NCBI GenBank assembly: GCA_963717145.1
Contig: OY970325.1
Span: 160,001 to 224,000, forward strand
Length of the DNA: 64,000 nt
Direction of reading: 5' to 3'
Source of the DNA: an uncultured Armatimonadetes bacterium
GTDB taxonomy: Bacteria > Armatimonadota > UBA5829 > DTJY01
The notes beneath the pieces are model-generated. The model saw nothing but the letters and a program-made list of their open reading frames with translations. It had not been told where the DNA came from and did no database searches. Numbering within the stretch: the first letter of the stretch is position 1; each line of letters opens with the position of its first letter. Positions 1 through 64,000 of this stretch are shown here, in pieces. The position numbers and the translations under genes are program-made.

Positions 1-325
1 CGGTTGGTGCGATGAAACCAAGGGGATCGAAGTTGTATCCTGAGAACTCGATGTGTGTGCCGAATGTCGCCCCACTCGAGTACTCGTGCATGTTCATGTT
101 GTTGAAGTGCGACGGATATGTCTTATACACCTCGGACGGGTGTAAGCCTTCCAACTCCAGTTCGGCGCCGTATGCGTTGCTGGTGGTGTCATTGAACACA
201 TCGAAGTTGGACATCGTTCCGGAAATACCCACCAGAGCGAAGGCGGGTGTCAAACCTGTGGCGATGATCACAGCCGCTATGTAGACAGCCGTATTGCGAC
301 GCACCGCGCCGAGAATGCTAGACAT
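1..325 (-). CDS. Secreted protein, N-terminal part (runs off the window start)
   Basis: Read by hand: GGAGG RBS, then MSSILGAVRRNTAVYIAAVIIATGLTPAFALVGISGTMSNFDVFND...; open to position 1; signal-peptide-like N-terminus. Confidence 0.8.
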   Translation of the reverse strand, partial: MSSILGAVRRNTAVYIAAVIIATGLTPAFALVGISGTMSNFDVFNDTTSNAYGAELELEGLHPSEVYKTYPSHFNNMNMHEYSSGATFGTHIEFSGYNFDPLGFIAPT

Positions 326-618
326 GTGTATACCTCCTCTTGCTACCAGAATAGTTTCGGCCCCGCCGACGCGTGCCGATCTCACTCAAGGTCTTAGCTT
401 CCCAGATCATCCGCAATACCAAACGCGACCTTTGGAGGGTTTCTTTGCCGGTGCTATATACCTGCTGAATACACGAAACAGTTGCGAAACCCCGGAAGCC
501 TCGGGGAAGGTTCGCATATGCGGAAACCGGGTAGACAAGAGAGCAAACACTCGGGCACAGGCAACTACCAGGGAAGCGATCGCGAAGACGATCTGCCTGG
601 ACGAGAAAGGAGTCAGTG

Positions 619-975
619 ATGGGTAAGGCTGAGCACAAGGATTTCAGGTCGCCGGACGAGGTGCGGACCTTCCAAAAGGGCAAACTTGAGCTTCTGAATA
701 TAGGGGATGGGGTAGTGGGGAGACTCACGCTCGAACCAGGTTGGCGCTGGTCGGAGCACGTCAAACCGATCGCAGGGACGGAATGGTGCGAGGCTCCGCA
801 TTTTCAATACCAAATCGCCGGACGCCTGCATATCGTGATGTCCGATGGGACTGAGTTCGACTCAGAACCCGGGATGGTCACCAAACTGCCGTCCGGACAC
901 GACGGCTGGGTGCTGGGCGATGAAGAGGTCGTGCTCATCGACTGGGCGGGGGCCGGCAACTACGCGCAAGCATAG
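619..975 (+). CDS. Cupin-domain protein
   Basis: LEPGWRWSEHVKP...H.QY..GRLHI...LPSGHDGWV cupin motifs; AGGAG RBS. Confidence 0.85.
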   Translation: MGKAEHKDFRSPDEVRTFQKGKLELLNIGDGVVGRLTLEPGWRWSEHVKPIAGTEWCEAPHFQYQIAGRLHIVMSDGTEFDSEPGMVTKLPSGHDGWVLGDEEVVLIDWAGAGNYAQA

Positions 976-1021
976 CGCGTGGCCGTCCCAGGGAGTTCGA
1001 AACACAGCCTGCCGACGGCTG

Positions 1022-2518
1022 TCATGGCCTTCGACGTGGCGTCTGCATCTTGCTGCCATCGGCATATGGGATGTTGCCGGACGCATCAGTGGTGTAGCCC
1101 CAGGTATCGAGGTAATACTTCCGGGGGCGAAACGTGTCTCCGATGCGCAGCAGTGCCTTCTGGAGGCGGGCATCCATCTCCTTCTGAAGCGACTCGGAAT
1201 CCGACTGCCCGATGAGATTCTTCATCTGGTACGGATCCTGCTCATCGTCGAACAGCAGAGCGGGACCGTTGATGGTGCGAACGTAAGTGTGCCGATCGGT
1301 GCGAATGGCGCGGTATGGCGGCTCGTTCATGGCGCCGGAGAAGGGCGCCGGGAGCATGTACAGCGCGGTTCGATCCTCTTCGTTTTTCCCGCGAATCAGA
1401 GAAGCCAGACTGTCGCCCTCGAGTCCCTTCGGCTCCGGCACCTTGGCGAGTTCGAACAGGGTCGGCAGAATGTCTACCGTGCCGATGGGCGTCTTGACCA
1501 CGCGTCCCTTGAGTCCCAGTTCGGAGGGATACCGCAGCAGGAAGGGCACGCGAGCTGATTCGTCCCACGGGACTTGCTTGAACGTGGGCCTGAAGCCGTG
1601 AGAGCCAAGCATCTCGCCGTGGTCGGATGTGAACACGAGTATGGTATTCTCGGCCAATCCCGTATCCTCGAGTGTGCGCACTATGTCGCCGATGCAGGTA
1701 TCGAGCGCCGTGCAGTGGCCGTAGTATCCCTGGGCCTCCCTGCGGGAGATCTGCTGCAGGGCATCCGGTACGTTTGTCGGCAACTGAATGCTCTCCGGTG
1801 GGTAGAGCGCCTTGTACTCCTGTGGCGCGGTCTCATGCGGGAAATGGGGCGTACCATAGGAGACAAAGAGCGCGAAGGGCTTCCGGGTCTTGGCATGGTC
1901 CCGCAGATACTTCTGCGCATCTTTGGTCTGCGCGAAGGCGTCGTAGCCCTGCCAGTACTGAATCGCATCCGACCTGCCGGTGTAGTAGTGTGAGTGCGGG
2001 TAATTGTGGTCGCACTCAGCCGCCTTCCAGTATTGGAATCCCTGGCGTCGCTCAGGAGGGATATACGCGGAGCGTCCATGTCCATCCAGGTGCCACTTGC
2101 CTATGTAGCCGGTGTCGTAGCCGGCCTGATCGAGCATCTCAGCCATGCAGAGATGATCTTCGGGCAGGTACAGATCGTTCATGAACATGCCCGTGCTCGT
2201 CGGGTAACGGCCGGTCAGCAATGCGGCGCGATACGGCGTGCAGACAGGGCAGACGGAGATGGCGTTGCGGAAGTTGACGCTCTCGTGTGCCAATCGATCC
2301 AGGTTCGGCGTCTTCACGTTGGGATCACCCTCGTAGCCGGTAGCCGACGCGCGCCACTGGTCTGCGAGCAGGTAGACTATGTTAGGATGCTTCAAAGCCT
2401 TGCCGGTCTCCGCCGCGTTCATTAGTCCTCCCGAGCCGAGAAATCCAAGGCCGATCGCTCCCGCGCGCTGCAGGAAGGATCGCCTGCTTATCGAGTCTTG
2501 CCTATCCTGTCCGGCCAT
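1022..2518 (-). CDS. Sulfatase (formylglycine type) with Tat signal
   Basis: SRRSFLQ twin-Arg signal; PNIVYLLADQ, CTPYRAALLTG (CxPxR), GKWHL, SDHG. Confidence 0.92.
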   Translation of the reverse strand: MAGQDRQDSISRRSFLQRAGAIGLGFLGSGGLMNAAETGKALKHPNIVYLLADQWRASATGYEGDPNVKTPNLDRLAHESVNFRNAISVCPVCTPYRAALLTGRYPTSTGMFMNDLYLPEDHLCMAEMLDQAGYDTGYIGKWHLDGHGRSAYIPPERRQGFQYWKAAECDHNYPHSHYYTGRSDAIQYWQGYDAFAQTKDAQKYLRDHAKTRKPFALFVSYGTPHFPHETAPQEYKALYPPESIQLPTNVPDALQQISRREAQGYYGHCTALDTCIGDIVRTLEDTGLAENTILVFTSDHGEMLGSHGFRPTFKQVPWDESARVPFLLRYPSELGLKGRVVKTPIGTVDILPTLFELAKVPEPKGLEGDSLASLIRGKNEEDRTALYMLPAPFSGAMNEPPYRAIRTDRHTYVRTINGPALLFDDEQDPYQMKNLIGQSDSESLQKEMDARLQKALLRIGDTFRPRKYYLDTWGYTTDASGNIPYADGSKMQTPRRRP

Positions 2519-2717
2519 GTCTTCCTCCCCGGGCGAGCCGATGTCCGGCCTCACCATCTGGTTGGGCGAGCGGCCATGCTTATCCTTCTCCCTTCTCGTT
2601 TCCCGGGAGGACCAGCGGTATGAACTGGGGTCACAGTGAAACTCCAGAAAGAACGAGCCCCCGGCAGTCCGGACTGCCGAGGGCATCGAGTGTGATTCGA
2701 GATGTGAAGCGGAGAGG

Positions 2718-3311
2718 CTATGCCCTACGCCGTCTCATGCCGATGACTGCGAACAATCCTCCGGCCAATACCACAAGCGATGACGGCTCGGGCACGGCGG
2801 TCGCTATGACCCAGGGATAGGCTCCCAGTCCGCCCGCAGCGAAATCAAGAGGATGATTCTTGCTTTGGAACACCTGCCCAATATAGGCCGGCCATGGATT
2901 ACTGCCCTCAACCCACGGATCGCCGGGAGTGTACCACTCCAAGATTGCATTGAAACCGCTCACCTGGGTCGCGCCTGACAACCGGAGGTCTCCGAAACCC
3001 AAGGGATTGGAGGGATTGACCTGACTCAGCGTGATCTGTGTTGGGGTGATGTGGACGAAATACGGGTCGATCACGGCCGAGGCGACGGTGTACGAGGTCG
3101 CCCCCATGAGGGTGAATGAGGCGGAACCGATGACACCCGTCGTCCAGTCGGCGGTGATAGTTCCCGACACGTGGTCGGTACGACCGGTCGCAATGGTATC
3201 GGTCTGGAGGGCAGGGTAGTCGACTATGGAGTAAGCCTGCATTGTCGCCTGCGCAGCCGAACCGATCGCCAGCAGCACGATCGCTGTCATTACTACGAGA
3301 ACGCTCTTCAT
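2718..3311 (-). CDS. PEP-CTERM sorting domain protein
   Basis: Signal peptide MKSVLVV...; C-terminal VPEPSS + TM helix + RRRR. Confidence 0.9.
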   Translation of the reverse strand: MKSVLVVMTAIVLLAIGSAAQATMQAYSIVDYPALQTDTIATGRTDHVSGTITADWTTGVIGSASFTLMGATSYTVASAVIDPYFVHITPTQITLSQVNPSNPLGFGDLRLSGATQVSGFNAILEWYTPGDPWVEGSNPWPAYIGQVFQSKNHPLDFAAGGLGAYPWVIATAVPEPSSLVVLAGGLFAVIGMRRRRA

Positions 3312-3392
3312 CTCTTTCTCCTTCTGATCTACTGGGCCTGTGGGATCTGCCGTCCCCTTGCACGTGCCAGGTGTGCTGGCCCAGATACTCAC

Positions 3393-3420
3393 ATAGTATC
3401 ATACGCCAACGGCCTGTCAA
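3393..3420 (-). promoter_or_regulatory. Putative sigma70 promoter of the PEP-CTERM gene
   Basis: Minus strand TTGACA-N16-TACTAT, with TG extension. Confidence 0.5.
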
Positions 3421-3910
3421 TCCGACCTTAGTAGGGTTAGTATGCCTGATACGCAGAACCGGTAATATTACCTGCTCTGCCAACACCCAGTGGTCGATTG
3501 CCATGTGAGCAGAGGCCTGCCTGACATGCAGATGAACGCAAACCGACGAGCGTGCACAAGGCCATTGAGGACAACCTGCTAAGCGCATATCTTGCCCACG
3601 TGAACTCACTGACGTGAAGGCCGAATAGGAACGCAGATGAACAGCCCGCTGCCTCCGGCAACGCCGGGCGGGTAGTACTCGAACGAGGGGTTGTCCGCAG
3701 TATTTTGAGAAGAACATCCATCATAATATCGTTTGAATTAGCTACACAATGGAGACAAGTAAACAGATGACGGACTATATTCACCAGGTGCGTAGCTAAT
3801 ACGCAGATGGTGCGGTCGCATCGATGGTGGAGCTGCAATTACAGGGCATCGGAACCTCCACCGTTCCCGAGCCCGGCAGCCTGCATGAGAAGGAAAGGAT
3901 AGGGACTAGA

Positions 3911-5723
3911 GTGGAAAACCGAGTATCAGTGTTCTGCGCTGTGGCGATCATGATGATGATGGTGGTCGCGGCTACTGCTCCACAGGCAGTAGCCGCTATG
4001 GAGGATTTCTCCGGATTTACCACCGGCAATTTTTACCAACAGATTGTCGAGTTTGACTTGGGCTGGTCGCCGGCCAGCACCACCCTATGGGGAGGGGCAT
4101 TTCACCGAATGGCTTCAGGGATTATCGTAGATCTGGGTGGCACGGGCGGCAATGCACTGGAATTGCAGAACGTCGTAACCGGAGCCACCAATCCGATGCC
4201 ATCCTTTGCATCACCGGATCTTGGTCTGGGAAACGGCGTAATAGCCGGAGGGAATACCACGTTCTACTATTCGCTACGGTTCCGTTCATCCGACGACGTG
4301 CGGCCTACATTTGCGAGCGGGCAGGGGTACAACATCAACACGACCATTCGCTCGCAGATCATCCCAGGAGCGGGCGTTGCCAGGTCTGGGTGCCTGCAGT
4401 TTAGGGATAACTATGCGAGAGACGCCGAGGCCGGCAACACGTACACGGTGCGGGGGATTGGATGTGATACAGACTGGGTTTCCCTTCCAACCAGCACGTT
4501 CCTTCCGACCTACGGAACATGGTATCAAGCGTTCATGACTTACCACAGCAACCCCGGTTTCCGGGATGACACGGTGGACTACGTCATCAAGGACGAGTTG
4601 GGCAATACCTTGTGGAGTGAGTTGGGCCAGCCCGGTTGGGAAGGTGCCTGACTACGATGCGAGCGGGAACCCGAACTGGATGCCCGACTTGGGTCACGGC
4701 CTGCCGGAGTTGACGGGCATCGCATTCAACGTCAACTACCTGCCTCCAGGTAATGACTACGACTCGTACCCAGGCGGCATCTACCTGGACAACATGCAGT
4801 GGAGTGTGACTCTGGGTACGATCAACGTCCTCAAGTTCTTCGACCCCAATGGGAATGGCATCCAGGACTCGGGCGAAGTCCCGATGCCTGGCTGGACGAT
4901 CAAGTTGATGAAGATGGACTCAACCGGAGCTTACAATGTGGTCGGCACAGACACAACCGACCCCCAGGGCGAGACCTCGTTTGCCGATCTGGAAAGCGGC
5001 ACCTACGCTGTGACCGAGGAGTATCCCGGTCTGACTTGGACGAAGATCACCAGAGCGCCGGCGTGGTGTGATCGGCAAACCTCTGATGGGAAGTATCTGT
5101 TCACGAAAGCAAGCCTGGATGGAGGCATCTTCGACTTCGATTACTGCGGCTATGCCGGCAACGCCCCTCGCGTTGATGGTATAGTGGTTGGCACGGATGC
5201 GCATGACATCACATTTGGCAATGTGGGCTTGAAGATGGCAAGAGGTGGTTACAGCGTGAGCGATTGGTACAGGAAGAACAACAACTGGCTCAACAATTAT
5301 GAGCCCGCTTGGCGTCATCTCCTGAACGGATTCTGTCTTGTCGGACCTACGGGGAGTAGTTTCGATGTATCTTTGAAGAGTCGCTCCGGGTCTTCGGACT
5401 TCAAGACTTGGCTGCAGAAGGCTCAGGCGGTCAATATGGCTTACACGTTGTCGGCGCAACTGGCCGCAACTGCGCTGAACACGCATTTCAGAGGGCTGGA
5501 TCCCGACACAGCCATATTATTGCCGGCCTCACTGGCAACGTGTTACGGTAGTGAATTCGTGACCATCGGTGATGTGATGGCAGCGGCCGGCACAGCTCTG
5601 TGCAATGACCGATACACTCCCAAGGGTGATCCCAATCGCGCTCCGCAGGAGTGTTTGACGAACATATTGGCAGGGATCAACAACAACTCGTTCCGGTTTC
5701 TCTCACCAACACCGCAGATGTGA
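3911..5723 (+). pseudogene. Secreted protein with SdrD-B-like/prealbumin-fold domain, split by one frameshift near 4650
   Basis: Signal peptide from GTG 3911; first frame stops at 4651 (GWEGA*) and the protein continues in the overlapping frame (DYDASGNPNW...KFFDPNGNGIQDSGEVPMPGWTIKL). Confidence 0.6.
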
Positions 5724-5754
5724 GCATCAGACTAGTTGTGCCAAAGGACTGACT

Positions 5755-5796
5755 CACAACGAGTGGGACGGCAAGGAAGCCGTCCCACTCGTTGTG
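5755..5796. terminator. Perfect 18-bp hairpin, probable bidirectional terminator
   Basis: CACAACGAGTGGGACGGC-AAGGAA-GCCGTCCCACTCGTTGTG between convergent genes. Confidence 0.7.
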
Positions 5797-5868
5797 TTAC
5801 TTGCCTTGACCGTGCCGCGCGTGGTTGCATCATCCGCTTGGCAGGGAGAAACTCCATCTTGTGTTCTG

Positions 5869-5930
5869 TGGCGGAGGAACCGTGCCCTCCGCATAAAGTG
5901 CCGGCGGTGTTCTCTCAAGTCCAAGAGACC
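5869..5930. repeat. ~62-bp repeat, copy 1 (att-like, carries a variant of the ssrA 3' tip)
   Basis: Aligns to 8490-8552 with 8 mismatches and 1 gap; last 21 nt identical (TTCTCTCAAGTCCAAGAGACC). Confidence 0.8.
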
Positions 5931-5972
5931 CATGTGAGTTTCGGGAACAAGCTTCCCGAAACACCGCTCAGC

Positions 5973-7196
5973 TCACTTGGCGTTCTTCTCTAGGCAGAGC
6001 AGTGCTCCCTGGCCCGGCGCGAGCCAGCAGTCTTCGCCTCCAAAGTCATAGGTATTGCCGCTGTACGCATTCACCTTCTGAACCTGCCCATTCTCTTTGA
6101 ATGTAACCCCGAATGGAGTGGACTTGTGGAGGTCCTTGTTCACCACCATCACGTAGGGCTGTCCGCCCGGCCCCTCGAACTCGCCGACAAGAAGGTTATC
6201 GCCGGTTATGGATTTCAGCAGCTTGCTTGTCGATATGCCCGAGCACTCCGCAGGCACCTCGGGATGGTGAAACACATTTGTACTCTTGAGAGTGACGTAG
6301 ACCGGGCAGAGGCGCTGAACCTGCATATTGACGTCACGCAGCATATCCCAGGTCGGCGTCTTGTGCCCGAACGGATCGATCGGAGACAGGCGATAGTTGC
6401 CCCTCGTTCTTCCGAAGTAGGTGAAGTAGCTGAGGCCACGGCCGCCGTAGGCCATAGTCGTGTATGCCTGGAAACGGAAGCCCGCCGGTGTCGGCTCGGC
6501 ATAGTGGAAGTGCGCGCAGGACAGCACGGTGTTCCAGAATGGCAGGTTGTGCTTTAGCGATGCTTTGCGCATGGACTCGAGGTTCCGGTAATAACCGTCC
6601 CGCACCGTCCCATCGTCCATCAGCGGATAGAAATCGTAGCTAAGGAACTGGGGCTGGACGGTTTTGACGAACAACTCAACATAATCATCATAGGTCGGGA
6701 CGCCGCCATACCATTCGGTAGGCGCATAGTTGGGCAATAGATTGATGTAAGCGAGCGCGTTTGGAGCGGCCTTCTTGAACGCCGCAACCCACCTTGCCAA
6801 TCCTGGGAACACATTTCCCGCCGGCTCGTCGCGCAGTGTATAGCCAAACACAGCCTTATGATTGCCGACGCGCTTCACTATGGCTTCCACTCGCCGATCG
6901 ATTTCAGGCCGATCGAGTTTCGCCTCGGCGTCGCCAACACTGCTATACACCAGGCACTGGAGACCTGCCGTGCTAACCGTATCCAGGTCCTCCGGGTGCG
7001 CGAACCCCGCCAGGTTGAACCCGCACTCGCGAATGTCCCTGAGCACATCCACGTCGTCCGGCACATCGTCCCACGGGATAATGGCAAAATCCGATGGTTC
7101 AAGCATAGGTTTCTCCACCGTTGCCGCAATCATGGTTGTAGCCAGGATTGAGGCCAGACCGGCTGTCACTGCCATCAAGAATACTGTCTTTCTCAC
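5973..7196 (-). CDS. Secreted glycoside-hydrolase-like TIM-barrel protein
   Basis: Signal peptide; GYTLRDEP, YINLLPNY, LSYDFY motifs; paralog of 43263-44504. Confidence 0.7.
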   Translation of the reverse strand: MRKTVFLMAVTAGLASILATTMIAATVEKPMLEPSDFAIIPWDDVPDDVDVLRDIRECGFNLAGFAHPEDLDTVSTAGLQCLVYSSVGDAEAKLDRPEIDRRVEAIVKRVGNHKAVFGYTLRDEPAGNVFPGLARWVAAFKKAAPNALAYINLLPNYAPTEWYGGVPTYDDYVELFVKTVQPQFLSYDFYPLMDDGTVRDGYYRNLESMRKASLKHNLPFWNTVLSCAHFHYAEPTPAGFRFQAYTTMAYGGRGLSYFTYFGRTRGNYRLSPIDPFGHKTPTWDMLRDVNMQVQRLCPVYVTLKSTNVFHHPEVPAECSGISTSKLLKSITGDNLLVGEFEGPGGQPYVMVVNKDLHKSTPFGVTFKENGQVQKVNAYSGNTYDFGGEDCWLAPGQGALLCLEKNAK

Positions 7197-7233
7197 CCCC
7201 TACCTATCCTTTCCGCGTGCATATAACTGCGGA

Positions 7234-8373
7234 CTAGCTATCGAAGAGTCCAACACTTCGTGCCCTTTCGTAGTTCCCGGTTTCAGCGCTCGAGCAGGGA
7301 CCCCAGACGTAGGACTCGCGAACGGACACCTCCGGGCCGCAGATTTCCAAGGTGGTCTTTATCTTCGCTGTCACGAGATTCATAAGCTCTCGTGCTCCAA
7401 CAGTATCTCCTGATTTGAGACCCAGCTTCTGCAGAACCCGCAGATCCTTCAGTTGGTCTCTGGTATAGATCCATAGGCACATGTGCTTGTCCGGATCGTA
7501 GGCCGTGCAGGGATCACATACCATACAACAGCCTTCATTGAGCGTAACAGGTATGTCGGGGTTGTCCCGCATCTTAACGAGTATCTCGTGCAGATTGTCA
7601 ACATCGAGCGGATTCTCAAGATCGCCCAGACCATAGTGGCACATCAGACACATCAGGTGGTGTGGCCTTATAAACAGCCTGTCCGCTTGCTCTATTCTCT
7701 TACAAGACTCCGCCTTGGCTTTGCGCACTTCCTCTTTTGTTCTTATAGGCAGAAGTGAGTAGGGCCCGCAACCTAACAGGTCCTCTCCGAGGTTCCAACA
7801 TGCGTCCAGGGAGTAGCATCTCTCCCCGCCCTTCTCGCGAGTCTGTCTGTAGTAGTCGGTCCGAGCGTACTCGCACGTAGGCCAATCCTGAGACAGCTCG
7901 AAGTCCTGGTAGCATATTCCTTTGAGGCTCTCTACCTTGAGGAACAGCAACCGCAGCACATCTATGGCTGGGTGTACTGTGTTTGGGCGGATGTCGAGCC
8001 TGCAAAGAACCTCCAGGTCTTTGGCTCTATTGGCGTAGTCTGCCATGCGCGCAGAAAAACCCTCCGGGAGCTGAGCGTGACAGTCCGAGTTTATGTCCAA
8101 ATAATGCGAACGCGCCAGGTCGAGGTCCGCAGTCAGCTTGAGTTGTACGAACGGATGGGAGCGAATCGCCTCCCTTATCGCATCTGTCACGACGCTTCCG
8201 CACGGAGGTCTCTGAGCGCCGGCTGCCGCGCATATGGCGCAGAGCAAATGGTGCGCTCTCAGCTCGAACACTTCTTCGTCAGCACGCGTCTTAGCTTCGC
8301 TGGTGGAACATGTGTCAGGCACATCTACTGTATTGAACACATCCATATCAGGGTGATCTACATCGCGATCCAT
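7234..8373 (-). CDS. Cys/His-rich protein with two DUF1284-like domains
   Basis: Repeated LRAHHLLC / IRPHHLMC motifs; CCMVCDPC; GGAGG RBS. Confidence 0.65.
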   Translation of the reverse strand: MDRDVDHPDMDVFNTVDVPDTCSTSEAKTRADEEVFELRAHHLLCAICAAAGAQRPPCGSVVTDAIREAIRSHPFVQLKLTADLDLARSHYLDINSDCHAQLPEGFSARMADYANRAKDLEVLCRLDIRPNTVHPAIDVLRLLFLKVESLKGICYQDFELSQDWPTCEYARTDYYRQTREKGGERCYSLDACWNLGEDLLGCGPYSLLPIRTKEEVRKAKAESCKRIEQADRLFIRPHHLMCLMCHYGLGDLENPLDVDNLHEILVKMRDNPDIPVTLNEGCCMVCDPCTAYDPDKHMCLWIYTRDQLKDLRVLQKLGLKSGDTVGARELMNLVTAKIKTTLEICGPEVSVRESYVWGPCSSAETGNYERARSVGLFDS

Positions 8374-8441
8374 GCGGTTTCCTCCGACGTTGACGATCTC
8401 TTCGTCGGCTGCATCGTGGATTCCTGCAAGTCTCAAATGCC

Positions 8442-8469
8442 AAAAGCCCCGGCGATCACGCCGAGGCTT
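8442..8469 (-). terminator. Rho-independent terminator (minus strand)
   Basis: AAGCCTCGGCG-TGAT-CGCCGGGGCTTTT on the minus strand. Confidence 0.65.
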
Positions 8470-8489
8470 CTAGCCTCTAACTTGTAGAC

Positions 8490-8552
8490 TGGTGGAGGAG
8501 TTGTTCCCTCCGCAAAAAGTGACGGCGGTTTTTCTCTCAAGTCCAAGAGACC
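8490..8552. repeat. ~62-bp repeat, copy 2 (att-like, carries the ssrA 3' tip)
   Basis: Starts with TGGTGGAGG, identical to ssrA 9206-9214; about 86% identical to 5869-5930. Confidence 0.8.
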
Positions 8553-8584
8553 ATAGAAGGACTCCGCTCCAGTTCTCCCTTAGC

Positions 8585-9049
8585 TCATTCGTTAGCCAAA
8601 TCCCACCCAAAACCCAGCGGCGGGTCGTCATCCGTGCTCGGGTTGCCACCGGTCGACGCGTAGAGCGCGATAGCAGGCTCGTTATTGACGCCGGTAGTCA
8701 GAAACATCTTCCGGTGTCCTTCGTTACGGCATACGTCGATCATTGCCTGCATTACCATCTTGCCGATTCCCTCTCGACGCCGGCTCGAGATCACGCCAAC
8801 TTCGTGCACATACATCATACGCGTCCTGCCCCAGATGCACGGCATGCTGTAGCCTAACGCAAAACCGAGAGGCGCATCCCCCTCGTATGCCGCGACAAGG
8901 TAGTTACTATCCACAGCCAGAAAACCGGCGATGAACTCCGTGTCGATACGAATGTCCTCGCCGTCTTCCTCCAGTTTGCACTTATTCACGACATCGGCAG
9001 CCAGCCGCTCATCGCCTGGGAGCAGTCTTCTCGCTATGATCCCGGTCAT
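8585..9049 (-). CDS. GNAT family N-acetyltransferase
   Basis: VHEVGVISSRRREGIGK motif A; NEPAIALY. Confidence 0.85.
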   Translation of the reverse strand: MTGIIARRLLPGDERLAADVVNKCKLEEDGEDIRIDTEFIAGFLAVDSNYLVAAYEGDAPLGFALGYSMPCIWGRTRMMYVHEVGVISSRRREGIGKMVMQAMIDVCRNEGHRKMFLTTGVNNEPAIALYASTGGNPSTDDDPPLGFGWDLANE

Positions 9050-9124
9050 TGCGCACCATCTTACCTTTCGATTCTTGCAAAACGCACCTAAGTTGTAACG
9101 ACCTCCAGCGCTATACAAAGCAAG

Positions 9125-9157
9125 ACCACGCTCATATCGTCAGGACATGAGCGTGGT
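9125..9157 (-). terminator. Hairpin downstream of ssrA, probable terminator
   Basis: ACCACGCTCAT-N11-ATGAGCGTGGT, followed by CTTGCTTT on the minus strand. Confidence 0.6.
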
Positions 9158-9205
9158 GCGGCTCACTCACATGAACAAACAGAGACGATTAATAACTAAT
9201 ATTGA

Positions 9206-9558
9206 TGGTGGAGGCGCGGGGACTCGAACCCCGGTCCAAAGAATAGCGCACATAAGCATCTACGAGCGTATCCCGAGATTTGTTTTCTCGCGCTTCGGTC
9301 TCCCTCGGGCAGGATACCTCTGCGCCAGCTCGATTTAGTGTCCCCTTCAGGCTCCCCGAGCGAGGTCCGTCAGGTAATCCGGCATTAGTTACGCCTGGAT
9401 CCGATCCGGCCGGAGGGGATCGGGCAGACGGGCTACCTTATTAGGCGGCCAGTGCGTAGCTGTTTGTGCCGTTTATAGGCTTCCCGCTTTTAACGAGGCC
9501 AGCGGGTCCTCGGCGCGCAACTCATGCTGCTATCGCTCTGTCAACTCCATTCGCCCCC
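9206..9558 (-). ncRNA. ssrA: tmRNA (transfer-messenger RNA)
   Basis: 5' GGGGGCG pairs with 3' CGCCTCC-ACCA (G3:U); T-arm GGGGTTCGAGTCCCC; tag ORF GTNSYALAA-stop-stop at 9470-9438; ~353 nt. Confidence 0.96.
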
Positions 9559-9632
9559 ACATTGTTCAGCCCGCACATCTGAGGTCGGATAGAAGAGTAT
9601 CAAGGTGCGTTTCGCGGGCTCTCTACGCTCAC

Positions 9633-9661
9633 ATTATACCCGAAACCCCGCCTTTCGTCAA
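9633..9661 (-). promoter_or_regulatory. sigma70 promoter of ssrA
   Basis: Minus strand TTGACG-N17-TATAAT. Confidence 0.75.
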
Positions 9662-9739
9662 TGGATTTGGAGTTCCGAAGCCCGCACATCGTATGGTATA
9701 CTGGGTTGGGATGACATCAGCACACACAGGAGTCCTGCA

Positions 9740-10108
9740 ATGGAAGACTGGGTTCTTGGCAAACCAAAGCCGGTAATGAACGGATTGGCACTCTGGTCGT
9801 ACCGACTGGCAACCTGGCCGCTGGCCGTTGGCGTGACCGCGGTGATCCTCATTTTCCTGGCGACATCGGTGCCCTGGTTGGCGAGCGGCTTGGTTGACGA
9901 CATCTTCCTTTGGGTAGCCATGGCGCTGCTCCTGTATTCATTGGTACTGGCTCCGCTGGGCCTGCTGCTCGGTATTGCCGCCCTGGTTCAGACCGCGCGC
10001 TCTGAGCGATACTGTGGGCGCGAGTATGCGAAGGTCGCGGTGATCGTGGGCCTGATAGTCTGCGCATACGTCATTCTGATGTACGTGGAAGGTTGGCCGA
10101 GGACATGA
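9740..10108 (+). CDS. Small membrane protein (DUF4190-like)
   Basis: Three hydrophobic helices; LGLLLGIAAL...GREYAKVAVIVG pattern; AGGAG RBS. Confidence 0.65.
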   Translation: MEDWVLGKPKPVMNGLALWSYRLATWPLAVGVTAVILIFLATSVPWLASGLVDDIFLWVAMALLLYSLVLAPLGLLLGIAALVQTARSERYCGREYAKVAVIVGLIVCAYVILMYVEGWPRT

Positions 10109-10839
10109 ACGAGAGCCGCGAACAGCGTAGCATGTTCAGCGTCCCGGCAGTGTCGTCTCTATGGGCGGCACTTGCCGGCTTCGGCCTGCCGACCGCACTC
10201 CCGTTCGCCATCCACGGGTGGGAACCCGGTTCAGTCGGGATGGTTGCGGTGCTATCTGGTGTGGTCGGCCTCATCCAGGCCCGTCGCAAGCTTATTCGAC
10301 GGAAAGACTCTTACTATGCTGCGGGAGGCGTGATCCTCGGTTGTGTGCTGATCGTCATGTGTGGATACGGTTTCTTCGGCCCTTATGGGCACAGCCCGCG
10401 GAGCGCGTGCTCGAACAACCTGAAGCAGATCGGTATGGCGGTTGAGGTGTACAGAGACAATCACAGCGGCAAGTTTCCGCCGGTCGGAAGCTGGAACAGC
10501 GCCGTGATCAAGTACTCGGACCACAAGAGCATCCTGTACTGTCCCGAAGCCGACAAGTCGATGCCGTCGTATGCTATGAACAGCCGGCTCTCCGGAGTTA
10601 CTATCGACGATGTGGCGGACCCATCGGCGACTGTTCTGGTGTTCGAGTCCATCCCGGGCAAGGACCTCTTCGGCGGGCCGGGGCTTCTCCCATCACCAGC
10701 ACGCCATGGCAGGTCCGGTGATCGCTCCTATGTCGTGCTTTTCTGCGACGGACACGTCAAATCGCTGAACAATGAAGAGATCGGTGGGCTCAACTGGGAC
10801 CCTAAGAAGAAAGGCAAACCTGCTTTGCCAAGGAGTTGA
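10105..10839 (+). CDS. Membrane protein with DUF1559 / H-X9-DG-like domain
   Basis: CSNNLKQIGMA, SYAMN, RH...VVLFCDGHVK. Confidence 0.8.
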   Translation: MNESREQRSMFSVPAVSSLWAALAGFGLPTALPFAIHGWEPGSVGMVAVLSGVVGLIQARRKLIRRKDSYYAAGGVILGCVLIVMCGYGFFGPYGHSPRSACSNNLKQIGMAVEVYRDNHSGKFPPVGSWNSAVIKYSDHKSILYCPEADKSMPSYAMNSRLSGVTIDDVADPSATVLVFESIPGKDLFGGPGLLPSPARHGRSGDRSYVVLFCDGHVKSLNNEEIGGLNWDPKKKGKPALPRS

Positions 10840-10841
10840 AA

Positions 10842-11198
10842 ATGACAACCGACCAGATGAGAGCCCCGTGTGGGATCGACTGCTCGACCTGTGCGATACA
10901 CATCGCCGCCCAGGATCCGGCCGCGGCCGAGAAGCTCGCCGCGGAGTGGCGTGCAGGAGGTATGGAGAAAGCCCAAGCCGGCTGGTTCAAGTGCCAGGGA
11001 TGCCGCGGCGACCGAAGCCTCTGCTGGTGTGACGACTGCAAGGTCTACGCCTGCGCCGTCGAGCAGAAGGGACTCGATCTCTGCTCCGAGTGCGAAGAGT
11101 TCCCGTGCCGGCAGTACATCGACTGGATCGGCCCGGATGCGCACCACCAGGCGGCCTTCGAGTGGCTGAAGTCGACATGCCGCCGGGAGAACCAATGA
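10842..11198 (+). CDS. DUF3795-like Cys-rich protein
   Basis: APCGIDCSTC...CQGC...C..YAC...CSECEEFPC. Confidence 0.8.
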   Translation: MTTDQMRAPCGIDCSTCAIHIAAQDPAAAEKLAAEWRAGGMEKAQAGWFKCQGCRGDRSLCWCDDCKVYACAVEQKGLDLCSECEEFPCRQYIDWIGPDAHHQAAFEWLKSTCRRENQ

Positions 11199-11740
11199 GA
11201 GAACGAATCATCATCAAACCGTATGATCCTGAGTGGCCGGAAGTGTTTCGGCAACTCGGCGCATCTCTCCGGACCGCTGTGGGTGACGTCGCCCTGCGGA
11301 TCGATCACATCGGCTCGACGTCCATCCCAGGCATGGATGCCAAGCCGATCATCGACTTGCAGATATCGGTCGCCTCGCTCGATCCGGTGGACCCTTTCCG
11401 GATCCCGCTAGAGACCGTCGGTTTCGAGTGGAGAGCGGACAACCCTGAGCTGACGAAACGCTATTTCCGCGAGAGACCGGGAACGCGCCGGACGCATATC
11501 CACGTAAGGAAGCATGGGAGTTTCTCCCAGCAATTCCCGCTGCTCTTCCGTGACTACCTGCGCGCTCATCCGGACGAAGTGCGACCATACGCCGAGATGA
11601 AGTACCGACTCGCAGAACAATATGGCGAAGACCGGGAAGGCTACACCATCGCAAAGGGTGATTTCGTGTGGGCGGTCATCCGGAAGGCCGACGAGTGGGC
11701 GCAGGACATCGGCTGGGAGCCGGGTCCTTCGGATGCATAG
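11195..11740 (+). CDS. GrpB family protein
   Basis: YDPEWP, IDHIGSTSIPGMDAKPIIDL, LFRDYLRAHP, YTIAK. Confidence 0.9.
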   Translation: MRERIIIKPYDPEWPEVFRQLGASLRTAVGDVALRIDHIGSTSIPGMDAKPIIDLQISVASLDPVDPFRIPLETVGFEWRADNPELTKRYFRERPGTRRTHIHVRKHGSFSQQFPLLFRDYLRAHPDEVRPYAEMKYRLAEQYGEDREGYTIAKGDFVWAVIRKADEWAQDIGWEPGPSDA

Positions 11741-11752
11741 TAAGGAGAGATC

Positions 11753-12718
11753 ATGACTAACATATACCTGCTCTGTCTTGTTTTGCTCGCATCGGCGGCG
11801 GTGGCACAGGATGCCCCGAAGCCGCCGAAGCCTGTTCTGCCTCCCGCGCCTGAGGGCGTCATCATCCGGCAGGACGTGCCGTATCTCGCGCCTGGTCGAG
11901 ACGAGAAGCTCGACCTCTACCTTCCTGCCGACCGCCCGAAGGATGCCCGCTCGCCGGCGGTCGTCATGATCCACGGCGGAGGATGGGTCGGTGGCGACAA
12001 GGCCGAAGGGCGCGGGTACAACATATGCGCGACTCTGGCGCTGGCGGGATACGTCTGTGTGAGCGTCAACTATACCCTCGAACGCGGGAAGTGTTGGCCG
12101 CTCAACCTCTACGACTGCAAGAATGCCGTGCGCTGGCTTCGTGTCAATGCCGACAAGTATGGGATCGATGCCGACCACATCGGAGTCATCGGCGGATCCG
12201 CGGGAGGCCATCTTGCGCTCATGGTGGCCTACACGAACCACGTGCCGTTCCTCGAACCGGCGTCTCCGTATCCGCTCGTGTCCGACAAGGTCCAGTGCGT
12301 CGTCGATATGTATGGCATCACGAATCTGCTTACCCGCCAGAGGATCGATGAACAGGGCAACCCGACCGGTGTGACCTTCACCAGTCAGGCTCTGATGACG
12401 AAGACGCGCGATGAGGACCCGGAAGCATGGAAGCTCGCCTCTCCGACGTACCATGTGTCGAAGCGGAACTGCCCTCCGACTCTCATTCTTCACGGCACGG
12501 CCGATGCGACCGTCGACCGCGATCAGGCCACCGAACTGGCGAAGAAACTGGAGGAGTGTGGTGTCGAGCACCAACTCATGATGATCGAGGGAGTCGGCCA
12601 TACCTTCGACCTCCAGACCTGGGCGAGGAAGCCGCTGCCGAACGACCTTCGCCCGATTGTGACTGCCTTCTTCGACAAGCACCTGAAGAGGCAGTCAGCG
12701 GCGACCGATGAACAGTAG
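11753..12718 (+). CDS. Secreted alpha/beta hydrolase (esterase/lipase)
   Basis: HGGGW, GGSAGG nucleophile elbow, HGTAD, GH. Confidence 0.9.
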   Translation: MTNIYLLCLVLLASAAVAQDAPKPPKPVLPPAPEGVIIRQDVPYLAPGRDEKLDLYLPADRPKDARSPAVVMIHGGGWVGGDKAEGRGYNICATLALAGYVCVSVNYTLERGKCWPLNLYDCKNAVRWLRVNADKYGIDADHIGVIGGSAGGHLALMVAYTNHVPFLEPASPYPLVSDKVQCVVDMYGITNLLTRQRIDEQGNPTGVTFTSQALMTKTRDEDPEAWKLASPTYHVSKRNCPPTLILHGTADATVDRDQATELAKKLEECGVEHQLMMIEGVGHTFDLQTWARKPLPNDLRPIVTAFFDKHLKRQSAATDEQ

Positions 12719-13586
12719 TGATATGGAAGAATACGCACAGACCGCAACGGAAGAGATAGCGGACGAGCAGACGGCAACCGAGGAGGCTGAGATCGAGCAT
12801 CGGAAGCCGAAGCTGGAGAGCAGGCTCGGCGGACTCGGCGTGCTCCTGGTACTCCTGTTCAAGTTCAAGGGCATCATCCTGCTCGTGCTGGCAAAGGCCA
12901 AGTTCCTGCTCATCCCGCTGAAGTACCTGAAGGTCGGCCAAGTCTTCACCACGATGGGCAGCATGCTCGTCAGCGTCGCGGTCGATGCCATGCTCTGGGG
13001 CTGGTGGTTCGCGGCCGGATTCGTCGCGCTGCTGTTTGTGCACGAGATGGGCCATGTGGTCGCTCTCCGGGCGAAAGGGATCAAGGCAAGCGCGCCGATA
13101 TTCATCCCCTTCATGGGTGCGGTGATTGGCCTGAAGGAGATGCCTCACGACGCTAAGTCGGAGGCCGAGGTCGGGATCGCCGGGCCGCTGCTGGGGACGC
13201 TCGGGGCGTTTGTCTGTCTGCAGATCGGACATCTGACGGGCATGCAGTTGCTCGTCCGGCTCGCGTACGTCGGCTTCTTCCTGAACCTCTTCAACCTGCT
13301 TCCGGTTCTCCCGCTCGACGGCGGTCGGGTGATGGCGGCCATATCGCCGAAGGTCTGGCTCGCGGGGATGGTGCTCGCGGTGCTGCTCTTCATCTGGAGT
13401 CACAGCCCGATCTTTCTGATACTGGTCGTCATGTCCGTTGGCCGGATGTGGCACACGATCAGGTCGAAGCCCGAAGACCTCGATTACTACAATGTCCCCC
13501 GCGAAGTCAGAATCCGCATGACACTCCTCTATTTCGGCCTCGCCGCGTACCTCGGTGTGATGCTCATGCAGCTTCGGCATCCGTAG
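12708..13586 (+). CDS. Site-2 protease (M50 family)
   Basis: HEMGH, AGP, FNLLPVLPLDGG. Confidence 0.9.
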   Translation: MNSSDMEEYAQTATEEIADEQTATEEAEIEHRKPKLESRLGGLGVLLVLLFKFKGIILLVLAKAKFLLIPLKYLKVGQVFTTMGSMLVSVAVDAMLWGWWFAAGFVALLFVHEMGHVVALRAKGIKASAPIFIPFMGAVIGLKEMPHDAKSEAEVGIAGPLLGTLGAFVCLQIGHLTGMQLLVRLAYVGFFLNLFNLLPVLPLDGGRVMAAISPKVWLAGMVLAVLLFIWSHSPIFLILVVMSVGRMWHTIRSKPEDLDYYNVPREVRIRMTLLYFGLAAYLGVMLMQLRHP

Positions 13587-13640
13587 GCCGTCAGTCGGTT
13601 TTGTGGTAGAATGAAGCATCAAGTGACATAGGGAGTCATC

Positions 13641-14102
13641 GTGAGACGTACTGAGCGAGTATATGTCGATACATCGGTGTTCGGCGGAGTCTTTGACGAG
13701 GAGTTCGCCAAGCCGAGCAGGGCGTTCTTCGATATGGTTCGGGCGGGGCGCGTCGAACTGGTTGTGTCGGCGCTCGTCGAAGATGAGGTGACTCGGGCTC
13801 CTTCCGAGGTTAGCGGATTGCTTGATGAGATGCTGTCCCTCGCCGATGTAGTAACTCCTACCGATGAAGCAGTATCACTCATGCAGGCTTACATTGCCGC
13901 TGACGTGCTGTCCGGACGATGGCAGGATGACGCTCTTCATGTGGCGCTGGCTACAGTGTCGGGTTGCACACTAATCGTGAGCTGGAACTTCAGGCATATC
14001 GTGAACTACCGAAGAATCCCGAAGTACAATGCAGTGAACGCACTGAACGGCTATGCAGCCATAGCGATCCATTCTCCGTTGGAGGTGACGGGTGATGAAT
14101 AA
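13641..14102 (+). CDS. PIN-domain (VapC-like) ribonuclease
   Basis: VYVDTSVF, DDALHVALA, IVSWNFRHIVN. Confidence 0.85.
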   Translation: MRRTERVYVDTSVFGGVFDEEFAKPSRAFFDMVRAGRVELVVSALVEDEVTRAPSEVSGLLDEMLSLADVVTPTDEAVSLMQAYIAADVLSGRWQDDALHVALATVSGCTLIVSWNFRHIVNYRRIPKYNAVNALNGYAAIAIHSPLEVTGDE

Positions 14103-14271
14103 GCCGAAAAAGAAGTTTGATTGCGTGGAGATGATGCACCAAGGCGCAGAGTATGTGCGGGAACAGACCAAGAGCATGTCGCCGGAACAGGAGTTGGAGT
14201 ACTGGCGTAAGAGGACGGAAGAGCTGTTGGCACGGAAACAAGGGCTCTCCAAGGTCCGCAAGGCCTCGTGA
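14095..14271 (+). CDS. 58-aa protein, putative antitoxin partner of the PIN protein
   Basis: Read by hand: MNKPKKKFDCVEMMHQGAEYVREQTKSMSPEQELEYWRKRTEELL...; GGAGG RBS; overlaps the PIN stop. Confidence 0.65.
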   Translation: MNKPKKKFDCVEMMHQGAEYVREQTKSMSPEQELEYWRKRTEELLARKQGLSKVRKAS

Positions 14272-14612
14272 TGGACAAGTACGGCTGGGCTACGCGTGAC
14301 TGGGACAACTATGATTGGGACAGCATGTCACCCGAGGAACTTGAGGCATACCGAAATATGCCTCCGGGGGAAAAGCTTCGCCTTGCTATGCAGGTGAGCG
14401 AAGCTGCCCGAGAGCGAATGAAGGCGGACATCCGTGCAGAGAATCCCGACTTCACCGAGGAAGAGGTGTTCAAGGAGTTCATACGACGCACCCTTCCGGC
14501 AGATCTCGTCAAGAAGGTCTACGGTTGGGAAGGATATCCGAGCGACAAGGAAGACGAGAGGGAGACGTGCAGGAAGCTACGTGAGCAACTCAATCGTACC
14601 GTGGACAAGTGA
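14271..14612 (+). CDS. Hypothetical small helical protein
   Basis: TGATG coupling with the upstream ORF; YRNMPPGEKLRLA...IRAENPD. Confidence 0.65.
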   Translation: MDKYGWATRDWDNYDWDSMSPEELEAYRNMPPGEKLRLAMQVSEAARERMKADIRAENPDFTEEEVFKEFIRRTLPADLVKKVYGWEGYPSDKEDERETCRKLREQLNRTVDK

Positions 14613-16059
14613 ATACGAAGATTACCTCCGCGATGAGTCGCGGCGGGTGGGGAGCGCCGACTCGATCTCGTTCCCGACGAGCGAGGCCGATGTCGTCGAG
14701 ATCGTGAAGGCGGTGAGCGAGCGGCGCGGGAAGATCACCGTTCAAGGCGCTCGGACCGGCATCGTGGCCGGCGCGGTCCCCCAGGGCGGTCACATCCTCA
14801 ACCTCAGCCGCATGAACAAGATTGGCGATGTGAACGGCGACTCCATCACAGTGCAACCCGGCGCGATCCTCGACAACATCCGCGAGGCGATCGAGAAAGA
14901 AGGGCTCTTCTTCCCTCCGGATCCCACGGAGTCCACGGCATCGATCGGCGGGATGGTCGCGTGCAACGCATCCGGCGCGCTCAGCTTTCACTACGGATCG
15001 ACCCGCAACTGGGTGCAGTCCCTCCGTATGGTGCTCAGCGACGGCGACATCATCGGTCTCCGCAGAGGCGAGTGCTCGGCGCGGGGGCGATCGTTCTGCC
15101 TGACGACTGAAGGCGGCCGGACCATCAGCGGCGACCTTCCGACATACGCCGTTCCCAGCGTCAAGTCCGCGGCGGGCTACTACGTCGCTCAGGACATGGA
15201 CATGCTCGATTTGCTGATCGGCATGGAGGGCACGCTCGGCATCATCACCGAGATCGAGTTGAGGCTGATCCCCAGGCCCGGCGCGATCAACGGACTGACC
15301 GTCTTCCTGCCCGATGAGGACTCGGCGTTGAAGCTCGTCCGAATCCTACGCGAGGAGTCAAACCCGGTCGCCATCGAGTTCTTCGACCACGATGCTCTCG
15401 ATCTGCTTCGGCGGATGAAGACCGAGTCATCGGCGTTCGAGAAGATCCCGGCGCTCAAGCCGGAGTTCCATACGGCCATCTACGCCGAGTTCCATGCCGA
15501 CACCGACGAGGAGATCGAGGAGCCGATCATGGCGATCATGGAGGCGATCATCGAGCTTGGTGGCAGCGACGAAGACACCTGGTACGCGACCAACGACCGC
15601 GAACTCGAGCCGCTCAAGGCGTTCCGTCATGCGACTCCCGAGGCGGTCAACCTGCTGATCGACCAGCGCAAGCGTGACTGCCCCGAACTGACCAAGCTCG
15701 GGACCGACATGTCCGTTCCCGACGCCCACATGGAGTCGGTCATCGCCATGTACGACGCCGATCTTGCGGAGAACGGGCTGGAGTCGGTGATGTTCGGGCA
15801 TATCGGAAACAATCACGTCCACGTGAACATCCTGCCCAGGAGCATGGACGAATACGACACGGGCAAGGCGCTCTACCTCGCATGGGCTGAGCGGATCGTG
15901 GGGTGGGGCGGATCGGTCTCCGCGGAACACGGGATCGGCAAGATCAAGGTCCCGTTCCTCCGCATGATGTACGGTGACGATGCCATCGCCGAGATGCGCG
16001 CCCTCAGGTCCCTCTTCGACCCCGATGCGATCCTCAATCCCGGCGACCTCTTTCCGTAG
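14581..16059 (+). CDS. FAD-binding oxidoreductase (GlcD / D-lactate dehydrogenase-like)
   Basis: GARTGI, PPDPT...SIGGMVACNASG, GMEGTLGII, GHIGNNHVH, SAEHGIG, DP..ILNPG. Confidence 0.9.
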   Translation: MSNSIVPWTSEYEDYLRDESRRVGSADSISFPTSEADVVEIVKAVSERRGKITVQGARTGIVAGAVPQGGHILNLSRMNKIGDVNGDSITVQPGAILDNIREAIEKEGLFFPPDPTESTASIGGMVACNASGALSFHYGSTRNWVQSLRMVLSDGDIIGLRRGECSARGRSFCLTTEGGRTISGDLPTYAVPSVKSAAGYYVAQDMDMLDLLIGMEGTLGIITEIELRLIPRPGAINGLTVFLPDEDSALKLVRILREESNPVAIEFFDHDALDLLRRMKTESSAFEKIPALKPEFHTAIYAEFHADTDEEIEEPIMAIMEAIIELGGSDEDTWYATNDRELEPLKAFRHATPEAVNLLIDQRKRDCPELTKLGTDMSVPDAHMESVIAMYDADLAENGLESVMFGHIGNNHVHVNILPRSMDEYDTGKALYLAWAERIVGWGGSVSAEHGIGKIKVPFLRMMYGDDAIAEMRALRSLFDPDAILNPGDLFP

Positions 16060-16081
16060 GGGAGGGCTTCAACGCCCTCCC
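16056..16081 (+). repeat. GTAG-type REP-like palindrome
   Basis: GTAGGGGAGGGCTTCAACGCCCTCCC, identical to 23994-24019. Confidence 0.75.
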
Positions 16082-16143
16082 GCCGCGTCGGCGGGGAACT
16101 TGTCCGACCCCCATGCGTAGTAAGATTGGTGGAGGCACAAGCA

Positions 16144-16588
16144 ATGAGCGACACCGATCCCTGGGTATTCCTTCCTGAGCGCGAGCCCGTTCCCGAGACA
16201 CCGCCCCAGACTACCCGTGAGGTCATCCGCTGGTGGGAGCGCCGCAGGCTTTTCTACAATCTGGTCGTTCTCTCGCTGATGGCTCTCTTCTTCGGTGCCC
16301 ACGCGCTGGCCTATCCTTTGCACGCCAAACATGCAGGTGAGATGTCTCGAATGGAACCTGGCCATTCTATTCACGGGCATGTACACAGTGGTATGCCTCA
16401 TCGCGGCGAACATCGGCTATACGTTCGGGTGGATTGCGGAAGTCACGCTGCGGCTAGTGCTCAAGTACAGGGCTCCTCGGTTCGGACCTGTCGCTTTCAA
16501 GGTGGGCGTCATCGCTTCCACCGTGCCCACTCTGATCTACCTTGTCTTCCACATCTCATGGTGGCTGAGTGTCGGTCCAAGACACTGA
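16144..16588 (+). pseudogene. Membrane protein, frameshifted near 16350
   Basis: WWERRRLFYN plus a TM helix in one frame; further TM helices (ANIGYTFGW) in another frame. Confidence 0.55.
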
Positions 16589-16660
16589 GTCCGATGCTTC
16601 ACTAGTTCATGTTGAACCCATCATCCTCCATGCGGTAGAATGTCCTCCTGGAGGAAGCTG

Positions 16661-17683
16661 ATGGAGACAACCCGCCTCGGACGCACCGGCTTGACGGTTA
16701 CGCGCACCTCGTTCGGCGCTTTGCCACTCCAGCGCTGTGACATAGACGAGGCCGCCCGGATCCTCCGCCGAGCGTACGACGCCGGCATCAACTTCTTCGA
16801 CACCGCGAGGGGCTACTCCGACAGCGAGGAGAAGATCGGCCATGCGCTCTCCGACGTCCGCGACTCGATTATCCTCGCCACCAAGAGCGGCGCGACCACC
16901 AGGTCGGCCCTCCTTGAGCAGCTCAATACCAGCTTGACCAACCTGCGCACCGACTACGTCGACCTCCTGCAGCTTCACAATCCGGGCGCGCTGCCCGACC
17001 CGGACGATCCCGACTCGTCCTACGCCGGGCTGCTCATCGCGAAGAAGGCCGGGAAGGTCCGGCACATCGGCATCACGAACCACCGCCGGGATATCGCCCT
17101 CGCCGCCGTCGATTCGGGCCTCTACGAGACGCTCCAGTACCCCATGTGCCACCTGTCGTCGCCGGAGGATGTCGACTTGGTCGATCGCTGCAACTCGGCG
17201 GACATGGGGTTCATCGCGATGAAGGCGCTCTCCGGCGGGCTGATCACGAACGCTCGGGCGGCGTTTGCTTTCTTTCGCCAGTACGAGCACGCCGTCCCGA
17301 TCTGGGGCATGCAGCGCATGTCCGAGCTGGAGGAGTTCATCGCCCTGGAGGCGAACCCGCCGTCCCTGGAGGAGATGTGGCCGGTGATCGAGCAGGACCG
17401 CCGTGACCTCGCCGGCGACTTCTGCCGGGGGTGCGGATACTGCATGCCGTGCCCGCAGGAGATCCCGATCTCGATGGCCGCGAGGATGAGCCTGCTCCTC
17501 CGTCGAATGCCTTACCAGGGCTTCATGACGGACCGGTGGCATGAGCAGATGCACCGGATCGAGAGTTGCACGGAATGCGGTCACTGCCGGGAGCACTGCC
17601 CATATGGCCTCGACACGCCGGCCCTGCTCCGGAAGCAGTTGGTCGACTACGAGGTCTTCTATCAAGAACACGCAAACACGTAG
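16661..17683 (+). CDS. Aldo/keto reductase with C-terminal 4Fe-4S dicluster
   Basis: GINFFDTARGY, LATKS, DLLQLHN; CRGCGYCMPCP and CTECGHCREHCP. Confidence 0.92.
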   Translation: METTRLGRTGLTVTRTSFGALPLQRCDIDEAARILRRAYDAGINFFDTARGYSDSEEKIGHALSDVRDSIILATKSGATTRSALLEQLNTSLTNLRTDYVDLLQLHNPGALPDPDDPDSSYAGLLIAKKAGKVRHIGITNHRRDIALAAVDSGLYETLQYPMCHLSSPEDVDLVDRCNSADMGFIAMKALSGGLITNARAAFAFFRQYEHAVPIWGMQRMSELEEFIALEANPPSLEEMWPVIEQDRRDLAGDFCRGCGYCMPCPQEIPISMAARMSLLLRRMPYQGFMTDRWHEQMHRIESCTECGHCREHCPYGLDTPALLRKQLVDYEVFYQEHANT

Positions 17684-17746
17684 GGGCGAAGCATTGGCCC
17701 ATCGGATTGCACCGAGCTTGCGGACCTTATCGCCTGTGCTTCGCCC
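17680..17746 (+). repeat. GTAG-type REP-like hairpin
   Basis: GTAGGGGCGAAGCA...TGCTTCGCCC. Confidence 0.6.
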
Positions 17747-17848
17747 GCTTCTTGAGTGATCTTGCCTCGAATTAGTGGGCACCGGATAATAAGAGATGAG
17801 GTGACCCAAGATGAAGAGGCAGTATTCAGAAAGCTTCAAGGCGGAGGC

Positions 17849-19325
17849 GTAAGAGTTCACGATCATTGATAGTCTGAGCAGGAACCTTGGAGCGGACTGT
17901 CGAATGGCAGGTTGTGAACGATCTCGGCAACCTATCAAGAGAAGAACTGATCGGCATCGTCCTGGAGCAGCACCAGGCCGTCCTGGAATTGCGTGAAGGC
18001 GTGGACACCCTCACCGAACGCGTCCGAGCGCTTGAGAAGGAGAATGAAGAACTCCGGTCCAAGCTCGGTGGCGGCGGCAGGACGATACCTGCCTTTGTGA
18101 AGGCAAACCGGCCCGAGCGCAAGAAGAAGGATCGCAAGAAGCGGCAGAAGTCGTTTGCACGGCTGAGGGAGACTCCGACTGAGATCGTGGATCACGCGCT
18201 CGACACCTGTCCCGACTGCGGAAGGAAGCTCTCCGGCGGCACGGTGCATCACAGCCGGCAGGTGATCGAGATACCGGTGATGCCGGTCAGGATCATCGAG
18301 CACCTGGTGATCGGACGGTACTGCGGAGTCTGCCACAAGATACACGTGCCGAAGCTCGACCTCTCCGAAGAGGTGGTCGGGACACACCGGGTGGGCATCC
18401 GGCTGATGAGCCTGGTGAGCTATCTCCACACGGTCGGTAGAATGCCGGTCGAGCGTGTGCAGAAGCTTCTGGAATCACTCTACGGTCTGCATCTCGGGCT
18501 CGGAGAGATCGCGAAGATACTCCAGAAGGTGGCCTCCATGGGCAAGCCGGAGGTAGAGAAACTTCTGCAAGCAGTCAGAGGAAGCCCTACGGTGAACGCG
18601 GATGAGACCGGCTGGCGGGAAGATGGGAAGAACGGATACATCTGGAGCTTCACGACGCCACGCGTGCGCTACTTCGTCCGAAACAAGAGTCGGAGCGGCC
18701 AGGTCGCAAAAGACGTGCTGGGAGAGGACTACGAGGGTGTAGTCGTAAGCGACTTCTACTGCGGCTACAACGTGCTGCTCGGTTGGCATCAGCGGTGTTG
18801 GGTGCACTACCTGCGGGACTTGCGAACGCTCGTCGAGGCGAACCCTGACAAGAGAGGGGTAGCAGTCTGGGCCGGCAAGGTCAAGGCCGTTTACAGGCGC
18901 GCGAAGGCATTTTCGGGCGATGATTCGAAGGCCCGGCAGAAGCGGCGAATCGCATTCGAGGACGAGTTGCTTCGACTCGCCAGACCATATGTGAAGCGGG
19001 ATGTTCCGCAGAGGATACTCGCTGAGCGGATCGAGAGATTCCTGCCGGAGCTGTTTGTCTTCGTAGAATGTCCGGAAGTACCAAGCGAGAACAATGCGGC
19101 CGAGCGAGCGATCCGGCCTGCGGTAACAGCTCGCAAGATCAGCGGCGGCACACGATCGGCCAAGGGATCTGAGACCCGCATGGCGCTGATGAGTCTATTC
19201 GGAACCTGGCACTTGCGTGGTGAAGATGCGATGGAGTCATGTCGGCGAATGCTCGCGGGCGTTCCTCAGACACTCGCGACCGATCCAGCCTGACAACTTC
19301 ACTATCAACGATCGTGAACTCTTAC
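17849..19325 (+). mobile_element. IS66-family single-ORF element (ISBst12-type organisation)
   Basis: 25-bp IRs GTAAGAGTTCACGATC.TTGATAGT (24/25 match); 8-bp TSD GCGGAGGC (17841-17848, 19326-19333). Confidence 0.92.
17887..19293 (+). CDS. IS66-family transposase (TnpC-like)
   Basis: Coiled coil; CPDCG...C..C zinc finger; NADETGW, VSDFY, CWVH, NNAAERAIR. Start uncertain (GTG 17914 also possible). Confidence 0.92.
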   Translation: MERTVEWQVVNDLGNLSREELIGIVLEQHQAVLELREGVDTLTERVRALEKENEELRSKLGGGGRTIPAFVKANRPERKKKDRKKRQKSFARLRETPTEIVDHALDTCPDCGRKLSGGTVHHSRQVIEIPVMPVRIIEHLVIGRYCGVCHKIHVPKLDLSEEVVGTHRVGIRLMSLVSYLHTVGRMPVERVQKLLESLYGLHLGLGEIAKILQKVASMGKPEVEKLLQAVRGSPTVNADETGWREDGKNGYIWSFTTPRVRYFVRNKSRSGQVAKDVLGEDYEGVVVSDFYCGYNVLLGWHQRCWVHYLRDLRTLVEANPDKRGVAVWAGKVKAVYRRAKAFSGDDSKARQKRRIAFEDELLRLARPYVKRDVPQRILAERIERFLPELFVFVECPEVPSENNAAERAIRPAVTARKISGGTRSAKGSETRMALMSLFGTWHLRGEDAMESCRRMLAGVPQTLATDPA

Positions 19326-19573
19326 GCGGAGGCGGTGAAGTTGGCTTTTTCCGGCAGGGCGAGCAAAGCTCGGATCGCAAAGGAACTGGGAGTCAACATC
19401 AACAGCCTGGACGCCTGGATCAGGAAGTACAAGGAGAGCCTGGGAGAGATCGATCCCAGGAAGAGAGAGTCCCTTGAGGACGAAGTGAAGCGTCTCCGCA
19501 AGGAGAACGATCTCCTCCGAGAGGAGAGAGACATATTAAAAAAAGCGGCGGCGTACTTTGCGAGGGAGCAGCA

Positions 19574-20443
19574 GTGAAGTACGCCTTCATCGCTGCTCAA
19601 GACGGCCGCTTCAGGATCGGGACGATCTGCGGGGTGCTCGGTGTGAGCCGGAGCGGCTACTACGCGTGGCAGGGGCGTCCCGAAAGCGATCGCGCCAGGA
19701 AGAACGAGAAGCTGCTCACACGGATCAGGGAGGTCCACGCCGAGAGCAGAGACACCTACGGTAGCCCGAGGGTTCACATACGGCTTCGGCAGGCGGGTGA
19801 GACCTGCAGCAGAGGCCGTGTGGCCAGGCTCATGACAGCAAACGGAATCCGCGCAAGACAGAAACGGAAGTTCCGTGTTACGACTAACTCCAGGCACAAC
19901 CAGCCTGTGGCGGCGAATCTGCTCAAGAGAAACTTCGAGGTAGCCAGACCGAACAGTGTCTGGGTAAGCGACATAACGTATGTGCATACCCGTGAGGGTT
20001 GGCTCTATCTTTCGGCGGTGATGGATCTTTACTCGCGCCAGATAGTGGGCTGGTCGATGAAAGAGACGCTTGGGAGTGTGCTCGCAAGTGAGGCGCTCAG
20101 GATGGCATACAAGAACAGAAGACCGGTCGGCGAAGTCATCCATCATTCGGATCGAGGGTGTCAGTACGCGAGCGGCGAATTTCGTAGGCTTCTCGAAGCC
20201 TACGAAATTCGAGCCAGCATGAGCGGCGCCGGGAACTGCTATGACAACGCCCCGATGGAGAGCTTCTTTGCGACGCTTAAGGCCGAGCTGATACATCATC
20301 GAACATACTCCTCACGAGAGGAAGCGAGATCTGATATCTTCGAGTACATCGAAGTGTTCTACAATCGGCAGCGACTCCACTCGAGCCTCGGCTATCGGAG
20401 TCCCGCCGACTTCGAGGCGGCCGCTCTCGAACGAGCGGCCTAG
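19574..20443 (+). CDS. IS3-family transposase OrfB (copy 1)
   Basis: WVSDITY, HSDRGCQY, DNAPMESFF (DDE). Confidence 0.93.
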   Translation: MKYAFIAAQDGRFRIGTICGVLGVSRSGYYAWQGRPESDRARKNEKLLTRIREVHAESRDTYGSPRVHIRLRQAGETCSRGRVARLMTANGIRARQKRKFRVTTNSRHNQPVAANLLKRNFEVARPNSVWVSDITYVHTREGWLYLSAVMDLYSRQIVGWSMKETLGSVLASEALRMAYKNRRPVGEVIHHSDRGCQYASGEFRRLLEAYEIRASMSGAGNCYDNAPMESFFATLKAELIHHRTYSSREEARSDIFEYIEVFYNRQRLHSSLGYRSPADFEAAALERAA

Positions 20444-20516
20444 GTGATCTGTCCACGAAAACTGATCTTGCCTCGAATTAGTGGGCACCGGATAATAAGA
20501 GATGAGGTGACCCAAG

Positions 20517-20794
20517 ATGAAGAGGCAGTATTCAGAAAGCTTCAAGGCGGAGGCGGTGAAGTTGGCTTTTTCCGGCAGGGCGAGCAAAGCTCGGATCGCA
20601 AAGGAACTGGGAGTCAACATCAACAGCCTGGACGCCTGGATCAGGAAGTACAAGGAGAGCCTGGGAGAGATCGATCCCAGGAAGAGAGAGTCCCTTGAGG
20701 ACGAAGTGAAGCGTCTCCGCAAGGAGAACGATCTCCTCCGAGAGGAGAGAGACATATTAAAAAAAGCGGCGGCGTACTTTGCGAGGGAGCAGCA

Positions 20795-20798
<4 letters not shown>
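20517..20798 (+). CDS. IS3 OrfA (HTH)
   Basis: YSESFKAEAV, IAKELGV, LKKAAAYFA. Confidence 0.93.
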
Positions 20799-24995
<4,197 letters not shown>

Positions 24996-25055
24996 TAGTG
25001 CTCCGGGTGGGTATGAACGCGGTGTCAGTCCGAATACGCGAAAGGAGAAGAAGCT

Positions 25056-25583
25056 ATGGAAGCGATGAGGAAGGACACTGCTGAACTGCAACCGACGATG
25101 GTGGCGACCAAGCCCCAGAAGGAGCACGAGTGGCTGCAGAAACTCGTCGGCGAGTGGACGTTCGAGGGCGAAGCTTCGATGGAGCCCGGGATGCCGAGTG
25201 AGGAGTTCACGGGGACCGAGAGCGTGCGGCCGATCGGTGACCTCTGGATCGTCGCCGAGGCACGGATCGACGCGCCGGGCATGGCGCCGATGATCAACGT
25301 GCTGACGCTCGGCTTCGACCCGCAGAAGGGGCGATTCGTCGGCACGTTCGTCGCGTCGATGATGACGTACCTCTGGGTCTACGACGGCGAACTCGACCCG
25401 AACGGTCGGACGCTGCACCTCTACAGCACGGGCCCCACGATGGGTCCCTCGGGGAAGACGGTCTCATTCCGGGAGTCGATCGAGTTCGTGAGCGACGACG
25501 AGCGGATATGGCGTTCGACGATGCAGGCCGATGACGGCGACTGGCAGGAGGTCATGAGGTCGGACTACCGGCGGAAGAGGTAG
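25056..25583 (+). CDS. DUF1579-like protein
   Basis: EHEWLQKLVGEW, GFDPQKGRFVGTFVASM. Confidence 0.85.
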   Translation: MEAMRKDTAELQPTMVATKPQKEHEWLQKLVGEWTFEGEASMEPGMPSEEFTGTESVRPIGDLWIVAEARIDAPGMAPMINVLTLGFDPQKGRFVGTFVASMMTYLWVYDGELDPNGRTLHLYSTGPTMGPSGKTVSFRESIEFVSDDERIWRSTMQADDGDWQEVMRSDYRRKR

Positions 25584-25597
25584 CTGAGGACCCGAAT

Positions 25598-25628
25598 GGA
25601 GTGCGGCGGTGTCCAGCCACCGCACTCC
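25598..25628. repeat. GGAG-type palindrome, possible terminator between convergent genes
   Basis: GGAGTGCGG...CCGCACTCC. Confidence 0.55.
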
Positions 25629-25631
25629 GGT

Positions 25632-28600
25632 CTAATCGAACACGACGATGTCCGACTGGGATCGCACGCGGATGAGTGGATAGTAGTCCGCCCCCGACTT
25701 GATCATGGAGCTGATCCCCGTCACTTCCACATGCTTGCCCAGAGCCGGCTTGATTGTCCCGGCGGGTACGATGACTTTGATTCCACGGTATCCGGAGGCG
25801 TCAGTGACTCTCGACCCGTCGGAGACCACGAATGTCGCGCCGGCCGGACTATACGTCACCAGGCCGGTCGTCCTGATGAGCAAGCCGATGTTGTTGAGGT
25901 GGATGTTCCCCGCGAACCCCATCTGTCCCGCACCCGTGCCGGCATCATACCTCCATGCGGCGCCGCCCAGACACTCCATGTTCAGACCCAGTGGATATGC
26001 GGTACCCGTATCCCAGGGGGGCTCTGATTGAGCGGCGGTCGTGGCCAGAATATATCGCTCTCCATGCGTATAGGTCTTCATTGTGCCGCTCAGGTCCACT
26101 CTCATCCCGACGGTGAACGTGTGTCCGGATTTGTCCACCCGGATGCCCGAAGACCGGTGGTCAGCCTGTATATAGAAGTACCCTGGGAACGCGGCCGAGA
26201 CCAACGCCCGGGTGATGACGACCGGCGCTTCGTTCGGCAGGGTCTTGATGTCTCCCGGGGACACGGATGAGTCGATCTGGAAGTCCGCGCTCTTCACCGC
26301 GCTGGCCGGTGAGCCCTCCTTGTACGCCCGCGCCTTGAGCGTGACACTGGCGTTCAATAGCACCGGTTCGGCGTAGACGGGGTCGCTTTCCGTTGGGTCG
26401 ATGCCGCTCGTGGTATAGTGAATCGTTGCGCCGGGCGTGGCGCAGTTGATCGTCACGCTCTGCGCGGAGCCGAACACCCCGCCGTCGGGGCTGAAGGTCG
26501 GCATGTGGACGGGCACTACGTAGACGGCGGTGGCCACATCACTCGTATTCCAATCGGTCTTCCATGCCCTGGCTTTGAGCGTCAGATTCTCGTCCACCAG
26601 CAGCGGACTGCTGTAGAGAGCGTCAGACCCCGCCGGATCGATGCCGTTCACCGTATAGCGGATGGTGACACCGGGTATCACGCAGTTGATCGTCACGCTC
26701 TGGGCGGACGAATACGTGCCGCCGCCAGGATCGAAGGTCGGCGTGTCTAGCTTAGGCAGGATAGTGTAGACCGCGCTCTTGACGGCACTCGGCGTCCAGT
26801 TAACCTTAAAAGCCCTCGCCTTCAGTATCTCACCCTCCTGGGTCTGCACCGGATTCACGAATTCAGGATCGCTCTCTGTCGGATCGATCCCATCTGTCGT
26901 GTAGCGAATGGTTGCGCCGGGCGTCAAGGAAATCATATACACGCGTGGCGCAGAGTGATATGCGCCACCTTCCGGGGAGAATATCGGAGTGCTCACAGCG
27001 GGTGGAGTCCAACTGCCGGGGTATTCGTCCGCACCCACATCCACGACCCCGCCAACGATCCTGTCTTGCCCATCCATGTCCGTTAAGGGAAGGCCCGGCG
27101 CGCCGCCCCAACCGGCATCGATGCACGGCGAAGGCGTCGTGAGGTGGGCATCTCCACTCGTGGGATCGAACAGCAGCGGATCGAGAGAAATGTCTCCCGT
27201 CCCGGCTGAGAGCCCGGAGTACTCGTAGCCGGAGTTTCCGTATACGCAGTTGTTGCGAAGGGTAGGAGTGCCTCCGGTGCTGTATATCCCTCCCCCTGAG
27301 TTGGAAGCCACGATGTTGTTCGAGATGGAAGGCGAGGCGGCGCCACTGTAGATTCCGCCCCCTCCGACTGCGGTGTTCCCGAAGACGCTGTTATTGGTAA
27401 TAATCGGCCAGGAGACCGACGAGTCGTCACAGCCAATGCCACCGCCGAGAGGCGCGGTGTTGCCTGTGATCGTATTGTTGATGATAGTCGGCGAGGCGCC
27501 AAACTCGCATCCGATCCCGCCGCCAATGCCATTGATGGAGGCTGCATTCCCGGTGATCAGGTTGTTAGCGACAATCGGTGACGAAGCGAGGCATGAGACC
27601 CCGCCGCCCACGCCCCAATGGGGATTGGCCCCTCCGCGAATCATGAAGCCATCTATTCTACTCACCAGATAACCGCTGTAGGATGCGCTGACGACTGCGC
27701 GCCCCACTCCCAGAAGCACGGATCTGTTCACTACCCAGTTCCTCTGATCCCTGGCAGTCTCCGTCCCGACAAATCCGCCGTAGAGGTAGACGTACGGATA
27801 CGTCTCGATGCCTTCGCTGTAAACGCCTTCCCTGACCCATACCTCTCCGCCCTGCCCTCTTGCCGCTCTAAGCGCCGCCTGCACCGTCTGCTTCGCAAGA
27901 GCCCAACTCGAGCCGTCGTTTGCGTCGCTGCCTGAGGGGCTCACTCGGACGATGGCATATGGTCCTGGCGGCCAGGCTGTCCCATTGAACTCGTCAGCCC
28001 CTATATCGACTGTGCCGTCTTGGACTCTTGTCTGGCCGTCGATGTCCGTCGAAGGGATCCCCGGCGCGCTGTTCAGACCCTTGTTCACGCATGGGGATCC
28101 AGGCAGTATGTGAAGATTCCCGTACGCCCTGTCGACAAGCTGAGGATCGGCGGAGATGTTGTCCGACCTGTTAAGGGTTCCGGAGTAGTCGTACCTGGCG
28201 TTACCATACACGCAATTGTACCACACGACGGGAGACCCACTGCCTTCCTGCGCCAACACGCCTGATTGATTGAAGGCAACAATGTTGTTGCGAACGACTG
28301 GCGAGGAGTAGGCGTCGCAGCGCACACCATCGCCATTGTTGGCGACAATCGTGTTATTCGTGATCGTCGCCGAGGACTCCGCGCAGCCGATACCGTCTCC
28401 ACTATTCGCAGCGACGATGTTGTTGGTAATGATCGGGGAACCCCGCGCGCACCATATCCCGGACCCCCAGTTCTCCGTGATGAGATTGTTTGCGATTGTC
28501 GGAGAAGATTCCCAACACGCGACGCCTCCGCCGCCGCCTGGAGGCCAGCCCCTGCGTATCGTGAAGCCGTCTATGATCGTGCTGGCGGCTGCGCCTGCAG

Positions 28601-28961
28601 GGGCACTCACGGTGTCGGCCTGCCAGCCGCTTCCGTCCAGGATGGTCTCGTTCGCCCTGGGGCGCCTCTGCTCCCTTAAGGTTTCGGTACCCATGAAGCC
28701 GCCGTAGAGCCCCGCGCCCAGTTTGAGGGTGACGTTCTCTATGTACAAACCCTTGGAGACCCACACTTCATCGCCGGAGGAGGCAGCGTCCAGCCCTTGC
28801 TGGACTTTGTGGTAAGCGTTCGCCCACGAGGTCCCGTCGAACGTCGGGCCGGGGGAGTCATACTTGACGTAGACGATCGCGGACGATCCCAATGACGTGA
28901 CCGTGAGAAGCAGGGTCGCTGCAAGCAGAACCTGAAGGAGTCTCGGTCGATTCATCTGCAT
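25632..28961 (-). CDS. Large secreted protein: two right-handed beta-helix modules, three Fn3-associated (chitobiase C-terminal-like) repeats and a C-terminal domain
   Basis: Signal peptide; DGTSWANA/DGSSWALA, NNxIxxN repeats, VDIGADE; three TPxFSPxGGxY...IRYTTDG.DP repeats. Confidence 0.85.
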   Translation of the reverse strand: MQMNRPRLLQVLLAATLLLTVTSLGSSAIVYVKYDSPGPTFDGTSWANAYHKVQQGLDAASSGDEVWVSKGLYIENVTLKLGAGLYGGFMGTETLREQRRPRANETILDGSGWQADTVSAPAGAAASTIIDGFTIRRGWPPGGGGGVACWESSPTIANNLITENWGSGIWCARGSPIITNNIVAANSGDGIGCAESSATITNNTIVANNGDGVRCDAYSSPVVRNNIVAFNQSGVLAQEGSGSPVVWYNCVYGNARYDYSGTLNRSDNISADPQLVDRAYGNLHILPGSPCVNKGLNSAPGIPSTDIDGQTRVQDGTVDIGADEFNGTAWPPGPYAIVRVSPSGSDANDGSSWALAKQTVQAALRAARGQGGEVWVREGVYSEGIETYPYVYLYGGFVGTETARDQRNWVVNRSVLLGVGRAVVSASYSGYLVSRIDGFMIRGGANPHWGVGGGVSCLASSPIVANNLITGNAASINGIGGGIGCEFGASPTIINNTITGNTAPLGGGIGCDDSSVSWPIITNNSVFGNTAVGGGGIYSGAASPSISNNIVASNSGGGIYSTGGTPTLRNNCVYGNSGYEYSGLSAGTGDISLDPLLFDPTSGDAHLTTPSPCIDAGWGGAPGLPLTDMDGQDRIVGGVVDVGADEYPGSWTPPAVSTPIFSPEGGAYHSAPRVYMISLTPGATIRYTTDGIDPTESDPEFVNPVQTQEGEILKARAFKVNWTPSAVKSAVYTILPKLDTPTFDPGGGTYSSAQSVTINCVIPGVTIRYTVNGIDPAGSDALYSSPLLVDENLTLKARAWKTDWNTSDVATAVYVVPVHMPTFSPDGGVFGSAQSVTINCATPGATIHYTTSGIDPTESDPVYAEPVLLNASVTLKARAYKEGSPASAVKSADFQIDSSVSPGDIKTLPNEAPVVITRALVSAAFPGYFYIQADHRSSGIRVDKSGHTFTVGMRVDLSGTMKTYTHGERYILATTAAQSEPPWDTGTAYPLGLNMECLGGAAWRYDAGTGAGQMGFAGNIHLNNIGLLIRTTGLVTYSPAGATFVVSDGSRVTDASGYRGIKVIVPAGTIKPALGKHVEVTGISSMIKSGADYYPLIRVRSQSDIVVFD

Positions 28962-29049
28962 AACCTCCGAATACGGACTGGTCTTGCAGGAGTATCAGGC
29001 CCAGGCGCGAGGTAGAATGAGCAGCCCGCCGGGAAATGATATCCTATCC

Positions 29050-29078
29050 ATTATGCCCCGCAAGCGTCGCCTTGTCAA
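29050..29078 (-). promoter_or_regulatory. sigma70 promoter of the beta-helix gene
   Basis: Minus strand TTGACA-N17-CATAAT. Confidence 0.6.
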
Positions 29079-29183
29079 CATGCAGGCTGAAAAACCGGTA
29101 GTATTACCGGGTACCCAGTCTCCGGTTTGGAAATGGAGACAAGCGGGAAAAGGGTATCAAGCTCAGCACACAGGAGGAATGAA

Positions 29184-29609
29184 ATGCGCAAACTGAGAAT
29201 CATCATCCCGATCATCGTCGCTCTCGCGATCGGTTTCACCGTGGGTGTCACCAGTACCCAGGGTGCGAACGTCCTGAAGGGCGCGGTCATCGCCGTCCTC
29301 GTCGACCAGTTCTCCGGCCAGCTCAACAAGGCGGTCAACAGCCTGACCGCGAACAAGAAGATGCCGTCGAACCTCTCGACCAAGGTTGTTCCGATCCTCT
29401 CGATCGGCTCGGGGGCATACGTCGGCGCGGCGCAGGTCAGCGGCTCGAAGGCCAGCGTGAACCAGGTCAAAGCGGTCGGCCAGTTGGAGACCGGATTCGG
29501 CAAGCAGTTCCGCATCAAGGCGCTCGTGCCGATCAACGTGCGCTCGGTAACGAACATCAAGCGCATCCAGGGCGTGGGTGTCAGCGCGATCATCGACGTG
29601 AAGATTTAG
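29184..29609 (+). CDS. Small secreted hypothetical protein
   Basis: GGAGG RBS; signal peptide; TKVVPILSIGSGAYVGAAQVSG. Confidence 0.8.
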   Translation: MRKLRIIIPIIVALAIGFTVGVTSTQGANVLKGAVIAVLVDQFSGQLNKAVNSLTANKKMPSNLSTKVVPILSIGSGAYVGAAQVSGSKASVNQVKAVGQLETGFGKQFRIKALVPINVRSVTNIKRIQGVGVSAIIDVKI

Positions 29610-29622
29610 CCTCCCGCATGGC

Positions 29623-29687
29623 GCTGTCATTCTGGGCGGAGCGAGTAGTCCCGCAACAGGCTTTTCGCCTCCGCCCGGAATGACAGC
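29623..29687. repeat. TGTCATTC...GAATGACA-type palindromic element between convergent genes
   Basis: GCTGTCATTCTGGGCGGAG ... CTCCGCCCGGAATGACAGC. Confidence 0.7.
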
Positions 29688-29696
29688 CGTGGGCCA

Positions 29697-31643
29697 TCAA
29701 CCATTCCCCAGGCGGATTTCCATCAGGCACTCGGCGCAATCGAAGCGGAGTTCGAGGCGGTGCCCTTCCTCATCGACGAGCGAGAGCGCCCCGGATCGAG
29801 TCCGGGGTTGCGCCCCGTCCTTTGGGCATAGTCCGAGTTGGTGCTTGATGCAGTAGCGCGTCGTCATCACGCGTCGTCCGCGCATGTCGAGCCCTGACTC
29901 GGCTGCGGGTTCGATCTTCGTCACGCCGTGCCGCCGGTAGAACTCCTCGGCCTTGCGATTCAGCACGTTCCCCTCGAAGGTCAGGTCGGTCGCGGGGTAG
30001 GGGACGTCGTTCCGGATCGATCCTCCCTCCAGTCGCGGTCGGTTCTCTTCGCGGACCGTCGAGAGTTCCTCCAAGACTCCGCGCCGCAGCGAGTTCAGCG
30101 CCGAGATCGGTACGAACGGAACCTCCGGCAGATCAATCTCAACCTCCGGGGCCTCGAAGTCAGTGCCCCCCATCTTGGTCAGTTGTCTGCGGATGTTCTC
30201 AAGCGCCTGATCGGGCTTCTGCGCGGTCTCCCTCTCGCACGGGATCGTGAACTCTGCCGCGTTGCCATCCTCATCGACCGCCGTGATTGTCAGGCCGTCG
30301 GGCGACTCGCTCAGCGTCAGGGCGACCCCGATCTTCCTCTCGGGCTGTGACTTCTCCAGGCGCGTAAGGAACTCGTGGTCGTGATTGCGGTAGATCATCG
30401 TGCCCGGCTCGATGCTGACCGGCTTGTCGGTCACAACCGTCCGGCCCTTGACGCCGTTGACGACCGTGCCCCTGAGCCTGCACTGGCGGTCGAACCAGGT
30501 GATTCCATCGCCGTTGTGGAGCGGGATATCCGTGTCGATCATCACGTCTCGGCGGCTGACCCTGATCACCGGCCCGATCGGTTCGCCGATCATCTTGGGG
30601 GTGTCGGGCGAGCCGATCCTGTCGGTCCGCCCGTGGAGGAAGTAGTCGGTGTATCCGCGGTTGAATGTCTTGGCCAGGTCCGGCGTGAAGTCGATCGTGC
30701 TCCGACCGGAGGAAGTACGCTTTGGGGGCGCGCCTTGTGCCGCCTTACCTGCGCTACTCCGTAGGGGCGATCCTTCAACGGTCGCCCGTTGTACAGCGTC
30801 CGGCGGCACAAAGCGCGCCCCTACAACGTGGCGGGCGACCGTTGAAGGATCGCCCCTACGGAGCACTTTGTCTAACTCCTGGCGGTAATATGAGACAACA
30901 TTGGTCACATAGGCCTTGTCCTTCAGCCGGCCCTCGATCTTGAACGAGCAGACGCCCGCATCGATCAGCTCGCCAAGATGCTCGGAGAGGTTGAAGTCGC
31001 GGAGGGAGAGCAGGTGCTTCCGGTACTCCAGGACCTTGTCGCTCCGGTCGATCAGCTTGTAGGGCTTGCGACACGGCTGAGCGCACTGCCCCCGGTTGCC
31101 ACTCCGACCGCCGAGCGCATAGCTGAGGTAGCACTGCCCGCTGTAACAAACGCAGAGCGCTCCGTGGATGAAGCACTCCAGCTCGATGTCGGTGGCGGCC
31201 CGGATCGCGCGGATCTCATCGAGCGTCAACTCCCGCGCCAGGATCGCCCGCTTGATGCCGACTTTGCCAAGGAATGCGACCCGTTCGGGCGTGTTGTTGT
31301 GCATCTGAGTGCTCGCGATGAGGGGGATCGGCGGGAGGTCGCACTCCAGGAGGCCGGCGTCCTGGATGATCAGGCCGTCGATCCCGATGTCGTGGAGCTG
31401 CTCGATCAGCCGTACCGCCTGGGGGATCTCATCGTCGCGCAGGATGGTGTTCACCGTTGCATAGACTTTCGCCCAGAACTTGTGCGCGTGCCTCAGGAGT
31501 TCGGCGATGTCGTCGAGGCTGTTCCCGGCGGATTCGCGCGCGCCGAACCGTGCAGCGCCGATGTACACGGCATCGGCGCCGCAGTCGATCGCCGCTATCC
31601 CGCATTCCAAGTCTTTGGCAGGCGCCAGTAGTTCGATTGTCAT
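29697..31643 (-). CDS. Peptidase U32 family protein, RlhA (YdcP)-like with DUF3656 region
   Basis: ELLAPA, GADAVYIG, ASTQ, ILAREL, HGALCVCYSGQC, NRGQCAQPCR, KIEGRLK, FNRGYT; C-terminal MTTRYCIK. Confidence 0.9.
   Translation of the reverse strand: MTIELLAPAKDLECGIAAIDCGADAVYIGAARFGARESAGNSLDDIAELLRHAHKFWAKVYATVNTILRDDEIPQAVRLIEQLHDIGIDGLIIQDAGLLECDLPPIPLIASTQMHNNTPERVAFLGKVGIKRAILARELTLDEIRAIRAATDIELECFIHGALCVCYSGQCYLSYALGGRSGNRGQCAQPCRKPYKLIDRSDKVLEYRKHLLSLRDFNLSEHLGELIDAGVCSFKIEGRLKDKAYVTNVVSYYRQELDKVLRRGDPSTVARHVVGARFVPPDAVQRATVEGSPLRSSAGKAAQGAPPKRTSSGRSTIDFTPDLAKTFNRGYTDYFLHGRTDRIGSPDTPKMIGEPIGPVIRVSRRDVMIDTDIPLHNGDGITWFDRQCRLRGTVVNGVKGRTVVTDKPVSIEPGTMIYRNHDHEFLTRLEKSQPERKIGVALTLSESPDGLTITAVDEDGNAAEFTIPCERETAQKPDQALENIRRQLTKMGGTDFEAPEVEIDLPEVPFVPISALNSLRRGVLEELSTVREENRPRLEGGSIRNDVPYPATDLTFEGNVLNRKAEEFYRRHGVTKIEPAAESGLDMRGRRVMTTRYCIKHQLGLCPKDGAQPRTRSGALSLVDEEGHRLELRFDCAECLMEIRLGNG
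30724..30859. repeat. Four-unit REP cluster inside the U32 coding region
   Basis: GTAGGGGCGATCCTTCAACGGTCGCCCG (30761) and its inverse (30832-30859); GGCGGCACAAAGCGCGCCCCTAC and a degenerate inverse. Confidence 0.88.
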
Positions 31644-31757
31644 AACATCTCCAGTCGACGGAGGTCGACTTCGTGCCCTCGTTGCCGCGACTTCAGTCGC
31701 CCGGTCAACGCCCATTATACCTCATCCCCAGGTTTTGCGATCACGGGCACTCCGGAC

Positions 31758-33224
31758 GTAACAGTTCACGCTTGGGGATAACGAGTTTGATCAGGCAGGG
31801 AAGAGGACAGACTTGCCTGCGAGCAGTTGCCTGCATGATTCGAGCATGTCCAGACCCCTGACGTGCCATGTGCCAAACAGACTCATGAGCGTCATCTTTG
31901 TCTCGGAACCCTTCGCGCTTCGTGTGCCTCCGCATACCTTGCGGGCGATCACACACGGCCTCAGCGCTCGTTCTGCGCCATTGTTGTCCGACGGTACTTC
32001 CGGGTACTCTACGAACATGAACAACTCGTGCAAGCGATCTATGAATCTCTTTGCCAGCGTCTGCTGTGGAGCATCTGAGCCGACATACGGACCTGAGAGC
32101 GCCTCTACCTCTTCCTCGAAGAGTACTCGCTTCCACTTGCGAACCTCCGCCTTCTTGCTCCGGAACTCCTTTGCCCGATCGTAAACACCCTTCACCGCAT
32201 CCGCCCATGCGATGACGCCCGTGTCGTCCGCGTTCCTCTCCTTCAGTTTGTGCAGATCCCTGGCCAGATGTGCCCAGCATATCTGGCGGTCTGCAACTAC
32301 CGGGTTGTATCCGGCATAGCAATCCGTTACCACTACCCCTTCGTAGTCGCCGCCTATCGTTTCCTTCGGGATCTCTCCACTCCGACTCCGCCGGTAGATG
32401 AAGTATCGCACGTTCTTAGTGGAGAAGGTCCAGATGTATCCGTTCAGCCCATCCTCTCTCCAGCCCGTCTCGTCTGCGTTTATGTATGGGCTTCCACGTA
32501 CAAGCGAGAGTAGCCGCTCTTTCTCTTTTTTGCCACAGTCTGCCACCGTGTGCAATATCTCGCTTATCTCTCCCACAGAGAGCTGAAGACCATACAGAGC
32601 CTTCAGCAATCCCTGTATCGTCCGCTTTGTCATGCGACCTACCGTCGAAAGATACGATATCAGGCTCATCAGGTTCACGCCTACCCGATGCTTGCCTACA
32701 ACCTGGCCGGAAAGGTCAACCTTCGGCACATGACTCTTGCCACAGTATCCGCATCTTCTGGCGATGAACCTGTGCTCGACTACGTCCACAGGCACGATGG
32801 GGATGTCGATGACTTGGCGGAGTCTCTTTACCGTGCCCCCTGTGAGCGCTCGGCCGCAGTCCGGACACTTCGAGTGCGCGTGCTCGACTACACGGGTGGG
32901 TGTCTCCCGCCTGCGCACGAACGACTTCTTGCGCTTCTTTCGTTCAGCTGCCCGGCGCTCTTTGCGGTTCGGCTTCACCCAGTCAGGCACGGATGGGGAA
33001 CTGCCATCACCGCCGGAAAGCCTGGCGCGAAGGTCTTCGTTCTCCTTCTCCAGGTCGCCGATACGCGCCACGAGTTGGGGAACTAGACCTTCCAACTGGC
33101 TGACCCTGGCCTCAAGCTCCTCGTATGTCGGCTTGGATTGCTCGCTCACACTCCTTGGTTCGAGACGCTCCCAGCAGGTTCCTTCTTCTTACAGACAAAA
33201 TAATCCCTAAGCCTGAACTGTTAC
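31758..33224 (-). mobile_element. IS66-family single-ORF element, copy A
   Basis: IRs GTAACAGTTCA.GCTT; left TSD CTCCGGAC at 31750-31757. Confidence 0.92.
31791..33149 (-). CDS. IS66-family transposase
   Basis: CPDCG, NADETGW, VTDCYAGY, CWAH, DNNGAERALR. Confidence 0.92.
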   Translation of the reverse strand: MSEQSKPTYEELEARVSQLEGLVPQLVARIGDLEKENEDLRARLSGGDGSSPSVPDWVKPNRKERRAAERKKRKKSFVRRRETPTRVVEHAHSKCPDCGRALTGGTVKRLRQVIDIPIVPVDVVEHRFIARRCGYCGKSHVPKVDLSGQVVGKHRVGVNLMSLISYLSTVGRMTKRTIQGLLKALYGLQLSVGEISEILHTVADCGKKEKERLLSLVRGSPYINADETGWREDGLNGYIWTFSTKNVRYFIYRRSRSGEIPKETIGGDYEGVVVTDCYAGYNPVVADRQICWAHLARDLHKLKERNADDTGVIAWADAVKGVYDRAKEFRSKKAEVRKWKRVLFEEEVEALSGPYVGSDAPQQTLAKRFIDRLHELFMFVEYPEVPSDNNGAERALRPCVIARKVCGGTRSAKGSETKMTLMSLFGTWHVRGLDMLESCRQLLAGKSVLFPA

Positions 33225-33232
33225 CCCTGAAA

Positions 33233-34708
33233 GTAACAGTTCACGCTTGGGGATAACGAGTTTGATCAGGCAGGGAAGAGGACAGACTTGCCTGCGAGCA
33301 GTTGCCTGCATGATTCGAGCATGTCCAGACCCCTGACGTGCCATGTGCCAAACAGACTCATGAGCGTCATCTTTGTCTCGGAACCCTTCGCGCTTCGTGT
33401 GCCTCCGCATACCTTGCGGGCGATCACACACGGCCTCAGCGCTCGTTCTGCGCCATTGTTGTCCGACGGTACTTCCGGGTACTCTACGAACATGAACAAC
33501 TCGTGCAAGCGATCTATGAATCTCTTTGCCAGCGTCTGCTGTGGAGCATCTGAGCCGACATACGGACCTGAGAGCGCCTCTACCTCTTCCTCGAAGAGTA
33601 CTCGCTTCCACTTGCGAACCTCCGCCTTCTTGCTCCGGAACTCCTTTGCCCGATCGTAAACACCCTTCACCGCATCCGCCCATGCGATGACGCCCGTGTC
33701 GTCCGCGTTCCTCTCCTTCAGTTTGTGCAGATCCCTGGCCAGATGTGCCCAGCATATCTGGCGGTCTGCAACTACCGGGTTGTATCCGGCATAGCAATCC
33801 GTTACCACTACCCCTTCGTAGTCGCCGCCTATCGTTTCCTTCGGGATCTCTCCACTCCGACTCCGCCGGTAGATGAAGTATCGCACGTTCTTAGTGGAGA
33901 AGGTCCAGATGTATCCGTTCAGCCCATCCTCTCTCCAGCCCGTCTCGTCTGCGTTTATGTATGGGCTTCCACGTACAAGCGAGAGTAGCCGCTCTTTCTC
34001 TTTTTTGCCACAGTCTGCCACCGTGTGCAATATCTCGCTTATCTCTCCCACAGAGAGCTGAAGACCATACAGAGCCTTCAGCAATCCCTGTATCGTCCGC
34101 TTTGTCATGCGACCTACCGTCGAAAGATACGATATCAGGCTCATCAGGTTCACGCCTACCCGATGCTTGCCTACAACCTGGCCGGAAAGGTCAACCTTCG
34201 GCACATGACTCTTGCCACAGTATCCGCATCTTCTGGCGATGAACCTGTGCTCGACTACGTCCACAGGCACGATGGGGATGTCGATGACTTGGCGGAGTCT
34301 CTTTACCGTGCCCCCTGTGAGCGCTCGGCCGCAGTCCGGACACTTCGAGTGCGCGTGCTCGACTACACGGGTGGGTGTCTCCCGCCTGCGAACGAACGAC
34401 TTCTGGCGCTTCTTTCGTTCGGCTGCCCGGCGCTCTTTGCGGTTCGGCTTGACCCAGTCAGGTATGGGGGTGGAACTGCCGCCACCCGAGAGCTTTGCCT
34501 TGAGATCCTCCAGTTCCTTGACGAGACGCTGGATCATCTCCCGCTGCTCCAGGACAATGCCCACCAATTCTTCTCTTGTCAGACCGTCGAACTCTTCCAC
34601 ACAGGCATGTTCCACCCGCCCGGCCAAGGGTCCTTCCTATTGCAAGCCGACAATGTCGGAAAAACTCTCACTGCTCTCGCAAAATGATCCACAAGCCTGA
34701 ACTGTTAC
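33233..34708 (-). mobile_element. IS66-family single-ORF element, copy B
   Basis: IRs as in copy A; right TSD CTCCGGAC at 34709-34716; 8-bp spacer CCCTGAAA separates it from copy A. Confidence 0.92.
33266..34627 (-). CDS. IS66-family transposase (N-terminus differs from copy A)
   Basis: Identical to copy A from SFVRRRETP onward; start codon uncertain. Confidence 0.9.
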   Translation of the reverse strand: MAGRVEHACVEEFDGLTREELVGIVLEQREMIQRLVKELEDLKAKLSGGGSSTPIPDWVKPNRKERRAAERKKRQKSFVRRRETPTRVVEHAHSKCPDCGRALTGGTVKRLRQVIDIPIVPVDVVEHRFIARRCGYCGKSHVPKVDLSGQVVGKHRVGVNLMSLISYLSTVGRMTKRTIQGLLKALYGLQLSVGEISEILHTVADCGKKEKERLLSLVRGSPYINADETGWREDGLNGYIWTFSTKNVRYFIYRRSRSGEIPKETIGGDYEGVVVTDCYAGYNPVVADRQICWAHLARDLHKLKERNADDTGVIAWADAVKGVYDRAKEFRSKKAEVRKWKRVLFEEEVEALSGPYVGSDAPQQTLAKRFIDRLHELFMFVEYPEVPSDNNGAERALRPCVIARKVCGGTRSAKGSETKMTLMSLFGTWHVRGLDMLESCRQLLAGKSVLFPA

Positions 34709-34816
34709 CTCCGGACTGCCAAGAGGAAACGTCAAATAGGAGGGAGAAGTATTAGCCCGTAAGCCGCTGGTAGTAATCTGGTCGCACGGGATGCTTATTA
34801 CTCAGGAGGCGCGGTG

Positions 34817-35230
34817 ATGGACAACTCGAGGGGATCGCTGTTCAAGTGGTTGTATATCATGGTAGGGGTGTTCGCGGTCAGCTCGTCGCTGGTACGGGTG
34901 TTCCTCCCTAGCCTCCTTGCATTCGCTCTCGCACTCCCGCTCTTTCTGCTATTCCCGGCGATGATGTTCCTTGCGGGCTATTACTGGACCGACCCCCACT
35001 TGCATCCCGACGTCAAGCGGAATCTGTGGATTTTCGGGGGCACCATGGGATTCTTCGCAATGGTGACGTTGCTCGCGATCGTTCCAGCGGCATTGGTACT
35101 CCATCCCCGTCGGAGCTGGGATACAGCCCTCGGTGTCATTGTCTTCTTCAGCCTATTTCCTATCGGCTACGTCTTCGGAAACCGGAAGCGCAGACGATTA
35201 CCTGCTGAGCCCGGAGCTCGGGACGAGTGA
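34817..35230 (+). CDS. Four-TM membrane protein
   Basis: GGAGG RBS; hydrophobic helices. Confidence 0.75.
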   Translation: MDNSRGSLFKWLYIMVGVFAVSSSLVRVFLPSLLAFALALPLFLLFPAMMFLAGYYWTDPHLHPDVKRNLWIFGGTMGFFAMVTLLAIVPAALVLHPRRSWDTALGVIVFFSLFPIGYVFGNRKRRRLPAEPGARDE

Positions 35231-35283
35231 TCACGACCAGCCAGATGCTTTACGCTCGCGCCCGTTCGGTGTATCATTGCGCA

Positions 35284-35874
35284 ATGGACAGGCTGACGAA
35301 ACAGATAGACTTCATCCTCGAGATCGACAAGCTCAAGCACATCCTGCGTCAGAGCAAGGTCACCGACGGCTCGCGGCGGGAGAACGACGTCGAGCACTCG
35401 TGGCATCTGGCGGTGATGACGATGCTCCTCGCCGAGTATGCCGCCGAGCCGATCGACGTGCTGCGAACGGTGAAGATGGTGCTCATCCATGACATCGTCG
35501 AGATCGATGCCGGCGACACGTTCATCTACTCGACGGCGGCTCGTGATGCGGCGGAGGAGGTCGAACGGGCGGCGGCGGACCGGCTCTTCGGCATGCTTCC
35601 GGACGACCAGGCGTCGGAGTTCCGCGCGCTGTGGGACGAGTTCGAGGCCGGGGTCACACCCGAGTCGCGGTTTGCACGGGCGCTCGATCGCCTGCAGCCG
35701 ACCATGCTCAACTATGCCAACAAGGGAGGTCCCTGGCGGGAGCACAAGATTACCGCCGAGCAGGTGACGAGCCTCAACATCCCGGTCCTGCTTCAGGGAG
35801 CGCCGAAGCTCGCAGAGTTCGCCGAGAAGCTCTTTCTCGACGCCCAGGAGAAGGGCTACTTCCATGAAGGATGA
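35284..35874 (+). CDS. HD-domain hydrolase (HDDC2/YfbR-like)
   Basis: ENDVEHSW, IHDIVEIDAGD, DRLQP. Confidence 0.92.
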   Translation: MDRLTKQIDFILEIDKLKHILRQSKVTDGSRRENDVEHSWHLAVMTMLLAEYAAEPIDVLRTVKMVLIHDIVEIDAGDTFIYSTAARDAAEEVERAAADRLFGMLPDDQASEFRALWDEFEAGVTPESRFARALDRLQPTMLNYANKGGPWREHKITAEQVTSLNIPVLLQGAPKLAEFAEKLFLDAQEKGYFHEG

Positions 35875-36274
35875 GGAGATGCGGGAGCGCGCATGTGCGA
35901 TCGTCATCGAGGAGGGGCAGATACTCCTGATGCACCGGCGGAAGGCGGGGATCGAGTACTACACGGTCCCCGGCGGTAAGATCGAGCCGGGCGAGACCCC
36001 CGAGGAGGCATGCTTCCGAGAGGTCCTGGAGGAGACCGGACTAACCGTGGAGATCATGCGGGAGTTCGCGGTCCTGAGCAACCTGGGGCGCACCGAGCAC
36101 TACTTCCGCGCCAGGAAGCTCTCCGGCGACCTCCAACTCGGTGGCCCGGAGATCGAGCGCCAGTCCGAAGCCAACTTCTACGAGCCGATGTGGGTCTCCC
36201 TCGACCGCCTCTCCGAGTACCGCCTCCTGCCGGAGGAGATCAGGGTGATGATTCTTCGGGAGTGTCCGTCATAG
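35864..36274 (+). CDS. NUDIX hydrolase
   Basis: Nudix box PGGKIEPGETPEEACFREVLEETG. Confidence 0.92.
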   Translation: MKDEEMRERACAIVIEEGQILLMHRRKAGIEYYTVPGGKIEPGETPEEACFREVLEETGLTVEIMREFAVLSNLGRTEHYFRARKLSGDLQLGGPEIERQSEANFYEPMWVSLDRLSEYRLLPEEIRVMILRECPS

Positions 36275-36754
36275 CTTCTTCGGGTCGATCGTGCCACTAT
36301 CGTATGTGCCGCGCCACGATCGCGCGGTCACTTGGCCGAGACCAGATGAAGCTACCTTCAGACATCTCTTCAGCTTTGCCGGCTTGCAGTCTCTATCTCC
36401 CATGAAACGTCCATCCTGCCAGTGCTCTATGATCACCAGATCCTCGTCGAGTATCCACCTGATCGCTCGAAGTGCCTTCGAGATCTGGCGTCTGCGGGTT
36501 GCAGCTATTGGGTTTGGGTCGCAGTGAACGTGCCACTTGCCCCACTGGACTATGATCGATCCGTGCATGGTCTCGATGCGGAGCGGGCAGTGAGGGACAA
36601 ACCGTGACGGCACCTCCACGGCGAGATCATCGATCGCCTGCCATTTCAGGCTTGCTGGAACAATGTACTGCTCCCACTCAGGATACCGCTGAAACAGACT
36701 TCGAGCGAACCTCGCAGCGAACGGGTTGAGGTTGTCCGTTATCTCATCGTCCAT
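36269..36754 (-). CDS. Hypothetical protein (paralog of the adjacent gene)
   Basis: FARSLFQRYPEW, EVPSRF, PLRIE, SWRGTYD. Confidence 0.75.
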   Translation of the reverse strand: MDDEITDNLNPFAARFARSLFQRYPEWEQYIVPASLKWQAIDDLAVEVPSRFVPHCPLRIETMHGSIIVQWGKWHVHCDPNPIAATRRRQISKALRAIRWILDEDLVIIEHWQDGRFMGDRDCKPAKLKRCLKVASSGLGQVTARSWRGTYDSGTIDPKKL

Positions 36755-36768
36755 TGTGTTCTCACCAC

Positions 36769-37248
36769 CTACCGATTCTCTGGCCGTCTGCGATCATATG
36801 TGCCATTCCAGGACGTGGCAGTAACGTCGGTATAGTTCGCGTACCAGGGTTCGAGCAGTGCCTCATCCACTCGGTCCGGAGTATACCCACCGGCGGCCTG
36901 GACTCTGTCGTAGATCCCGGCCTCGATGATCACCAACTCCTCTGATAGCAGACCCCGTATGGTCTCCAGTGCTTCCGTGATGAACTGCTCTTCTGTATAC
37001 GAGTCACCCCAATCATCGTAATGCGCATGCCAGCCTCTCCATGAGATGAGGATTCCACCGTTTCCGGCTTCTATACGGAGTGGTCGTCCGGGGAACCGGG
37101 ACGGCACCTCAATGATCAGCCCGTTCCATTGTGGTGATGGGTTGTCTGGAGGCACAACGTACGGCTTCCAGTCAGGATACCGTTCAAACAGGATTCGCGC
37201 AAACGAAGTGGCTAGCGGATCGAGACCCTCCAGTGCTTCACTGTGCAT
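36769..37248 (-). CDS. Hypothetical protein (paralog of the adjacent gene)
   Basis: FARILFERYPDW, EVPSRF, PLRIE, SWNGTYD. Confidence 0.75.
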   Translation of the reverse strand: MHSEALEGLDPLATSFARILFERYPDWKPYVVPPDNPSPQWNGLIIEVPSRFPGRPLRIEAGNGGILISWRGWHAHYDDWGDSYTEEQFITEALETIRGLLSEELVIIEAGIYDRVQAAGGYTPDRVDEALLEPWYANYTDVTATSWNGTYDRRRPENR

Positions 37249-37284
37249 GTCGTTCTCCCTATCAGATTGTTCAGTAACGCCGTC

Positions 37285-39159
37285 CTATCTCGGCTTGGCG
37301 TCCAAGATATTGTCGTGGACGCTGAGTCCCTTACAGTCACGGATGATGATGCCGGTGGGGGAGTGATTGCCGGTCACGAAGCCGTCCGACGCGCCGACGA
37401 TGACTATGCCCTCTCCGTCTGAGAGGCGGACGTCGTTGTCCTGGACGCGCAGGTTGCGCACCTTGCCGGAGATGTCGATCGCGTGTGTCCCCGGCGCGAT
37501 GAGCGTGTTCCCCTCGATCGTGATGAAGTCGGCGTAGTTCGGCGTATCGACCTTGACGATACCTCCGGTCTCGCTGTCCTCGAGCTTGATCTGCGCCACG
37601 TAGTCGCCGATCAGTGCGCAGTTGAACTCGTTGTGTGAGAGGCTGATGCGACTTGCCACTCGGTCCGGAGCCGCGCCCTTGACCCTGAAGTCGCAGACGC
37701 CGGTCGTGTTGCCCTCGATGCGCATGTAATCCACGCGGCCGTCGAAGATGAAGGGCCCATTCAGCACCATGTTGTTCGTGATCGAGAAGCCGTATCCGAC
37801 TCCGAACCCGAAGTCGGGGTTGAGGTAGCCGAACCCCTGGTCCTCGAACTTGAGCGCGTATCCGTCCGCACCGCTTTGAAGCGCCTCACCAAGTTGGCAG
37901 CCCGAGAGCGTGCCCCACTCGATGTCGTGGACCCGGTACTCCTTCGGTTGCTCGAACTCGACGTAGTAGATCGCCCCCGGAGCAGGCGCATTGTCTTTCC
38001 AGTGGATCTTCGTCGCGTGCCGGAGGTCCCCCGCCTCGGTGATCGTCTCGGTCGTGTAGTCCTTTCCCGCGACCCACACCGTGCCGCCGGTCCTCGGCTC
38101 GGAGGCGATGCGGACGACCTTCGCATGCCTCGGGAGGCCGTACCATTCGGTGCGCTGAGCGGGGTTCGGCTCGTCGACGACGGGGTGATTGTGCCACGTG
38201 AGCCAGTCCCAGGTCGTGTCCGGCCGGCGGTAGACCATCCCCTCGGGCGTCGGCTCAAGACGATCGCCCGTACTCCCGAGCGGCCCGGCGTGGATGCCGC
38301 TCACGAACCCCGAGTTGCAGTTGCGGATGAACGGCGCCTGCCCGCCGACCCAGTCGAAGAATACGCTCCCGGCGTTCATTCCGTGCCTGCCGGTCATCTC
38401 GATGTTGTCGAAGTAGTAGCCGCCCTGCCCGCAGTGATTCCCGTTGTCGAGCCGGACGCCGATCTTCGCGTCGAGGCGGTCCATGTCGCGCACCTTCACC
38501 TCGCCGCCAGTGCCGACGATATCGACTCCGACTTCGAAGAACCGGCCGCTCTGGATGCCGGGATCGAGGTTCCGCCCGACGTTCACATCGGTGACGTTCA
38601 CGAAGTCGATGAGGTAGCGGGTCCCGATGCCGTTCGTCTCCACGATGCCGACGTTGTTGTCGGGGTAGTAGCGGATGTTGGCGATCTGGACGGCGGCGGA
38701 TGGGATTATGCCTGCGGGCAGCTTCGGATCGAGCAGGACGCTCAGGGCTCGGAGGCGGCATCCCTTGTCCCTGATGCGGATCGTCGCCGTCGGGACGCGC
38801 TTGCGCTTAGGGTCAGCGGTGAAGCCGAAGTCCCTCCGGCCGTCCGTCTGGATGATGTTCGTGACATCCGCGCCGTCGCCGTAGATGATCTGCCCGGCCC
38901 GCGTGGTCTCGACCGTGCCGTGATTGGGGAGAGCGCCCCCGTGGAAGTAGTAGTCACCCGCGGGGAAGTACACCGCCCCTCCCGCCGGGACAGACTCCAT
39001 GATCCGGGCGATCCGCTTCGTATTCTGCTCGGCCTTCGACGCATCGTTGGCGACGAGCGGCTCCTTTGCCTTCAAGACGTTCACCGCACCGGCGGATATC
39101 ACTTCGGAAGCCAAACATAGTATGGAAAGCAGCACGACGGTCAGCCTTCTGATCTGCAC
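37285..39159 (-). CDS. Secreted right-handed beta-helix (pectate-lyase-superfamily-like) protein
   Basis: GTG start after GGAGG; signal peptide; GGAVYFPAGDY...IYGDG; C-terminal beta-helix repeats. Confidence 0.75.
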   Translation of the reverse strand: MQIRRLTVVLLSILCLASEVISAGAVNVLKAKEPLVANDASKAEQNTKRIARIMESVPAGGAVYFPAGDYYFHGGALPNHGTVETTRAGQIIYGDGADVTNIIQTDGRRDFGFTADPKRKRVPTATIRIRDKGCRLRALSVLLDPKLPAGIIPSAAVQIANIRYYPDNNVGIVETNGIGTRYLIDFVNVTDVNVGRNLDPGIQSGRFFEVGVDIVGTGGEVKVRDMDRLDAKIGVRLDNGNHCGQGGYYFDNIEMTGRHGMNAGSVFFDWVGGQAPFIRNCNSGFVSGIHAGPLGSTGDRLEPTPEGMVYRRPDTTWDWLTWHNHPVVDEPNPAQRTEWYGLPRHAKVVRIASEPRTGGTVWVAGKDYTTETITEAGDLRHATKIHWKDNAPAPGAIYYVEFEQPKEYRVHDIEWGTLSGCQLGEALQSGADGYALKFEDQGFGYLNPDFGFGVGYGFSITNNMVLNGPFIFDGRVDYMRIEGNTTGVCDFRVKGAAPDRVASRISLSHNEFNCALIGDYVAQIKLEDSETGGIVKVDTPNYADFITIEGNTLIAPGTHAIDISGKVRNLRVQDNDVRLSDGEGIVIVGASDGFVTGNHSPTGIIIRDCKGLSVHDNILDAKPR

Positions 39160-39248
39160 GATTCCCTCCACATTCGACGAACGCATTGACATTAGGCCGG
39201 CGACATTATACCATGATGGAAACCGCGCCCGCACAGGAGAACTGCCGG

Positions 39249-40946
39249 ATGAGGATTTCACTGATCGTAATGCTGCTGATACTTGCCGCGCTTCCCCTCG
39301 CCGCCCGGGAGACGCAGTTCAAGGTCCGGGCGCTCTGGGCCGATCCCTCGTCGTTTTCGACGCGCGAGAAGGCCGATGTGCTGCTCGACCAGTGCCGGCG
39401 GGCGAGGATCAACCTCCTGCTGCCCGATGTCATGCTGCACGGGGCTCTCTACCACAAGTCTTCGCACTACCTGCACAAGGTGTTCGCGAGCGACGAGTAC
39501 GATCCGCTCGCTTACCTCACCGAGAAGGCGCACGCTCAGGGGATGGAGGTCCACGCCTGGTACTGCGTCTACTACGACGGCACGGAGGAGATTGAAACCG
39601 TCAAGCCCGAGTGGCTCTGTGCAGACATCGACGGGAAGCCGATGGACCAGGGGTACTTCCTCTCGCCGCAGGTGCCGGGGGTGAACGAGTACCTGCTGTC
39701 GGTGATGGCGGACGGCCTGGCATACGACATCGACGGCATCCACCTCGACTACATCCGCTACTACGGCTCGGGGTACGATTACTCGGACCTCGGGCGCGAG
39801 CGGTTCATCGAGACCCACGGCTTCGACCCGAAGGACTTCCTCGATCACGGGGAGCGCATCGTCCCGGATGAGCCGTTTCCCGTGCGAGTGCTCCATGCCG
39901 AGCGGCACAAGGCCCGCGTCTGGGAGCACACATGGACCGAGAGCCTGATGGACCGCGCCGGCCTCGGATTCTCGTTCATCTCCGAGAAGCCGGAACTCGT
40001 CGATGCCCTCCGAGCGTCGGGACTGCTGGTGCTCTGCGCCGTCTATGATGTCTCGCCGGAGATGACTCAGGCCATCGAGCGGTACGTCGCGCGCGGTGGG
40101 AGCGTCGTCTGCATCGACGGCCTGTCCGCGAAGGCCGATCCGCGCCTCTTCAAGCTCTTCGGGGTGAAGCGAGGGAGTGCGTGGCTCTCGACCGACTGGC
40201 GTTCGATCAAGGCGGAGGGTAGTCATCCGCTCACGAAATGCCTCCCCCGCGAGAATGTGAAGGTGAACGTCAACATCCCGCCGGGACTCGATGGCGGCAA
40301 GGTCGTCGCACGCTTCGACACCGGTGAGCCGGCGGTGATCGTGAACGGTCGGACCGCGCTCGTCTGCTTCAACCCCTGCACGCCGAACACAGGCGGTCCG
40401 TCGCTGATGGTGCGCGGGATCGTGGAGTGGCTGCGCGCCGAATCCGGCGTGACCTCGGACGCCGATCCGATGCGGGCGAAGCGCTGGGAGTGGGTCCAAT
40501 ACAAGTGCAGATCGATCACCGACTTGGTGCGCGGCGTACACGAGGCGGTCAAGGCGAAGAGCCCGGGCCTGATGGTCTCGGCGGCGGGTGGGTTCAATGC
40601 CACCGAGCCGTATGTCATCTCCCGCGACGGACAGGCATGGCTCACCGAGGGGCTGATGGATTTCGTCTGCCCGATGGACTACTGCGACGACATCCGAGAC
40701 CTTCAGGCGCTCCTCGATCTGCACCGCGCGTCCGTCCCGCCCGAGCAGCTCGCGACCTTCTACCCCGGCCTCTCGCTCTATACCACGAAGACGATCGGCG
40801 GCAAGAAGACGACGGTCTCCCAGGACGCGAAGGTCGTCCGCGAGCAGCTCGACCTCCTCCGCCGTGAGGGCTACCGAGGCTTCACCCTCTTCTGCTCGGC
40901 CCAGCTCACGGATGAGCAGATCAAGGTGATCGCGGCGGCGGAGTGA
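39249..40946 (+). CDS. GHL10 (DUF187)-like glycoside hydrolase with an inserted domain
   Basis: YDPLAYL..KAH..GMEVHAW, KPEW, YDIDGIHLDYIRY, DFVCPMDY. Confidence 0.85.
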   Translation: MRISLIVMLLILAALPLAARETQFKVRALWADPSSFSTREKADVLLDQCRRARINLLLPDVMLHGALYHKSSHYLHKVFASDEYDPLAYLTEKAHAQGMEVHAWYCVYYDGTEEIETVKPEWLCADIDGKPMDQGYFLSPQVPGVNEYLLSVMADGLAYDIDGIHLDYIRYYGSGYDYSDLGRERFIETHGFDPKDFLDHGERIVPDEPFPVRVLHAERHKARVWEHTWTESLMDRAGLGFSFISEKPELVDALRASGLLVLCAVYDVSPEMTQAIERYVARGGSVVCIDGLSAKADPRLFKLFGVKRGSAWLSTDWRSIKAEGSHPLTKCLPRENVKVNVNIPPGLDGGKVVARFDTGEPAVIVNGRTALVCFNPCTPNTGGPSLMVRGIVEWLRAESGVTSDADPMRAKRWEWVQYKCRSITDLVRGVHEAVKAKSPGLMVSAAGGFNATEPYVISRDGQAWLTEGLMDFVCPMDYCDDIRDLQALLDLHRASVPPEQLATFYPGLSLYTTKTIGGKKTTVSQDAKVVREQLDLLRREGYRGFTLFCSAQLTDEQIKVIAAAE

Positions 40947-41048
40947 CCAAGTCCTGCCTGTGAGTGTCGTCGGGATATTCGATGCCGAGTGGAGGCATAG
41001 CGAGTACCGAGTGAATAGTGAATGGTGACCAGACGGGAGGTAGAATGG

Positions 41049-41804
41049 ATGCAAGCTGAATTTATGCACATTGACTGGTATGCGCCGAGCGCAGGTGGAA
41101 TCACATCTCTTTGGACGAGACTGAACCAGAGTTCCAGCCTGACACTCAGAGGACGCGCGGAGAACTTGCAAGGGACCGAGACATCTGAGCTTGCACTCGC
41201 CTTCATTACCAAACTGGAAATGCTCCGGGAGATCGTCGGTCGGTTGGATGAGGAGATTCGCCAGCTAAATGACAGTGTAGCCAATGATGCTTCGGGCGAG
41301 GTCGACAAGTGCATAGCCGAGGAATGGGTCTACACACTGCCAGATCCGCGTTTGCCATTCCGGGTCTTGGCTGATCTGGACTCTTTCCTCTACCAGACCA
41401 AATCTGCGTGCGAGGTGATGGCCGGGTTCGCGATGGCCCTCTTCCGTGACATTCTTGGCAAAAGGCCGGGGATCAAGGCGGTCAAGAAGGAGTTTATCCA
41501 GTTTCTCAGTGATGCCAGTGTTGACATGGGGTGGTACACTTCACTGGAGAAGCTACGTAACCTCTTCATACACAATACTGCCCCCTGGCTAGCAGTAAAG
41601 CGGATCAGTGACCAGCCTGTGAGGTTTGATCTAGTTCTTCTCAAGAAGAACGTGCGAACCTTCGATAACCCGGATGAATGGGTAGAGTTAGATGAGTACC
41701 GGAAGATCCATAGTGGGTTCACCGAGTCGCTCCCTGTCTACCTGCAATGGCTACGAGTGCATATCGAGGAGTTCGAGAAGAGAGAAGCAGCGGGTCAGCA
41801 GTGA
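41049..41804 (+). CDS. Hypothetical helical protein, possible HEPN domain
   Basis: Long ORF with lower GC than neighbours; DSFLYQTKS..E and LRNLFIH (Rx4H). Confidence 0.65.
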   Translation: MQAEFMHIDWYAPSAGGITSLWTRLNQSSSLTLRGRAENLQGTETSELALAFITKLEMLREIVGRLDEEIRQLNDSVANDASGEVDKCIAEEWVYTLPDPRLPFRVLADLDSFLYQTKSACEVMAGFAMALFRDILGKRPGIKAVKKEFIQFLSDASVDMGWYTSLEKLRNLFIHNTAPWLAVKRISDQPVRFDLVLLKKNVRTFDNPDEWVELDEYRKIHSGFTESLPVYLQWLRVHIEEFEKREAAGQQ

Positions 41805-41940
41805 ACGGCAGGATGATGTTGCGGCGGGTGTCCAACTCCTGCCCCGACACCGTAAGCTCAAGACTGTGCGTGCCATACCCGCCGCGATGGCCGCCCCTAA
41901 GACGGCTTCCAGGTAACATTACCAGTTTTCCATTTGGCTA

Positions 41941-41969
41941 TTGACCGCTTAGGTGAGGCGTGATATCAT
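41941..41969 (+). promoter_or_regulatory. sigma70 promoter of the PEP-CTERM gene
   Basis: TTGACC-N17-TATCAT, with TG extension. Confidence 0.6.
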
Positions 41970-42014
41970 GAGACGTGTGGCCGCGAACAGGGCCAACAAT
42001 GGGAGGAAGGGCGA

Positions 42015-43082
42015 ATGAAGAGGCTGTTTGCGGTGCCGGCAATGCTCATGCTACTATGCCTCAGCCTACGCGTCGAGGCGGAGAACCAGTATGCGCTACG
42101 GCAGTTGCCGGTTCCTGCGGGAACTACAGAGAGTGAGGCCAGGGGAATCAATGACGCGGGCGACGCCGCGGGATATGCAAGTAGCCGACCGGACCCCAAC
42201 TGCTTTTCGTACGCCTTGAGATGGCAGCAGAACTCATTCACGATTCTTGGTGACGGAGAGGCATACGATATCAACAACTCGGGAGTTGTTGTGGGTCGCG
42301 GCAACGGGCATGCGATGCAATACACCGATGACAGTGACATCACGATGCACGGCTTCACCGCCAGAGAAGGACACCCTGAGGCGTGCAGCGCTCTCTCGGT
42401 CAGTAATACGGGCTATGTTGCTGGTTGGGCGACCAATCCTAACACCGCTCGTGAATGTTCCATAGGATGGCTTCTCCCGAGCACCTTAGGCAGCAGTCCA
42501 GCTAACAGCTTCGGAAGGGCTTCAGATGTGAATGACTTGGGAGAGTACGTCGGCCAGTCGTACGATGCGTATGGTGGTGGAGCAACCTACTGGAGCGGCA
42601 CCTCCGAAGCTGCTGAGAAGATCTACTACCCAAGTTTCACTGGTGGACGCGGTGGTGAAGCGTATGGCGTGAACAACGCAGGAGTGACAGTAGGGTACAT
42701 AGGCAACCACGCGGTGCTTTGGGCTTCCCCGTTTGCAGCGCCAGTGGACCTCTGTCCGGACATGCCCGCTCAGGGCTATTCGCTAGCCTGGCGGATTAAT
42801 GAACATGGGCGGGTGATTGGCTACACATTCGACGGATTGTATGACCGGGCCTGGTTCTGGGACGCGAGTGGAGGCATGCATATGCTCCCAGACGTGGGGT
42901 TTGGGTGTATGGCCTATGGTATCAACAACCGGAGTGCCGACAGCGATATCGCTGGGGCGGTCTTTGATTCGGCCGGTGTGCCTCATGCTGTGGTCTGGCA
43001 GGTGATTCCTGAGCCATCGAGCCTCCTGGCGCTTGGGAGCGGCTTGCTCGCACTGGGCAGCCTCGTCCGAAGACGGCGGTAG
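42015..43082 (+). CDS. PEP-CTERM protein with HAF-like repeats
   Basis: Signal peptide; repeated A.GINxxG.VVG...HAVLW; IPEPSS-TM-RRRR. Confidence 0.9.
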   Translation: MKRLFAVPAMLMLLCLSLRVEAENQYALRQLPVPAGTTESEARGINDAGDAAGYASSRPDPNCFSYALRWQQNSFTILGDGEAYDINNSGVVVGRGNGHAMQYTDDSDITMHGFTAREGHPEACSALSVSNTGYVAGWATNPNTARECSIGWLLPSTLGSSPANSFGRASDVNDLGEYVGQSYDAYGGGATYWSGTSEAAEKIYYPSFTGGRGGEAYGVNNAGVTVGYIGNHAVLWASPFAAPVDLCPDMPAQGYSLAWRINEHGRVIGYTFDGLYDRAWFWDASGGMHMLPDVGFGCMAYGINNRSADSDIAGAVFDSAGVPHAVVWQVIPEPSSLLALGSGLLALGSLVRRRR

Positions 43083-43113
43083 CTCGTCTGTCGCCCAGGA
43101 CGGTAGCTTCCCA

Positions 43114-43247
43114 ATGTCATGTCCGATGTCATGCGTCGTGTCACGTCAGATGTCATCGAAAAAGCCTTTGGTGGCAAGGGAAAATGCCACAAACGATGCC
43201 GACTCATGTCACGCCAAATGTCACGCCCCGTGTCACGTCCGATGTCA
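43114..43247. repeat. 12-bp-period TGTCAY repeats in two blocks of four
   Basis: TGTCA at 43115, 43127, 43139, 43151 and at 43207, 43219, 43231, 43243. Confidence 0.8.
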
Positions 43248-43262
43248 GGGTCTTGGTCTTGC

Positions 43263-44504
43263 CTACTTGACTAGCACGAGTCGTGCCTCGGCGGGGGCTA
43301 GGGTGACGGAAAGCTCCTTCGACTCCGCTTTGAAGGTGACGGGGCCGAGGGGCTCGCCGGGGCCGAGGCGACCGATCTCTTCCGCGCCCGAGCCCTTCGC
43401 GAGGATGAGGCGGACTGGCGACGGCTCGTTCCAGTCGCGATTGACCAGCATCAGGACCGGCTTGCCCTGCTTGTCCGTGAACCGGCCGATGATGATGCGG
43501 TTGCCGAGCGCCCTTGCGATCAGGTCATCCGGCTCGAACCCCTTGGCCCTGAGCGGGACCTCGGTCAGGTGGGCGACCGACACCGACTTCAGCTCCATCA
43601 TCGCCTGTCCGAGCACCTTCAGCTTCGGGTTGATCTCGCAGGCGGCCTCGTACTGCGGGCCGGGCTTCCCGTTCGGCAGGACGACGCCCATGTAGTGCCA
43701 CTCCTCGGGCTTGTCCGGCTCGCCCGCGGACCAGTATGGGAAGTACCAGATCGATTTCGCCCCGTAGGCCAGCGACGTGTTCACCTGCCAGTACATCTGG
43801 TTGAGCGTCGGCGGGCGATACCGCGTCGCGTCCTGCAGCGCCTGGATGATCACCCACATCGGGATGCCGGCCTTGAGCGAGTCGCGACGGACGATCTCCA
43901 GGTTGGCGAACCAGTTGTCCCTGTTCCTCCCATCTCTCAGGAAGGAGTAGTGGTCGTAGCTCAGCATCAGTGGGTCGATCGTCTTGACGAAATCCGCCAC
44001 ATAACCGTCGTAGTCGGCGAACTCCAACTGCGTCGGCCCTCCGTAGTTCGGAAAGAGGTTGATGTAGGGCAGATGCGCCGGGTCCTTCTCGGCGAGGTAC
44101 TTGTGGACTTCGACGAGCAGGCGGTACACCTCCGGGCTCGGCTCGTCCCTAATGTAGTACCCATAGAGCGCGGGATGGTCCTTGTATGCGGCGATCATCG
44201 CATCGAGCGCGCGCTTGTCATCGTCGGTCTGGCGATCGGGATGGATGCGGGCGTCCTTCACCAGCAGTCGCATGCCATGCTTCCCGGCCAGGTCGAGGGA
44301 TTCCCGGTTCTGGTCGGCATCGCCGGCGGGCGCGATCAGCACCGTGAACCCGGCGGCGGCCATCCGCGCGTAGGTCGAGTTGGTGTTGTAGGCGGGAGGC
44401 TGGGTACGCCACGCGCCGATCTCGAACGCATCCTGAGTCCATCCGGCGACGGTCGGGGCCGCGCACGCCAGTACGAGTATCGCAAGTATCAGTAACATCC
44501 GCAT
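43263..44504 (-). CDS. Secreted glycoside-hydrolase-like TIM-barrel protein
   Basis: Signal peptide; GYYIRDEP, YINLFPNY, LSYDHY; paralog of 5973-7196. Confidence 0.72.
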   Translation of the reverse strand: MRMLLILAILVLACAAPTVAGWTQDAFEIGAWRTQPPAYNTNSTYARMAAAGFTVLIAPAGDADQNRESLDLAGKHGMRLLVKDARIHPDRQTDDDKRALDAMIAAYKDHPALYGYYIRDEPSPEVYRLLVEVHKYLAEKDPAHLPYINLFPNYGGPTQLEFADYDGYVADFVKTIDPLMLSYDHYSFLRDGRNRDNWFANLEIVRRDSLKAGIPMWVIIQALQDATRYRPPTLNQMYWQVNTSLAYGAKSIWYFPYWSAGEPDKPEEWHYMGVVLPNGKPGPQYEAACEINPKLKVLGQAMMELKSVSVAHLTEVPLRAKGFEPDDLIARALGNRIIIGRFTDKQGKPVLMLVNRDWNEPSPVRLILAKGSGAEEIGRLGPGEPLGPVTFKAESKELSVTLAPAEARLVLVK

Positions 44505-44547
44505 GTTCACTCCTCTTGGGTATGATAGTGCTCCATTATACCATGCG

Positions 44548-44576
44548 TTGACAAGGACCGCCGTCTGGCCTAGAAT
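44548..44576 (+). promoter_or_regulatory. sigma70 promoter, probably giving a near-leaderless mRNA
   Basis: TTGACA-N17-TAGAAT; ATG 9 nt downstream. Confidence 0.7.
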
Positions 44577-44585
44577 ACGAGCATC

Positions 44586-45413
44586 ATGAGCACAAAGCCT
44601 TTCCCGCTCGGCATCTTCACCTATATCGGCTATGACCTCCCGATCGCTGAACGAATACGGCTCATCAAGGAAGCCGGCTTCGATGCGACCTCCCTCTGGT
44701 GGGGCGACGAGGAGGACGATTACCGACAGAGGATCCACCGCCTGACGCCTGCCATGGTCCGCGACCAGGGGCTGATCCTGGAGTTCGTCCACGTAGCATT
44801 CAAGGAGTGCGATAGCTTCTGGAGCGAGAACTCCTCTGACCGGGAGCGGGCGGTTGCCCAGCATCTCGCCTGGGTGCAGGACTGCGCCGACCTCGGCATC
44901 CCCAATATGGTGATGCATGCGATGAGGGGCTCATACAGCGGTGAGGTCAACCGGTTCGGCGAGGAGAGCATCGCCCGCATCGCGAGCGCCGCCGAGGATG
45001 CAGGCATCACCATCGCCCTCGAGAACACCCGCCGCATGGATTGCTTCGAGGCCATCATGTCTGAGGTCGACTCGCCGAACCTGGGATTCTGCTATGACTC
45101 ATCGCACGAGCGCATCTGCACCGAGGACACCGGTATGCTCCTCCGGCGATATGGTGACAGGCTGAAGGTGACCCACTTGTCCGACAACGATGGCCTCACG
45201 GACAAACATTGGCTGCCGGGCGAGGGGCTCATCGACTGGGGGGCGCTGATCGATGCATTCCCCGCCGATACCTACTCCGGATGCTTCAGCCTGGAGGTAG
45301 TCCACGGGATGTCGGCGGATGACGCCCCCATCCCGGCGGAGTTTCTGGCCGAAGCGTTTAGACGGGCGAACTCGATGGTGGCGATGATCAGTACACAGGA
45401 GGCAGTATTGTGA
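44586..45413 (+). CDS. Sugar phosphate isomerase/epimerase (AP endonuclease 2 TIM barrel)
   Basis: IALEN, CYDSSH, HLSDNDG..DKHWLPGEG.IDW, SLE. Confidence 0.9.
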   Translation: MSTKPFPLGIFTYIGYDLPIAERIRLIKEAGFDATSLWWGDEEDDYRQRIHRLTPAMVRDQGLILEFVHVAFKECDSFWSENSSDRERAVAQHLAWVQDCADLGIPNMVMHAMRGSYSGEVNRFGEESIARIASAAEDAGITIALENTRRMDCFEAIMSEVDSPNLGFCYDSSHERICTEDTGMLLRRYGDRLKVTHLSDNDGLTDKHWLPGEGLIDWGALIDAFPADTYSGCFSLEVVHGMSADDAPIPAEFLAEAFRRANSMVAMISTQEAVL

Positions 45414-46222
45414 AGGTTTACGTCATGACCGATTTGGAGGGAGTCGCGGGAGTGATCGACTCCGAGAACTGGTGTCAGTGGGACTCCCGATACTATGAGA
45501 CCGCGAAGGAACTGCTGACCCTGGAGGTCAACGCCGCCGTCCGAGGCTTCTTCCAGGGCGGTGCGACCGAGATCGTGGTCGCCGATGGGCACGGCCCCGG
45601 CGCGATCAACGCCTCACTGCTCGACGCTCGGGTGATGCTGATGCGCGGCTGGCCGGTAGGTTTCCCCCTGGAGTTGAATGCCTCATACGACGCAATCGCC
45701 TGGATCGGCCAGCACGCCAAGGCCGGGACCGAGCACGCCCATCTGGCGCACACTCAGAACTTCGGCATGCTCGATCAGTCGATCAACGGTATCTCGATCG
45801 GTGAGTTCGGAGAGATGGCGTTCTGTGCGATGGAACTCGGGGTGAAGCCGATCTTCGGCTCGGGTGACATGGCGTTCACTGAGGAGGCCGAGGCCCTCCT
45901 CCCCGGCATCGAGACGGTCGCGGTGAAGTACGGCACTACCCCCGGCAAGGGCGACGAGTGCACCGCTGAGGAGTACCGGACCCGCAACAAGGCGGCGGTT
46001 CACTTCTCGCCCGAGCGGTCGAGGCAGATGATCTACGAGGGTGCCCTCCGTGCGATCACGGAGAAGAAAGAGATCGGCTTCCCGAAGCTCCAGCCGCCCT
46101 ACAAGGCAGTCGTCAAGCGCCGCGCATCTGCGGACAAGCCGGCGAGCACCGGAGAGTTCAGCGATCCGTCGAGCATCAGCACGCTGATCAACGTCTCGCT
46201 CGGGATCAAGCCGAAGTCGTGA
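45410..46222 (+). CDS. M55 family metallopeptidase (DppA-like D-aminopeptidase)
   Basis: KVYVMTDLEGVAG, VADGHG, IGQHAKAG...AHT, IGE, GSGD. Confidence 0.9.
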   Translation: MKVYVMTDLEGVAGVIDSENWCQWDSRYYETAKELLTLEVNAAVRGFFQGGATEIVVADGHGPGAINASLLDARVMLMRGWPVGFPLELNASYDAIAWIGQHAKAGTEHAHLAHTQNFGMLDQSINGISIGEFGEMAFCAMELGVKPIFGSGDMAFTEEAEALLPGIETVAVKYGTTPGKGDECTAEEYRTRNKAAVHFSPERSRQMIYEGALRAITEKKEIGFPKLQPPYKAVVKRRASADKPASTGEFSDPSSISTLINVSLGIKPKS

Positions 46223-46223
46223 A

Positions 46224-46304
46224 GGAATGGTTAATGGCCGATGGCGGATGGTTAATGGGGACGGTCCGCCATTAACCATCAACCATGAACCATTTCCCAT
46301 TCCC
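46224..46304. repeat. Heptamer-periodic inverted repeat between convergent genes
   Basis: AATGGTT AATGGCC GATGGCG GATGGTT AATGG ... CCATT AACCATC AACCATG AACCATT. Confidence 0.75.
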
Positions 46305-48974
46305 TTATCTGGACAACTCCTTCACGATCTTCTGCTTGACCGAGCCGGCGCTGCAGAAGTCGGCCAGCCAGTTGTAGCCCTGGTATGACTGGAACGCGGC
46401 GTCGAAGGCGGAGAAGACCTTGCTGACCGAGTCGCCACTGCCGGTGAACTCATCTTGAAGCTTTTCGAGGCTCGCGGTGTCGAGTTCAGCGATCTTTGCG
46501 AGCGTTTCAGGGTCCGCCACGAGCTTCTTCAGCTTGAGATAGACGAACGGGCCCTTGATGACAGTGTCTACGAGCAACTTGGCGTCGAGCCGGTAAAGCT
46601 CGCGGTCTAGGTTGGCGATGTTCAGCGCGTTGTGTTCCTGCTCGTAGGCGGTGAAGATATCCTTGGCCGGAGGTACCACCTCCGATGGTGTCGCGGATCC
46701 CAACTCGCCGCGCAGAGCCTTTCCGCCGGCCTGCGACAGGATCTTCTGGGATGACTTGTGGACCACTCCGCTGAATGCCGACTTCATTCCCTCGCCGAGC
46801 TTGTTGATGCCCGCGGCGGTCGCGTAGGCGGCTCCGGACTTCTGCAGAGCCTCTAGATCAGCGGTGTCATAGTTGAGTGTCTTGGCGACGTCTATGCCCT
46901 TCTGGAACTGCTTGTAGAACAGGTCGACGAACTCGCGGAGCATGCTATCCTCGAACTTCTTCCACGTCTTCGGCTCGAATCGGTCCTTGAGCTTGCCCTT
47001 GGCCGCTGATTCGAGCTTATCCGAGACTCCGGCGAAATCACTGACCGTCGTGATGACGTTCTTGGCGCTGTCGAGGAACCAATCGGCCGACTCCATCTGG
47101 CGGTCGTCAAGCAGTTTCACATATCGGCAGAGCCACACGAGCTTGGCCGTGCTGTAGGCCAGGTATTCGGTCGAGCACATAGGATCCTTGCATCCCATGA
47201 CGCTCCCGGCCAGGTTCTTCGGCAGGTCCGCGCCGAACTCCTTGAGGGAACTTATGTCGTACTTCGCCTTCTCGAGGACATCGAGGTCCTCCTTCCAGGC
47301 CGAGATCAGGTGCGCGAGGTCCGGGTCGAGCGCCATCTTGAGCGGCTCGTTCATTTCCATGCTCTGGCCGGTGCTCGACATCCGATCACCGACGAACTCG
47401 AACTCGAACTTGCCATCGGTGTCACTCGTGCCTATGCCCAGGGGATTCCCCTTGGTATCCGCGAGCGTCAGATTGGCGTTGGCCACCGGGAAAGAGTCAT
47501 GGACGACTGTGCCGGCCAGTGAGCCATTCCTGTTCGGCGCGGGGATGGCGAACTTCTCCACGGGCGCGAATCCGGTCTTCTCGACGGTGAGGTAGTAGAC
47601 GTCGCCGGCATACAGGGGGATGCGGTAATCGGCCCGAACCTCCCTCGCGGGATTTCCCAGGGATGCCACCGCCGCGACGTAGACGTTTCCGCGCTTGAAG
47701 TCGGTCTTGGCGGAGAGCACATCGGGCGCGGTGTAGGTAAACTCGGCTGCTCCCTCGGAATCGATGACCACAGACGGTGCGCTCAGTGCGCCTTTCGCGG
47801 GCAGTTCCTTCTCATTGACGAACAGCTTGACCTTGGCTCCCGCAAGCGGCTTGAAGTTCGTGTCGCCGCAGATGACCTTCAGGCCGAGCTTCGACTTCCC
47901 ATCCGCGAAGAGCGCGGGCTGGCTCTCGTCCGTCGGGACGATGAGCAGTCCTCCCAGCCGAATGGAGAGCGACGCCTTCTGATCGCCGGATCCGACGACG
48001 GTGATCACATCTTCGCCGGGCGTGGTCGGCGCGGTGTAGGTGGCGACCGCAGTGCCGGTGTCATCCGTGATGAACTTGACGTGGGAGCACTTGCCCACTT
48101 TCACATCGATGTCGAACGATCCCTTGATCGGCTTGCCGTTCGCATCGCATGCTACCAGCTTGAGCTTGGCCGTGCTCTTTCCGTCGGCCCACAGTCCGAC
48201 CGACGAAGCTGTGAGGGTCAGCCCGGGTGTGCCTTTGGGCTGCTGGACCGGCGGTTTCGGCGCGGGTTTCTGGGGAGCCGGAGCGGCGGACTTCCCTCCG
48301 GCGCTGGCGACTATCCCCTGGACGAGACTCAGCATTACTTCTGCTCGCTCGCTAAGAAGCCGGTCCTTTGTCGCCGTGAGCTGATCCTTCTCCTGAACCG
48401 GCCAATATGGAATGGCCCACTGCACACCGCCGTCATAGTAAAGGTAGTCGCCGTCATCGAAGCACAACTGGATGGACGCCTTTATGCGGATCGGGCCTTT
48501 GAGCACATAGCACTCGTCATCATTGGTGATCGCTCCGTCGCCTATAGCCACACGCCTGCCGTTCTTCAGGCTCGAGTTGTTCTGCAGCCATACCGCACCG
48601 CTCCAGGAACTCTCCCAGTCAAAGCCGACATCCACCTTGATCTGATACCAGAACCAGTAGTCGTGTACACTGCATTCGTTGCCATCGGGTTTGCCGTTGC
48701 TATTGGCATCACCGTGCCAATACTGGAACTTCCCCTTGTCCAAAAGTTTGCACCAGTAGTTCATGCGCGGAGATTGGCGGTTCGACCTCTGATGGGTGAG
48801 GCCGAGCATCGTCTGCCCGTCGGTCTTCCTGTTGTCGACGCTCCAATCGTTCTTGGCGCGCCATTCCATCAGGGCTTTCGCCTCTGCGTCGGTGACAGCG
48901 AAGGCGGCGAGCGGAACTATTACGAAGAGCACCGTCAGCACGGCGGTGAGATACCTGCGGCCCAGAGCAATCAT
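46305..48974 (-). CDS. Large secreted protein with two Ig-like (Big_1/invasin-like) domains and a helical C-terminus
   Basis: GGAGG RBS; MIALGRRYL signal peptide; L.ADGKS twice; TD..G.A...YTAP twice. Confidence 0.78.
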   Translation of the reverse strand: MIALGRRYLTAVLTVLFVIVPLAAFAVTDAEAKALMEWRAKNDWSVDNRKTDGQTMLGLTHQRSNRQSPRMNYWCKLLDKGKFQYWHGDANSNGKPDGNECSVHDYWFWYQIKVDVGFDWESSWSGAVWLQNNSSLKNGRRVAIGDGAITNDDECYVLKGPIRIKASIQLCFDDGDYLYYDGGVQWAIPYWPVQEKDQLTATKDRLLSERAEVMLSLVQGIVASAGGKSAAPAPQKPAPKPPVQQPKGTPGLTLTASSVGLWADGKSTAKLKLVACDANGKPIKGSFDIDVKVGKCSHVKFITDDTGTAVATYTAPTTPGEDVITVVGSGDQKASLSIRLGGLLIVPTDESQPALFADGKSKLGLKVICGDTNFKPLAGAKVKLFVNEKELPAKGALSAPSVVIDSEGAAEFTYTAPDVLSAKTDFKRGNVYVAAVASLGNPAREVRADYRIPLYAGDVYYLTVEKTGFAPVEKFAIPAPNRNGSLAGTVVHDSFPVANANLTLADTKGNPLGIGTSDTDGKFEFEFVGDRMSSTGQSMEMNEPLKMALDPDLAHLISAWKEDLDVLEKAKYDISSLKEFGADLPKNLAGSVMGCKDPMCSTEYLAYSTAKLVWLCRYVKLLDDRQMESADWFLDSAKNVITTVSDFAGVSDKLESAAKGKLKDRFEPKTWKKFEDSMLREFVDLFYKQFQKGIDVAKTLNYDTADLEALQKSGAAYATAAGINKLGEGMKSAFSGVVHKSSQKILSQAGGKALRGELGSATPSEVVPPAKDIFTAYEQEHNALNIANLDRELYRLDAKLLVDTVIKGPFVYLKLKKLVADPETLAKIAELDTASLEKLQDEFTGSGDSVSKVFSAFDAAFQSYQGYNWLADFCSAGSVKQKIVKELSR

Positions 48975-49070
48975 CTTGTCCTCCTGCAAGAACTGGGAGA
49001 CTGCACTCCCATCAACTTTTTCCACAGAATGTGGCTCTTTGTGATAGGAGAGGTGTAGAATAGGGTCACC

Positions 49071-50648
49071 ATGTACGAACTTCGCTCCACAATCACGAGC
49101 GCGCAGAGCGGCGACCTGGAGGCATACGGGCAACTCGTCCAGCGCTTTCAGGACATGGCCTGCGGTTACGCCTACTCGATCCTCGGCGACTTCGATCAGG
49201 CCCAGGACGCGGCTCAGGATGCGTTCATCCAGGCGTACCGGGAACTCGGGAGCCTTCGGGAGCCGAATGCCTTCGCAAGCTGGTTCCGGCGCATCGTCTT
49301 CACGCAGTGCGCCCGGCTCACGAGAGGCAAACAGCTTCCGATCGTGCCGCTGGAGTCGATCCTCGACGTCCAATCCGCCGAGCCGGGCCCCGACAGGATC
49401 GTCGAGCAGAGCGAACTCAAGGACAAGGTGCTCGCCGCAGTGCGATCGCTCCCCGAGCACGAGCGCGTGGTCACGACTCTCTTCTACATCAATGGCTACT
49501 CCCACGATGACATCGCCGGATTCCTGGATGTGCCCGTCTCGACCGTCAAGAGCCGGCTGCACACGTCCAGGACGCGGCTGAAAGAGAGGATGCTGGAGAT
49601 GGTTGGAGATTATCTGCACGAGAACGCACCGGACGAGGAGTTCACGAGCCGGGTACTGGAGAACATCCCGAAGCTGGGGTGGGGGATGAGGAAGGAGTGC
49701 ACCTACTGCGGCGCACTGGAAGCCGCCCTCAGCCTGACCGATCACCCCTTCGATTACGCGACGATCATGGGGCTCAACGGGATAGCATTCCGCACGAGGT
49801 GGTATCAGGGCCCGGCGGACTATATGCGCTGGTGCCCGTCCAGTTGTGTCGGCGAGTTCCCTGAGGAGGACGAATGGTTTCTCCAGTCGTCGGGCTGGCG
49901 GTTCCGGACGGAGGCCCATCTGAAGGAGAAAGAGCCGAAGATGGGTCGGTTCGCGCCGGATGTCGTGAAATCCATCAACGCCGGCTGGCCGGTTCTGGTG
50001 TACGACAAGACATGGAACATAGCGGTGATCAAGGGCTATGAGGATGGCGGCCGGACCGTACTCCTGCAGACCTACCGCAATCCCGAGACCGAGAAGCATG
50101 CCCTGGACGACCTGCCCGGGTTCCTGGTGGTATTCAAGGGCTATGACAAGCCGCTTCCGCCCAGGGAGATGCTCATGCACAGCCTGCGGATCGCCGTGCG
50201 TAACTGGGACCGGCCAGAAGGACTGCCGGATTTCAACCGTGGGGATTATGTCTATGGCTTCCGGGCGCTCAAGCAGTGGGCGGAGGATCTCGGCCACTAC
50301 GATGAATGGACCGAGAAAGAGCGCGAATCGCTCTTCTTCGTGAGCTGGTGGTGCTTCTGCAGCCTGGTAGATGGACGGATGGCGGCAGTGGAGTATCTTC
50401 GCGGTCACCTCGATGACGTGTCCGGCGACGAGCAGGAGTCACTCGCCCGTGCGATCAACCGGTACGAGGAGGAGATCAACCTGCTGACTCCACCCTCATT
50501 CGAGCGCAGGGAGGCCTTCTTCGGGCCTTGGAGTGGCAAGTCGATCGCCGACTGGACGCCCGAGGTTCGTGCCCGCGAGCAAGAACTCCTGCGCAAGGCC
50601 ATGACGATCGAGGAAGCGGCAATCGCGAGCCTCAGGACCGTCATCTAA
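49071..50648 (+). CDS. ECF sigma factor with a ~340-aa C-terminal extension
   Basis: Region 2 AQDAAQDAFIQAY...FASWFRRI; region 4 YSHDDIAGFLDVPVSTVKSRLH. Confidence 0.92.
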   Translation: MYELRSTITSAQSGDLEAYGQLVQRFQDMACGYAYSILGDFDQAQDAAQDAFIQAYRELGSLREPNAFASWFRRIVFTQCARLTRGKQLPIVPLESILDVQSAEPGPDRIVEQSELKDKVLAAVRSLPEHERVVTTLFYINGYSHDDIAGFLDVPVSTVKSRLHTSRTRLKERMLEMVGDYLHENAPDEEFTSRVLENIPKLGWGMRKECTYCGALEAALSLTDHPFDYATIMGLNGIAFRTRWYQGPADYMRWCPSSCVGEFPEEDEWFLQSSGWRFRTEAHLKEKEPKMGRFAPDVVKSINAGWPVLVYDKTWNIAVIKGYEDGGRTVLLQTYRNPETEKHALDDLPGFLVVFKGYDKPLPPREMLMHSLRIAVRNWDRPEGLPDFNRGDYVYGFRALKQWAEDLGHYDEWTEKERESLFFVSWWCFCSLVDGRMAAVEYLRGHLDDVSGDEQESLARAINRYEEEINLLTPPSFERREAFFGPWSGKSIADWTPEVRAREQELLRKAMTIEEAAIASLRTVI

Positions 50649-50709
50649 TCCTTTCTCCGCGAAGTTGGCTCTATGGTAATGAGAGTCGATGAAGTAGTGG
50701 AGGTTCAGC

Positions 50710-52222
50710 GTGAAAGAACTCGTAACACGTGCTCAGCGGGGCGATCTCGATGCCTTCGGGCAGATCGTGAATCGCTTCCAGGACATGGCGGTCGGGTATG
50801 CCTACAGCATCCTCGGCGACTTCCACCTGGCGGAGGATGCCGCTCAGGAAGCGTTCATTGGATGCTTCACTGAGTTGAGGCAGCTTCGGGAGCCGGACGC
50901 GTTTCCCTCGTGGTTCAGGCGGATCGTCTTCACTCAGTGCAGCCGCCTGACCCGTGGGAAGCGCGTGCCGATCGTCTCCCTGGAGGCCGCCGAGCAGATC
51001 GCCGACGCGCATGATCCGCTCGAGACGATCGAACGGAAGCAACTCAGCGATCGCGTCCTCGACGCGGTCCACGGGCTGCCGGACGACGAGCGCGCGGTCA
51101 TGACCCTCTTCTGCATCAACGGCTACTCACAGGCCGAGGTCGGCGCGTTCCTTGATATGCCCGTGAGCACCATCAAGAACCGCCTCCACTCGGCCCGAAC
51201 GAAACTTCGAGAAGGGATGATGGAGATGGTTGAAGAGACGTTGAGAGGAAGCGCGCCGGGCGACGAGTTCGCAGCGAAGATCAAGGGCAGGATCGACAAG
51301 CTGGAATGGGTCTCGCGATATCTTACAAGTCTTGGATGTCTGGAGGGGTGCACTAACTATCTGGGTTACAGCTATCCCGACGGATGGGTCGCCGGCGCGA
51401 CCGGAGATGCCTTCGCGATCCGGATGCATAAGGAGACGTGCCCAGCCGGCATCATCGCATGGAAACCGCCGACAGAGCTGGGTCTGAACATCGGTGTGGA
51501 CCGCGTGACCATCCTGCCGCAGATGGACGATGTTGCCGAACAGCAGCGGATCGTCTGGACCGCGACGGAGGAGGCTCTGAGGAACGGCTCGCCGTGCATC
51601 GGGTTTGCGATGGAGCAGTGGCAATCGTATCTCATCTATGGCTATGACGACGACGGTTACTACTACAAGCCGGTGATGGAGGGGGACGGCTACTTCCCGA
51701 AGGCGAAGATGGGTGTCGATGTGCCCTGCGTGATGACGATCGTTCGGAAGTCCGAACCTGCCGACGATCTGACGACCATTCGGGAAGTGTTGGACTTCGC
51801 TGTGAAGTACAACGCCGCTCCCGAGGAAGTCGCGCCCGGGTTCTTCGGGCCTCTGGAGGATTTCCGAGCCGGTGTCGAGGCCTACGACCTCTGGGCCGAA
51901 TCGCTCAGGCAGGGCCGGGCGGATGCTTTCGGCAACGGCTTCAATGCCCATATCTTCGCCGAACTCAGGCAGTTGGCGGTCAAGTTCCTGGAGGAGGCAT
52001 CGCGCCGGGTGAATGCCTCAGGGTTCGAGGAGGCGATCGGACATTACCGAACCGTGGCCGAGCAACTGCGGACCGTCGCGGACCTCTTCCCGATGTCGAC
52101 GGACCCGAATGTATGTGAAGGACAGGGATCGGATCGCTCGCGCTGTCGAGGCTCTCTCATCCGCCAAAGCCGCCGAGATTCTCGGCCTCAAGGCGATCGA
52201 GCGGATTCTGACCGGGCTCTAG
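50710..52222 (+). CDS. ECF sigma factor with C-terminal extension; probable frameshift near 52110
   Basis: Sigma regions 2 and 4 are close to the neighbour's; alternative frame VKDRDRIARAVEALSSAKAAEILGLKAIERILTGL* resembles the paralog's terminal helix. Confidence 0.85.
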
Positions 52223-52269
52223 GTTGACCACGCCTCCGGTCCAAAGCTATGATAGGGCCGGAGGTAGAC

Positions 52270-52812
52270 ATGGCTGACATTCGCCTTGAGACAGAGCGCC
52301 TGATCCTGCGAGACATCGAGGAGGACGACTGGGCATCGGTTCAGCGGTATGCGAGCATTCCGATCGTCTGCCGGTTCATGGCCTGGGGGCCGAACACGGA
52401 GCAGGATTCGAAGGATTTCGCCACGCGGGCGCAGGCAAGTCGAGGCCAGGATCCGCAGAAGGAAGTCCATCTCGGCATCATACGGAAGGACACCGGGGAG
52501 TTCATCGGCTCGTGCGGGATATCGCGCAGGGATGGTCGCATGCATGAGGCCGAAATCGGCTACTGTCTCCATCCCGACTCCTGGAACCACGGTCTCATGA
52601 CGGAAGCCGCCGGTGCATTAGTCGGCTTCGGTTTCACCGGATGGAAAGTGCACCGCATCTTCGCCCGAATCGACCCCGAGAACTTCGGCTCGATCCGGGT
52701 TGCGGAGAAGTGTGGGATGCGCCGGGAGGGACATCTCTTGAAGACCGACTGGATCAAGGGCGAGTGGCGTGACATGCTGATATACGCGATCTTGGATGAG
52801 GAGTGGAAGTAG
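52270..52812 (+). CDS. RimJ/RimL-type GNAT acetyltransferase
   Basis: LETERLILR, EIGYCL...W..GLMTEA, N.GS.RVAEK.GM..EG. Confidence 0.9.
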   Translation: MADIRLETERLILRDIEEDDWASVQRYASIPIVCRFMAWGPNTEQDSKDFATRAQASRGQDPQKEVHLGIIRKDTGEFIGSCGISRRDGRMHEAEIGYCLHPDSWNHGLMTEAAGALVGFGFTGWKVHRIFARIDPENFGSIRVAEKCGMRREGHLLKTDWIKGEWRDMLIYAILDEEWK

Positions 52813-55011
52813 ATGGAAGTCAGATTTGCGATATGCTTGCTGATCGTGTGCTGCCTGGCGACGACGGCGTCGGCAGCCGGTGTCAAGCCTGAGGGGTATG
52901 TGAGGCAGTGGACGATCCTCGGGCCGTTCCCGAACCCGGAGCGCCCGGCGACTCAGAAGGACCGTGGCGCGTTCGACATCGACTACCTGAAGTCCATCGG
53001 TAGCGAGGCGAACGCCCGGATCAAGCCGGACACCGTGGTCCTCACATCGAGCGAGGCGGCGAAGACCATCCGCGTCGAGGCTAAGGCCATTCAGATGACA
53101 GGCCCGGCGCTCGACTTCACTGCTCACTACAAGGATTCCGACCACAAGCTTGCCTATGCTTACGTCGAGGTCGACTCCTCCCGAGACCAGGAGGCGCTCT
53201 TCCTCGTCGGATCGGACGACGGCATCAAGGTCTGGGTGAACGGCAAGCTCGTCCACGAGAACTTCATCCAGCGTGCCGCCGTCGCCCGATCCGACCGCTT
53301 CACGACCAAGCTCAAGAAGGGCGCGAACACCGTCCTGTGCAAGGTGGAGAACGGTGACGGCGGCTGGGCGCTCATCCTGGAGGCATACGCCGGCAAGGAT
53401 GCCGACGACATCCTCGCCGAGATCCAGGCGGCCGAGAACGCGCGGGCGTTCCAGCGCGAGGCGATCGACCGCATCGGGTCCGGCTACGTCTTCTGGACCG
53501 GATGGTGGGGTGCGCCACGGTTCGACTGGAAGCGCCCTGACCGCGTCAGGGAGTTGGAAGGCGAGATCCCGCTCAAGGCGCGCTGGTTCGACGCCTCGCT
53601 CAATGAGGTCAAGGCGGCCGACAAGCCGGGGAGGTACATGGTCTATCTCGAAGGGAAGATGAAGGACGGCACGCCGGTCCGCCGGGCCGTGACCACCTAC
53701 TGCGATCCTCCGATGGGCATGGGCCTCGACTCGACGGCTAAGGTCGCGATGCCGTATCCCGGCAAGCCGCTCGATCCGACTGCGTGGGCTGAGCACGAGA
53801 AGCAGTTCTCGTCGGATGCCGATGGGATTCTGCGCGATGCGATCGTCGAGACCGAGAAGGGCGCGATGTTCCTCGCCGCTCTCTATGAGGCCAAACCCAC
53901 CGGCACTCCCGCGACCGTCACCGAATCGGCGCTCGTCCTGCACGATGATTATCAGCTCGCCCTGAAGCTCAAGATACTCGGAATGACGGACAAGACGAAG
54001 CCGCTCGCAGCTCCGAAGCATCTCGACAAGCCCGCGCCGGTCATCCGCGAGGGCACATCAGCGGAGGCCGGGATGAAGCCGGGCGCCAAGGAGAAGATCG
54101 ACGCCGTCTGCGCCAAGTGGGCCGAGGACTCCGGCGAGCCGTTCACCATCCTCGTCGCCCGGCACGGCGTGATCGTCACGGAGGAGGCGTTCGGGCCGGT
54201 CGATTTCGACTACCGAACCGACGTGATGTCGATCACCAAGGCCGTCTCGGGGATGCTCTTCAGCCGGTTCCTCGACCAGGGGTACTGCAAGCTCGACGAC
54301 CCGATCGGCAAGGTCGTCCCCGGCTTCCCGACGAAGGGTCAGCTCGCGCTGACCTACCGCCAGCTCTTCACCCATACGACCGGCCTCGAGGGGCACTTCG
54401 AGTGGGGCGGCATCCACAATCCTTGGCTCGACAACGTTGCGCTCACCGGCCTGCCTTACCTCCACCCCGGCTCGATCTTCCTGTACAACGGTATGGGCTA
54501 CGATCTTGCGGGCAAGGCGATGGAGTACATGACCGGCACTTCGATCATCCGTCTCTTCCACGAAGCGCTTTTCCGCCCTCTCGGGATCGACGATGTTCCG
54601 CTCGCCGGCCTCGGATACGGGGCGAACCTGACCGCCCGCGAACTCGGCATCCTCGGGCAGTTCCTCGCGAACCACGGCTCGTATGGCGACAAGCAGTTCA
54701 TCTCCGAGGAGACCTTCCAGTCGCTCCTGCCGACCGACCTGAGCAAGTACTACCCGGCCGTCAAGGTGGACTGGGGGATCGGCCTCACGTGGATGCCCGA
54801 GCACAGGCCCGGCGCGCCGTTCATGTCGCTCGATCCGAAGGACCTGATCCTCGGCGCGCGCACGGTCGGCCACGGCTCGGCGTCGAGTTGCATCCTCCGC
54901 GCCGACCTCGATCACGACCTGGTGATCGCCCAGATTCGCCGCACCGCCGGCCCGAAGTACGGGGAATACGCCCAGGAGTTCTTCACCACCATCGCGGACG
55001 AGATGGAGTAG
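52813..55011 (+). CDS. Secreted serine hydrolase (beta-lactamase family) with N-terminal beta-sandwich domain
   Basis: SITK (SxxK), LFTHTTG, FLYNGMGY, GHGS; GSDDGIKVWVNG. Confidence 0.85.
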   Translation: MEVRFAICLLIVCCLATTASAAGVKPEGYVRQWTILGPFPNPERPATQKDRGAFDIDYLKSIGSEANARIKPDTVVLTSSEAAKTIRVEAKAIQMTGPALDFTAHYKDSDHKLAYAYVEVDSSRDQEALFLVGSDDGIKVWVNGKLVHENFIQRAAVARSDRFTTKLKKGANTVLCKVENGDGGWALILEAYAGKDADDILAEIQAAENARAFQREAIDRIGSGYVFWTGWWGAPRFDWKRPDRVRELEGEIPLKARWFDASLNEVKAADKPGRYMVYLEGKMKDGTPVRRAVTTYCDPPMGMGLDSTAKVAMPYPGKPLDPTAWAEHEKQFSSDADGILRDAIVETEKGAMFLAALYEAKPTGTPATVTESALVLHDDYQLALKLKILGMTDKTKPLAAPKHLDKPAPVIREGTSAEAGMKPGAKEKIDAVCAKWAEDSGEPFTILVARHGVIVTEEAFGPVDFDYRTDVMSITKAVSGMLFSRFLDQGYCKLDDPIGKVVPGFPTKGQLALTYRQLFTHTTGLEGHFEWGGIHNPWLDNVALTGLPYLHPGSIFLYNGMGYDLAGKAMEYMTGTSIIRLFHEALFRPLGIDDVPLAGLGYGANLTARELGILGQFLANHGSYGDKQFISEETFQSLLPTDLSKYYPAVKVDWGIGLTWMPEHRPGAPFMSLDPKDLILGARTVGHGSASSCILRADLDHDLVIAQIRRTAGPKYGEYAQEFFTTIADEME

Positions 55012-55039
55012 GTCGGCAATCCGTCCTGAGAAGCCGCCC

Positions 55040-55195
55040 ACCGTCAGTCCTGAGTGCGCCGGTGAATGACGGCGTGTATCGAAGGACGGCTCTTACTGCA
55101 CCGAGCCGTCCTTCGATACACGCCCAGAGGCGTCCCTTTGGGGACGCCGGAGGCCGTCCCCAGAGGGACGCAGAGGCGCACTCAGGACTGACGGT
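55040..55195. repeat. Nested palindromic element: 21-bp outer stem enclosing two inner hairpins
   Basis: ACCGTCAGTCCTGAGTGCGCC pairs with GGCGCACTCAGGACTGACGGT; inner 22-bp and ~17-bp stems. Confidence 0.8.
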
Positions 55196-55477
55196 TACTG
55201 CTCCGGACACAGGAAGCGGCAGGAGTCCGACTCCCGCCCCAACTGGTCACTGCTCGCTGGTTACTGCCTACTTCCTGCTATCGTCCTGCCGCCATCGCCC
55301 CCAGAACAGCGAAATCTACGGGCCATCGCACCACGGATCGGCAGTGACCTCAGCGCTTCCCTGAGTCCCAACAACAAAAAAAACGTTGGTACTGTTGACA
55401 ATACCGGGTTTCATCCGTCTACTAAGTAGGCGAGCAATAAGCTCAGCCATAGCCAACTACGAAAGGAGCAGTAAGGA

Positions 55478-56569
55478 ATGACAGGGCGGAAAGTCGTTCG
55501 TTTCACTGCACTACTGGTCTTGCTCCTCGCTTGGAGCGGCTCGGCATTCGCCGGGTGGACTCTCACCAGTCTCTATCCCTCCAGCACCGTGAACTCCCAG
55601 GCCGAGGGCGTCGCCGGCCAGCAGCAAGTCGGATACGGAGCTGCCACCAGCGACAACAAGAAGCACGCCTTCCTCTGGACCGGCTCCTCGGGAAGCAGGG
55701 TGGACCTGACTCCCGCGGAGGCCACCGAGGCCTGGGCCATCGGCACATCCGGGGCGAAGCAGGTCGGGTACGCCTTGGTGGGAGGAAACACGAAGGCGTC
55801 GCTCTGGAACGGCACAGCGGGCAGTTGGGTGAACCTCAATCCGGTCGGCTACACTAGTTCCTACGCCTACGGCATGTGGAGCAACACACAGGTGGGAGCA
55901 GTGCTGACCAGCGGCGGCGCCCACGCGGGCTTGTGGCAAGGGACGGCCGGGAGTTGGGTGGATCTCAATCCCCTGAGCGCCACCAGGTCCTACGCCTACG
56001 CCGCCTGGGGCGATCAGCAGGTGGGATACGCGTACTACTCCAGCAAGGACCGCGCCGGCTTATGGACCGGCACCCCAGGAAGCTGGGTCTCGCTCCATCC
56101 CACCACCGCCAGTGCATCGTACGCTTACGATGTCTGCAACGGTCAGCAGGTCGGATACGTCAACATATCCGGCGCCAAGGCCTCTCTGTGGACCGGCACG
56201 GCCGCGAGCAGGGTTGACCTGCACCCGGCCACCGCGACCTCGTCCTATGCCTACGGCGTCTCTAATGGATACCAGGCCGGATACGCCTGGTTCCCCGGCA
56301 GTGTCAAGAAAGCCGGAGTCTGGCACGGAACGGCCGCCAGTTGGGAGGACCTTCACAGTGCGCTTCCATCCAACTACTCGGCCTCGCAGGCGAAGGACAT
56401 CGCCGTGGCGGGCGCCGATATCTGGGTCGTAGGCCTGGCTCGCAACAGCACGACCGGACGCGACGAAGCCATCCTCTGGCACTACACCATCGTCCCCGAG
56501 CCGTCGGGCCTCCTCGCGCTGGGGAGCGGCCTGCTCGCACTGGGCGGCCTCATCCGACGACGACGGTAG
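55478..56569 (+). CDS. PEP-CTERM protein with ~43-aa repeats (QQVGY...A.LW.GTA.SWVDL.P)
   Basis: Signal peptide; about 6 repeats; VPEPSG-TM-RRRR. Confidence 0.92.
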   Translation: MTGRKVVRFTALLVLLLAWSGSAFAGWTLTSLYPSSTVNSQAEGVAGQQQVGYGAATSDNKKHAFLWTGSSGSRVDLTPAEATEAWAIGTSGAKQVGYALVGGNTKASLWNGTAGSWVNLNPVGYTSSYAYGMWSNTQVGAVLTSGGAHAGLWQGTAGSWVDLNPLSATRSYAYAAWGDQQVGYAYYSSKDRAGLWTGTPGSWVSLHPTTASASYAYDVCNGQQVGYVNISGAKASLWTGTAASRVDLHPATATSSYAYGVSNGYQAGYAWFPGSVKKAGVWHGTAASWEDLHSALPSNYSASQAKDIAVAGADIWVVGLARNSTTGRDEAILWHYTIVPEPSGLLALGSGLLALGGLIRRRR

Positions 56570-56713
56570 ATCATCCCTCGCACCGTTCAGCCTTTCCACA
56601 CGGGGCAGGGGTCCAACTCCTGCCCCGACTGCTTGCCGGCCACCATTCACTTCCCCACTTCTCCCCATCGCGGTATAATGGAGTGCGAGCGCCCGAACAC
56701 CAATGGAGGCATC

Positions 56714-58021
56714 ATGGAGAACCTGAACCTGACCAGATCGCTGGAGCTATACCGCGAAGCCATCGAGATCATCCCCGGCGGGAGCCAGACGATGAGCAAG
56801 CGCGCCACCGCCTTCGCACTCGGCGCGATGCCGATCTACATCGACCGCGCGGAGGGATGCCGCGTCTGGGACGTCGACGGCAACGAGTATATCGACTTCA
56901 TCGGCGCGCTCGGCCCGATCACGCTCGGGTACTGCTATCCCGCCGTCGATGAGGCCGTCCGCGAGCAACTTGCACGAGGCTCGATCTTTCCGATGCTCAG
57001 CCCACTGGAGATCGAGGCGGCGAGGGCGATCATCGAGTGCGTCCCGTGCGCGGAGATGGTCCGCTTCCTGAAGACCGGCGCGGAGGGAACGGCCGCCGCC
57101 GCACGGATCGCGCGCGGATTCACCGGCCGCGACCTCATCGTCAGCGCGGGGTATCACGGCTGGCTCGACACCTGGGCCGCCGCGAACAATCCGCCCTCCG
57201 ATCGTGGCGTCCCGAAGTGCCTCAAGGGCTCGATCGCGACGTTCGCGTTCGGCGCGTTCGAGGGCGACAACTCCCTGGAGGCCGCGCTCGACCGCCACAA
57301 GGGCGAGGTCGCGGGAATCATCCTCGAGCCGGTCACGTACTCCAACACCGACACCGGCGACTTCCTCCGATGGGCGAGGGAGCTTGCGGACAAGCACGAG
57401 GTCCCGCTGATCTACGACGAGATCGTCTCCGGCTTCCGGGTCGCGCTCGGCGGCGCGCAGGAGCACTTCGGCGTCATCCCCGACATCGCGGTCTTCGCGA
57501 AGGGGATCTCGAACGGCCTTCCACTGGCGGCGGTCGCGGGCAGGCGGGAGATCATGAAGGTTGCGGGCGAACTGGTGATCTCCTCGACCTACGGGGGCGA
57601 TGCGCTCTCACTCGCGGCGGTCGTCGCGTGCCTGAGGGAATATCGGACCCGGGATGTCATCCCGCACCTCCATACGATGGGCGAGCGGCTGATGGATGGG
57701 GCGAACCGGATCGCGGAGGGGGTCGGCCTCGCGCTGGTGTTCAGGGGCTGGCCGGTGATGAGTTCGTTCTCGTTCGGCTATGCGCCCGAGATCAACGCCG
57801 ACCTCATGACGCTCCTGCTCCAGGAGATGGCGAAGAGGGGAGTCCTGATCCGGCGCGGCGGCCTGAACTTCATCAACTACTCGCACAAGGCCGAGCACAT
57901 CGACGCGGCGCTCGCAGCCTTCCGCGAGGTCCTCCCGATCCTCAAGGCCGCCCTCGACTCCGGTGACATCCGCAGCCACCTCGTTACCACCGAGGTCGCC
58001 GACTCCATCCGCCGGTTCTGA
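56714..58021 (+). CDS. Class III PLP aminotransferase (glutamate-1-semialdehyde aminomutase-like)
   Basis: WDVDGNEYIDF, GYHGW, ILEP, YDEIVSGFR, FAKGISNG, SSTYGG. Confidence 0.9.
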   Translation: MENLNLTRSLELYREAIEIIPGGSQTMSKRATAFALGAMPIYIDRAEGCRVWDVDGNEYIDFIGALGPITLGYCYPAVDEAVREQLARGSIFPMLSPLEIEAARAIIECVPCAEMVRFLKTGAEGTAAAARIARGFTGRDLIVSAGYHGWLDTWAAANNPPSDRGVPKCLKGSIATFAFGAFEGDNSLEAALDRHKGEVAGIILEPVTYSNTDTGDFLRWARELADKHEVPLIYDEIVSGFRVALGGAQEHFGVIPDIAVFAKGISNGLPLAAVAGRREIMKVAGELVISSTYGGDALSLAAVVACLREYRTRDVIPHLHTMGERLMDGANRIAEGVGLALVFRGWPVMSSFSFGYAPEINADLMTLLLQEMAKRGVLIRRGGLNFINYSHKAEHIDAALAAFREVLPILKAALDSGDIRSHLVTTEVADSIRRF

Positions 58022-58046
58022 ACCCATCGTTCGGGCCTACACCGTC

Positions 58047-58203
58047 GTTCGGGCCGGATTTGTAATCCGGCCCGCATTGGCAACCCATTGTTCGGGCGGA
58101 TTTGTAATCCAGCCCGCAGTGGCAAAGTGGGATCTGTGATCCCTGGGATGGCATCACAGATGCCGATTTGCCCCCTGGTGCTGGATTACAAATCCGCCCG
58201 AAC
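58047..58203. repeat. REP-like cluster (GTTCGGGC-GGATTTGTAATCC type), three units
   Basis: Units at 58047 and 58090 and an inverted unit at 58180-58203, between convergent genes. Confidence 0.8.
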
Positions 58204-58233
58204 ACCGCGTCCCGATCAAAAGCGGAAGCTCCG

Positions 58234-60642
58234 TCAGACCTCCGCTTCCGCACTCCATACGGAGCGTCTGCGTCGCAGGACGAGAGTCGCCATGCCCGCG
58301 AACCCGAAGCCGAGAGCGATCCAGCCCGCGGGCTCGGGGACTACCGATGGCGTGCTCTTCGGGTCGACCGGCTTGAGCTTGGCTTCCTTGTACTGCTGTT
58401 CGTTCTCCAGCACGACGGCCCCGCTTACCGGCGTCACGATCTGGTAGTCGGCGGCGAACCTGGCGGCGTCGGGGTGCAGACGGGTATCGCCCGCGCGGCA
58501 GACGCGCATGACCTCGTCACGCGCCCAGAGCCTCGCGATGTGCGACGAACCTCGGGCCGCCCCCGCGACTTCTCCGATCGGCACGCGCATCCTGACCATC
58601 TCCATCGAGCCGTCGCTCCATCGCGAGAAGAGCATCCTGAGGTCCTGTGACACCGTGCCGAGCCGAGGGACCGCCGATATCGCACCGGTGCGATCGAGGT
58701 CGGCCGTCACGTTGTTCCGACCGCCGGCGGTCGCCAGCGAGTGGATAGTGATCGCACCCGGATGCCGCTCGATCCACTGGAGGATCTGCTCGGTGTACGC
58801 TCCCGACGCGAACGGCTGAGCGCCGCAGACCCAGACGATCGTGCTGTTCTTCTCCCCGGCCGCCATGTAGAGCGCTTTGAGCAGCGCCGGTCGGTTGTCG
58901 ATCCCGCCGACCGACTTGAAGCCCCGTAGCGCCCCCTGCGCCGCCTTGACAGATTCTGTGCTGACCGACTGCACTTGTGTCAACTGCTCGGCCTCGTCGC
59001 CCGCGCCGATCACCGCGAACCGGCTGTTCTTCGGCAGAGCATCGAGCGCCTCCGCCACCTGTTCCTTCGCACTCTTCGAGGGCAGTGAGCCGTCCATCAC
59101 GATGACCACCGATCCGGGCGGGTTGGCCTTGACCTGCGCCAACTCCTGAACGATCGCATGCCCGTTGTCCTGCCGATCCGGAGTCCACACCCGGCGCACA
59201 TCGGCGTCTCGCTCGCACTCGATGATGCTGCCCGCAAGCTGACCGTCGGCCAGTGCAAGCTGAATGGCCCGGCCACGCTGCCCGCCTGCGCTCATATCGA
59301 GGGGCGACTCGATCAGGACCGCGTGCTTCACGCCGTCCGGTACGCCAAAGTTCCTCTCGGCGAAGCGGGGCAGGACGTAGTGCGCCTTCGACAGGTCCTC
59401 GGGCACGAGCGGAGATGTGATGCCGACGCGCACCTTCATCGTTCCGCCGCCCTCGGACACCGGGAAGCACTGCATCAGCACGCGGTCCGGCCCGCACGTC
59501 GTCACCAGCACGGGGTCTCGACTCTGGACGACCGCCACCTGCTGATACGCCTCGCGGACCTTCCCACGCCCGGCAAACGCTGCCTCGCGTTCCTCGCCGT
59601 GGACCCACAGTGTGAGCCGCGACACTACTCCGCCCGGCGGGAGTGCGATCTCGGCGCGCGCTTCCCGCTGCACCGACGAGTTGTTCCGAAACGTCATCGT
59701 CCACTCCGTGTATGCCGTGAGCGCGTCCGGGTCGACGACCGCGTCGATCCGCGACGATTCCAGTGAGAGGTCTGTCACGCGGCTGTTGACCGCCGTGCCT
59801 CCGACATCGGGATCGAATTGGAAGTCGCTCGTCATCTCCGACCGGAAGCCGATCAGCCGGGGTGGGGGCATCGAGTTGAACTGCCTGCCGGCGACTCTGT
59901 AGTAGGTGGTCCGCGCCTGTTCCCGCCGGCTGGTGTCCCAGCCTCGCCACTCAAGCGCATCGTAGGCCCAGTAGTTGACGGGCAGGTCATAGCACGCCCG
60001 AAGCAGGACCGCCTCGCTCCCGAACCGCCGGATCATGCGTACCCCGCGCGCGGCCGTTGCCTCGTCGCTCGACTGCGCCATCCCCATGCCGACGTTCGTC
60101 ACCGCCGTACTGACGATGTGCGCGCCGAGAATCACCACCGCGACGAGTATGCCCGCCCAGAGCGTTCCCCTGTGCGCCTTCTCATTTGCGTGGGAGAGTG
60201 CCTTCAGCCGCCTGCCGCAGACGATCGACGCTGCAAGCGCGAGGAACGGGCTCAATCCGCAGAGCCCGAGGCCGAACGCTACGATTCCCATCACTGAGAA
60301 CGGCGCGACCGGAAGGAAGATCAGTGAGTAGACGACCGTCGTCCCGATAGACGTGCCGAGGAGGAACGTGACCGGTTTCGCAAGGGTGAAGTTGCTCCGC
60401 AGGCAGATCATCAGCGCCGCCAGGTTGGCGATCGGTATGCAGGCGAGGAGGGCGATATGCGCGACGGTCGGCGTGGGGTCGAAGAAGATGCTGGAGCAGA
60501 GATGGAGCAGTAGCTCGACGGTAACAGCAGCGAGAGGGAGCAGGACACCGGCGAACAGGGCGAAGACCATCCAGCCGCGCCAGGGTGTCCTGGCCGCGGG
60601 GTTAGGAGGAGGTTCTGCCTGAAGATCGTTGTTCTCGGACAT
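58234..60642 (-). CDS. Multi-TM protein with VIT and vWA-like domains and a C-terminal PEP-CTERM
   Basis: N-terminal TM helices; AYTEWTMTFRN...EARAEIALPPGGVVSRLTLWV.GEEREA (VIT); VIVMDGS; VPEPAG-TM-RRRR. Confidence 0.85.
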   Translation of the reverse strand: MSENNDLQAEPPPNPAARTPWRGWMVFALFAGVLLPLAAVTVELLLHLCSSIFFDPTPTVAHIALLACIPIANLAALMICLRSNFTLAKPVTFLLGTSIGTTVVYSLIFLPVAPFSVMGIVAFGLGLCGLSPFLALAASIVCGRRLKALSHANEKAHRGTLWAGILVAVVILGAHIVSTAVTNVGMGMAQSSDEATAARGVRMIRRFGSEAVLLRACYDLPVNYWAYDALEWRGWDTSRREQARTTYYRVAGRQFNSMPPPRLIGFRSEMTSDFQFDPDVGGTAVNSRVTDLSLESSRIDAVVDPDALTAYTEWTMTFRNNSSVQREARAEIALPPGGVVSRLTLWVHGEEREAAFAGRGKVREAYQQVAVVQSRDPVLVTTCGPDRVLMQCFPVSEGGGTMKVRVGITSPLVPEDLSKAHYVLPRFAERNFGVPDGVKHAVLIESPLDMSAGGQRGRAIQLALADGQLAGSIIECERDADVRRVWTPDRQDNGHAIVQELAQVKANPPGSVVIVMDGSLPSKSAKEQVAEALDALPKNSRFAVIGAGDEAEQLTQVQSVSTESVKAAQGALRGFKSVGGIDNRPALLKALYMAAGEKNSTIVWVCGAQPFASGAYTEQILQWIERHPGAITIHSLATAGGRNNVTADLDRTGAISAVPRLGTVSQDLRMLFSRWSDGSMEMVRMRVPIGEVAGAARGSSHIARLWARDEVMRVCRAGDTRLHPDAARFAADYQIVTPVSGAVVLENEQQYKEAKLKPVDPKSTPSVVPEPAGWIALGFGFAGMATLVLRRRRSVWSAEAEV

Positions 60643-60723
60643 GACGTGCCTCCGTAAGCAGAGATCTCCGGCGCCTCCCACAGGGGGACGCCGGGCGTAA
60701 ACCGCATGCCAATAGGATATACG

Positions 60724-62268
60724 CTATGCCTGCCTGGAAGGGTTCCCCGCCTCCTCGGCGGCCGAATGCGACTTGGCAGCGTCGTGGATGCGCCTCATCA
60801 CACTGTGCCTGCGGCCGTACAGGAAGTAGATGACCATGCCGACCGCCATCCAGATGAAGAGGCGGAACCAGTTTTCCGACGGAAGCGCGAACATGAGCAG
60901 TCCGCACATGAGGATGCCGAGTATCGGTACGAGTGGGACGAGTGGGCATCGGAACGGGCGGTTCGCGTCCGGATGAGTCCGCCTCATGATGAGCACCGCG
61001 ATGCAGACTACCACAAACGCGAAGAGCGTGCCGATGTTCACCAGTTCCGCGAGAATCCGCAGCGGGATGAACGCCGCCCCGAGCGCAACGATCACACCGG
61101 TCAGGATGGTCGACTTCCAGGGTGTCCGGAAGCGCTCGTGAACCGCGCCGAAGAACTTCTTAGGCAGCAGGCCGTCTCGCGCGATCGCCAGCAGCACCCT
61201 CGGCTGGCTGAGCATCAGAACCAGCAGCACCGAGGTGATCCCCGCGACCGCCGCCAGAGAGATCATGAACTGAGCCCATCCGAGTCCCACCTGCTTGAAC
61301 GCGTCCGACACGGGAGCTTCGATGCTAAGCTGGTTATACGGCACCATGCCGGTCAGCACGGCGGTCACCAGGATGTAGAGCACGGTGCAGATCAGCAGCG
61401 AGGCGATGATGCCGATCGGTACGTCGTGCTTTGGGTTCTTCGCCTCCTCAGCGTGAGTCGAAATCGAGTCGAACCCGATATACGCGAAGAAGATCATTCC
61501 TGCCCCGGCGAACATCCCCAGCGGCGCGCCGCCCTTCGCGGTCATGCCGAGTATCGTCTTGCCGAAGAGCGCGACGCCGGTGTACCCGTATGGAGCGAAG
61601 GGATGCCAGTTTCGCGGATCGACGTAGAATGCGCCGACGACGATCACGAAGAGCACGACTGCGACCTTCAGGACGACCATGGCGGCGTTGAATCCCGCGC
61701 TCTCCCTAATCCCCTTGACGAGGATCACTGTCACCAGCGCCGTGACTATGATCGCCGGGAGATCGACCATGCTGCCGGTGCGCGTAAGGAGGCCGGACGC
61801 CGCGCCGATATCGAACGGTGCGTTAGAAAGAGCCTTTGGGACGTGCCAGCCAAAGATGCCGATGAAGTCCTGGAAGTACTTCGACCAACCGTGGGCGACT
61901 GTGGCCGACGCGACCGTGTACTCGAGCACGAGGTCCCAGCCGATGATCCACGCGAAAAGCTCGCCGAGTGTGGCATATGCATATGTGAATGCCGAGCCCG
62001 CGACCGGCACCATCGACGCGAATTCTGCGTAACACAAAGCGGCGAAGATGCACGCGATCCCGGCGACACCATATGACATCATCAGCGCCGGGCCGGCCTT
62101 ATCGTGGGCGGCGATGCCGGTCAGCACGAAGATGCCCGTGCCGATGATGCATCCGATGCCGAGGCTGGTGAGCCCCACAGGGCCGAGGATGCGCCTCAGG
62201 CGGTTCTCGCCCTCCATCTCCTCGAGCAGCAGGCTCAGTGGTTTTCTCGCAAACAGTCTCTTGATCAT
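60724..62268 (-). CDS. APC family amino acid permease
   Basis: GIGCIIGTGIF, ALCYAEFAS, AGSAFTY, FFAYIGFD, AEEAKNP. Confidence 0.95.
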   Translation of the reverse strand: MIKRLFARKPLSLLLEEMEGENRLRRILGPVGLTSLGIGCIIGTGIFVLTGIAAHDKAGPALMMSYGVAGIACIFAALCYAEFASMVPVAGSAFTYAYATLGELFAWIIGWDLVLEYTVASATVAHGWSKYFQDFIGIFGWHVPKALSNAPFDIGAASGLLTRTGSMVDLPAIIVTALVTVILVKGIRESAGFNAAMVVLKVAVVLFVIVVGAFYVDPRNWHPFAPYGYTGVALFGKTILGMTAKGGAPLGMFAGAGMIFFAYIGFDSISTHAEEAKNPKHDVPIGIIASLLICTVLYILVTAVLTGMVPYNQLSIEAPVSDAFKQVGLGWAQFMISLAAVAGITSVLLVLMLSQPRVLLAIARDGLLPKKFFGAVHERFRTPWKSTILTGVIVALGAAFIPLRILAELVNIGTLFAFVVVCIAVLIMRRTHPDANRPFRCPLVPLVPILGILMCGLLMFALPSENWFRLFIWMAVGMVIYFLYGRRHSVMRRIHDAAKSHSAAEEAGNPSRQA

Positions 62269-62314
62269 TCGGCAGTCCTCCGGATCTGGGTCTGTGGCGT
62301 CTCCGCGTCATCAT

Positions 62315-62379
62315 GTAGTGGCCGAGCCTCAGTGCCGGCCACGCGACGTTGACGGCCGGCACTGAGGCTCGGCCACTAC
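62315..62379. repeat. GTAG-type inverted REP doublet
   Basis: GTAGTGGCCGAGCCTCAGTGCCGGCC ... GGCCGGCACTGAGGCTCGGCCACTAC, perfect. Confidence 0.8.
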
Positions 62380-62513
62380 GTAATACGCGTCGCTGCTAAC
62401 AAAGAAGTTTGCGCCAGACCCCTTTTATTCCTGCAGAAGCTCTGGATATGGAAAACACTTTATGATACACTGTGCCCAAGCGCAGAATAACGTGCGAATT
62501 ACGGGGTGGTAAC

Positions 62514-64000
62514 ATGCAACACAACTCAAAGCTCGGAATCTCGGCCATCGTGGCATCGGTCCTTGTCCTGGCATCATCGTCCGTCTGGGCGAAACCGATC
62601 TCACTCATCGTCGGGGCAAAGCCGATCTTCCTCCACACGGCCCCGGTAGTGGACAAGGATGAGGTCTATGTTCCGTTCACGGCGCTGAAGGCGATCGGCG
62701 CCTCGGCCAAAGAGGATGGCGACCCCAGGAACAACGAGCAGAAGCTGAAGATCAAGCCCGCGTCCGGCCACGAGTTTTCATGCAAGGCCCGCATCATGAG
62801 CGGGAATCCGATGGTCCCGATCATGGACATCGCGGACGAACTTGGCGCGGTCACTCAGTGGGACAAGGTGAAGAATACCCTTAGCATTAAAGCTCGGCTC
62901 GACGAGGTGAGCTTCGACGGCTCGAAGCTGAAGCTCAAGTCATCATTCCCCCTGGGCTGCACGGTCGTGCAATCGAGCTGGACCCAGATCGAGAGAAAGC
63001 TGATCCTGGATATCCCGGGACTTCAGATCCCTCGGGTGGCCGACGACAAGGTGAAGAACGCCACGAAGATTCCGATCCGACTCGGAATGAGCGCGGACGG
63101 TGAGACCGGGCGCGTCGTCCTCGATCTGCCGTTTGTGGTGAAGACTCACAACGACAGCCCGCCGAAGACGAGGGAGATTACCATCTCGGTCAGCCCGTCT
63201 CTCAAGGACGCTCCCGCACCGAAGCAGGGCGCGACCCCCTCGGAGGGTACAATCATGCCGGGCAAGCAGCCTCCCCCTCCTCCGAAGCCGGTTGACATCG
63301 GAGGAATCAGTTACCACGCGCGCGGCACGAACCGCATAGACGTCAGCATTTCGGCCGGTGCGCCGGTGAAGTACAGGACGTACACCCTGAGGGATCCCGA
63401 CCGGTTCGTCATCGACCTGGTCAACGCCAAGCTCTCAGGCGATCCCACGGAAGAGGATATCAAGCGTTCGATCGCCACCCGCATGCACATGGATCAGTTC
63501 AACGACGAGACGGTTCGGATGACGCTCGATCTCACTCGTCCGGCGGCCTTCGATATCGAGCAAGACAAGAGCGGGAAGCTCTCCATCTCGCTCGAACTGC
63601 CCAGGAAGGCAGGCGGTCTCCTGGCGGGCAAGGTCATAGTGGTCGATCCCGGTCACGGCGGCACGGAGACCGGCGCCATGGCAAACGGATGCTGTGAGAA
63701 GTTCTTGAATCTGTCAGTCGCCCAGCGTGTCCAGGAGCTTCTCAAGCAGGCGGGCGCGATTGTCCTCATGACCAGAAAGAGCGACACCCTCGTCGCGTTG
63801 AAAGAGCGCCCGATCTTCGCGAACAACCATTCCGCCGACCTGTTCGTCAGTATCCACCACAATGCGATGGGGAGCGCAAACAAGATTTCCGGCACCGAGA
63901 CCTTCTTTCACGCGGACGATGGGAGCAGCCGCGCATTGGCCAACTGCATCCAATCGGAGGTCGTCGCAGCGAACGGATTGCCTGATCGCGGCGTCAAGTC
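62514..64000 (+). CDS. N-acetylmuramoyl-L-alanine amidase (Amidase_3) with AMIN-like domain; truncated by the window end
   Basis: Read by hand: MQHNSKLGISAIVASVLVLASSSVWA...; LRDPDRFVIDL; VVDPGHGG.ETGA, EKFLNL, FVSIHHNA, GTETF. Confidence 0.9.
   Translation, partial: MQHNSKLGISAIVASVLVLASSSVWAKPISLIVGAKPIFLHTAPVVDKDEVYVPFTALKAIGASAKEDGDPRNNEQKLKIKPASGHEFSCKARIMSGNPMVPIMDIADELGAVTQWDKVKNTLSIKARLDEVSFDGSKLKLKSSFPLGCTVVQSSWTQIERKLILDIPGLQIPRVADDKVKNATKIPIRLGMSADGETGRVVLDLPFVVKTHNDSPPKTREITISVSPSLKDAPAPKQGATPSEGTIMPGKQPPPPPKPVDIGGISYHARGTNRIDVSISAGAPVKYRTYTLRDPDRFVIDLVNAKLSGDPTEEDIKRSIATRMHMDQFNDETVRMTLDLTRPAAFDIEQDKSGKLSISLELPRKAGGLLAGKVIVVDPGHGGTETGAMANGCCEKFLNLSVAQRVQELLKQAGAIVLMTRKSDTLVALKERPIFANNHSADLFVSIHHNAMGSANKISGTETFFHADDGSSRALANCIQSEVVAANGLPDRGVK

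Follow-up and report, generated by a model that had tools for sequence, protein, structure and literature searches.

Integrons carry small, mostly single-gene cassettes at a fixed site, each cassette ending in a conserved recombination element, and clusters of attC sites without an integrase are known as CALINs. In staphylococci, SCC elements of 20-60 kb occupy the 3' end of rlmH, with CcrAB or CcrC as their serine recombinases, and ccr-less pseudo-SCC elements also exist. Genomic islands in tRNA and tmRNA genes have been catalogued by Islander (PMC4383910). The known system closest to the locus described here is that of the ssrA islands of Dehalococcoides, which carry strain-variable accessory genes between repeats that are 20-bp copies of the ssrA end; in that study, 16 of the 31 islands hold a serine-recombinase module (DsiB/DsiA) beside attL, the 15 without an integration module are proposed to be cis-mobilizable, and a parallel with SCC and CcrAB is drawn (PMC3146451).

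Our locus lies in a 64,000-nucleotide stretch (the window) of the genome of an uncultured Armatimonadetes bacterium, denoted G000. Positions 5869-9205 of the window are probably a stack of two gene cassettes, placed at the final bases of ssrA through site-specific recombination. As in Dehalococcoides, tandem units lie 3' of ssrA between direct repeats of the ssrA end, a layout that recurs in eight other genomes. Unlike there, the identity with ssrA is 9 bp, not 20 bp, and sits inside a ~60-nt cassette-borne tag, which we denote REP and which is conserved across four families; the units are mostly 0.4-3 kb, with recombinases in 0 of 206 ORFs at 20 loci; and the arrays hold no DsiB-type module, the local ssrA-linked serine integrase joining ~300 nt downstream.

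The likeness to integrons and CALINs lies in the small, mostly single-gene cassettes ending in a conserved recombination-type element, in the one fixed insertion site beside a platform, in the diverse accessory cargo, and in a recombinase that can be absent. However, there is no IntI, all three PF00589 matches in G000 being far from the window and none falling in the 206 ORFs; an RNA gene's tip serves as the platform; and REP, which ends in CCTCCACCA, has neither the R''/L''-L'/R' symmetry of attC, nor GTTRRRY or RYYYAAC at its ends, nor a conserved fold. Since both IntI and the attC features are missing, "integron-like" is used here as an analogy only. Each REP cassette also starts with a terminator, so that, unlike in integrons, a common promoter cannot be relied on. 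Like SCC and pseudo-SCC, the array is composite, its cassettes standing in tandem between short direct repeats behind a gene that is essential and present once, and some SCC cassettes likewise lack a recombinase of their own and depend on its supply in trans; REP units are nevertheless about ten times smaller, and the SCC enzyme is known whereas none is tied to the REP core. Islands of the Islander type share with this locus a target in the 3' part of a tDNA, the regeneration of the gene and a displaced end copy that marks the far boundary, but they encode a tyrosine integrase, and their displaced piece is a true gene fragment, which REP is not. Cis-mobilizable elements (CIMEs) lack recombination and transfer genes of their own and lie between att sites of an integrative-element family. 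REP loci have flanking cores and, at the 20 surveyed, no recombinases, but no parent integrative element with matching att sites was found: REP was absent from all five IMG/VR records that carry the ssrA-linked integrase, and the REP pattern gave 0 matches in IMG/VR.

The tmRNA gene and the two blocks behind it

All features of the locus lie on the minus strand of the window. The tmRNA gene ssrA spans 9206-9558 (ARAGORN; Rfam RF00023, 156.5 bits), and reading its 3' end gives CCTCCACCA as the last 9 nt (9206-9214), the shared core. Two repeats that an earlier note on this DNA had recognised lie downstream in the orientation of ssrA. REP copy 2 (8490-8552, 63 nt, 79.6 bits) ends in CCTCCACCA, exactly the ssrA tip, and REP copy 1 (5869-5930, 62 nt, 81 bits), preceded by a hairpin at 5934-5960, ends in CCTCCGCCA. 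They differ, as had been reported, by 8 mismatches and 1 gap, their last 21 nt being identical, and this 21-mer occurs twice in the window at up to 3 mismatches, against 0.01 occurrences expected from shuffles. The core CCTCC(A/G)CCA stands at 9206, 8490 and 5869, which reproduces the core-to-core distances of 716 and 2621 bp. Besides the last 9 nt, the only stretch that REP shares with ssrA is the motif TTTGGAC, found directly 5' of the ssrA T-arm. The dyad TCTCT-N8-AGAGA, which had been described as invariant, is so between the two window copies only, and not in copy 3 or in most of 48 family members.

The three terminator-like hairpins seen beyond ssrA and the repeats fared differently: the one at 9157-9125 was recovered by a terminator scan, while those at 8469-8442 and 5796-5755 are strong folds (z of -3.7 and -5.0) that a simple scan left unflagged. 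Rather than to the repeat, the hairpins are better assigned to the following cassette, as part of its 5' trailer.

Cassette 1 (8490-9205, 716 bp), as delimited by junction comparison, blastn and contigs, consists of a B-type trailer, a GNAT acetyltransferase gene and REP copy 2 as its conserved 3' end tag. The trailer (9114-9205), which contains the hairpin 9157-9125, was recognised by blastn, junction comparison and the terminator scan, and the same module occurs 3' of ssrA in G040 and G023 and 3' of REPs in G040 and G009. Pfam agrees with the GNAT label given earlier (PF00583, E 1e-16); at E<=1e-20, none of 60 relatives had a match to the protein. The longest frame of this gene (8585-9118) encodes 177 aa, and by eye an ATG near 9051 is the likelier start.

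Cassette 2 (5869-8489, 2621 bp), delimited by blastn, is made of an A-type trailer, a DUF1284 gene, a gene for a 407-aa protein and REP copy 1 as its 3' end tag. In the trailer (8384-8489; folds and comparison), GTTAGAN-like heptamers are followed by the terminator hairpin 8469-8442 and a TTTTGG tail. The DUF1284 domain that had been suspected was confirmed by Pfam (PF06935, E 1.1e-7) in the longest frame (7234-8436, 400 aa, likely ATG near 8374), and the protein has a homologue in G007 (E 1.1e-10). The 407-aa protein (5973-7196) is without a Pfam family, its 0 matches leaving the earlier label "glycoside-hydrolase-like" unconfirmed; a protein 89% identical to it is encoded in G007-type contigs. 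In the distal flank (5755-5868; folds and junctions), a degenerate C-type trailer start is followed by the long hairpin 5796-5755 between convergent genes.

Cassette junctions and REP arrays in relatives

Comparison with relatives places the cassette boundaries at the core and reveals both an insertion polymorphism and horizontal sharing between genera. Cassette 2 is also present in G007, G006 and G031. The order in G007 is ssrA ending in CCACCA, A trailer, DUF1284 gene, a 404-aa gene and REP; in G000, REP copy 2 ending in CCACCA is followed by the very series that abuts ssrA in G007. As ssrA is directly joined to the A trailer and the DUF1284 cassette in G007, the GNAT block is inserted precisely where ssrA ends in CCA. 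By blastn, the matching segments of cassette 2 in G000 and G007 are 96.9% (trailer), 94.0%, 90.6% and 86.9% identical, and ssrA 77.6%; the similarity of the cassette ends at window positions 8481 and 5868. In G031 and one metagenome contig the DUF1284 cassette comes after a different REP, and both its boundaries are unchanged in four contexts.

An ssrA site without the GNAT cassette is thus present in G007, and metagenome contigs show such a join as well: in four of four runs, ssrA and cassette 2 are both covered by contigs of at least 90% likeness, and one contig in each of two studies skips the GNAT block, joining 8318 or 8388 to 9206 and so linking ssrA to the DUF1284 gene. Among the contigs that these searches covered, neither a circle junction nor an excision product appeared. 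The cargo varies among relatives as had been expected, with different genes between the REPs of every array. With a cassette added at a fixed platform site and arrays that differ between genomes, the ssrA arrays agree with integrons in these two respects.

To describe the REP family we built a model from the three G000 copies and accepted matches at E<=1e-5 in 61 genomes. G000 itself has three strong copies in 5.37 Mb (E 1e-20 to 1e-22; next-best match E 0.005), two behind ssrA and the third, at genome positions 4992464-4992519, separated by 1.7 kb from a displaced 3' fragment of ssrA that it follows, the order there being ssrA 3' fragment, trailer, ankyrin gene, REP and trailer. True ssrA fragments are ~95 nt in G000 and 92 nt in a metagenome contig. 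REP occurs in 24 of the 61 genomes, the relatives being non-independent samples, and in four families (7 of 11 genomes in f1, 4 of 6 in f3, 11 of 28 in f4 and 2 of 2 in f5), with no matches at this threshold in f2 (0 of 6) or f6-f13 (0 of 8). An exact degenerate 24-mer gave 18 matches in 185,579 species, 15 of them titled Armatimonadota or Armatimonadetes and the other 3 without a phylum in the title.

REPs are 85-95% identical across genera and often form co-oriented arrays with a spacing of 0.4-3 kb, for example six copies in G004:C18 and three or four in G032:C30, C102 and C105. In nine genomes (G000, G004, G005, G007, G016, G023, G032, G040 and G047) a full ssrA has REPs on its 3' side, in its own orientation and on its own contig. 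The genome-wide scatter that the earlier note had named as a refutation is not what G000 shows. In the relatives, many of whose assemblies are fragmented MAGs, many arrays sit on contigs without ssrA, so that arrays are not strictly ssrA-anchored.

Recombinases and rival explanations

In agreement with the earlier note, the window holds no recombinase gene of the tyrosine or serine type, and the three PF00589 and seven PF00239 matches in the genome are all elsewhere. G000 has just a pair of Xer-like tyrosine recombinases, a third enzyme of the tyrosine type, and serine recombinases adjoining tRNA genes; none is an obvious candidate for a trans-acting enzyme. At the 20 REP loci, the 206 ORFs (85 + 121, from a crude greedy caller) include one DDE transposase and none with a Phage_integrase, Resolvase or Recombinase domain, and the ssrA-linked arrays contain no PF00589 or PF00239 match. 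A tblastn search of REP loci L039-L058 and of another 41 turned up no recombinase remnants. In each of the REP-bearing genomes G027, G035 and G045, just two matches to tyrosine recombinases were found. The one ssrA-linked recombinase family encountered is a large serine recombinase of a prophage, convergent to ssrA in G008, G009, G012, G037 and one IMG/VR contig; we rejected it as the REP recombinase because the similarity between occupied and unoccupied sites ends ~299 nt past the ssrA tip, not at the tip.

Could the blocks be relics? They might be what is left of larger islands or prophages with integrases, which entered at ssrA one after another and have since lost their recombination modules, comparable to CIMEs, in which case they were never mobile as single-gene cassettes and REP is the conserved attP arm of an island family. 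Such a history would fit the tandem ssrA islands of Dehalococcoides, 15 of 31 of which lack an integration module (PMC3146451), as well as the want of a candidate recombinase in G000. It would also fit two finds near REPs: in G008 the remnant of a serine-recombinase gene, at a distance of ~7 kb, and beside another REP a split tyrosine integrase, ~1.5 kb away. We nevertheless consider it unlikely, given the negative tblastn result in both sets of REP loci, cassettes down to 0.4-0.8 kb with unrelated cargo, the constant boundaries of the DUF1284 cassette in its four contexts, and the lack of REP in the five viral records with an ssrA-linked integrase. Alternatively, REP, ssrA and the trailers could serve as portable homology, cassettes being swapped by transformation and homologous recombination with no dedicated recombinase. 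The similarity of REPs between genera would make them short anchors, and ssrA, the A trailer and the DUF1284 flanks could have been the arms for import of the GNAT block. But a 60-nt REP with a 9-nt ssrA match is a poor substrate, ssrA is 78% identical between genera that share a 91-97% identical cassette, and the origin of junctions exactly at the CCA end is left unexplained, which makes this scheme very improbable.

REP could also function as RNA, be it in a 3'-UTR or as a small RNA with a terminal ACCA minihelix that mimics the tmRNA/tRNA acceptor; its location behind ssrA would then reflect common processing or termination signals. REP does lie 3' of coding genes with a terminator 20-70 nt beyond it in all three G000 copies, a 7-bp hairpin GCGGAGG/CCTCC(A/G)C can be drawn, and pairing at the mismatch position is restored by G in three copies and by T in seven. 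However, pairing in the hairpin is 78.5% against 78.7% in shuffled sequences, covariation is 0.051 in both, and at pair 2 the most frequent state, found in 28 of 38 copies, is a C/A mismatch. RNAalifold finds no pairs and hence no consensus fold in 48 copies, isolated copies have ordinary folding energies (plus-strand z between -1.0 and +0.3; z of -0.03 in the region of copy 3), no Rfam family matches significantly, and the insertion polymorphism is left unexplained. The small structured RNA that the earlier note had raised as its alternative is thus hardly credible: REP is kept as sequence, not as structure.

Proposed mechanism of cassette capture

These comparisons support the cassette reading of the earlier note; a trans-acting recombinase is our proposal. 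Each cassette comprises a 5' trailer that brings a terminator, one or two cargo genes, and the REP end tag with the ssrA tip as its last 9 nt. Because it carries the terminator, the trailer would re-terminate the upstream ssrA or the previous cassette. In the proposed mechanism, we infer a circular intermediate whose REP core would recombine either with the matching core in the ssrA tip or with that of a resident REP, the crossover falling within the 9 bp, and REP would be a cassette-borne recombination arm conserved as DNA sequence. Recombination at the ssrA-tip core would let new cassettes enter beside ssrA and push older ones outward (compare attI in integrons), though the rule that the newest cassette adjoins ssrA is drawn from a single comparison. 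The recombinase, whose existence and kind we likewise infer, would act in trans; as none is recognisable in the cassettes or in G000, the G000 array is probably at rest now.

More tentatively, Armatimonadota may possess a gene-capture platform that is integron-like but built of different parts: the ssrA tip as entry site, REP as cassette site, re-terminating trailers, and a recombinase new to cassette capture, be it the host Xer pair or an unrecognised enzyme. We regard this broader reading as possible rather than probable. If the units are truly captured singly at the tmRNA tip, they would represent a second, independent solution to the integron problem of how to take up genes singly, as modules, at one fixed position, in a phylum that has been little studied. 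Together the ssrA tip and REP form a well-defined site pair that could be used to fish for the enzyme. Since REP cassettes have neither an integrase nor a displaced gene fragment, the usual signs of a hotspot, island finders would miss them. Among the cargo of the arrays are PARIS-like AriA/AriB, a type II restriction-modification pair, genes for nucleases and TIR proteins, and many unknowns, so that the arrays also chart the pool of accessory and defence genes on which these bacteria draw.

Tagged cassettes downstream of ssrA

The window spans positions 160,001-224,000 of a single 5.37-Mb contig with 60.6% G+C, and carries the tmRNA gene ssrA on the minus strand (9206-9558), with a promoter-like site at 9661-9633 and a terminator-like hairpin on the 3' side of the gene at 9157-9125. 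The earlier note described two repeats oriented like ssrA, and these are real: copy 1 (5869-5930) and copy 2 (8490-8552), both co-oriented with ssrA, differ by 8 mismatches and one gap and share an identical 21-mer. On the ssrA strand, the last bases of copy 2 are indeed the ssrA tip CCTCCACCA, and those of copy 1 are CCTCCGCCA. We denote this conserved cassette end tag of about 60 nt REP, and the last 9 nt common to it and the ssrA tip the core. The cargo of the 716-bp block (cassette 1) is a GNAT gene, and that of the 2621-bp block (cassette 2) a DUF1284 gene and a 407-aa open reading frame that matched no Pfam family; all three lie on the ssrA strand. The window was also said to lack a recombinase, and every tyrosine or serine recombinase match of the genome does fall outside it.

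The sequence after every ssrA and every REP was compared. The likeness among REPs ends at the final CCA. The following 70-100 nt form a trailer, of which there are three classes, every one with a terminator hairpin of its own. Trailer A has tandem GTTAGAN-like heptamers and then the hairpin; trailer B a short GAGAC/GTCTC hairpin and a TTGTTGTTCATG-like stretch before it; trailer C an AACAAC...GTTTCTCTCT stretch before it. Directly after ssrA, the B class is found in the genome holding the window (G000) and in its relatives G040 and G023, the A class in G007, G016 and G032, and the C class in G005, G008, G009, G012 and G037, with no phylogenetic order across the genomes. The occurrence of the three classes after both ssrA and REPs argues that the cassette unit consists of a trailer with its terminator, followed by cargo and then by REP. 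The hairpins that had been assigned to the repeats thus become part of the next unit, as its trailer. Within REP the conserved parts are TTTGGACT, GAGAGAAAAC, CCGCCGTCAC, TTGCGGAGG and TCCTCCACCA, with a variable 6-8 nt between the last two; the second dyad named in the earlier note is not conserved outside the window. Besides the last 9 nt, ssrA and REP have in common TTTGGAC, which in ssrA lies just 5' of the T-arm.

A search of the whole genome with blastn-short and with R1, a covariance model made from the copies on sequence alone, yielded one further strong copy of the repeat at 4,992,464-4,992,519 (next best match, E 0.005). ARAGORN placed no tRNA within 90 kb of this third copy. A scan by Rfam E-value did locate, on the same strand and 1.7 kb upstream, a displaced fragment of the ssrA 3' end (genome 4,994,232-4,994,325, minus strand; 7233-7326 of the extracted locus L001). 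The fragment is about 95 nt long, is 84% identical to the resident gene, ends in CTCCACCA and lies immediately behind the stop codon of a GH43-like ORF of 657 aa. On a circular contig, its position would be about 542 kb "downstream" of ssrA, and the two share one orientation. It is followed by a C-type trailer with terminator, an ankyrin-repeat gene, REP, another trailer with terminator and an esterase gene, so that the pattern of the window recurs here. In G000 the repeat is thus rare, and at its second site, that of copy 3, it is linked to ssrA once more.

Insertion at the ssrA tip and sharing between genera

In G007, which belongs to the same family and a different genus, ssrA ends in CCACCA and is directly joined to an A trailer, a DUF1284 gene, a 404-aa gene and REP. 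The same series of A trailer, DUF1284 gene, 407-aa gene and REP comes after REP copy 2 in G000, and the likeness between the two genomes stops at window positions 8481 and 5868. The G007 junction together with these limits indicates that the 716-bp GNAT unit was inserted at the ssrA tip, by this comparison of sequences exactly between the tip and an older cassette. The rule that the newest cassette lies next to ssrA comes from one pair of genomes.

Between G000 and G007, identity reaches 96.9% in the A trailer, 94.0% in the DUF1284 gene (1170 nt), 90.6% in the 407-aa gene (1248 nt) and 86.9% in the hairpin plus REP, as against 77.6% in ssrA. This difference points to a move of cassette 2 between genera more recent than the divergence of the genera themselves. 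Cassette 2 is also present in G006 (89.6% identity), in G031, a member of another family, where it stands behind a different REP (78-82% identity), and in one metagenome contig, again after another REP.

Four sets of sediment-metagenome contigs, with at least 90% likeness, cover ssrA and cassette 2. Two contigs, one from each of two studies, join position 8318 or 8388 to 9206 and so skip the GNAT unit; alongside these bridging contigs can be read the low coverage of 8721-9122 in four metagenome runs. Another contig runs from REP copy 2 into unrelated DNA. This mapping covered assembled contigs only, which show no starts, ends or circles, and no excision product was seen. The GNAT protein had no counterpart at E<=1e-20 in the 60 relatives.

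Distribution and nature of the REP element

REP was found with model R1 (E<=1e-5) in 24 of 61 genomes including G000, most of the relatives being fragmented MAGs. It occurs in 7 of the 11 genomes of family f1, 4 of 6 in f3, 11 of 28 in f4 and both genomes of f5, and in none of the six of f2 or the eight of f6-f13; matches in other families have E-values down to 1e-21. A degenerate 24-mer of the conserved REP 5' half was found in 23 metagenome contigs and, across 185,579 species genomes, in 18 records, of which 15 are titled Armatimonadota or Armatimonadetes and three are unnamed.

The copies are clustered on one strand at a spacing of 0.4-3 kb. Examples are arrays of six copies (contig C18 of G004) and of three or four (C30, C102 and C105 of G032). 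In nine genomes a complete ssrA shares its contig and strand with REPs located 3' of it, usually no more than a few kb away (G000, G004, G005, G007, G016, G023, G032, G040 and G047). Further arrays lie on contigs without ssrA, among them G032:C102, where an ssrA fragment precedes the array. A link to tRNA genes was rejected, as 37 of 39 REP loci had none. In the metagenome contig L107, only about 230 nt separate a full ssrA (226-573) from a 92-nt duplicate of that gene's 3' end (806-896), and a REP follows at 1644; true duplications of the ssrA end and REP units therefore coexist in one stack. Elsewhere in the window, positions 509-980 are 82% identical over 493 nt to inter-REP DNA of G032:C102 (L049 7317-7809), and cargo of the cassette type also lies about 5 kb past the last REP.

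The cargo is mixed, with GNATs, HEAT and ankyrin proteins, oxidoreductases, glycosidases, regulators and many family-less ORFs. PADLOC models were matched (E<=1e-8) by 8 of 61 cassette ORFs, namely AriA, AriB, a type II REase and MTase pair, a deaminase, a methyltransferase, a PD-DExK/NucC-like nuclease and the ankyrin protein; with this share an enrichment for defence was rejected, the cargo being mixed and not mainly defensive. Recognisable defence systems are seen in cassettes of G007 (L041 5849-8091), G040 (L042 4324-7094) and G036 (L081 3030-4054): PARIS-like AriA and AriB, a type II restriction-modification pair and ThsB-like TIR proteins.

REP might be a folded RNA or a DNA site. A hairpin GCGGAGG/CCTCC(A/G)C can be drawn, but it does not pair better than shuffled controls do, and 28 of 38 copies have a C/A mismatch at its second pair. 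RNAalifold predicted no pair over 48 REP copies, and no Rfam family fits. As neither hairpin, consensus fold nor Rfam lends support, what is conserved in REP is the primary sequence. This fits a DNA site recognised by a protein better than an RNA that folds. Beside the core, the variable-spacer dyad looks like a tyrosine-recombinase core site at which, we infer, only one strand pair would be exchanged.

Candidate recombinases and comparable systems

We searched the arrays for an enzyme. Phage_integrase, Resolvase and Recombinase domains were absent from 85 ORFs (at least 100 aa) of seven ssrA-linked loci and from 121 ORFs (at least 110 aa) of thirteen further REP loci, all called with a simple greedy and hence crude caller; one DDE transposase was present among them. 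Genome-wide scans of 23 REP-positive genomes likewise placed no PF00589 or PF00239 match inside ssrA-linked arrays, and in each of G027, G035 and G045 the tyrosine-recombinase matches number only two, with scores that mark both as Xer-like.

A large serine recombinase (Resolvase, Recombinase and Zn_ribbon) is convergent to ssrA in G008, G009, G012 and G037, in G025 at a distance of 5 kb, and in one IMG/VR contig. The family is prophage-like, since DUF2924 and an M15 peptidase flank the gene. Of the 61 genomes 21 have it, and these belong without exception to f1, f3, f4 or f5, the family range of REP; it is present in 14 of 24 REP-positive versus 7 of 37 REP-negative genomes, these relatives not being independent samples. 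As the enzyme of the core junction it was nevertheless ruled out: in every comparison, the likeness between sites with and without the prophage extends from the ssrA or REP core to about +299 nt, and it is there, not at the tip, that they diverge. The prophage therefore integrates at the distal end of a module of about 300 nt.

This non-coding module starts after the core with a C trailer, continues with a region of TTTGGACT and GTTTTCTCT motifs, also described with two CCTTTGGACT motifs and a 30-nt palindrome, and does not differ between ssrA sites that hold the prophage and REP sites that lack it (L079 3116-3415 in G009, L080 2560-2859, L077 2088-2387, L057 6070-6368 and L049 4178-4475). Its fold is stable (z -4.3) and it has no Rfam entry; ssrA may originally have had this module as its 3' flank.

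An Xer-like tyrosine integrase as the cassette enzyme found no support, as it occurs in 7 of 24 REP-positive genomes with no core beside it. Those near REPs in G040 and G008 are 65% identical to each other; the gene travels with the prophages of the serine recombinase, at a distance of 9-25 kb from the latter on shared contigs. A dif-like (Xer) site at the junction is likewise unsupported, as no right arm is conserved across the junction because the trailers are of three unrelated classes; Xer itself may yet be involved. G000 itself has neither the ssrA-linked serine recombinase nor the Xer-like integrase of the prophages. The REP 24-mer had no match in IMG/VR, and five viral records with the ssrA-linked serine integrase, fragments 20-55% complete, had no REP, which is weak evidence against a viral origin.

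The closest G000 gene to the ssrA-linked serine recombinase is a pseudogene next to tRNA-Asn, with 33% identity. Beside this tRNA (4,901,392), genome positions 4,901,534-4,905,771 hold several serine-recombinase genes in a cluster. One of them is a large serine recombinase with a frameshift, which shares 33-40% identity with the prophage integrase linked to ssrA in the relatives; the cluster is probably a decayed element. Other large serine recombinases of G000 lie near tRNA-Glu (957,827) and tRNA-Met (2,023,071).

The nearest described system is that of the tandem ssrA islands of Dehalococcoides, which have 20-bp repeats, with a serine-recombinase module in 16 of 31 and the remaining islands thought to be cis-mobilizable (PMC3146451). 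The serine recombinase convergent to ssrA in the relatives has the arrangement of DsiB in Dehalococcoides (PMC3146451). REP arrays are like integrons and CALINs in function, but show neither the IntI nor the attC features that define them. Another parallel is offered by the composite islands of SCC. A literature search, with most subscription journals outside its range, returned no description of the REP element.

Repeats of other kinds are also present in the window. An 18-mer at 8559-8576 with 23 genome matches was dismissed as a chance likeness to the interior of an IS element. Several IS-like repeats, with exact duplicates of 300 nt and 93 nt, lie at 17757-21432 and 31758-34720; a separate IS family of G000 has 23 identical internal 100-nt stretches genome-wide. 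The stretches 24024-24149, 23609-23698 and 30717-30873 hold a 42-nt unit three times in tandem and nearby related palindromes, which are perfect, 29-32 nt long and of the GGGCGATCC...GGTCGCCC type; they look like intergenic palindromes of the REP/BIME style, unrelated to the ssrA cassettes. Two 84%-identical stretches at 43008-43094 and 56495-56581, translated by eye, encode putative PEP-CTERM-like C-terminal sorting signals.

Follow-up and report, generated by a model that had tools for sequence, protein, structure and literature searches.

Intragenic GTAG-tagged REPs that are translated inside the ORFs of known proteins have been described, and clusters of them encode 43–82 residues in Thauera and R. 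conorii (Di Nocera, De Gregorio & Rocco 2013, PMC3733652, in the available parts of the paper). The same parts carry the authors' suggestion that intragenic REPs are neutral because they lie in linkers or loops that are flexible, and Opitutus terrae (O. terrae) has about 70 mentions in Additional file 3 (PMC3733652). The Rickettsia RPEs are palindromes that, according to the accessible text of two papers, lie in frame in many unrelated and apparently functional genes (PMC3733652, PMC10969869). In the same text, RPE-1 appears as an element of about 150 bp that has a conserved peptide of its own and belongs to an obligate intracellular alphaproteobacterium (PMC3733652, PMC10969869). A literature search returned no paper with both "Armatimonadota" and "repetitive extragenic palindromic". 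The REP/REPIN-RAYT systems of E. coli and Pseudomonas were reportedly described by Bertels and Rainey in 2011. They are said to comprise inverted REP doublets with a GTAG head and Y1 genes flanked by their presumed cargo REPs.

The window analysed here is the whole stretch of 64,000 nucleotides from an uncultured Armatimonadota bacterium, and the locus under study is an in-frame insert of REP units in an rlhA-like gene. The E. coli and Pseudomonas REPs are described as extragenic, whereas 15% of the REP clusters of this genome (42 of 281, assigned to ORFs by a codon-score heuristic, not by a gene caller) lie in frame in ORFs; the inverted doublets, the GTAG head and the REP-flanked Y1 genes are common to both. 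The likeness to the REPs of PMC3733652, as far as its available parts go, consists of the GTAG head, a short GC-rich hairpin, and the occurrence as inverted dimers and clusters. The scale given there for O. terrae is similar to that of the 42 clusters. In contrast to what these parts describe, the host is a member of the Armatimonadota, the target is rlhA and the units form an interleaved mosaic of two families, not a simple dimer. With the Rickettsia RPEs, within the accessible text of PMC3733652 and PMC10969869, the locus shares the in-frame position of palindromes in many unrelated, apparently functional genes, and the rlhA insert likewise sits at a position compatible with the protein fold. 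Unlike RPE-1, the present case has GTAG REP units of 25–28 nt, RAYT-type genes and a free-living host with a genome of 5.4 Mb. Unit size and GTAG head point to a place of the insert units in the REP super-family, with the RPEs as a probable functional analogue. Intragenic in-frame REPs are already known, and the rlhA insert is a fresh example of them, with no new element or mechanism.

The rlhA-like gene

The gene that carries the insert was taken from the ORF list.

29697..31715, minus strand: rlhA-like U32 gene, 672 aa from the first ATG

Comparison with the ortholog starts pointed to the ATG at 31643 as the likely true start and so to a protein of 648 aa (MTIELLAPAKD...). Pfam matches were obtained with Peptidase_U32 (PF01136, 4.1e-74) and C-terminally with DUF3656 (PF12392, 1.9e-23); this architecture of about 650 aa is that of the RlhA family. 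No RlhA model surfaced in the NCBIfam search. Therefore, the protein was compared directly with E. coli RlhA (YdcP), annotated in NC_000913.3 as the 23S rRNA 5-hydroxycytidine C2501 synthase. The identity was 41% over the full length (3–643 against 8–618, E 6e-160), and the sole large gap, a single one of 41 residues, falls at the insert position. E. coli RlhA has the same architecture but lacks the segment of 47 residues, and the activity of the rlhA-like protein is predicted. The preliminary description had called the gene U32/RlhA-like and proposed alignment to RlhA/YdcP orthologs as the way to delimit the insert; the identity held, and the alignment did delimit it. An identity as TrhP, UbiU or UbiV was dropped, since the NCBIfam scores were far under the cut-offs (160 against 534, 135 against 440 and 31 against 275, respectively). 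A PDB sequence search with the protein gave 0 matches. Foldseek with the predicted model found the U32 peptidase Mk0906 (5d88, E 1e-6) and then generic TIM barrels; for the model, these matches confirm the fold class only.

Four cysteines, C164, C171, C187 and C191 in the 648-aa numbering, are invariant in an alignment of 37 sequences that includes the rlhA-like protein. From work on UbiU and UbiV, we take the conserved cysteines of the U32 core to be ligands of an Fe-S cluster. The protein keeps the residue at every invariant column of the alignment, with 0 private deviations at otherwise invariant columns, in agreement with the earlier claim that all conserved motifs are intact. The dN/dS against the nearest ortholog (G006, 601 codons) is 0.14, so the relaxation that had been named as an argument against a functional gene was not found; the perfect arms of the B repeat described below would make the insertion recent, and therefore the intact residues and the low pairwise dN/dS would mostly predate it. 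Taken as a comparison of sequences, these results support an open and conserved gene for an RlhA-type enzyme, with C2501 hydroxylation as its predicted activity.

Directly upstream of the rlhA-like gene, on the same strand, there is an ORF for an IS66 transposase. A promoter scan of 29500–31900 gave 0 sigma-70-like sites, and the one terminator-like site in the same interval was not above shuffles. Transcription of the gene is therefore not assured, given the IS66 ORF and the outcome of the promoter scan.

The insert and its REP units

The limits of the insert were set with the ortholog alignments, and its units were found with a consensus scan.

30720..30860, minus strand: in-frame insert in the rlhA-like gene, 141 nt, 47 codons
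30832..30859, minus strand: REP family B unit, 0 mismatches, GTAG head, first in the coding direction
30800..30824, minus strand: REP family A unit, 3 mismatches, GTAG head present
30761..30788, plus strand: REP family B unit, 0 mismatches, inverted partner of the first B unit
30722..30746, plus strand: REP family A unit, degenerate, 5 mismatches, head TTTG in place of GTAG, inverted partner of the A unit at 30800..30824
30757..30863, strand-neutral: hairpin region of the B inverted repeat, predicted mRNA hairpin of 34 bp

The preliminary description had placed the insert at 30724–30859 with about 46 aa. The location was right to within 4 nt, and the extent is corrected here to 30720–30860 and 47 residues. 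Its peptide, RRGDPS...GAPPK, was recovered unchanged between YYRQELDKVL and RTSSGRS, and corresponds to residues 286–332 of the 672-aa ORF and 262–308 of the 648-aa protein. The insert is also, as had been stated, in frame and stop-free inside the open gene, and it consists of four REP units, two A and two B, which are the two types of the insert in the neighbouring GH2 gene. The ten-residue peptide that was said to be common to both proteins is identical, with three occurrences in the insert of the GH2 ORF. The GH2 gene falls into two overlapping ORFs, possibly through a frame error; therefore, the judgement that rlhA is the stronger and cleaner case stands.

The units are interleaved in the order B A B' A', so that two families are mixed, and three of the four have the GTAG head, the exception being the A unit with TTTG. 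The B pair forms a perfect inverted repeat of 32 nt (30757–30788 and 30832–30863) with 43 nt between the arms. The A pair forms one of 28 nt that is 86% complementary. RNA folding of the insert hairpin gave –104.1 kcal/mol with a z of –9.8, and 0 of 200 shuffles were as stable. Within the B unit, a stem-loop can be read from the sequence as GGGCGATC / CTTCAAC / GGTCGCCC, with 8 pairs including one G-U and a loop of 7 nt; for family A, the stem is harder to make out than for family B. In the window, there were 5 matches to the B pattern, and 100 shuffles gave 0; for the A pattern, there were 4 matches, with a mean of 0.02 in the shuffles. Chance does not explain these matches. No further copy of the composite block of four units was found in the genome, where only single units of 32–37 nt match it.

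REP families of the genome

The family consensus sequences all start with GTAGGGGCG. A 9-nt head alone was dropped as the definition of a REP, with 427 exact matches against 173 for the reversed control, and the family consensus sequences of 19–28 nt were used. When up to 5 mismatches were allowed in A, B, C and E and up to 2 in the 19-nt family D, the counts for A, B, C, E and D were 168, 136, 126, 98 and 148, and those of the reversed controls 0, 0, 0, 0 and 1. REP-B was also counted at 111 copies genome-wide, with 0 for its reversed-pattern control. Families C and E have the same loop as B and different stems that still pair. A total of 572 REP units was found in the 281 clusters. Two units make up 159 of these clusters, and the two-unit clusters examined, such as the A and B pairs of the rlhA insert, are inverted.

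Six ORFs of the genome score above the Pfam cut-off for Y1_Tnp (PF01797), three of which are accompanied by REP units (family A, C/E or D) at a distance of 18–182 nt.

G000 827258: RAYT-type Y1 transposase gene, A units 87–182 nt away on both sides
G000 242007: RAYT-type Y1 transposase gene, E/C units 78–122 nt away on both sides
G000 4205435: RAYT-type Y1 transposase gene, D units 18–532 nt away

No Y1_Tnp ORF flanked specifically by family B units was found. The features of a GTAG-tagged REP/REPIN system are present, namely the GTAG head, a short GC-rich stem-loop, dispersed inverted copies and a Y1 gene flanked by REPs, and families A and B may be mobilised by RAYT. REP-A, with 163 copies in the source genome, occurs once in G006 and is missing from the nine remaining genomes of the family; REP-B was found once in G001 and not at all in G006, G009, G008 and G002.

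Comparison with orthologs and other in-frame clusters

The insert is missing from 16 of 17 orthologs in related genomes, from 37 of 38 wider orthologs and from 35 of 36 orthologs on metagenome contigs. The spacing between KIEGR and TFNR is 40–49 residues in 37 of the 38 wider orthologs, a set drawn from many phyla, and 43–47 in 35 of the 36 metagenome orthologs. On two metagenome contigs from relatives about 90% identical, the site is joined with 12 and 30 nt, which replace 147 and 165 nt, respectively. The exception is one sister genus, in which an unrelated palindromic repeat occupies the same rlhA linker; the metagenome contig L143 reproduces this analogous insert letter for letter at the protein level. 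The comparisons support a lineage-specific REP insertion, not an ancestral segment of the protein. That the segment is ancestral, the other outcome named as speaking against the preliminary reading, and that it was lost from the other orthologs can be taken as already refuted by the orthologs and by E. coli RlhA, for the extra residues in the same linker of one other genus belong to an unrelated repeat, the KIEGR–TFNR spacing is short nearly everywhere, and the insert is composed of repeat units present elsewhere in the genome.

The 42 in-frame clusters are spread over 40 ORFs, and 35 of the 39 ORFs besides rlhA have Pfam matches. Among the hosts are single-copy housekeeping genes such as metG, a class-I Glu/Gln-tRNA synthetase gene, nadE and cysNC. 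For metG, an mtnA-like gene, the Glu/Gln-tRNA synthetase gene and cysNC, the insert is missing in every relative with an ortholog, and for a LarA-like gene the relatives have distant paralogs only. Units inside ORFs have on average 1.88 mismatches (n = 90) against 1.75 for the others (n = 384).

Discussion

The overall result is best explained by the insertion of REP units in frame into the linker of an RlhA-type U32 gene, where they are tolerated and translated as a loop; we put the probability of this reading at roughly 0.8. Four GTAG-headed REP units, as mobile hairpins spread by RAYTs, would have entered the linker-coding DNA of rlhA, probably in at least two events. Perfect B units next to degenerate A units, and a composite with no second genomic copy, argue for more than one event; we infer the order of the events as old A and fresh B units. 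The added length is divisible by three and leaves the reading frame of rlhA open. No stop falls in the frame through the units, since the GTAG heads come out in it as xGT-AGG. The units would then be translated as a loop of 47 residues rich in Pro, Gly, Arg and Ala. The survival of the insert may be due to the unconstrained, length-variable linker that was hit, and insertions out of frame or at other sites would have been purged by selection.

The structure prediction is consistent with tolerance. AlphaFold2 gave a mean pLDDT of 88.9 and a pTM of 0.89 for the protein, and the only long segment with a pLDDT below 50, residues 266–303, is the insert. The site is a length-variable linker between two domains, behind the final helix of the U32 catalytic domain. 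Therefore, the insert is predicted to be a disordered loop projecting from an otherwise normally folded protein, and we infer from the sequence that the RlhA-like enzyme still works.

It is unlikely, although less so than the other alternatives, that a recent insertion inactivated or silenced rlhA and left a pseudogene in the making whose decay is not yet visible. The B arms are complementary at 32 of 32 positions with 0 consensus mismatches, which would fit a young event, the predicted mRNA hairpin is very strong and the IS66 ORF lies just upstream. RlhA is dispensable in E. coli, which was counted in the same direction. The predicted perfect 34-bp mRNA duplex could invite cutting by RNase III or slow the ribosomes. 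However, the frame is open although the A units are degenerate, and the insert sits precisely in the sole length-variable linker with the fold predicted to be untouched. Inserts of a similar kind are also present in indispensable genes, among them metG, nadE and the tRNA synthetase gene.

Co-option of the insert, either as an RNA hairpin that tunes mRNA stability or imposes a translation pause between the domains or as a new binding loop, seems quite improbable. The hairpin is far more stable than the shuffles, the interdomain position would fit a folding pause, and the sister genus too has a palindrome in the same linker. On the other hand, the peptide is a mere translation of a repeat with hundreds of copies, mostly outside ORFs, the units in ORFs are conserved neither better nor worse than the others, and nearly all orthologs do without the insert.

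It is very hard to credit that the segment is an artefact of the assembly or consensus in which repeat reads were misplaced inside rlhA. REP copies from elsewhere draw metagenome contigs to 30742–30877, none of the contigs spans the junctions between flank and REP, and the neighbouring GH2 gene may hold a frame error; yet the insert is exactly 47 stop-free codons in a linker, 41 further clusters behave alike, and the sister genus's analogous insert turns up again on the independent contig L143. The six metagenome runs examined contain only relatives of the source organism, and none of their contigs crosses the entire stretch.

On the preferred reading of a tolerated and translated insertion, the rlhA insert would be a clean comparative case of 141 nt of selfish hairpin DNA carried in a conserved enzyme gene with the frame open. 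Together with about 40 sister cases, it suggests that an Armatimonadota genome tolerates in-frame REPs at the scale of Opitutus terrae and Rickettsia. Such a natural set of loop insertions can be used to ask which protein sites accept extra sequence, how a perfect 34-bp duplex inside an ORF affects translation and mRNA decay, and if occupied sites draw further repeats. For the last question, we tentatively consider "palindrome nests", a possible but doubtful extension, in which an occupied linker site stays a landing pad and is inherited while palindromes of the same or of unrelated families are added, replaced and lost over long periods. This would explain how rlhA came to combine old A units with fresh B units. 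It would also explain the sister genus, where an unrelated palindrome family lies in the same linker of both rlhA and nadE (2 of the 6 sites examined), and the near-consensus REP units that were found in the same loop of five divergent paralogs with 50–58% identity in protein sequence.

Results

The rlhA-like gene is a single open frame of 672 codons on the minus strand (window 29697–31715). The starts of its orthologs correspond to the Met at residue 25 (MTIELLAPAKD), so the protein probably starts at 31643 and has 648 residues. Pfam placed Peptidase_U32 at residues 98–288 (4e-74) and DUF3656 at 441–555 (2e-23), and NCBIfam gave only sub-threshold matches, to TrhP, UbiU and UbiV. The identity to E. 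coli K-12 rlhA, annotated as the 23S rRNA 5-hydroxycytidine C2501 synthase, is 41% end to end (E 6e-160), and the one large gap of that alignment (41 residues) falls exactly at the insert. Because of this end-to-end identity, the product is assigned, by sequence comparison, as an RlhA-type U32 protein.

The preliminary description had placed four REP units of two types in frame between YYRQELDKVL and RTSSGRS. The same 47 residues were found between these flanks, coded by 30720–30860 (141 nt), and pattern matching recovered two units each of the GTAG-headed families A and B.

REP units of the insert (window positions)
30722–30746, plus strand, REP A unit, 5 mismatches, degenerate head
30761–30788, plus strand, REP B unit, identical to the family consensus
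30800–30824, minus strand, REP A unit, 3 mismatches
30832–30859, minus strand, REP B unit, identical to the family consensus

The B pair lies within a perfect 32-nt inverted repeat, and the A pair shows 86% complementarity across 28 nt. The order along the coding direction is B, A, B', A', that is, interleaved and not nested. The window holds 5 matches to the B pattern and 4 to the A pattern, against 0 and 0.02 expected from window shuffles. The remaining A and B matches are in the GH2 ORF (23613–23694 and 23994–24135), where the 10-residue peptide described as common to both genes is coded three times.

It had been considered beforehand that the segment might be ancestral, and this was refuted by ortholog alignment. 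Across 41 genomes (the source genome, G000, and 40 relatives), a full-length ortholog was present in 17 relatives, two loci with only 400–420-aa paralogs being dropped; 16 of the 17 relatives' orthologs align as two adjacent pieces, skipping query residues ~285–331. Of 43 loci from a species-representative genome collection, 38 had the two flanking motifs within a single ORF; in 37 of these the KIEGR–TFNR spacing was 40–49 residues, versus ~88 in the G000 gene. The motifs were found in 36 of 43 metagenome loci, with a spacing of 43–47 residues in 35. The three ortholog sets agree, and the insert is, as far as these alignments indicate, lineage-specific. Furthermore, two Logan contigs (runs X1 and X5, two studies) from relatives ~90% identical in DNA bridge the insert site, where 12 and 30 other letters replace 147 and 165 nt.

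The sole exception in every set is one sequence type, found in G001 (L002, same record region as L061), a genome of another genus in the same family, and in a metagenome contig (L143). The rlhA ortholog of G001 carries a 38–42-residue insert in the same linker, built of an unrelated repeat; the hairpin CCCTCCCCGCCACGGGGAGGG forms part of a perfect 33-nt inverted repeat there.

In-frame palindrome of the G001 rlhA ortholog
L002:2290–2529; the identical insert peptide occurs in L143, an independent metagenome contig

Copies of this hairpin family number 43 in G001 and, as a variant, 47 in G000; none were found in G006, G009 and G008. The two inserts share their end point, with the conserved Arg of R-x-S-S-G as the next residue, but start at different linker residues. 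The dS values of the gene are 0.67 for G000–G006, 0.71 for G000–G001 and 0.57 for G001–G006. The three genes are thus about equidistant, and therefore the rlhA gene itself is silent on whether the site was occupied in the common ancestor. Five further REP-bearing genes of G000 were compared at the insert site in five relatives. At nadE, the hairpin family of the G001 rlhA insert recurs in G001, placed in the inter-domain linker that carries a family A REP pair in G000. The G001 site is empty in metG, an mtnA-like gene, the class-I Glu/Gln-tRNA synthetase and cysNC, and G006 is empty at all six sites including rlhA.

The source genome is a single contig of 5.37 Mb with 60.6% G+C, on which the window corresponds to G000:C1:160001–224000. 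Its five REP families, A to E, all open with GTAGGGGCG followed by a GC-rich stem-loop; B, C and E have the common loop CTTCNAC and different stems in which pairing is kept. Counting with 19–28-nt consensus patterns gave 168 (A), 136 (B), 126 (C), 98 (D) and 148 (E) raw matches, versus 0, 0, 0, 0 and 1 for the reversed patterns. After removal of overlaps, 572 units remained in 281 clusters, 159 of which consist of two units. Pfam Y1_Tnp gave 7 matches in G000, 6 above the cut-off, and REP units lie near three of these ORFs.

Y1_Tnp ORFs of G000 with nearby REP units
827258, family A units on both sides (87–182 nt)
242007, E/C units on both sides (78–122 nt)
4205435, D units adjoining

On sequence grounds, the repeats and the nearby Y1_Tnp ORFs show what defines a GTAG-tagged REP/REPIN system with its RAYT transposases; no RAYT flanked specifically by B units was found among the Y1_Tnp matches. 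Family A is present in 163 copies in G000, once in G006 and not at all in nine other same-family genomes; family B was counted once in G001 and was missing from G006, G009, G008 and G002. Among these relatives, mostly fragmented assemblies, both families thus appear nearly confined to G000.

REP clusters within coding sequence were called across G000 with a score of codon log-odds, for which 722 long ORFs served as the training set, a heuristic and not a gene annotation. A cluster was accepted if its frame was open and the sequence on either side looked coding, in that frame, for 150 nt or more. By this heuristic, 42 of 281 REP clusters are in frame within ORFs versus 904 of 2000 random segments of equal lengths; therefore, REPs are depleted in coding DNA, yet far from excluded. 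The 42 clusters are spread over 40 ORFs. A Pfam family at E ≤1e-5 is present in 35 of the 39 ORFs other than rlhA and absent from 4; REP-bearing ORFs include metG, Glu/Gln-tRNA synthetase, nadE, cysNC, glycyl-radical enzymes, GH2, GH38, GH57 and a B-family DNA polymerase. Units in ORFs number 47/168 (28%) for family A, 30/148 for E, 10/111 for B, 3/47 for C and, in the whole genome by the same heuristic, 0/98 for D (GTAGGGGCGAAGCATTGGC...). In-ORF units are as close to the consensus as the rest (mean mismatches 1.88 versus 1.75). A second palindrome family of G000 (CCCTCCCCGCAACGGAGAGGG type) is in frame in ORFs in 10 of 26 clusters. The metG gene (L084, G000:C1:1778115–1780400) has two different in-frame palindromic inserts, both missing from the five relatives checked.

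Inserts of metG
aa 403–444, three-unit GTAG REP cluster
~aa 585–626, pair of the second hairpin family

Five PMT_2 (plus TPR) membrane protein paralogs of G000, 50–58% identical, carry near-consensus family E/C units in the same loop with differing unit numbers. One G001 paralog has the REP-like GRPLKVSPA at the same position (the ORF filter was passed by 8 of 14 relatives' loci).

PMT_2 paralogs with REP units (G000:C1)
3281861–3283825
4377838–4379133
4494472–4496496
5309870–5311255
5311298–5313574

Discussion

The in-frame insert of the rlhA-like gene is exactly what Di Nocera, De Gregorio and Rocco (2013; PMC3733652) describe: in several species, they report GTAG and CGTC REPs that lie within the coding sequence of known proteins. 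In their account, REP clusters code for 43–82 residues, neutrality of the inserts is suggested through their placement in linkers or loops, and the GTAG cases are most numerous in Opitutus terrae (70 mentions in the table of Additional file 3). A Rickettsia precedent, RPE, is summarised in a 2024 review (PMC10969869). Our literature search returned no paper joining 'Armatimonadota' with 'repetitive extragenic palindromic'. The rlhA insert is therefore well supported as a new example of a known phenomenon.

The best-supported explanation has four parts. RAYT-type transposases would have moved REP units into linker-coding DNA. At least two insertion events would be needed, given degenerate A units next to perfect B units and a four-unit composite that occurs only once in the G000 genome. 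The length of 47 codons and a frame avoiding the TAG of the GTAG head keep the ORF open. The product would gain a disordered loop where length naturally varies, and insertions at other places would be purged by selection. In the AlphaFold2 model (37-sequence alignment, mean pLDDT 88.9, pTM 0.89), the sole long segment with pLDDT <50 is residues 266–303 of the 648-aa protein, inside the insert (262–308) and directly after helix 243–263, which closes the U32 domain. The top structural match of the predicted fold is the U32 peptidase Mk0906.

A young inactivating insertion is a rival explanation. The pairwise dN/dS against G006 is 0.14 (601 codons) and reflects mostly pre-insertion time. The conserved motifs, described earlier as intact, are so: all columns invariant across 37 sequences are kept, including four cysteines, and where all the other sequences agree the protein has 0 private deviations, compared with 0–3 in other sequences. 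In another rival, the hairpin or the loop would have been exapted. The insert as RNA is predicted to form a perfect 34-bp stem (–104.1 kcal/mol, z –9.8). An assembly artefact is a third rival, regarded as very unlikely; the other in-frame clusters of the genome speak against it. The fourth, an ancestral segment, is refuted.

Beyond the RAYT-driven explanation, the most unusual feature is that palindromes recur at the same sites, in rlhA and nadE of two genera and in the loop of the PMT_2 paralogs. From these same-site cases, occupied sites could be supposed to attract and exchange repeats, although we regard this as rather unlikely. Di Nocera et al. (PMC3733652) also mention recB, in which two Xanthomonas species have different REPs at about the same position.

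Some minor observations concern the neighbourhood. Immediately upstream, the rlhA-like gene is preceded on its own strand by an IS66-family transposase ORF (DDE_Tnp_IS66, 3.8e-37; window 31791–33149, minus strand), which may have displaced the promoter of the gene; no sigma-70-like site was found in window 29500–31900. The GH2 beta-galactosidase gene, which carries the sister inserts, consists of two overlapping ORFs (window 21715–22842 and 22803–24998, plus strand), with the N-terminal domains in one and the TIM barrel and C-terminal domains in the other, suggesting either a frameshift or an error of assembly. With the rlhA-like query, no second U32 paralog of ~400–450 aa was seen in G000, where the other matches were to the REP peptide only; several relatives have such a paralog, with 37–42% identity to the query.
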